Shown here: positions 1 through 17,460 of the stretch, piece after piece | How the letters are laid out: each line of letters begins with the position of its first letter | Position numbering within the stretch: the stretch's first letter is position 1 | Source of the DNA: an uncultured archaeon | GTDB taxonomy: Archaea > Thermoplasmatota > Penumbrarchaeia > CAZUZU01 | Direction of reading: 5' to 3' | DNA: 17,460 nucleotides | Assembly (NCBI GenBank): GCA_964624865.1 | Contig: CAZUZU010000051.1 | Location: 1 to 17,460, forward strand | Made by a program: the position numbers and the translations under genes | The notes under the pieces: generated by a model | Told to the model about the DNA's origin: nothing | Seen by the model: the letters and a program-made list of their open reading frames with translations, nothing else | The model's database searches: none

Positions 1-45
1 CCACTTCCCGTCCCCGCCACCGCCACCGCTGCGGGGTCAAAAGAG

Positions 46-426
46 TTACACGCCTTGCTCGCGAGCCTCCCGGAGGTCCCTCAGGCAAAGTTCAAGGATT
101 GCCTCGTACTCCTCCCTTGGAAAGGCAAGGTTCCGGGGCAGGGAGTAGAACACGCCGATCCTGGAGATCTCGTGCCTGTCGTAGGCTGCCCTGGCGGTGG
201 TAACCTTGGCGGAGTAGACAACGTTCTCGTCGATACGGTGGTCTTCCAACAAAGCCACGTTGTAGCCGGTCTCCTCCCCGGTTTCCCTCAAGGCCGCGGC
301 CTCGGGTTTTTCACCGTCTTCCACCCCGCCCCCCGGGAACTCCCAGCCCTCCCTCTTTCTGCTCCGGACCATGACGAATCCCGCCCTCCCTTCATGAATT
401 ACAAACGGTACCACGTAGACGAACAT
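46..426 (-). CDS. NUDIX hydrolase (126 aa)
   Basis: ORF track 46..426(-). The translated protein carries a recognisable NUDIX box, G-x5-E-x7-R-E-x2-E-E-x-G, in '...GGVEDGEKPEAAALRETGEETGY'. The start codon is the reverse complement of cat at 424-426. Confidence 0.75.
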   Translation of the reverse strand: MFVYVVPFVIHEGRAGFVMVRSRKREGWEFPGGGVEDGEKPEAAALRETGEETGYNVALLEDHRIDENVVYSAKVTTARAAYDRHEISRIGVFYSLPRNLAFPREEYEAILELCLRDLREAREQGV

Positions 427-475
427 GGGGGATGTTATGGCCGGGTGGCTAATAAAATGTTCATAGTCGGTGCCA

Positions 476-490
476 AAATTAATATATACT
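476..490 (+). promoter_or_regulatory. TATA-like box (aattaatatatac) in the divergent promoter region between the NUDIX and ATPase genes
   Basis: AT-rich 'aaaattaatatatac' lies about 30-40 nt upstream of the ATG at 520. Just downstream is a 5-1-5 palindrome, ggtat-t-atacc. The 93-nt intergenic spacer is shared with the minus-strand NUDIX gene. Confidence 0.4.
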
Positions 491-519
491 TGTTGGGTAT
501 TATACCTACTAGGTATACT

Positions 520-1899
520 ATGCGCTTCTATAACCGGGAACGGGAGATCGCATTGCTCCGTAACCTTAAGAAATACCGGGTGGCAATAATGGGTCGCAGG
601 CGTGTTGGCAAGACTCGACTGGTGGAGGAGTTCTTTTCCTCCGATCTGCTGACCCTCTTTGTATCCGCTGAAAAATCCGAAAAAGAATTGATATCGACAT
701 GGTGCAATACTTATCCCGGGGAGGACTTGCCACAGGTCGCCACCTTAAGGGAATTCTTCAGGTTCCTTTTCGAGTACAAACAGGATAAGATAATATTCAT
801 TGATGAAGCCCAGAACATAATAAAGGTAAATAAATCGTTTCTTTCCGACCTTCAGCGCTTCATTGATTCTAATCCCGACGTAAATATCATTATCACAGGC
901 TCTCTCATAAGCACGATGAAGGATGTCGTAACAGCTATGAAGAGCCCCTTGTTCGGAAGATTCGATCTGACAATAAAACTTGAGGAATTGGATTTTAAGA
1001 CCGTGGCGGAAATATGTCAGGATTTAGGATTGGATTTCGAAACAACCATACAATTGTATTCGATTTTCGGCGGCATACCAAAATATTATGAACTTCTGGA
1101 ACGCCTGAAGGTGTTTGATTTAAGCGATTTCATACGGGATATGTTCGTATATTCCCCCAGACCCCTCTACGGAGAGGTGAGAACAATGCTCAGAGAGGAG
1201 TTTGGCAACGAACATCGTACACTTTTTTCGATCCTTTCTGCTGTGGCACAGGGCAGGAACCGAATGAGTGAAATCGCCGGTTTCCTGGGCCGCAAAACAA
1301 CGGATATTACGAAATATATCCAAATGTTGAGGGAGGACTTCGAGATTCTAAGGCGTGTAACACCCGCCCTGTACGGCAAACGGGGGATATACGAGATAAA
1401 TACGAATATCGTTGATTTTTGGTTTGCCAACATATGGAAGTATCAACAATACCTGGAGGTGGGAAACGAGGAAAAGCTGTCGGATATAATAGAAAAGAAC
1501 ATCAATAAGTATATTGGTAGGAAATACGAAGAGATAATCATTGAACTATGCAGATCAGTTAATTTTGGTTTCGATTTAAAAATGATTGGTAGGCAATGGG
1601 GTACGATGAAGGGGAAGCCAAAGGGCGAGAATCAGTACGAGATCGACCTTGTTATGTCTGGCCAATCCAATATGATATTCGGGGAGTGTAAATGGTCGAA
1701 TCGCGTGGATGCAAGGAAAATAGCCAAGATGTTGGATGAAAAAGTCCAATACATCGACACTCATGGGAATAATATCCAGTATGCGATTTTTGTCAAGGAT
1801 TTCAGTAGAAGGATCACTACTTACAAGGGAAACAAGGTAGATTGTTTTGACCTTGAGGATATCAAGAATCTAATATTTGATTATAGTAAAAAACCTTAA
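520..1899 (+). CDS. AAA+ ATPase of the archaeal ATPase family (Arch_ATPase-like) with a C-terminal DUF234-like PD-(D/E)xK domain; 459 aa from the internal ATG
   Basis: ORF 55..1899(+) in the track. Its first 155 codons are antisense to the NUDIX gene and are probably not translated. The in-frame ATG at 520 is residue M156, at 55+465, and gives 'MRFYNREREIALL...'. Walker A is 'GRRRVGKT' and Walker B is 'IIFIDEAQ'. The C-terminal 'YEIDLVMSG...GECKW' resembles a PD-(D/E)xK motif. An AT-rich TATA-like box lies about 30-40 nt upstream. Confidence 0.8.
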   Translation: MRFYNREREIALLRNLKKYRVAIMGRRRVGKTRLVEEFFSSDLLTLFVSAEKSEKELISTWCNTYPGEDLPQVATLREFFRFLFEYKQDKIIFIDEAQNIIKVNKSFLSDLQRFIDSNPDVNIIITGSLISTMKDVVTAMKSPLFGRFDLTIKLEELDFKTVAEICQDLGLDFETTIQLYSIFGGIPKYYELLERLKVFDLSDFIRDMFVYSPRPLYGEVRTMLREEFGNEHRTLFSILSAVAQGRNRMSEIAGFLGRKTTDITKYIQMLREDFEILRRVTPALYGKRGIYEINTNIVDFWFANIWKYQQYLEVGNEEKLSDIIEKNINKYIGRKYEEIIIELCRSVNFGFDLKMIGRQWGTMKGKPKGENQYEIDLVMSGQSNMIFGECKWSNRVDARKIAKMLDEKVQYIDTHGNNIQYAIFVKDFSRRITTYKGNKVDCFDLEDIKNLIFDYSKKP

Positions 1900-1911
1900 G
1901 GTTCCAGCTTA

Positions 1912-1960
1912 TTGATAATCGGTTTTTCACATATAGTGCGGAACCGTTAAAGATTATCAA
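1912..1960 (+). terminator. Inverted repeat / stem-loop (ttgataatcgg ... ccg-ttaaa-gattatcaa) followed by a T-rich tract, immediately after the ATPase stop
   Basis: A 9-bp perfect inverted repeat, ttgataatc at 1912-1920 and gattatcaa at 1952-1960, plus flanking gg/cc pairing. It sits 13 nt after the stop at 1897-1899 and is followed by 'ttttcc'. It could equally be a TF operator for the downstream operon. Confidence 0.3.
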
Positions 1961-2030
1961 TTTTCCACTATATATATATCGAATTAGAATGAAAAAGTTA
2001 TTTCCATAATCGCATTATACATATAAGAAC

Positions 2031-2045
2031 CTTTAAATATTTCAT
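2031..2045 (+). promoter_or_regulatory. TATA-like box (tttaaatatt) upstream of the three-gene operon
   Basis: An AT-rich box about 30-40 nt upstream of the first candidate start codons at 2074-2086. Other AT-rich candidates are 'ccactatatatatatcg' near 1966-1982 and 'cattatacatataag' near 2013-2027. Confidence 0.3.
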
Positions 2046-2079
2046 AGGTCTTTTACGCACATTAGGGAAAAAGGTGTTG

Positions 2080-2427
2080 ATGATAATGGAAGAGGACGAG
2101 TTAAGGTTCTACGGGATATGGGGAACCTTTCTGATGATACTGGGGGTCACTTTCGGTCTATGGGACGTGACAGGTAACGGGATAGTTGCCTTTTGTTTCT
2201 TCTTTATTGTATACGGGACGATCCTGGCCTTAATGGCGATGATGAGGCCCAGGGCGCCGATGATGTACGGCCTGGGCGCCGGGCTGGCGGTGTTCGGGTT
2301 CGTTGCCTTCTTCCTCCTTGGCCAATACATATCCGTGATGCTCACCGTTGCTGTGATATTCACCTTCGTGGGCCTGGGGGTAATAGGCTTCGGGCTGAAG
2401 ATAGGACAGCGGGAGGGAAAACAATGA
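2080..2427 (+). CDS. Small integral membrane protein, about 4 predicted TM helices (about 115 aa)
   Basis: ORF track 2074..2427(+) starts at a GTG. The first ATG is at 2080, and the ATG at 2086 is also possible, with 'aggtg' upstream. The protein is strongly hydrophobic with four 18-23 residue apolar stretches, for example 'IWGTFLMILGVTFGLW' and 'ISVMLTVAVIFTFVGLGVIGFGL'. Its stop TGA overlaps the next ATG as ATGA at 2424-2427. Confidence 0.6.
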   Translation: MIMEEDELRFYGIWGTFLMILGVTFGLWDVTGNGIVAFCFFFIVYGTILALMAMMRPRAPMMYGLGAGLAVFGFVAFFLLGQYISVMLTVAVIFTFVGLGVIGFGLKIGQREGKQ

Positions 2428-2960
2428 CCGACCTTAGGGAAAAGGTAAAGGAAGATCGAGGACTGTTAAAAAAAATAGAGATGGCGATACCCGGCTTTCG
2501 CGGCTATAGAAAGCGGGAGGACCTGAGGATCGCTGACAGTTTACTGAGAAAACAGCTTGCCGACCGCCTGAAGAACATCGGAAAGAAGGTGGAGCGTCTG
2601 AGGGAGGAGGCGGCAAGGAAGGCGGACATGGACCTGCTCAATATAGCGGGCCCCTTGATCAACAAGGCCGATGCCCTGGAGGCCAAGGTGAGGCACGCGC
2701 CGCAGGGCTACACGGGAATATCGCCGGATTACCGCCTGGAGGAGGAAGAGCTCAACGCCCTCTACGGCTTCGACTGGGACCTTATTACCGGGGTGAAACA
2801 CCTGGAGGAAATGGCGGAGAAGGCGGTGAAGGCCGCCGCTGCCGGGGACCCCCCCGAAATAAGATCGGCGGTATCGGACATCAGGCAGGGAATGGAGTCA
2901 TTTTCGGAATTGTTCGACAAGAGGATAGAGAAGATAGCCGGAATGGAGGCGTTCGAATGA
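2424..2960 (+). CDS. Soluble alpha-helical / coiled-coil protein (178 aa), function unknown; a PspA/ESCRT-III-like role is speculative
   Basis: The ATG at 2424 is in frame with ORF 2193..2960, as M78 at 2193+231. It is preceded by 'gggaggg' at 2411-2417 as an SD. The protein is rich in K/R/E heptad-like helices, for example 'LRKQLADRLKNIGKKVERLREEAARKAD'. Its stop overlaps the downstream start as ATGA at 2957-2960. The upstream part of ORF 2193.. overlaps the membrane-protein gene and is rejected. Confidence 0.6.
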   Translation: MTDLREKVKEDRGLLKKIEMAIPGFRGYRKREDLRIADSLLRKQLADRLKNIGKKVERLREEAARKADMDLLNIAGPLINKADALEAKVRHAPQGYTGISPDYRLEEEELNALYGFDWDLITGVKHLEEMAEKAVKAAAAGDPPEIRSAVSDIRQGMESFSELFDKRIEKIAGMEAFE

Positions 2961-4120
2961 AGATATTCGGCAAGAGCGGCAAGGCGACCGACCAGGACCT
3001 GGGAGATGCCAGGAAGACATTTGACTGGCCCGACGGGCAAAAGGCGGACAACCTGCTCTGGCGGCTTCCCAGGAACGTGCAGTGGAACGACAATGTCGTT
3101 GTAAAGGAGGACGAGTTCGCCGTGTTCTTCAGGGACGGCAAGGCACTCCATGTGTTCGATAGGCCGGGCAGGTTCGTTCTGACCACGGAGAACGTTCCCG
3201 TGCTCGGGACCCTGGGTGCCAAGCTCACCGGGGTCAGGCAGCTGGGCGAGATATACTACCTGCAAAGACGGGAATTGAGGGGCAAGTTCGGCACCAAGGA
3301 GCCCCTGTCCTTTCGGGACCCTGATTTCGGCGTTGTGAGAATAAGGGTCTTCGGTCAGTTCGCTTACAAGGTGGACGATCCCATGATGTTGATAACCCAG
3401 TTCATAGGCTCCAAGGGCTACGGCGGCTCGGACGAGGTGATCTCCTGGGTCAAGGACCAGATAGTCATGATACTGAACGATGTGATGGGCGAGCTGAAGA
3501 GGGACCAGAACATGGGCGTGCTTGACATGCCTGCCTATCTGCAGGAGCTGGAGCAGATGTGTCTCTCCCGTTTAACCTCGGAAACCGAGAGGTACGGTCT
3601 CGTGGTAACCAAGTTCTCCGGGCTAAACATCAACCTGCCGGACGAGGTGCAGGCCGCGATAGACAAGAGAGGCGCCATGTCGGCCCTTGGCGTGGATTAC
3701 ATGCAGTACCAGACCGGCAAGGCGGTGGAAGGAATTGGGGAGGGCGCGGCCAAGGGCGGGGACGCATCGGGATTTGCGGGAATGGGCGCGGGAATGGGCG
3801 CGGGTTACGCCATGGGTCAGAGCATGAACCAGGGCATGCAGCCAACCCAGAGCAGCAAGCAGCCAATAGGTTCCAAGGCCAAATGCCCCAAATGCGGGCA
3901 GCCCTACGATCACTCGGACAAGTTCTGCCCAAACTGCGGCGCTCTCCTTGACAAGGGCGGGGAAGACAAGATAAAATGTCCCAACTGCGGCCATCTCGTT
4001 GAGAAGGGGGTCAAGTTCTGCCCCAACTGCGGCGCTTCCATGACCCTAAAGTGTCCTGAATGTGACGCCGAACTTCAACCCGGCACCAAGTTCTGCCCCA
4101 ACTGCGGAAACAAGTTCTAA
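2957..4120 (+). CDS. SPFH/band-7-like protein of the COG4260 type ('putative virion core protein' family) with a Gly/Met-rich linker and three C-terminal zinc ribbons (387 aa)
   Basis: ORF track. The N-terminal about 230 aa resemble COG4260 SPFH-like proteins such as B. subtilis YdjI, though that comparison is from memory. A low-complexity linker 'GFAGMGAGMGAGYAMGQSMNQGMQ' follows. The C-terminal zinc ribbons read 'KCPKCG-x9-KFCPNCG', 'KCPNCG-x9-KFCPNCG' and 'KCPECD-x9-KFCPNCG', giving 12 Cys in all. Confidence 0.75.
   Translation: MKIFGKSGKATDQDLGDARKTFDWPDGQKADNLLWRLPRNVQWNDNVVVKEDEFAVFFRDGKALHVFDRPGRFVLTTENVPVLGTLGAKLTGVRQLGEIYYLQRRELRGKFGTKEPLSFRDPDFGVVRIRVFGQFAYKVDDPMMLITQFIGSKGYGGSDEVISWVKDQIVMILNDVMGELKRDQNMGVLDMPAYLQELEQMCLSRLTSETERYGLVVTKFSGLNINLPDEVQAAIDKRGAMSALGVDYMQYQTGKAVEGIGEGAAKGGDASGFAGMGAGMGAGYAMGQSMNQGMQPTQSSKQPIGSKAKCPKCGQPYDHSDKFCPNCGALLDKGGEDKIKCPNCGHLVEKGVKFCPNCGASMTLKCPECDAELQPGTKFCPNCGNKF
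3778..3801 (+). repeat. Tandem 12-nt repeat (gggaatgggcgc x2) encoding GMGAGMGA in the linker
   Basis: A direct tandem duplication seen in the sequence at 3778-3789 and 3790-3801. Confidence 0.8.
3920..4107 (+). repeat. Three copies of a 20-mer (aagttctgcccCaactgcgg) at about 3920-3939, 4013-4032 and 4088-4107, encoding the KFCPNCG half of each zinc ribbon
   Basis: Copies 2 and 3 are identical, and copy 1 differs by one nucleotide. The spacings of 93 and 75 nt equal the ribbon-module periodicity. This suggests module duplication or concerted evolution. Confidence 0.8.
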
Positions 4121-4152
4121 AGACATCGTGCCTGCCAGGGAAAAGACGACAT

Positions 4153-4174
4153 CGACAAGTGTCGTAATCGACAT
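4153..4174 (+). promoter_or_regulatory. Palindrome cgaca-ag-tgtcg with flanking direct repeats of 'atcgaca', just upstream of the regulator gene's TATA box
   Basis: A 5-2-5 inverted repeat lies at about 4153-4164. 'atcgaca' occurs at about 4151-4157 and 4167-4173. The position is about 15-35 nt upstream of the TATA box at 4178-4191, consistent with an autoregulatory operator, though this is an inference. Confidence 0.3.
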
Positions 4175-4177
4175 TCG

Positions 4178-4191
4178 TTAATTTTATATAC
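4178..4191 (+). promoter_or_regulatory. TATA box (ttaattttatatac) for the regulator/mevalonate operon, probably a leaderless transcript
   Basis: The AT-rich box ends 22 nt before the ATG at 4213. No SD sequence lies in between. This geometry is typical of archaeal leaderless mRNAs. Confidence 0.45.
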
Positions 4192-4212
4192 TTCCTTGAC
4201 CTTCCCGAAATC

Positions 4213-4911
4213 ATGCCGGAAAAGGATGACCTCAATCTCGCCGAAAAGATCGCGGGAGAGATCGTATTTTCCCCTTCCCCGGGAAAGACAATAAGGAAAT
4301 GGAGGGACATCTTCGACGTGAAACAGAGCGAGCTGGCCAAGCATCTGGGCACCAGCGCGTCGGTGATCAGCGATTACGAGGGTGGGAGGAGGAAGAGCCC
4401 GGGAATAGCCACTATCAGGAAAATGGTCGCCGCTCTTCTTGAGATCGACGAGGGCAAAGGTGGGCGCATCATCCGCAAGTACAAGGTCCTGGGCAAGAGC
4501 GAGGCCATTATAGACATCAAGGAATTCTCACGATCGGTGAGCTTGATGGAGTTCGTTGACAAGCTGGACGGCGAGATGATAAACAAAAAGCACATATCCC
4601 TCTCCCACAGGGACATCCACGGCTACACCTTCATGGACAGCGTGAAGGCCATATTGGAGTTCGGCAGCCACGATTACATGAGAGTTTACGGCTGGAGCAC
4701 CGAAAGGGCCTTGTTATTTACAGGCGTTTATTACGGGCGCAGCCCGATGATAGCGGTGCGGGTTCACCCCCTCAAGCCCGCGGCCGTTATCTATCACAAG
4801 CCTGAGAGGGTGGACGACCTTGCCGTTAAGCTGGCCGATATAGAGGCGATACCATTGATCGTGACCCAATTGAAAGAGGAGAAGATAATCGACTACCTGT
4901 CCGAGATATAG
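4213..4911 (+). CDS. XRE-family helix-turn-helix transcriptional regulator with a C-terminal domain of unknown function (232 aa)
   Basis: ORF track. An HTH_XRE-like segment is 'VKQSELAKHLGTSASVISDYEGGRRKSP'. The C-terminal about 150 aa are of unknown function and resemble archaeal COG1395-type regulators only loosely. The gene sits 12 nt upstream of the HMG-CoA synthase gene on the same strand. Confidence 0.65.
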   Translation: MPEKDDLNLAEKIAGEIVFSPSPGKTIRKWRDIFDVKQSELAKHLGTSASVISDYEGGRRKSPGIATIRKMVAALLEIDEGKGGRIIRKYKVLGKSEAIIDIKEFSRSVSLMEFVDKLDGEMINKKHISLSHRDIHGYTFMDSVKAILEFGSHDYMRVYGWSTERALLFTGVYYGRSPMIAVRVHPLKPAAVIYHKPERVDDLAVKLADIEAIPLIVTQLKEEKIIDYLSEI

Positions 4912-4923
4912 GAGGAATGTAAA

Positions 4924-5991
4924 ATGAGCGTAGGAATAGTAGGGTACGGGGCTTACGTCCCGAGATACAGGATAAAGACCGAAGAGATAGCCCGGGTATG
5001 GGGAATAGACGGGGTTGCCTTGGCAAAAAGGCTCAATCTATATTCGAAGAGTGTGCCGGCCCCGGACGAGGACGTCGCCACCATAGCTACCACGGCGGCC
5101 CGCTACTCGGTGAAGAGAGCGAAGATAGATCCCCAAAAGATCGGGGCCCTTTACGTGGGGTCGGAAAGTCATCCATATGCGGTAAAACCCACGGCAACCA
5201 TAGTTGCGGAGGCCATCAACGCCACGCCCGAGCTGACTGCGGCGGATTTCGAGTTCGCCTGCAAGGCGGGAACGGCCGCAATGCAGTCATGCATGGGGCT
5301 GGTGAATTCCGGGCATACCGACTACGCAATGGCAATTGGGGCCGACACAAGTCAAGGGGCTCCCGGAGATCCGCTGGAGTACAGCGCCTCGGCCGGAGGG
5401 GCGGCGATGTTGATAGGAAAGGAGAAGATACTGGCGGAGATAAATGAGACCGTATCTTACACCACCGACACCCCGGATTTCTGGAGAAGGGAAGGACAAA
5501 AGTATCCCCGGCACGCAGAGCGGTTCACCGGTGCACCTGCTTACTTCAAGCACATAACTTCCAGTGCTAAGATGCTGATGGAGAAGATTGATACCAAGCC
5601 GGAGGATTACGACTTCGTAATCTTACACCAACCCAACGGCAAGTTCCCCTTGGCCGTGGCAAAGATGCTGGGCGTCAGGAAGGAGAAGGTTTTACCAGGC
5701 CTGCTTACCCCGAGGATAGGCAATACCTACAGCGGTGCTTCACTCTTGGGGCTGGCAGCGGTTCTCGACGGCGCGGAGCCCGGGGACAGGATCATGATGA
5801 TATCATACGGTTCCGGGGCCGGCAGTGACGCCTTTGACATAACCGTAACCGAAAGGATCGTCAAGGCAAGGGCGGTTCTGGGCGTTCCCCATGTCGAGGA
5901 CATGATCGCCAAGGAAGAATATATTGACTATGCAACCTACGCAAAGTTCAGGGAGAAGATAGTGTTCCAGGAGGATACCTATTTGGGATGA
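4924..5991 (+). CDS. Hydroxymethylglutaryl-CoA synthase, archaeal type (355 aa)
   Basis: '[17 protein letters not shown]...' is a typical archaeal HMGCS N-terminus. A conserved Glu is in 'GSESHPY', the catalytic Cys in '[12 protein letters not shown]', and 'SYGSGAG' is also present. GGAGG lies 9 nt upstream of the ATG. Confidence 0.9.
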
Positions 5992-6002
5992 GGTGATCAA
6001 AA

Positions 6003-7169
6003 ATGAGAGATGTAGCAATAATTGGTGTGGGCATATCAAAGTTCGGCGAGCAGTGGGAAAAGTCACTAAGGGAAATAGGAATAGAGGCGGGCGTCATGGC
6101 GATAAACGACGCCGGTATCACTGGCAACGACGTTGAGGCATTATACATAGGCATATCCTCGTCAGCGAATTTCGCGTCGCAGGAGCATATAGCTCCCCTT
6201 ATTGCCGACCAGGTGGGGCTGGCGAAATGGAACGTTCCGAGCACGAGGATAGAGGCGGCTGACGCATCGGGCGGGGTTGCGTTACGACAGGGCTTCTTAT
6301 CCGTGGCCTCGGGCATGAACGATGTCGTGGTGGTGGGAGGGGCGGAGAAGATGTCAGACCTTACCTCCACCGAGATGACGGATGTCATGGCCTCCACCGC
6401 AGACCAGGAATGGGAGGCGTTCTTCGGCGCAACCCTTCCCTCGCTGTATGCTATGATGGCAAGACGTCACATGCACGACTACGGAACCACGAGGGAACAG
6501 ATCGCCCACGTTGCGGTAAAGAACCATAGGAACGGCGCACTGAACCCCATGGCACAGTACCGGAAGGAGGTTAACTTGGACATGGTAATGGGATCCGATA
6601 TGGTGGCCGATCCCCTAACTATGTTCGACTGCGCACCGATAAGCGACGGCGCCGCGGCCGTGGTGTTGGCCTCCGTGGACAAGGCCAAGAAGTTCACCGA
6701 CCATTTCATAAAGATTTCCGGCTCGGGCCAGGGGTCTGACAGGCTTTCCCTGCAGGAAAGGAAATCCATCACAACTATGGAATCCACCCGGAAGGCCGCC
6801 AGAGACGCCTTCGAGATGGCCGGAAAGAAGCCCGATAATATTGATGTTGCCGAGGTCCACGATTCATATACTATCGGTGAGATCATGGCCATCGAGGATA
6901 TAGGGTTCTTTGAGAAGGGAAAGGGGGGTATGGCGATTGAGCACGAGCTTACAGGATTGCACGGTAAGATCCCGGTGAACCCGTCCGGCGGCCTGAAGGC
7001 AAGGGGCCATCCCCTGGGCGCCACCGGAATAGCACAGGTGGTCGAGCTCACCCTTCAGTTGAGAGGTGCGGCGGATAGGAGACAGGTCAAGGGTGCCGAG
7101 GTAGGCCTGGCCCAGAACATAGGCGGGACCGGGGCCACTGCGGTTGTTCACATATTGGAGGTGATATGA
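6003..7169 (+). CDS. Acetyl-CoA C-acetyltransferase (SCP2-type thiolase) homolog, with Asp at the expected nucleophile position (388 aa)
   Basis: Thiolase-fold motifs are present: '...AADASGGVALRQGFLSVASGMNDVVVVGGAEKMS', 'MFDCAPISDGAAAVVL' as the HDCF-like loop, and 'RGHPLGATG'. The C-terminal CxG cysteine is Asn, which is typical of SCP2-type thiolases. The position normally occupied by the nucleophilic Cys, in C-A-S-G, is Asp87, codon gac at 6261-6263. The whole protein has a single Cys. GAGGTGA lies upstream of the ATG. Confidence 0.85.
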   Translation: MRDVAIIGVGISKFGEQWEKSLREIGIEAGVMAINDAGITGNDVEALYIGISSSANFASQEHIAPLIADQVGLAKWNVPSTRIEAADASGGVALRQGFLSVASGMNDVVVVGGAEKMSDLTSTEMTDVMASTADQEWEAFFGATLPSLYAMMARRHMHDYGTTREQIAHVAVKNHRNGALNPMAQYRKEVNLDMVMGSDMVADPLTMFDCAPISDGAAAVVLASVDKAKKFTDHFIKISGSGQGSDRLSLQERKSITTMESTRKAARDAFEMAGKKPDNIDVAEVHDSYTIGEIMAIEDIGFFEKGKGGMAIEHELTGLHGKIPVNPSGGLKARGHPLGATGIAQVVELTLQLRGAADRRQVKGAEVGLAQNIGGTGATAVVHILEVI

Positions 7170-7218
7170 ATGAGAATATTAATTACACAATTCAAAGAAC
7201 GAGAGGGGAGGTGTTAAC

Positions 7219-7620
7219 ATGCCGGTAGCTAGATATTGGCGCGAGCAGAAACACAGGTATAACCTATTGGGATGCAAATGCGGTATCTGCAAGGAGGTGT
7301 TCTTCCCTCCGAGATTGATATGCCCCGAGTGTCACAGACAGTCCATAGGGAAGATCGAGCCCCTCACACTCGCACCCTCCGGAACGATAGAGACGTTCAG
7401 CATAGTCTACGATGCGCCGCACTTCCAGAAGATGCAGACCCCCTACGTCATGGCAATAGTCCGTTTGGACCACGGACCCAAGATAACAAGCCAGGTGGTT
7501 GACGCGTCACCGGACGACGTGGAGATAGGCAAGAGGGTCAACGTGGTCTTCAGACGGATACAGGAGAGTGGAAAGAGCGGCACCATCCACTACGGCTACA
7601 AGTTCATTCTGGCGGATTGA
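7219..7620 (+). CDS. DUF35 OB-fold / zinc-ribbon protein, partner of the archaeal thiolase-HMGCS complex (133 aa)
   Basis: A rubredoxin-like C-x2-C...C-x2-C motif reads 'CKCGICKEVFFPPRLICPECH', followed by an OB-fold-sized C-terminus. GGAGGTG lies upstream. The conserved gene neighbourhood with HMGCS and thiolase supports the call. Confidence 0.85.
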   Translation: MPVARYWREQKHRYNLLGCKCGICKEVFFPPRLICPECHRQSIGKIEPLTLAPSGTIETFSIVYDAPHFQKMQTPYVMAIVRLDHGPKITSQVVDASPDDVEIGKRVNVVFRRIQESGKSGTIHYGYKFILAD

Positions 7621-7651
7621 TATCCACAGCCGATCTCAGTCAACAGCCCCC

Positions 7652-8680
7652 TTAATCCAGAGAATTCACCGTATCTTCGAACTGGGCCATAAAGGGTTCC
7701 ATGATGTCGGGATGGGCCAGGGTTATTCTAATATGGTCCTTGTCCAGGCCTCTTATATGATATCCCCTTTCCTCCATTTTAGATACAAGGTCCCCGGCTT
7801 TATCCTTGATCTCGATGTAAAGGAAATTGGCGTTGGAAGGATAGACCTTTAAGGGCAGGGAACTCAACCTGGAGCAGGTCTCTTTCCTGACCTTTGAGCA
7901 CATCTCTTTGACCCGGGCGACGTAATCCTTGTCCCGGATCGCCGAGGCGGCGGTTACCTGGGCCACAGCATCAAGGTTGTAAGGCGATCTTGTTTTATTC
8001 AACACATCGATAATATCCGGCGGGGCCAAGGCGTAACCCGCTCTGATACCCGCAAGGCCGTAGGCCTTTGAGAACGTCCGGAGACATATTACATTGTCAT
8101 GGTCCGTGACGGGCGATTCTCCTGAAAATTCTGCGTATGCCTGGTCCAATAATACTATCCCCCCCGTTCCTTCCGCCAACTGTAATATATCGTCCTTTGA
8201 AAAGGAGTTGCCAGTGGGGTTGTTCGGGCTGGCCAGAATGATGATCTTGGGGTCGATGGCGAGCAGTCCTTCTACCTGGGGGGACATGTCTTGATCAAGG
8301 GGAACCTTCATCAATCTCGCTCCCGCTATTACAGAATAGAAGTCGTACATGACGAACGAGGGGACCGGAAATGCGATCCTGTCCCCGGGTTCTATGAAGG
8401 ATTTTATGATGAGGTCGATGATCTCGTCGGAGCCGTTGGACACCAATACATTGTCGGCATCGGCGGACCATTGTTCCGCGATTGCCTTTTTTAATTCACC
8501 GGCCTCGGGGTCGGGATAATGGTTCAGTTCCAACCCTTCGAGTAGTTCGGGTATGTTTTTGGTCACGGGATTGGGCATGAACTGGTTGGTATTCGCATCA
8601 AGCCGTATTCCTTTCTTTTGTTTTGCTTTGTAGGGACTTAAGTTTTTAATGGCTGTCCGCACCCACTTGTCCACGTCCAT
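7652..8680 (-). CDS. hisC: Histidinol-phosphate aminotransferase (342 aa)
   Basis: A class I/II aminotransferase fold with the PLP-lysine motif 'TFSKAYGLAGIRAGYA', together with 'ASPNNPTG' and 'DQAYAEF'. These are typical of HisC. Confidence 0.85.
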   Translation of the reverse strand: MDVDKWVRTAIKNLSPYKAKQKKGIRLDANTNQFMPNPVTKNIPELLEGLELNHYPDPEAGELKKAIAEQWSADADNVLVSNGSDEIIDLIIKSFIEPGDRIAFPVPSFVMYDFYSVIAGARLMKVPLDQDMSPQVEGLLAIDPKIIILASPNNPTGNSFSKDDILQLAEGTGGIVLLDQAYAEFSGESPVTDHDNVICLRTFSKAYGLAGIRAGYALAPPDIIDVLNKTRSPYNLDAVAQVTAASAIRDKDYVARVKEMCSKVRKETCSRLSSLPLKVYPSNANFLYIEIKDKAGDLVSKMEERGYHIRGLDKDHIRITLAHPDIMEPFMAQFEDTVNSLD

Positions 8681-8703
8681 GGGCGAGAGAAATCAACAAA
8701 GGG

Positions 8704-9180
8704 TTAAAATTCTTTTCCTTCGTCTTGAAGTTCCCGGGCAAAGAGACGAGCCTTGTGTTCCTTCGAGAATATGTTTAGTAATTGCTCGACGTCACCGTCC
8801 ACTATGAAAAGATGGCTTTTTGCCAGGGTGTCGCTGGAACCGAAATTCGGAACGGGATCGAAACGGGATGAAAGAATGGCGGCAAGTTCGGCCTCGATCT
8901 CCGGTTCGCAGTCCAGAATAAATATTTTCCTTACCTTCGCCGTGTCATTTGAGGTCAAATAATCAATATGCCACCTATTCCTTTTATTGGACGAGAGGTG
9001 CCTCTCAAGCCTTTTTCCCAGGCCCCTTTTCGCCCTTCCCGCGTAGGCGTATGAACCGGCTTTGAAATTGATGTTTCCAAGTGCACCCACTGTGATGTCG
9101 ATCTCTTTATCAAGATCGACCAAAAGTACGTAAAGTCCTTTGTCGTTGTAGCTAAGGGGCATATCCATGTACCCGTGCAT
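8704..9180 (-). CDS. GIY-YIG nuclease superfamily protein of the DUF123 family (about 150-158 aa)
   Basis: 'KAGSYAYAGRAKRGLGKRLERHLSSNKRNRWHIDYL' matches the G-x-Y-x-Y-x-G ... R ... H core of DUF123/GIY-YIG. The start is uncertain, with in-frame ATGs at M1, M5 and M7. The gene sits 23 nt upstream of hisC on the same strand. Confidence 0.7.
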   Translation of the reverse strand: MHGYMDMPLSYNDKGLYVLLVDLDKEIDITVGALGNINFKAGSYAYAGRAKRGLGKRLERHLSSNKRNRWHIDYLTSNDTAKVRKIFILDCEPEIEAELAAILSSRFDPVPNFGSSDTLAKSHLFIVDGDVEQLLNIFSKEHKARLFARELQDEGKEF

Positions 9181-9271
9181 ACATATAATGTTCTTATGTG
9201 TTTCTAAATCAAAACAGAAACGGGCGCGGGACCCTCGCGGAAGCTTTATATAATTTCATTTGTTCGAAGAA

Positions 9272-9943
9272 ATGGGAGGTTTCAAAATGGAATGGACTGA
9301 GAAGTTCGAGAAATGGTTCAAGGAAGGAAAGGAAGAGGAAGAAAGATATCTGGATTGGCCCTGGGACACCGAGGTGGAAAAGGGGGACAAGGAGGACGTG
9401 TTGACGTCGACCCATCCCAAGGTGCCCTTTGGCATTCGGATTTACGTGACAAAGCACTGGGCGAATCTGTATATCGATCCCGGAATTCCTACGGACACTA
9501 TGAGCGTAGAGGAAAGAATGAGGACATACAGAAAACTTCTCCGAATAAACACCGACCTAAACCTGATGAAGACCGGTCTCGCAGGGGACGAGAACCGGGT
9601 GGTCCTTGCCGTGGACCTGGACCTGGCCTCGCTCAATAACGAGGAGTTCAGCGACGCCCTGGGTTCTTTGATAATAGGCAGCCAGAAAGTGGTGGACAGC
9701 CTTGGACTTGAAGAGGAGCTTTCCCAGCTGATGTTCCAGAGGACCGCTGCAATGGCCTACGAGAAGATAACGGCGGGAGAGAGCGAGGAGGAGGTTACCG
9801 ACTTCCTGATACAAAGGGTGGGCCTTGACGAGGATTATGCCAAGGAGTTCATGGATAACGTATTAAAAGCGGTGGAAGAGGAGAAATCCAAGGCCAAGAT
9901 AGAGGCGGACGCCGACGAGGTAGACCTTGGATACATCAGATGA
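9272..9943 (+). CDS. Hypothetical acidic cytoplasmic protein (about 219-224 aa)
   Basis: The ORF track starts at a TTG at 9260. The first ATGs are 9272, my choice because the TATA 'tttatata' at about 9245-9252 places the TSS near 9272-9277, and 9287, preceded by 'gggagg'. No recognisable family. The protein is Glu/Asp-rich. Confidence 0.5.
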   Translation: MGGFKMEWTEKFEKWFKEGKEEEERYLDWPWDTEVEKGDKEDVLTSTHPKVPFGIRIYVTKHWANLYIDPGIPTDTMSVEERMRTYRKLLRINTDLNLMKTGLAGDENRVVLAVDLDLASLNNEEFSDALGSLIIGSQKVVDSLGLEEELSQLMFQRTAAMAYEKITAGESEEEVTDFLIQRVGLDEDYAKEFMDNVLKAVEEEKSKAKIEADADEVDLGYIR

Positions 9944-10042
9944 TAGGTATAAATTGTATGGACATTTAGACCCTCAATCCTTTAACAGCCCGTTATGTAT
10001 GGATTAGATAACAGAAGAAAACCAATAAAATCTACAGTTTGT

Positions 10043-11869
10043 TCAGTCAACTGTCAATGTCTTGGATAGATTTCTCGGCAGGTCCGGGTTGTTGCCCACC
10101 GAAACCGCCCAGTGGTAGGCAATCAATTGCAGGGGGACCACGCCGAGGATCGGGGCTATATCACCGTGTGCCGGCGGCAGGGGGATGAACTCGTCGGAAT
10201 TCTTACGAAATGCCATGGAATCAGGTGCTATGGCAATAATACTGCCCTTTCGACAGGTTATCTCGTTCATATGGGATATGACCATCCTTGCGTCCTCCGG
10301 CACCGCTACGAAGATAACGGGATAGCCCTTCTGAATTATGGATAATGGGCCGTGTTTGAACTCGCTGGAATACATGCCCTCGCAGTGGGCGTAGGTCACC
10401 TCTTTGATCTTTAATGCGCCCTCCAATGCGGTGCCGTGGCAAAGCCCGTATCCCAGGCAGTAAATATCTTTGATCTTGGATTTTGACAGGTCTCCGGCTA
10501 TCTTCCTGCAGGTTTCGTCAGATTCGGAGATGGCCCGCTCCAGCTTTGAGGGAAGCTCGTGAAGTTCGTCCCACAACCTGTTCAGCGTATGGGGCTCCAC
10601 GAAGTTCTTTTTCTCAGCGATCTTCAAGGAAAGATAGAAGAACAGAACGACCTGGTTCATGTAGGTCTTGGTGGCGGGCACGCTAATCTCCAGGTCGCAG
10701 GATAGAGGCAGATAGACCTGAGAATTTAGCATTAATGTTGAGCCCAGCACGTTCAATACGCCGAGTATCCTGCCCTTCCCCATCTTCTTGCAGTGGTTAA
10801 CCACGTTGATCACGTCCTTGGTCTCGCCGCTCTGGCTAACGCAAAGGATCGGGGTATCCTTGTCAATTACTGCGCCGTAGAGGTCGATGAACTGCCCGGC
10901 GATCACGGGAATGGCGTTCACGCGTGCGTTACGGTTCAGGTAATAAGCGCCCATGACGCAGGCGTTGAAACTGGACCCCGAGGCCACGAGATAAACGTTC
11001 TCGTCCTCCATGGCATCTATGAAGCTGTCCAGGAACTTGGATTCGTCCAAGACGTTGATCAGGGCCTTTAGCCTCGAAGGTTGCTCGTGTATTTCCTTGA
11101 GCATGTAATGGTCGAATCCGCCTTTGGACGCGTCCTTTGCGGTGAGGTCGCATATCTCCGCCTCTCTTTTCAGTTCCCCGCCGCTCTCGATGCCGTATAT
11201 GGAGTATTCCTTGGAATCGAACCTAACCATCTCTCCGTCCATCAAGGTCACGATCTTATCCGTAAAGGGAAGTATCGAGGGAAGGTCGCTGGAGCAGCAT
11301 ATGAATTCCTTACCTATGCCCAGGTATAGAGAGGAGCCGGATTTGACAGCGTACATGTGGTCTTCGTCTTTGGTGGTCACGGCATAGGCGTAGTCCCCGT
11401 GAAGCTCGTCATGTGCTTCCTGGATAGCTTGGAGCATGGAATCGCTCCCGTTATATTTCTCCTCCACAGCGTGTACCACCATCTCCCCGTCGTTCCAGCC
11501 TTTTACCTTGTGGCCGTCCCGGATGAACCTGTCCCTTAGTTGGGTGGTGTTTACTATATTGCCATTGTGCGCCCCCACCATGTTCTCCCGGCAGTCAATG
11601 TGGGGTTGAGCGTTCTTCTTGCTCGGCCGGCCGAAGGTTGCCCAGCGGAGCTGGATTATACCTTTGCTGCCCTTCATCGATTGAAAATCGTATTTCTTGG
11701 CCACCTCCTCTATGGTGCCCACGTCCTTTCTCAGGTCTATGTCCCCGTCAATCGTTGCGCAGCCAACCGAATCGTATCCCCGGTACACCAGCCTCCTGCC
11801 CGCCTTGATAAGTATCTTGCCCAGTTCGGGGTTCACGCCATCCCAAACTATACCGAATATTCCGCACAT
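10043..11869 (-). CDS. glmS: Glutamine--fructose-6-phosphate aminotransferase, isomerizing (608 aa)
   Basis: The N-terminal 'MCGIFGIV' is a class II Gln amidotransferase with Cys2. Two SIS domains are present, with 'CVSQSGETKD'. The C-terminal '...KTLTVD' is typical of GlmS. An oligo-T tract lies on the minus strand downstream at 9944-10042. Confidence 0.92.
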   Translation of the reverse strand: MCGIFGIVWDGVNPELGKILIKAGRRLVYRGYDSVGCATIDGDIDLRKDVGTIEEVAKKYDFQSMKGSKGIIQLRWATFGRPSKKNAQPHIDCRENMVGAHNGNIVNTTQLRDRFIRDGHKVKGWNDGEMVVHAVEEKYNGSDSMLQAIQEAHDELHGDYAYAVTTKDEDHMYAVKSGSSLYLGIGKEFICCSSDLPSILPFTDKIVTLMDGEMVRFDSKEYSIYGIESGGELKREAEICDLTAKDASKGGFDHYMLKEIHEQPSRLKALINVLDESKFLDSFIDAMEDENVYLVASGSSFNACVMGAYYLNRNARVNAIPVIAGQFIDLYGAVIDKDTPILCVSQSGETKDVINVVNHCKKMGKGRILGVLNVLGSTLMLNSQVYLPLSCDLEISVPATKTYMNQVVLFFYLSLKIAEKKNFVEPHTLNRLWDELHELPSKLERAISESDETCRKIAGDLSKSKIKDIYCLGYGLCHGTALEGALKIKEVTYAHCEGMYSSEFKHGPLSIIQKGYPVIFVAVPEDARMVISHMNEITCRKGSIIAIAPDSMAFRKNSDEFIPLPPAHGDIAPILGVVPLQLIAYHWAVSVGNNPDLPRNLSKTLTVD

Positions 11870-11950
11870 GCCCCTCCATAAAGGGAAGGGAGTTTATATA
11901 TTTAATGCCAGTATCTCGAGAAATGGTATATGGGCGATATAATATCCGTT

Positions 11951-13285
11951 TTACTTCCTTTTCCTCTTAAGATTATGGAATACCACGGCCCCTGATACAA
12001 GGGCGGTTGCCAGGAACAACAGGGGTTGGTGCCGGATCATCTCCGTGGCGGCATCAAGGATAGGCTGCAGGGCGGGATTCATCCCGATGGTGGGGTCGTG
12101 ATGCAGGCGGCCGGTACCGTTGAGCCGGTAATCCATGACCATGGTCCTTTTACTGGCGTCTCCCGTTTCCGCCAGATAGCCTTCTACGGCTATGGTTTCA
12201 GTACCAAGGGATTCGATGTCTCCCTTGTAGAAGTTGGCCTCTTTCAAGTATGCGTAGTAGCCCAGTTTTTCCCCGTCTCGGTTGTAATAATAGATCCTTC
12301 CCTCTTCCTCCCCGTCAATAAGCTCGCCTATGGTGTTCCCTCCGGTTTCGTCCACTATGTCCTGGAAAAGGGCGATCCTGTAGCTCTCTGGCACGTTACC
12401 GTCTACATAAATGTCTATATCGAACTTCTGCCTGTCCCAATCCTCGGAACTGCGCATGGCGCTGGAATAATGGAAGCCTAAGTTGAGGTCTATGCCTCCG
12501 TTGGAAGCGTACCCTCCGTTTGTCCCGGTTACGGAGAAGTCGTATCTCTCGTATCCTTCCAGCAGGTTCAATCTCATGGACCAATCCAGGTCGTCGAGGC
12601 TGTATTCGGCGAACTCTTCCCCGTCCTCGTATCTCTGGTTGTTGTTGTGGTCCTGATAGAGGACTGCGTTGGTATATTCGATACGGAACCTGGCTCCCTC
12701 ACCCATGTCCGAGGTATAGTAGTAATATATCTCCGGCTCGTCCGTTTTGACCACGGCTGTGAATACCTTCCCCTCTATTATCACCGAGTTCTCTTTCATG
12801 TAGAGCTGGAATTCCTCGCCTTTTCCCTCGGAGGGATAAGGACTGAAATCCTCCATGGTATATTCCTTGGTCAGGTAATCCAGGGTCCCCAGTAACTCTC
12901 CCTCGAATAAAACATATATCTCTATTTTGAACCTACCTTCCAGGCCCTTCTGGTATATCTCGCTCCCGTCGAACCTCAGGGTTACATTGTATGTGCCCGG
13001 TGAGAAGGAACCGGAATTGGATGCCATTATGCCGCCGGAATTGGTGATCTTTGCGTAAAGGGCGTAATCCCCGGCTTCCGTAGGATTGAAACTGAGCTCC
13101 AGATTGAGGGCGTCGAATATCCCGTCCCCCTCGAAATCCTCTTTTTCCTCACCGGTCACGGACAGTATGCCCTCTACCTGCCCGCTGGTGTTTTGAGGGA
13201 TTAGGATAATGGTTAGAACAAGGGCTATTGTGACAACGAACACAGCCGAAAGCGCCGCCCTACTATTCGAACCTCGCGTTTTCAT
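11951..13285 (-). CDS. Predicted secreted/cell-surface protein with an N-terminal signal or anchor and a C-terminal TM segment plus basic tail (444 aa)
   Basis: The N-terminus is 'MKTRGSNSRAALSAVFVVTIALVLTIILIP'. The C-terminus '...HQPLLFLATALVSGAVVFHNLKRKRK' is a hydrophobic helix followed by KRKRK, resembling archaeal C-terminal anchors but without a PGF motif. The protein is rich in Tyr/Gly/Asp/Glu. An AT-rich palindromic TATA region lies upstream. Confidence 0.6.
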   Translation of the reverse strand: MKTRGSNSRAALSAVFVVTIALVLTIILIPQNTSGQVEGILSVTGEEKEDFEGDGIFDALNLELSFNPTEAGDYALYAKITNSGGIMASNSGSFSPGTYNVTLRFDGSEIYQKGLEGRFKIEIYVLFEGELLGTLDYLTKEYTMEDFSPYPSEGKGEEFQLYMKENSVIIEGKVFTAVVKTDEPEIYYYYTSDMGEGARFRIEYTNAVLYQDHNNNQRYEDGEEFAEYSLDDLDWSMRLNLLEGYERYDFSVTGTNGGYASNGGIDLNLGFHYSSAMRSSEDWDRQKFDIDIYVDGNVPESYRIALFQDIVDETGGNTIGELIDGEEEGRIYYYNRDGEKLGYYAYLKEANFYKGDIESLGTETIAVEGYLAETGDASKRTMVMDYRLNGTGRLHHDPTIGMNPALQPILDAATEMIRHQPLLFLATALVSGAVVFHNLKRKRK

Positions 13286-13311
13286 CTCGTCTCCCTAATA
13301 TGTAGATTGTC

Positions 13312-13328
13312 TTATATCATATATAAGG
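13312..13328 (-). promoter_or_regulatory. Palindromic TATA-like element (cttatat-cat-atataag) upstream of the surface-protein gene
   Basis: A 7-3-7 perfect inverted repeat made only of AT-rich sequence, 27-43 nt upstream of the start codon at 13285 on the minus strand. Confidence 0.35.
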
Positions 13329-13436
13329 GTTTTAGGACAATCATCGAACTATTGACACGGATATTCTTGTCCTGGCTTGTATCCTGGCTTTTGCTTACCC
13401 AAAAGGTGATAACCATACGTCCCATCATTAGCCTCT

Positions 13437-14183
13437 CTACTTGCGTCTGAACAGCTTGCCCTTGGCCAAGTAATACAGTCCTTTCTTCCTAATGTAGCCC
13501 AGGACCTGACGGTATCTTTTGCCTAGGTCCTTCCTCGGCACTTCTTTGGGGTCGTAATAGATGTCCTTGTCTGCGACCTCTTCAACGTATCTTCTCGCCC
13601 TCTCCTCCAGCCAGGTCTGCAACGGCTCGCCTATCTCCTCGATATCAACTATGTATCCCTCGCTTCTGAGGGATCTCTTGGCCTTTTCCAGAATAGCTCC
13701 GGTGCATATCTTTATCTTCGTTTTTTTCTTGTCGGGATCAATGTCGTGGATTATCTCCATGGTCCTTTCCCTGAAACGGTCCATGTACTTCTTGCGCTTG
13801 TACCTCTTGCCCTGAAAGTAACGGACCTCGATCTCCCTCCAATGATATTCATCCCTTCCTTTGTCATATACGCCGCACAGGGCCCCGCCTATGGGGAAGG
13901 ACCAGGCCGCGTCGTCAATGAAGATCAATCTCTTCCCCTCGTCGGCCACCAACCCTCCGTGGTTAACAAGTCTCTCCAGGGTATAGTCGTCATTGTGGAT
14001 CATGAGAAGTTTGTCCTTCTTGTTTTTATATACCCTGATATTGAACTTTTCGGTGACCTTGGCCCCGTCTCCCTTTAATTTCAAAACAAGGCGGGGATTG
14101 TTCTCGTCATCCTCAATTAGATCGAGTGCCTTTAACTTATCCAAATATTCCTCATCGATTATCTTCTTGGGCATAACAAACAC
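13437..14183 (-). CDS. Hypothetical, highly basic (Lys/Arg-rich) protein, possibly nucleic-acid-binding (248 aa)
   Basis: ORF track. About 25% K+R. I could not assign a family. It starts 22 nt downstream of the CPBP protease gene on the same strand, so the two are probably co-transcribed. Confidence 0.55.
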   Translation of the reverse strand: MFVMPKKIIDEEYLDKLKALDLIEDDENNPRLVLKLKGDGAKVTEKFNIRVYKNKKDKLLMIHNDDYTLERLVNHGGLVADEGKRLIFIDDAAWSFPIGGALCGVYDKGRDEYHWREIEVRYFQGKRYKRKKYMDRFRERTMEIIHDIDPDKKKTKIKICTGAILEKAKRSLRSEGYIVDIEEIGEPLQTWLEERARRYVEEVADKDIYYDPKEVPRKDLGKRYRQVLGYIRKKGLYYLAKGKLFRRK

Positions 14184-14205
14184 TCGGGTTTAAAAGTTGC
14201 TCAGC

Positions 14206-15837
14206 TCACCACCTTATATCCTCGCTGTCCCCCACCTCTCTCTTCCATTCGCGCTCGTATGCCGCGGTGAGTTGATATTCATTGGAATCGTCCTGGTTGG
14301 TTGGAAGGACCGGGATGGGCGGGACCTGGTCCCCGGCCTCCACCAGTTCGATCCTAATGGTGATCATGGATTGTGAGCCGTTGCCTTCTCCCCCTGACCA
14401 GGAAATCCGGATGCTCCCCCCGGAGGATTCGTCGGACTTGAGGACGTCCCCATCCTCGCTCAAAATCAATAATCTGAAGGTGTCCGGTTCATTGTCGTAC
14501 TCCACTATTCCGACCGGTCCCGGGCTGGTGTCGTTCTCCTCGTCCTGCCACTTGAGGGTGGCGTCAACGCTGTTGATGACGCCCTGGTCCGGGGCGATGG
14601 TGTGTTCCACAGCCTGACCTTCGAGTACCATTCCCGTTCGGGTCATGTTCTCCTTTTCTTTCATTGTCTCATAGATCGGCTCCATTGGCCTGTCGCTTCT
14701 CTTTGTAGGGTCTTGGACATCAATGCCGGAGGCAACCGGTATCATCACCAGGCAGAAAACCGTCGTGAAGGCTATGGCCTTTCTCCACGGTTTCTCCCAA
14801 TGACCGCAGTCCATTCGCCGCATCCACCAGACGAAGCCCTTCCCCTCTTCCTCCTCGCCCATTTCCCTTGCATCCTTCTTCCAGAAGGTCAGGTACAGGA
14901 AATAGAAGAACGGTATCATAACAGCCAGGGTGATAATGGTGTTCACGAAGTCCACAAGGCCGAAGGCAGCGGCCGGGTTCTCGATCACGGAGCGGCTGTA
15001 GGCACCCTTGACCTGGAACAGGGTTAGGTACCAGTCCCACAGCCCGTGGATGATTATCCCGAGCACGATGTTTCTTGACCAATGGTAGATGAGCGAGAAG
15101 AATATTCCCATGATGAATAAAGTGAGCATGTACCACATTATCGCCTCAAGTCCAAGGTGATGGACCATTATCGATATTGGGAGGTGGCCTATGGCAAAGA
15201 GCACTGCCGAGAATATTATGGCGTGCAGGATGGGAAAAGCCCTTGCCGTTTGATCCTGCAGGAAGCCGCGGGAGAACAGCTCCTCGGCCGGGCCAGTGGA
15301 GATCATGTAGGAGAACATGGTGGCGATTACCAGGCCCCAGCCAACGCCTTCCACGTTCCAGCCCGCAACCACGTGGAAATCGGCTCCCTGGCCGGTGGCT
15401 ACAAGATGGGCAACGAATATCACGCTGGCCACTATATAAAATATCAGGCCCCCGAAACAGCCCCAGAACACAGAGGAGGCAAGATTGGTCCGGGTTATAC
15501 GGAACGGGTTTCCCCTTTCCTTGAATATGTACCACCAGAGGGGAAAGACCGGCCCCAATTGGAGAAGGGGCTTGGCGAACAGGGTGACCCAGTACATGGT
15601 GACCCTGTCGGTCAGGGGTTCGAAGTTGCCGGTTAACCAGCGGTATACAGACCAAATTAATATCTTGACAACGAAGACCAAAAGCACCAGCTGTAGGAAC
15701 TTCCACCTGTTGTCTATGGGCTGGTCGCCGACTGGAGGAACGCCGTTCCAACGCTCCTCTTCCGCCATGTCTTCCTGGGTACCCTCGCCCTTTGGCTTTG
15801 CAAGTAGATTTCCAAGGACCATGAAGGGTGAAATCAC
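14206..15837 (-). CDS. CPBP-family (CAAX protease / Abi, PF02517-like) intramembrane metalloprotease with a long acidic, beta-rich C-terminal domain (543 aa)
   Basis: Multiple TM helices. CPBP motifs are 'GPAEELFSRGFL' (EExxxR), 'FAIGHLP' (FxxxH) and 'IIHGLWDWY' (HxxxN/D-like). The last about 180 aa, 'DVQDPTKRSD...EDIRW', are hydrophilic and acidic. The start could instead be M6, at 15822, given an AT-rich box at about 15847-15858. Confidence 0.8.
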   Translation of the reverse strand: MISPFMVLGNLLAKPKGEGTQEDMAEEERWNGVPPVGDQPIDNRWKFLQLVLLVFVVKILIWSVYRWLTGNFEPLTDRVTMYWVTLFAKPLLQLGPVFPLWWYIFKERGNPFRITRTNLASSVFWGCFGGLIFYIVASVIFVAHLVATGQGADFHVVAGWNVEGVGWGLVIATMFSYMISTGPAEELFSRGFLQDQTARAFPILHAIIFSAVLFAIGHLPISIMVHHLGLEAIMWYMLTLFIMGIFFSLIYHWSRNIVLGIIIHGLWDWYLTLFQVKGAYSRSVIENPAAAFGLVDFVNTIITLAVMIPFFYFLYLTFWKKDAREMGEEEEGKGFVWWMRRMDCGHWEKPWRKAIAFTTVFCLVMIPVASGIDVQDPTKRSDRPMEPIYETMKEKENMTRTGMVLEGQAVEHTIAPDQGVINSVDATLKWQDEENDTSPGPVGIVEYDNEPDTFRLLILSEDGDVLKSDESSGGSIRISWSGGEGNGSQSMITIRIELVEAGDQVPPIPVLPTNQDDSNEYQLTAAYEREWKREVGDSEDIRW

Positions 15838-15992
15838 AACATGTCTAATTATATTTTCTATTTGTTTTTGGCAGTATTCCCCCCGTCCCGGGATATTATC
15901 CTGATATGTTCAAAGTATTCTTAGTTATCCTCTATTTTCGTAGTGTTGAATAAATAGGTCTCATATTCAAAATATATATCCTTTCCCGTCCC

Positions 15993-16448
15993 TCACTTGG
16001 ACAGTTTCTTGAGAAATCGCGCCAGCAGGCTGTTTCGGCCGTTCACCCGGTCCTCCCACCGCTCCTCCTCCTTGGCCAGTTCGTCACCCTCGAAACCGCT
16101 CTCGGAGATCTGCCTGAGCGCCGCCAGCTCCCCCATGTCCAGCCACACCCCGCCGCATTCCAGGCACACGTCAACCTCGGTGTCATCGGCGTATTCCAGG
16201 TCCATGAGGCCCCCGCATCTCGGGCACAACAGTTTGCTCTCGCTCTTGGTCCCGATCTCCGTGGTAAGGTAATCCGCCAGCTTTCGGTCACCGAGAATCT
16301 TCTTCAGCTCACCGCCGTCCAGCCACACCCCGCCGCATTCGGGGCAAACGTCTATGAATATGTTGGGCTTCCTCACCCTCTCCTTCTTCATGGCCGCCCA
16401 GCATCTCGGACAGTCCAGGACCGGTTCTTCATTGCTCATGGTCCTCAA
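15993..16448 (-). CDS. Tandem double zinc-ribbon protein, zf-TFIIB/PF13453-like (151 aa)
   Basis: Two copies of C-P-x-C ... C-x-E-C-G-G-V-W-L-D-x-G-E-L: 'CPRCWAAM...CPECGGVWLDGGELKKIL' and 'CPRCGGLM...CLECGGVWLDMGELAALRQI'. The module is 60 aa and the repeat period is 180 nt. Confidence 0.75.
   Translation of the reverse strand: MRTMSNEEPVLDCPRCWAAMKKERVRKPNIFIDVCPECGGVWLDGGELKKILGDRKLADYLTTEIGTKSESKLLCPRCGGLMDLEYADDTEVDVCLECGGVWLDMGELAALRQISESGFEGDELAKEEERWEDRVNGRNSLLARFLKKLSK
16135..16158 (-). repeat. 24-nt perfect direct repeat, copy 1, inside the zinc-ribbon gene (encodes ECGGVWLD)
   Basis: 'gtccagccacaccccgccgcattc' is identical to the copy at 16315-16340, 180 nt apart. Confidence 0.9.
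16315..16340 (-). repeat. 24-nt perfect direct repeat, copy 2, inside the zinc-ribbon gene
   Basis: Identical to 16135-16158. The exact length boundary is +/-2 nt. Confidence 0.9.
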
Positions 16449-16570
16449 TAAACATCTCTTGATAAATAAGGGTTTTCTAAAAGCCGGGCTTGTCTCTGGC
16501 CACTACACCTCCCGTCAACCAACATTTATTTATAGGCAAATGATTATCATACTATATAGGGAGAAGGGCT

Positions 16571-17460
16571 ATGAAGAGATATGACATGACTTGGTTCGTT
16601 CTTGTCGCTGTATCCCTGTCGGTGTTAATCATATCTCCTACCTCCTTTGCCCGGGGACAGGACGGCTCCGCCGAGACCCAAGCGGAAACGGAAAGGAACG
16701 ACTACGGCATATATGCCCGGCTCAAGGGGATATCCGAGAAGGAGAAGAGCAAGCTGGACGATCCCCAGATGCTCGAGGAGAGCCAGGGTACGCTGGACCA
16801 GTACGAGTTCGTGGACCGCGAGCTCACCCCATACACAGATCGCACCAAGATGACCCTGGATAAGATGGAGGAGCCTGCCGAGATATACGAGAAGAACATA
16901 TACGACATCATCAATGAAAGGGCGCCCTTTGCTGAGGACAACGATATTCTCGACCTCCTGTTCGACTTCAATACCGGTATAACGGGCATAATTCCCCGCC
17001 CCAACCTGTCTAATTACTGGATATACACCAATTTCTCAGGTCACGAGGAATGGACCAAGGGCACCCTCCGCCAAAGGCTGGAGCTGCACATGGAGGACAA
17101 CAGGCTCAAGGTGATAAAAAGCACCTGGGCCGAGATTGATGTGGACGGGGACCCGGCCACCGGAGATGCGGACGGTGACGATATCCAGGTAAGACTGACC
17201 CCCGATCTCAGCGGCCCCACCCTGGCCGAGCTGATAGCCAAGGCCCTGGCGGGAGGGGGTATTTCACTTAATCTTACCGGAGGCTTTGCCTTGCAGGCGG
17301 AGGCACTCAGCGACGGCGAGCTGCCCTGGGAGGAGCTGCAATTATACGTGTTAAAGCCCATAACATACGAGGGGAAGAACACGATTGCGGCTGTTGGCTT
17401 CAATTTTCCAAGGGTTCCCTCCGGTTTCGAGGCAAAGGTGATAGCCAGTAAGATCCTTCT
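16571..17460 (+). CDS. Predicted secreted protein with an N-terminal signal peptide; the 3' end is truncated by the window edge (at least 296 aa)
   Basis: This ORF is not in the supplied track because it has no stop inside the window. It has an ATG at 16571 and an alternative at 16586. I read the frame codon by codon to 17458 without a stop. It translates as 'MKRYDMTWFVLVAVSLSVLIISPTSFARGQDGSAETQ...'. Codon usage and GC3 match neighbouring genes. A TATA-like 'catttatttatagg' and 'gggagaaggg' lie upstream. The minus-strand ORFs over the same span are Ser-rich shadow frames. Confidence 0.6.
   Translation, partial: MKRYDMTWFVLVAVSLSVLIISPTSFARGQDGSAETQAETERNDYGIYARLKGISEKEKSKLDDPQMLEESQGTLDQYEFVDRELTPYTDRTKMTLDKMEEPAEIYEKNIYDIINERAPFAEDNDILDLLFDFNTGITGIIPRPNLSNYWIYTNFSGHEEWTKGTLRQRLELHMEDNRLKVIKSTWAEIDVDGDPATGDADGDDIQVRLTPDLSGPTLAELIAKALAGGGISLNLTGGFALQAEALSDGELPWEELQLYVLKPITYEGKNTIAAVGFNFPRVPSGFEAKVIASKIL

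Follow-up and report, generated by a model that had tools for sequence, protein, structure and literature searches.

The window analysed here, a stretch of 17,460 nucleotides of archaeal DNA, carries three genes that probably constitute a single operon encoding an SPFH scaffold complex associated with the membrane, in which gene 1 would supply the anchor, gene 2 the adaptor and gene 3 the scaffold. YdjI-type SPFH proteins, to which gene 3 belongs, are soluble, stand outside the classical raft-like domains and form the least understood branch of SPFH proteins; to our knowledge they have been studied in a single organism only. The analysis shows that the archaeal YdjI-type SPFH proteins are accompanied by a near-obligate partner, the four-helix-bundle protein encoded by gene 2, and that some bacteria have this pairing too.

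Organization of the gene cluster

Genes 1 to 3 lie on the same (+) strand at 2086-2427 (2074-2427 from an alternative start), 2424-2960 and 2957-4120, with an ATGA stop/start overlap at both junctions. Between genes 1 and 2 (2424-2427, +) the ATG at 2424-2426 overlies the TGA at 2425-2427, and between genes 2 and 3 (2957-2960, +) the ATG at 2957-2959 overlies the TGA at 2958-2960. The positions of the three ORFs and of both overlaps agree with those of the original prediction. All three genes are considered real, as homologues forming a conserved family exist for each. Brief stop/start overlaps are usual for the gene 2/gene 3 pair in related loci, where the gap between the two genes was -1 in 30 loci, -4 in 11 and 0 to +7 in 15.

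GGAGG is found on the + strand 7 nt 5' of the ATG of gene 2 (2412-2416, within the 3' end of gene 1) and 7 nt 5' of the ATG of gene 3 (2945-2949, within the 3' end of gene 2). A Shine-Dalgarno-like AGGTG (2072-2076, +) stands 9 nt 5' of the gene 1 ATG at 2086, and the AT-rich intergenic DNA 5' of this gene contains the TATA-box-like TTTAAATA (2032-2039, +), a candidate archaeal promoter judged by its letters. Since GGAGG is frequent in this purine-rich stretch, the motifs of Shine-Dalgarno and TATA type are suggestive only. An inverted repeat of 6 bp, ACGACA...TGTCGT, can be read in the intergenic region that closes the operon (4121-4212, +); it is weak, and is accompanied by a T-rich TTAATTTTATATA tract that could double as the TATA box of the HTH_3 gene directly downstream (4213-4911).

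Gene 3 encodes a soluble SPFH protein with three zinc ribbons

The product of gene 3 (2957-4120, +) is a soluble protein of 387 aa that belongs to the SPFH proteins of the Band_7_1/COG4260 (YdjI/SamI) type. Its SPFH domain (aa 40-242; 3074-3682, +), recognised by Pfam and in the structural model, covers positions 10-210 of the 211 of Pfam PF13421 (E=5.2e-40; 137.8 bits, cutoff 24). The model has the SPFH alpha/beta fold and superposes on PH1511, QmcA and HflK/C. The domain is followed by a Gly/Met/Ala-rich low-complexity linker (aa 262-306; 3740-3874, +), predicted to be disordered from its sequence and from pLDDT values below 50 at aa 267-305, and by three tandem C4 zinc ribbons (aa 308-387; 3878-4117, +). 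These have the pattern CPxCG ... FCPNCG three times over, with the cysteines arranged as six CxxC pairs between Cys 310 and Cys 383, and are recognised by the Pfam models Zn_ribbon_3, Zn_Ribbon_1 and DZR. The PF13421 match and the Pfam ribbons confirm the composition first proposed for this protein, in which a COG4260-type SPFH part is followed by a Gly/Met linker and by zinc ribbons at the C-terminus. The fusion of the ribbons to the SPFH protein had also been taken as a departure from Bacillus; this does not hold, as YdjI is reported to be built alike, with a low-complexity linker and then a C-terminal zinc ribbon, although one zinc-finger motif is described in YdjI and gene 3 has three ribbons. 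Bacillus subtilis YdjI was assigned to the Band_7_1/COG4260 family by Popp et al. 2022 and Ravi et al. 2024.

A total of 624 homologue matches was obtained with gene 3. The protein has no segment of transmembrane (TM) grade, its top 19-residue Kyte-Doolittle score being 0.86, and a 4-TM protein is co-encoded with it. At aa 229-265, following the SPFH domain, gene 3 has a helical extension that falls far short in length of the cage coiled coils of the HflK/C or flotillin type, and cage formation by gene 3 is therefore uncertain. A sequence search of the PDB with gene 3 gave only a zinc-finger match, from which it appears that no Band_7_1 structure has been solved.

Gene 1 encodes a small 4-TM protein

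Gene 1 (2086-2427, +), delimited by its ORF, its jackhmmer family and its hydropathy, encodes a 113-aa 4-TM membrane protein starting with MEEDELRFY. The alternative starts GTG 2074 and ATG 2080 would give proteins of 117 and 115 aa; the alignment of homologues and the Shine-Dalgarno spacing make ATG 2086, rather than GTG 2074, the most likely start. The protein is hydrophobic over almost its whole length, its charge distribution predicts an N-in/C-in topology, and the conserved N-terminal motif E-D-x-R-F-Y is predicted to be cytoplasmic. An iterated jackhmmer search found the gene 1 family in 61 of 84 related loci.

Gene 1 gave no consistent Pfam match and fell into no known family. DUF350/YjfL, NfeD and LiaF-TM were considered and rejected, the matches being scattered, weak and biased by membrane-segment composition; NfeD_membrane, for instance, weakly matched just 2 of 30 members of the gene 1 family. 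TPM_phosphatase gave no match for gene 1 or gene 2, nor was it present in the 25 Pfam families commonest among their homologues.

Gene 2 encodes a four-helix-bundle protein of a family without a Pfam entry

Gene 2 (2424-2960, +) encodes a 178-aa soluble protein, identified as a four-helix bundle by its AF2 model and characterised further by its family and synteny. The model (pLDDT 85.9, pTM 0.82) has helices at aa 4-21, 31-65, 69-90, 107-140 and 143-173, and predicts a compact bundle of two hairpins preceded by the N-terminal helix. This protein had been described as all-helical and coiled-coil; it is helical, and no extended coiled coil is predicted. The model matched generic bundles only, and a profile search of the PDB returned designed bundles and similar proteins only. 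As in gene 3, no segment of TM grade was found (top 19-residue Kyte-Doolittle score 0.62).

Searches with gene 2 gave 335 homologue matches, and its family comprises at least 1433 clusters at 50% identity; gene 2 has no Pfam match and the family has no Pfam entry. The best-conserved motif, IPGFRGYRKREDLRIADSLLR, occupies aa 22-42 (2487-2549, +), where P23, G24, Y28, R35 and D38 are invariant, bacterial homologues included (alignments A1, A2 and A3). A second conserved segment, (R)HA(E/P)QGY.GIS.D (aa 89-102; 2688-2729, +), is placed by the alignments and the model in the loop between helices 3 and 4, and the order of the helices suggests that both motifs, with their IPGFRGY and RHAEQGY loops, share one pole of the bundle. 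G95 and D117 are likewise counted among the invariant residues of gene 2. The fusions present in the 150 best representatives of the family were limited to N-terminal zinc ribbons and C-terminal DUF4178, and none joined gene 2 to gene 3.

LemA (PF04011), whose structure we take to be PDB 2ETD, gave sub-threshold matches in 13 of 44 members of the gene 2 family (14-18 bits, cutoff 26.2), and in those examined aa 73-108 of gene 2 always fell on LemA positions 81-116. Membership in LemA was rejected on the basis of scores below the gathering score and the lack of a TM segment. The sole curated model matching gene 2 was NCBIfam NF047596, the 'LIMLP_15305 family protein' of Leptospira, which matched over its full length (E=1.7e-17; aa 6-167 over positions 9-169 of 175). 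The score of 63.8 bits is far under the equivalog cutoff of 210, which indicates that gene 2 is a distant relative within a homologous superfamily and not a member. Within the literature searched, the LIMLP_15305 locus is mentioned in one paper, where it is listed simply among the genes that flank a small RNA (PMC7567364), and neither the gene 2 family nor this operon is described.

Gene 2 is not a PspA or ESCRT-III protein

The original prediction suggested that gene 2 may be a very divergent PspA/Vipp1/ESCRT-III-like remodelling effector, tethered to the membrane by the SPFH protein in an archaeal Psp module. Gene 2 does resemble those proteins in being all-helical, of comparable size and located 5' of a YdjI-type gene. 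However, it shows no sequence, profile or specific fold similarity to them, and profile comparisons, predicted fold and neighbourhood all count against this reading, which we regard as largely refuted and very improbable. Neither PspA_IM30 nor Snf7 was among the matches of gene 2 or in the top 25 Pfam families of its homologues (44 members, E<=10). Comparison by hhalign of the 64-sequence profile of the gene 2 family with E. coli PspA and Synechocystis Vipp1 gave a probability of 0.4%, and no PspA was returned by the profile search of the PDB. The compact two-hairpin topology, modelled with the pTM given above, lacks the long alpha1-alpha2 hairpin with alpha3 to alpha5 of the ESCRT-III fold. 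The N-terminal helix of gene 2 is highly charged, with a mean hydrophobicity of -0.38 compared to +0.34 for helix alpha-0 of PspA.

The neighbourhood gave the same result. With jackhmmer, no PspA/Vipp1 homologue was detected in the ORFs of the window or of 90 related loci, searched out to about 5 kb from the module and over about 800 kb in total. Nothing resembling the TPM-domain protein YdjH was found either. Since both PspA and a YdjH-like protein are missing, the module is an SPFH module of the YdjI type and not a Psp module.

Conservation of the module in other genomes

The expectation that the module would be syntenic in related genomes was borne out: a Band_7_1 gene lies directly 3' of the gene 2 homologue in all 70 archaeal loci with room for it, distributed over Thermoplasmatota, Methanomicrobiales and Methanoperedens/ANME-2. 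Gene 2 homologues at 20-40% identity had a Band_7_1 gene in the operon in 8 of 9 loci, Armatimonadota-type bacteria included, the bacterial distribution of the pairing being known from these nine individual look-ups. The gene 2 homologue at locus L091 is solitary, with no SPFH neighbour.

The membrane components are more variable. The gene 1 family lies directly 5' of the pair in 53 of 75 loci. It was not found in the Methanoperedens/ANME loci or in the bacterial operons, indicating that gene 1 is inessential to the gene 2/gene 3 pair. About 52 related loci contain one to three paralogous proteins built of a zinc ribbon, a weakly PepSY-like domain and a membrane segment, in this order; their PepSY matches are weak, occurring in 5 of 31 members with a best E of 0.014. 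Of the 49 loci with wide flanks, 43 have the pair adjoined by one or more small membrane partners, either of the gene 1 family or a zinc-ribbon/membrane-segment protein, and four of the remaining six have another membrane protein close by, either the product of a 6-TM gene or NfeD alongside a stomatin-type Band_7 gene. In Armatimonadota-type bacteria the gene 2 family, NfeD, stomatin-type Band_7 and Band_7_1 are found in one operon. Identity to homologues declines from gene 3 (54-63%) through gene 2 (47-59%) to gene 1 (15-23%, alignment A4), a gradient consistent with roles as scaffold, adaptor and an anchor under loose constraint, respectively.

Proposed mechanism and alternatives

We propose that gene 3 is a soluble YdjI-type scaffold that probably oligomerises like other SPFH proteins, with its flexible Gly/Met linker presenting the three zinc ribbons. 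Since it has no membrane segment, it would reach the membrane via its co-encoded partners. The anchor is likely to be gene 1, which has four TM segments and, at its N-terminus, a conserved motif predicted to be cytoplasmic, and gene 2, with conserved residues at one pole, is likely to be a dedicated SPFH-binding adaptor or assembly regulator. We infer complex formation, binding partners and oligomerisation of the three products, and by analogy with YdjGHI/SamGHI of B. subtilis we propose a role in membrane organisation or in the sensing of envelope stress.

A somewhat unlikely alternative is that gene 2 forms no membrane bridge and acts instead as an assembly regulator or chaperone of the SPFH protein (for example by capping it, by opposing oligomerisation or by engaging the zinc-ribbon tail), to which gene 1 or a YdjG-like protein would bind directly. 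In agreement with this, the pair persists without gene 1, beside zinc-ribbon/membrane-segment paralogues or NfeD with stomatin-type Band_7, and the N-terminal zinc ribbon carried by some gene 2 homologues hints at interplay with ribbon-bearing partners. However, every result obtained fits the adaptor model as well as this one. That the module is mainly a signalling or sequestration device, in which the zinc ribbons at the C-terminus would bind a transcription factor or nucleic acid and so convey the membrane state to gene expression, seems improbable. It is favoured by the bacterial homologues at L086 and L087, which have HTH_17 (excisionase-type) at the C-terminal position where the zinc ribbons would sit, by the global transcriptional changes reported on loss of SamI/YdjI in B. 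subtilis (bioRxiv 10.64898/2026.02.06.704340), and by the HTH_3 gene immediately 3' of the module in the window. On the other hand, such zinc ribbons mediate protein-protein contacts too, SHOCT domains take the C-terminal place in other Band_7_1 proteins (PMC3581485), and the HTH_3 neighbour is not among the recurrent gene families of the related loci.

An anti-virus defence or abortive-infection module, or a piece of a mobile island, is suggested by the upstream neighbour (55-1899), an ATPase_2/DUF234 protein matching the PADLOC candidate PDC-S27 (E=3e-35), and by the drop in GC to 0.40-0.44 between about 500 and 2500. The module itself, however, has the local GC of 0.53-0.59, its neighbours in other genomes are varied housekeeping genes, PADLOC gave no match for any of the three proteins at E<=0.1, and the PHROGs matches were confined to the zinc ribbons. 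A defence system was rejected on the PADLOC and PHROGs results, and we hold this origin to be exceedingly improbable.

Significance of the proposed scaffold module

With an anchor, an adaptor and a scaffold as the preferred reading of genes 1 to 3, a wider interpretation can be put forward tentatively, as a possibility that we rate somewhat below even. The gene 2 family may be an unrecognised, ancient and dedicated partner of soluble Band_7_1 SPFH proteins in archaea and bacteria, which together with interchangeable small membrane anchors would define a widespread, PspA-independent membrane-scaffold or stress-sensing system, with pspA-ydjGHI of Bacillus as one derived offshoot. The anchors interchangeable in such a system would be the 4-TM family, the zinc-ribbon/PepSY-like proteins of YdjG architecture, and NfeD with a stomatin-type SPFH protein.

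The analysis shows that the membrane components around the gene 2/gene 3 pair are swapped between lineages, and it provides concrete candidates for the recruitment and control of a soluble SPFH scaffold. It also yields two or three new families for protein annotation and separates the SPFH module from the Psp/ESCRT-III system formerly linked to it. The idea of a hidden divergent archaeal PspA at this locus, attractive as it was, is unsupported and is corrected here.

Comparison with known systems

Archaeal SPFH proteins with zinc ribbons are shared with the 'Meth_adaptin' ESCRT loci of Methanobacteriales (Makarova et al. 2024, PMC10936438), in which SPFH, coiled-coil and zinc-ribbon proteins are encoded beside Vps4, ESCRT-III and adaptin-like genes. 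In contrast, Vps4, ESCRT-III and adaptin-like genes are all missing near the module described here. The SPFH-NfeD operons (stomatin PH1511/PH1510, QmcA-YbbJ and FloA-NfeD) are similar in that two or three genes encode an SPFH scaffold and a dedicated small partner. They differ in that gene 3 has no membrane anchor, with only the short helical extension after its SPFH domain, and in that neither partner is NfeD, gene 1 and gene 2 being without an NfeD match.

The parallel to the pspA-ydjGHI (samGHI) operon of Bacillus stands in part. The PspA and YdjH counterparts are lacking: no PspA lies in or near the operon and no TPM-domain YdjH was found, nor does the window contain a YdjG-like gene. The accessory proteins of the relatives, however, match the architecture reported for B. 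subtilis YdjG (a zinc ribbon, a weakly PepSY/YpeB-like domain and a membrane segment), a likeness at the level of architecture only, and their presence strengthens the parallel to ydjGHI. Membrane localisation of the soluble YdjI depends on YdjG and YdjH (PMC8581546; bioRxiv 10.64898/2026.02.06.704340). In the Bacillus system two membrane proteins thus recruit a soluble SPFH protein; the present module is alike in logic with different partners, namely a four-helix-bundle protein and a 4-TM protein that both lack an earlier description. Both systems co-encode a soluble SPFH gene with small membrane proteins, and the SPFH subunit itself, YdjI/SamI, is common to both.

Organization of the operon

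The three plus-strand ORFs read as a translationally coupled operon, comprising gene 1 (2074/2086-2427), gene 2 (2424-2960) and gene 3 (2957-4120), were confirmed, as were the ATGA stop/start overlaps at both junctions (2424-2427 and 2957-2960). Each of the three has a conserved family of homologues and is therefore a real gene. GGAGG lies 7 nt 5' of the ATG of both gene 2 (2412-2416) and gene 3 (2945-2949), and AGGTG (2072-2076) 9 nt 5' of the ATG at 2086. In the AT-rich spacer behind the preceding gene a TTTAAATA box was found at 2032-2039. All of these motifs are no more than suggestive, GGAGG being common across the purine-rich sequence here. In the alignment, the starts of gene 1 homologues lie near a conserved E-D-K-R-F-Y motif, which together with the AGGTG spacing favours ATG 2086 (113 aa) over GTG 2074 as its start.

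Gene 3 encodes an SPFH protein with three zinc ribbons

Band_7_1 (PF13421) matched residues 40-242 of the gene 3 product (E=5.2e-40), and the AlphaFold2 model built from 35 homologues showed a confident SPFH core, upholding the SPFH assignment. Two short helices (residues 229-243 and residues 248-265) follow the core in the model, and between them and the ribbons runs a disordered segment rich in Gly and Met (267-305). The predicted C-terminal 'FCPNCG' ribbons were present (Zn_ribbon_3, Zn_Ribbon_1 and DZR in Pfam, residues 305-387), their number being corrected to three, formed by six CxxC pairs; their fusion to the SPFH domain, taken originally as a departure from Bacillus, proved to be the norm in this family. 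No membrane segment was found in the protein, nor any solved structure related to it in sequence outside the ribbons. Sequence and fold both place gene 3 in Band_7_1, the family assigned to YdjI/SamI, the SPFH subunit of the B. subtilis ydjGHI (samGHI) operon.

Gene 2 defines a family of helical bundles with no detectable relation to PspA

Neither gene 2 nor the distant members of its family have a Pfam family. The sole curated match was to NCBIfam NF047596 ('LIMLP_15305 family'), full-length with E=1.7e-17, its 63.8 bits being far under the cutoff of 210. An exhaustive profile search gathered 1433 clusters (50% identity) at E<=1e-3 and 812 at E<=1e-10, nearly all of stand-alone proteins of 165-185 aa; the domain fusions seen were to an N-terminal zinc ribbon or a C-terminal DUF4178, the latter in the family representative P0225. 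The AlphaFold2 model (44 sequences, pLDDT 85.9, pTM 0.82) showed an N-terminal helix (4-21) followed by hairpins 31-65/69-90 and 107-140/143-173 packed in a compact bundle, and not the extended coiled coil that had been proposed.

P23, G24, Y28, R35, D38, G95, D117 and R163 were invariant in alignments of archaeal and bacterial members (R163 is numbered on the alignment reference sequence and corresponds to R167 in the protein of the window). Two loops, IPGFxGY and HAxxGY, hold some of these residues, and the others are found where helix 2 begins and in neighbouring turns of helices 4 and 5. Judged from helix topology, all would fall at the same pole of the bundle, suggestive of one putative conserved binding surface. 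Sub-threshold Pfam matches to LemA were obtained for 13 of 44 homologues, and in all matches examined LemA positions 81-116 aligned with helix 3 and the RHAEQGY loop (aa 73-108, nucleotides 2640-2747); this resemblance could reflect either remote homology or motif convergence.

The original prediction held that gene 2 might be a very divergent PspA/ESCRT-III-like component of an archaeal Psp/SPFH module. Foldseek gave no match at E<=0.001, PspA and Vipp1 were absent from the top 60, and a PDB profile search did not find PspA. When 44 members were compared with Pfam at E<=10, neither PspA_IM30 nor Snf7 ranked in the 25 most frequently matched families, and hhalign of a 64-sequence gene 2 profile against E. 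coli PspA and Synechocystis Vipp1 returned a probability of 0.4%. The N-terminal helix of gene 2 is highly charged, in contrast to the amphipathic helix alpha-0 of PspA. With all sequence, profile and structure tests negative, this identification is unsupported. No ORF of the window or of 90 related loci (about 800 kb) encoded a PspA/Vipp1 homologue, and assignment to the Psp system was rejected. What stands of the proposed module is the SPFH assignment and the synteny.

Genes 2 and 3 form a conserved pair

A scan with one genome per species retrieved 161 gene 2 relatives. The best 80 loci were all archaeal, spanning Thermoplasmatota (including Methanomassiliicoccales and DHVE2), Methanomicrobiales and Methanoperedens/ANME-2. 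A Band_7_1 gene lay directly 3' of gene 2 in all 70 loci with sufficient downstream sequence, with gaps of -1 (30 loci), -4 (11 loci) and 0 to +7 (15 loci). The expected synteny in related genomes was observed. Nine distant homologues (about 20-40% identity) were looked up individually, and eight shared an operon with a Band_7_1 gene, two of these operons being of the Armatimonadota-type bacterial kind. The Armatimonadota-type operon has five genes: gene 2-like, DUF4178, NfeD, stomatin-type Band_7 and Band_7_1-DZR (L085:5001-9310, L090:5001-9241). DUF4178 has been reported in PspA-CesT polyamine operons as well. The archaeal synteny and the operons of distant homologues indicate an ancient and near-obligate association between genes 2 and 3.

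Members of the gene 1 family share 15-23% identity and are recognised only by iterated search. In 53 of 75 loci (29/32 in Methanomicrobiales, 16/22 in Thermoplasmatota, 0/7 in Methanoperedens/ANME) the family occupies the position directly upstream of the pair, making gene 1 a frequent, replaceable third member. Four loci of one Thermoplasmata subgroup (L073, L075, L082 and L084) carry upstream a protein of 10-12 TM and about 450-500 aa replacing the small 4-TM gene, and in two unclassified euryarchaeal genomes (L049, L055) a 377-aa 6-TM protein occupies its place.

Accessory zinc-ribbon proteins in related loci

All-against-all clustering of ORFs revealed a further recurrent family near the pair, with one to three paralogues adjoining the module per locus (for example L015:2243-4650, L020:4155-6588, L005:6706-7641 and L093:6707-7642). 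Each begins with a zinc ribbon, continues with a domain of about 200 aa and in most cases ends in one or two membrane segments. Two longer forms (about 250 aa and about 345 aa) and a short paralogue (about 200 aa) were mutually homologous (hhalign probabilities 98-100%), with membrane segments in 37/40, 47/53 and 0/41 members, respectively. Of the 25 most frequently matched Pfam families, PepSY ('Peptidase propeptide and YPEB domain') was the only one other than ribbons, with weak matches from 5 of 31 members. Ravi et al. (2024) report this architecture for B. subtilis YdjG, in which two zinc ribbons are combined with a YpeB-related domain and a membrane segment.

In Methanomicrobiales three accessory genes precede genes 1, 2 and 3 in a tight six-gene cluster; in Methanoperedens three are placed behind gene 3, and several Thermoplasmatota loci have one there. 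The window contains none, and its three-gene form was also seen in Methanomassiliicoccales CP070739.1, Thermoplasmata CP070751.1 and a few other loci. Among the 49 loci with wide flanks, 43 have at least one small membrane partner adjoining the pair, of the gene 1 family or an accessory protein with a membrane segment. The membrane partner of the pair appears exchangeable.

Other genes in the window

The remaining genes are ordinary archaeal housekeeping genes, such as an aminotransferase and GlmS. A small NUDIX hydrolase (46-426, minus strand; Pfam E=1.3e-15) lies at the left edge. The upstream neighbour of the operon encodes an ATPase_2/AAA_14 and DUF234 protein (55-1899, plus strand) matching the PADLOC candidate defence family PDC-S27 (E=3e-35); its listed TTG start at 55, overlapping the opposite-strand Nudix gene, is probably too far upstream. 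This gene sits in a stretch of lower GC (0.40-0.44, versus about 0.55 elsewhere). Downstream of the operon, an XRE-type HTH_3 protein (4213-4911, plus strand), whose C-terminal domain of some 150 aa is uncharacterised, was not among the recurrent gene families of the related loci. It precedes consecutive genes for HMG-CoA synthase, thiolase and a DUF35-type protein with zinc ribbon and OB fold (4924-7620, plus strand), presumably the set of three with which archaea begin the mevalonate pathway. On the minus strand, 11951-13285 encodes a 444-aa protein with, as read from its sequence, an apparent N-terminal signal/anchor and a C-terminal membrane segment, and 14206-15837 a 543-aa multi-pass protein that combines an Rce1-like CAAX protease domain with a long extracytoplasmic region at its C-terminus.

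Proposed mechanism and comparison with known systems

Known SPFH proteins are membrane-attached oligomeric scaffolds. Two reports describe YdjI, the studied member of the gene 3 subfamily, as a soluble protein recruited to the membrane by YdjG and YdjH, membrane proteins encoded alongside it (PMC8581546; bioRxiv 10.64898/2026.02.06.704340). The most economical reading is a three-part complex of the gene 1, gene 2 and gene 3 proteins, for which we infer binding partners, oligomeric state and physiological trigger alike. Gene 1 would be a four-pass membrane anchor, with a cytoplasmic orientation predicted from its conserved acidic/aromatic N-terminus and from the positive charge of loop 2 and the C-terminus. 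Gene 2 would act as a dedicated adaptor or assembly regulator, and gene 3 as the scaffold, its flexible linker presenting the three ribbons. This arrangement fits the conservation gradient (gene 3 > gene 2 > gene 1) and the interchangeable membrane partners. A gene 2 product that regulates assembly with no bridging to the membrane fits equally well.

The module may also have a signalling or nucleic-acid-linked role, since some bacteria carry an HTH domain instead of the ribbons. In two more of the individually examined distant loci, with bacterial-looking neighbours such as Flp-pilus genes, the Band_7_1 protein behind the gene 2 homologue lacks ribbons and ends in an excisionase-type HTH_17 (L086:5596-6669, L087:4068-5126). 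Its location at the archaeal ribbon position is a hint of possible nucleic-acid binding by the C-terminal module, or of an exchangeable adaptor there.

None of the three operon proteins had a PADLOC match. The gene 1 family, like that of gene 2, has no Pfam model, and no mention of either was found in the literature searched. Neither a YdjH-like TPM domain nor NfeD was found in genes 1 and 2. The operon is alike in logic to ydjGHI, with an SPFH subunit of the same family and, in relatives, a shared YdjG-like component. We classify it with the known systems in which an SPFH scaffold has dedicated partners.
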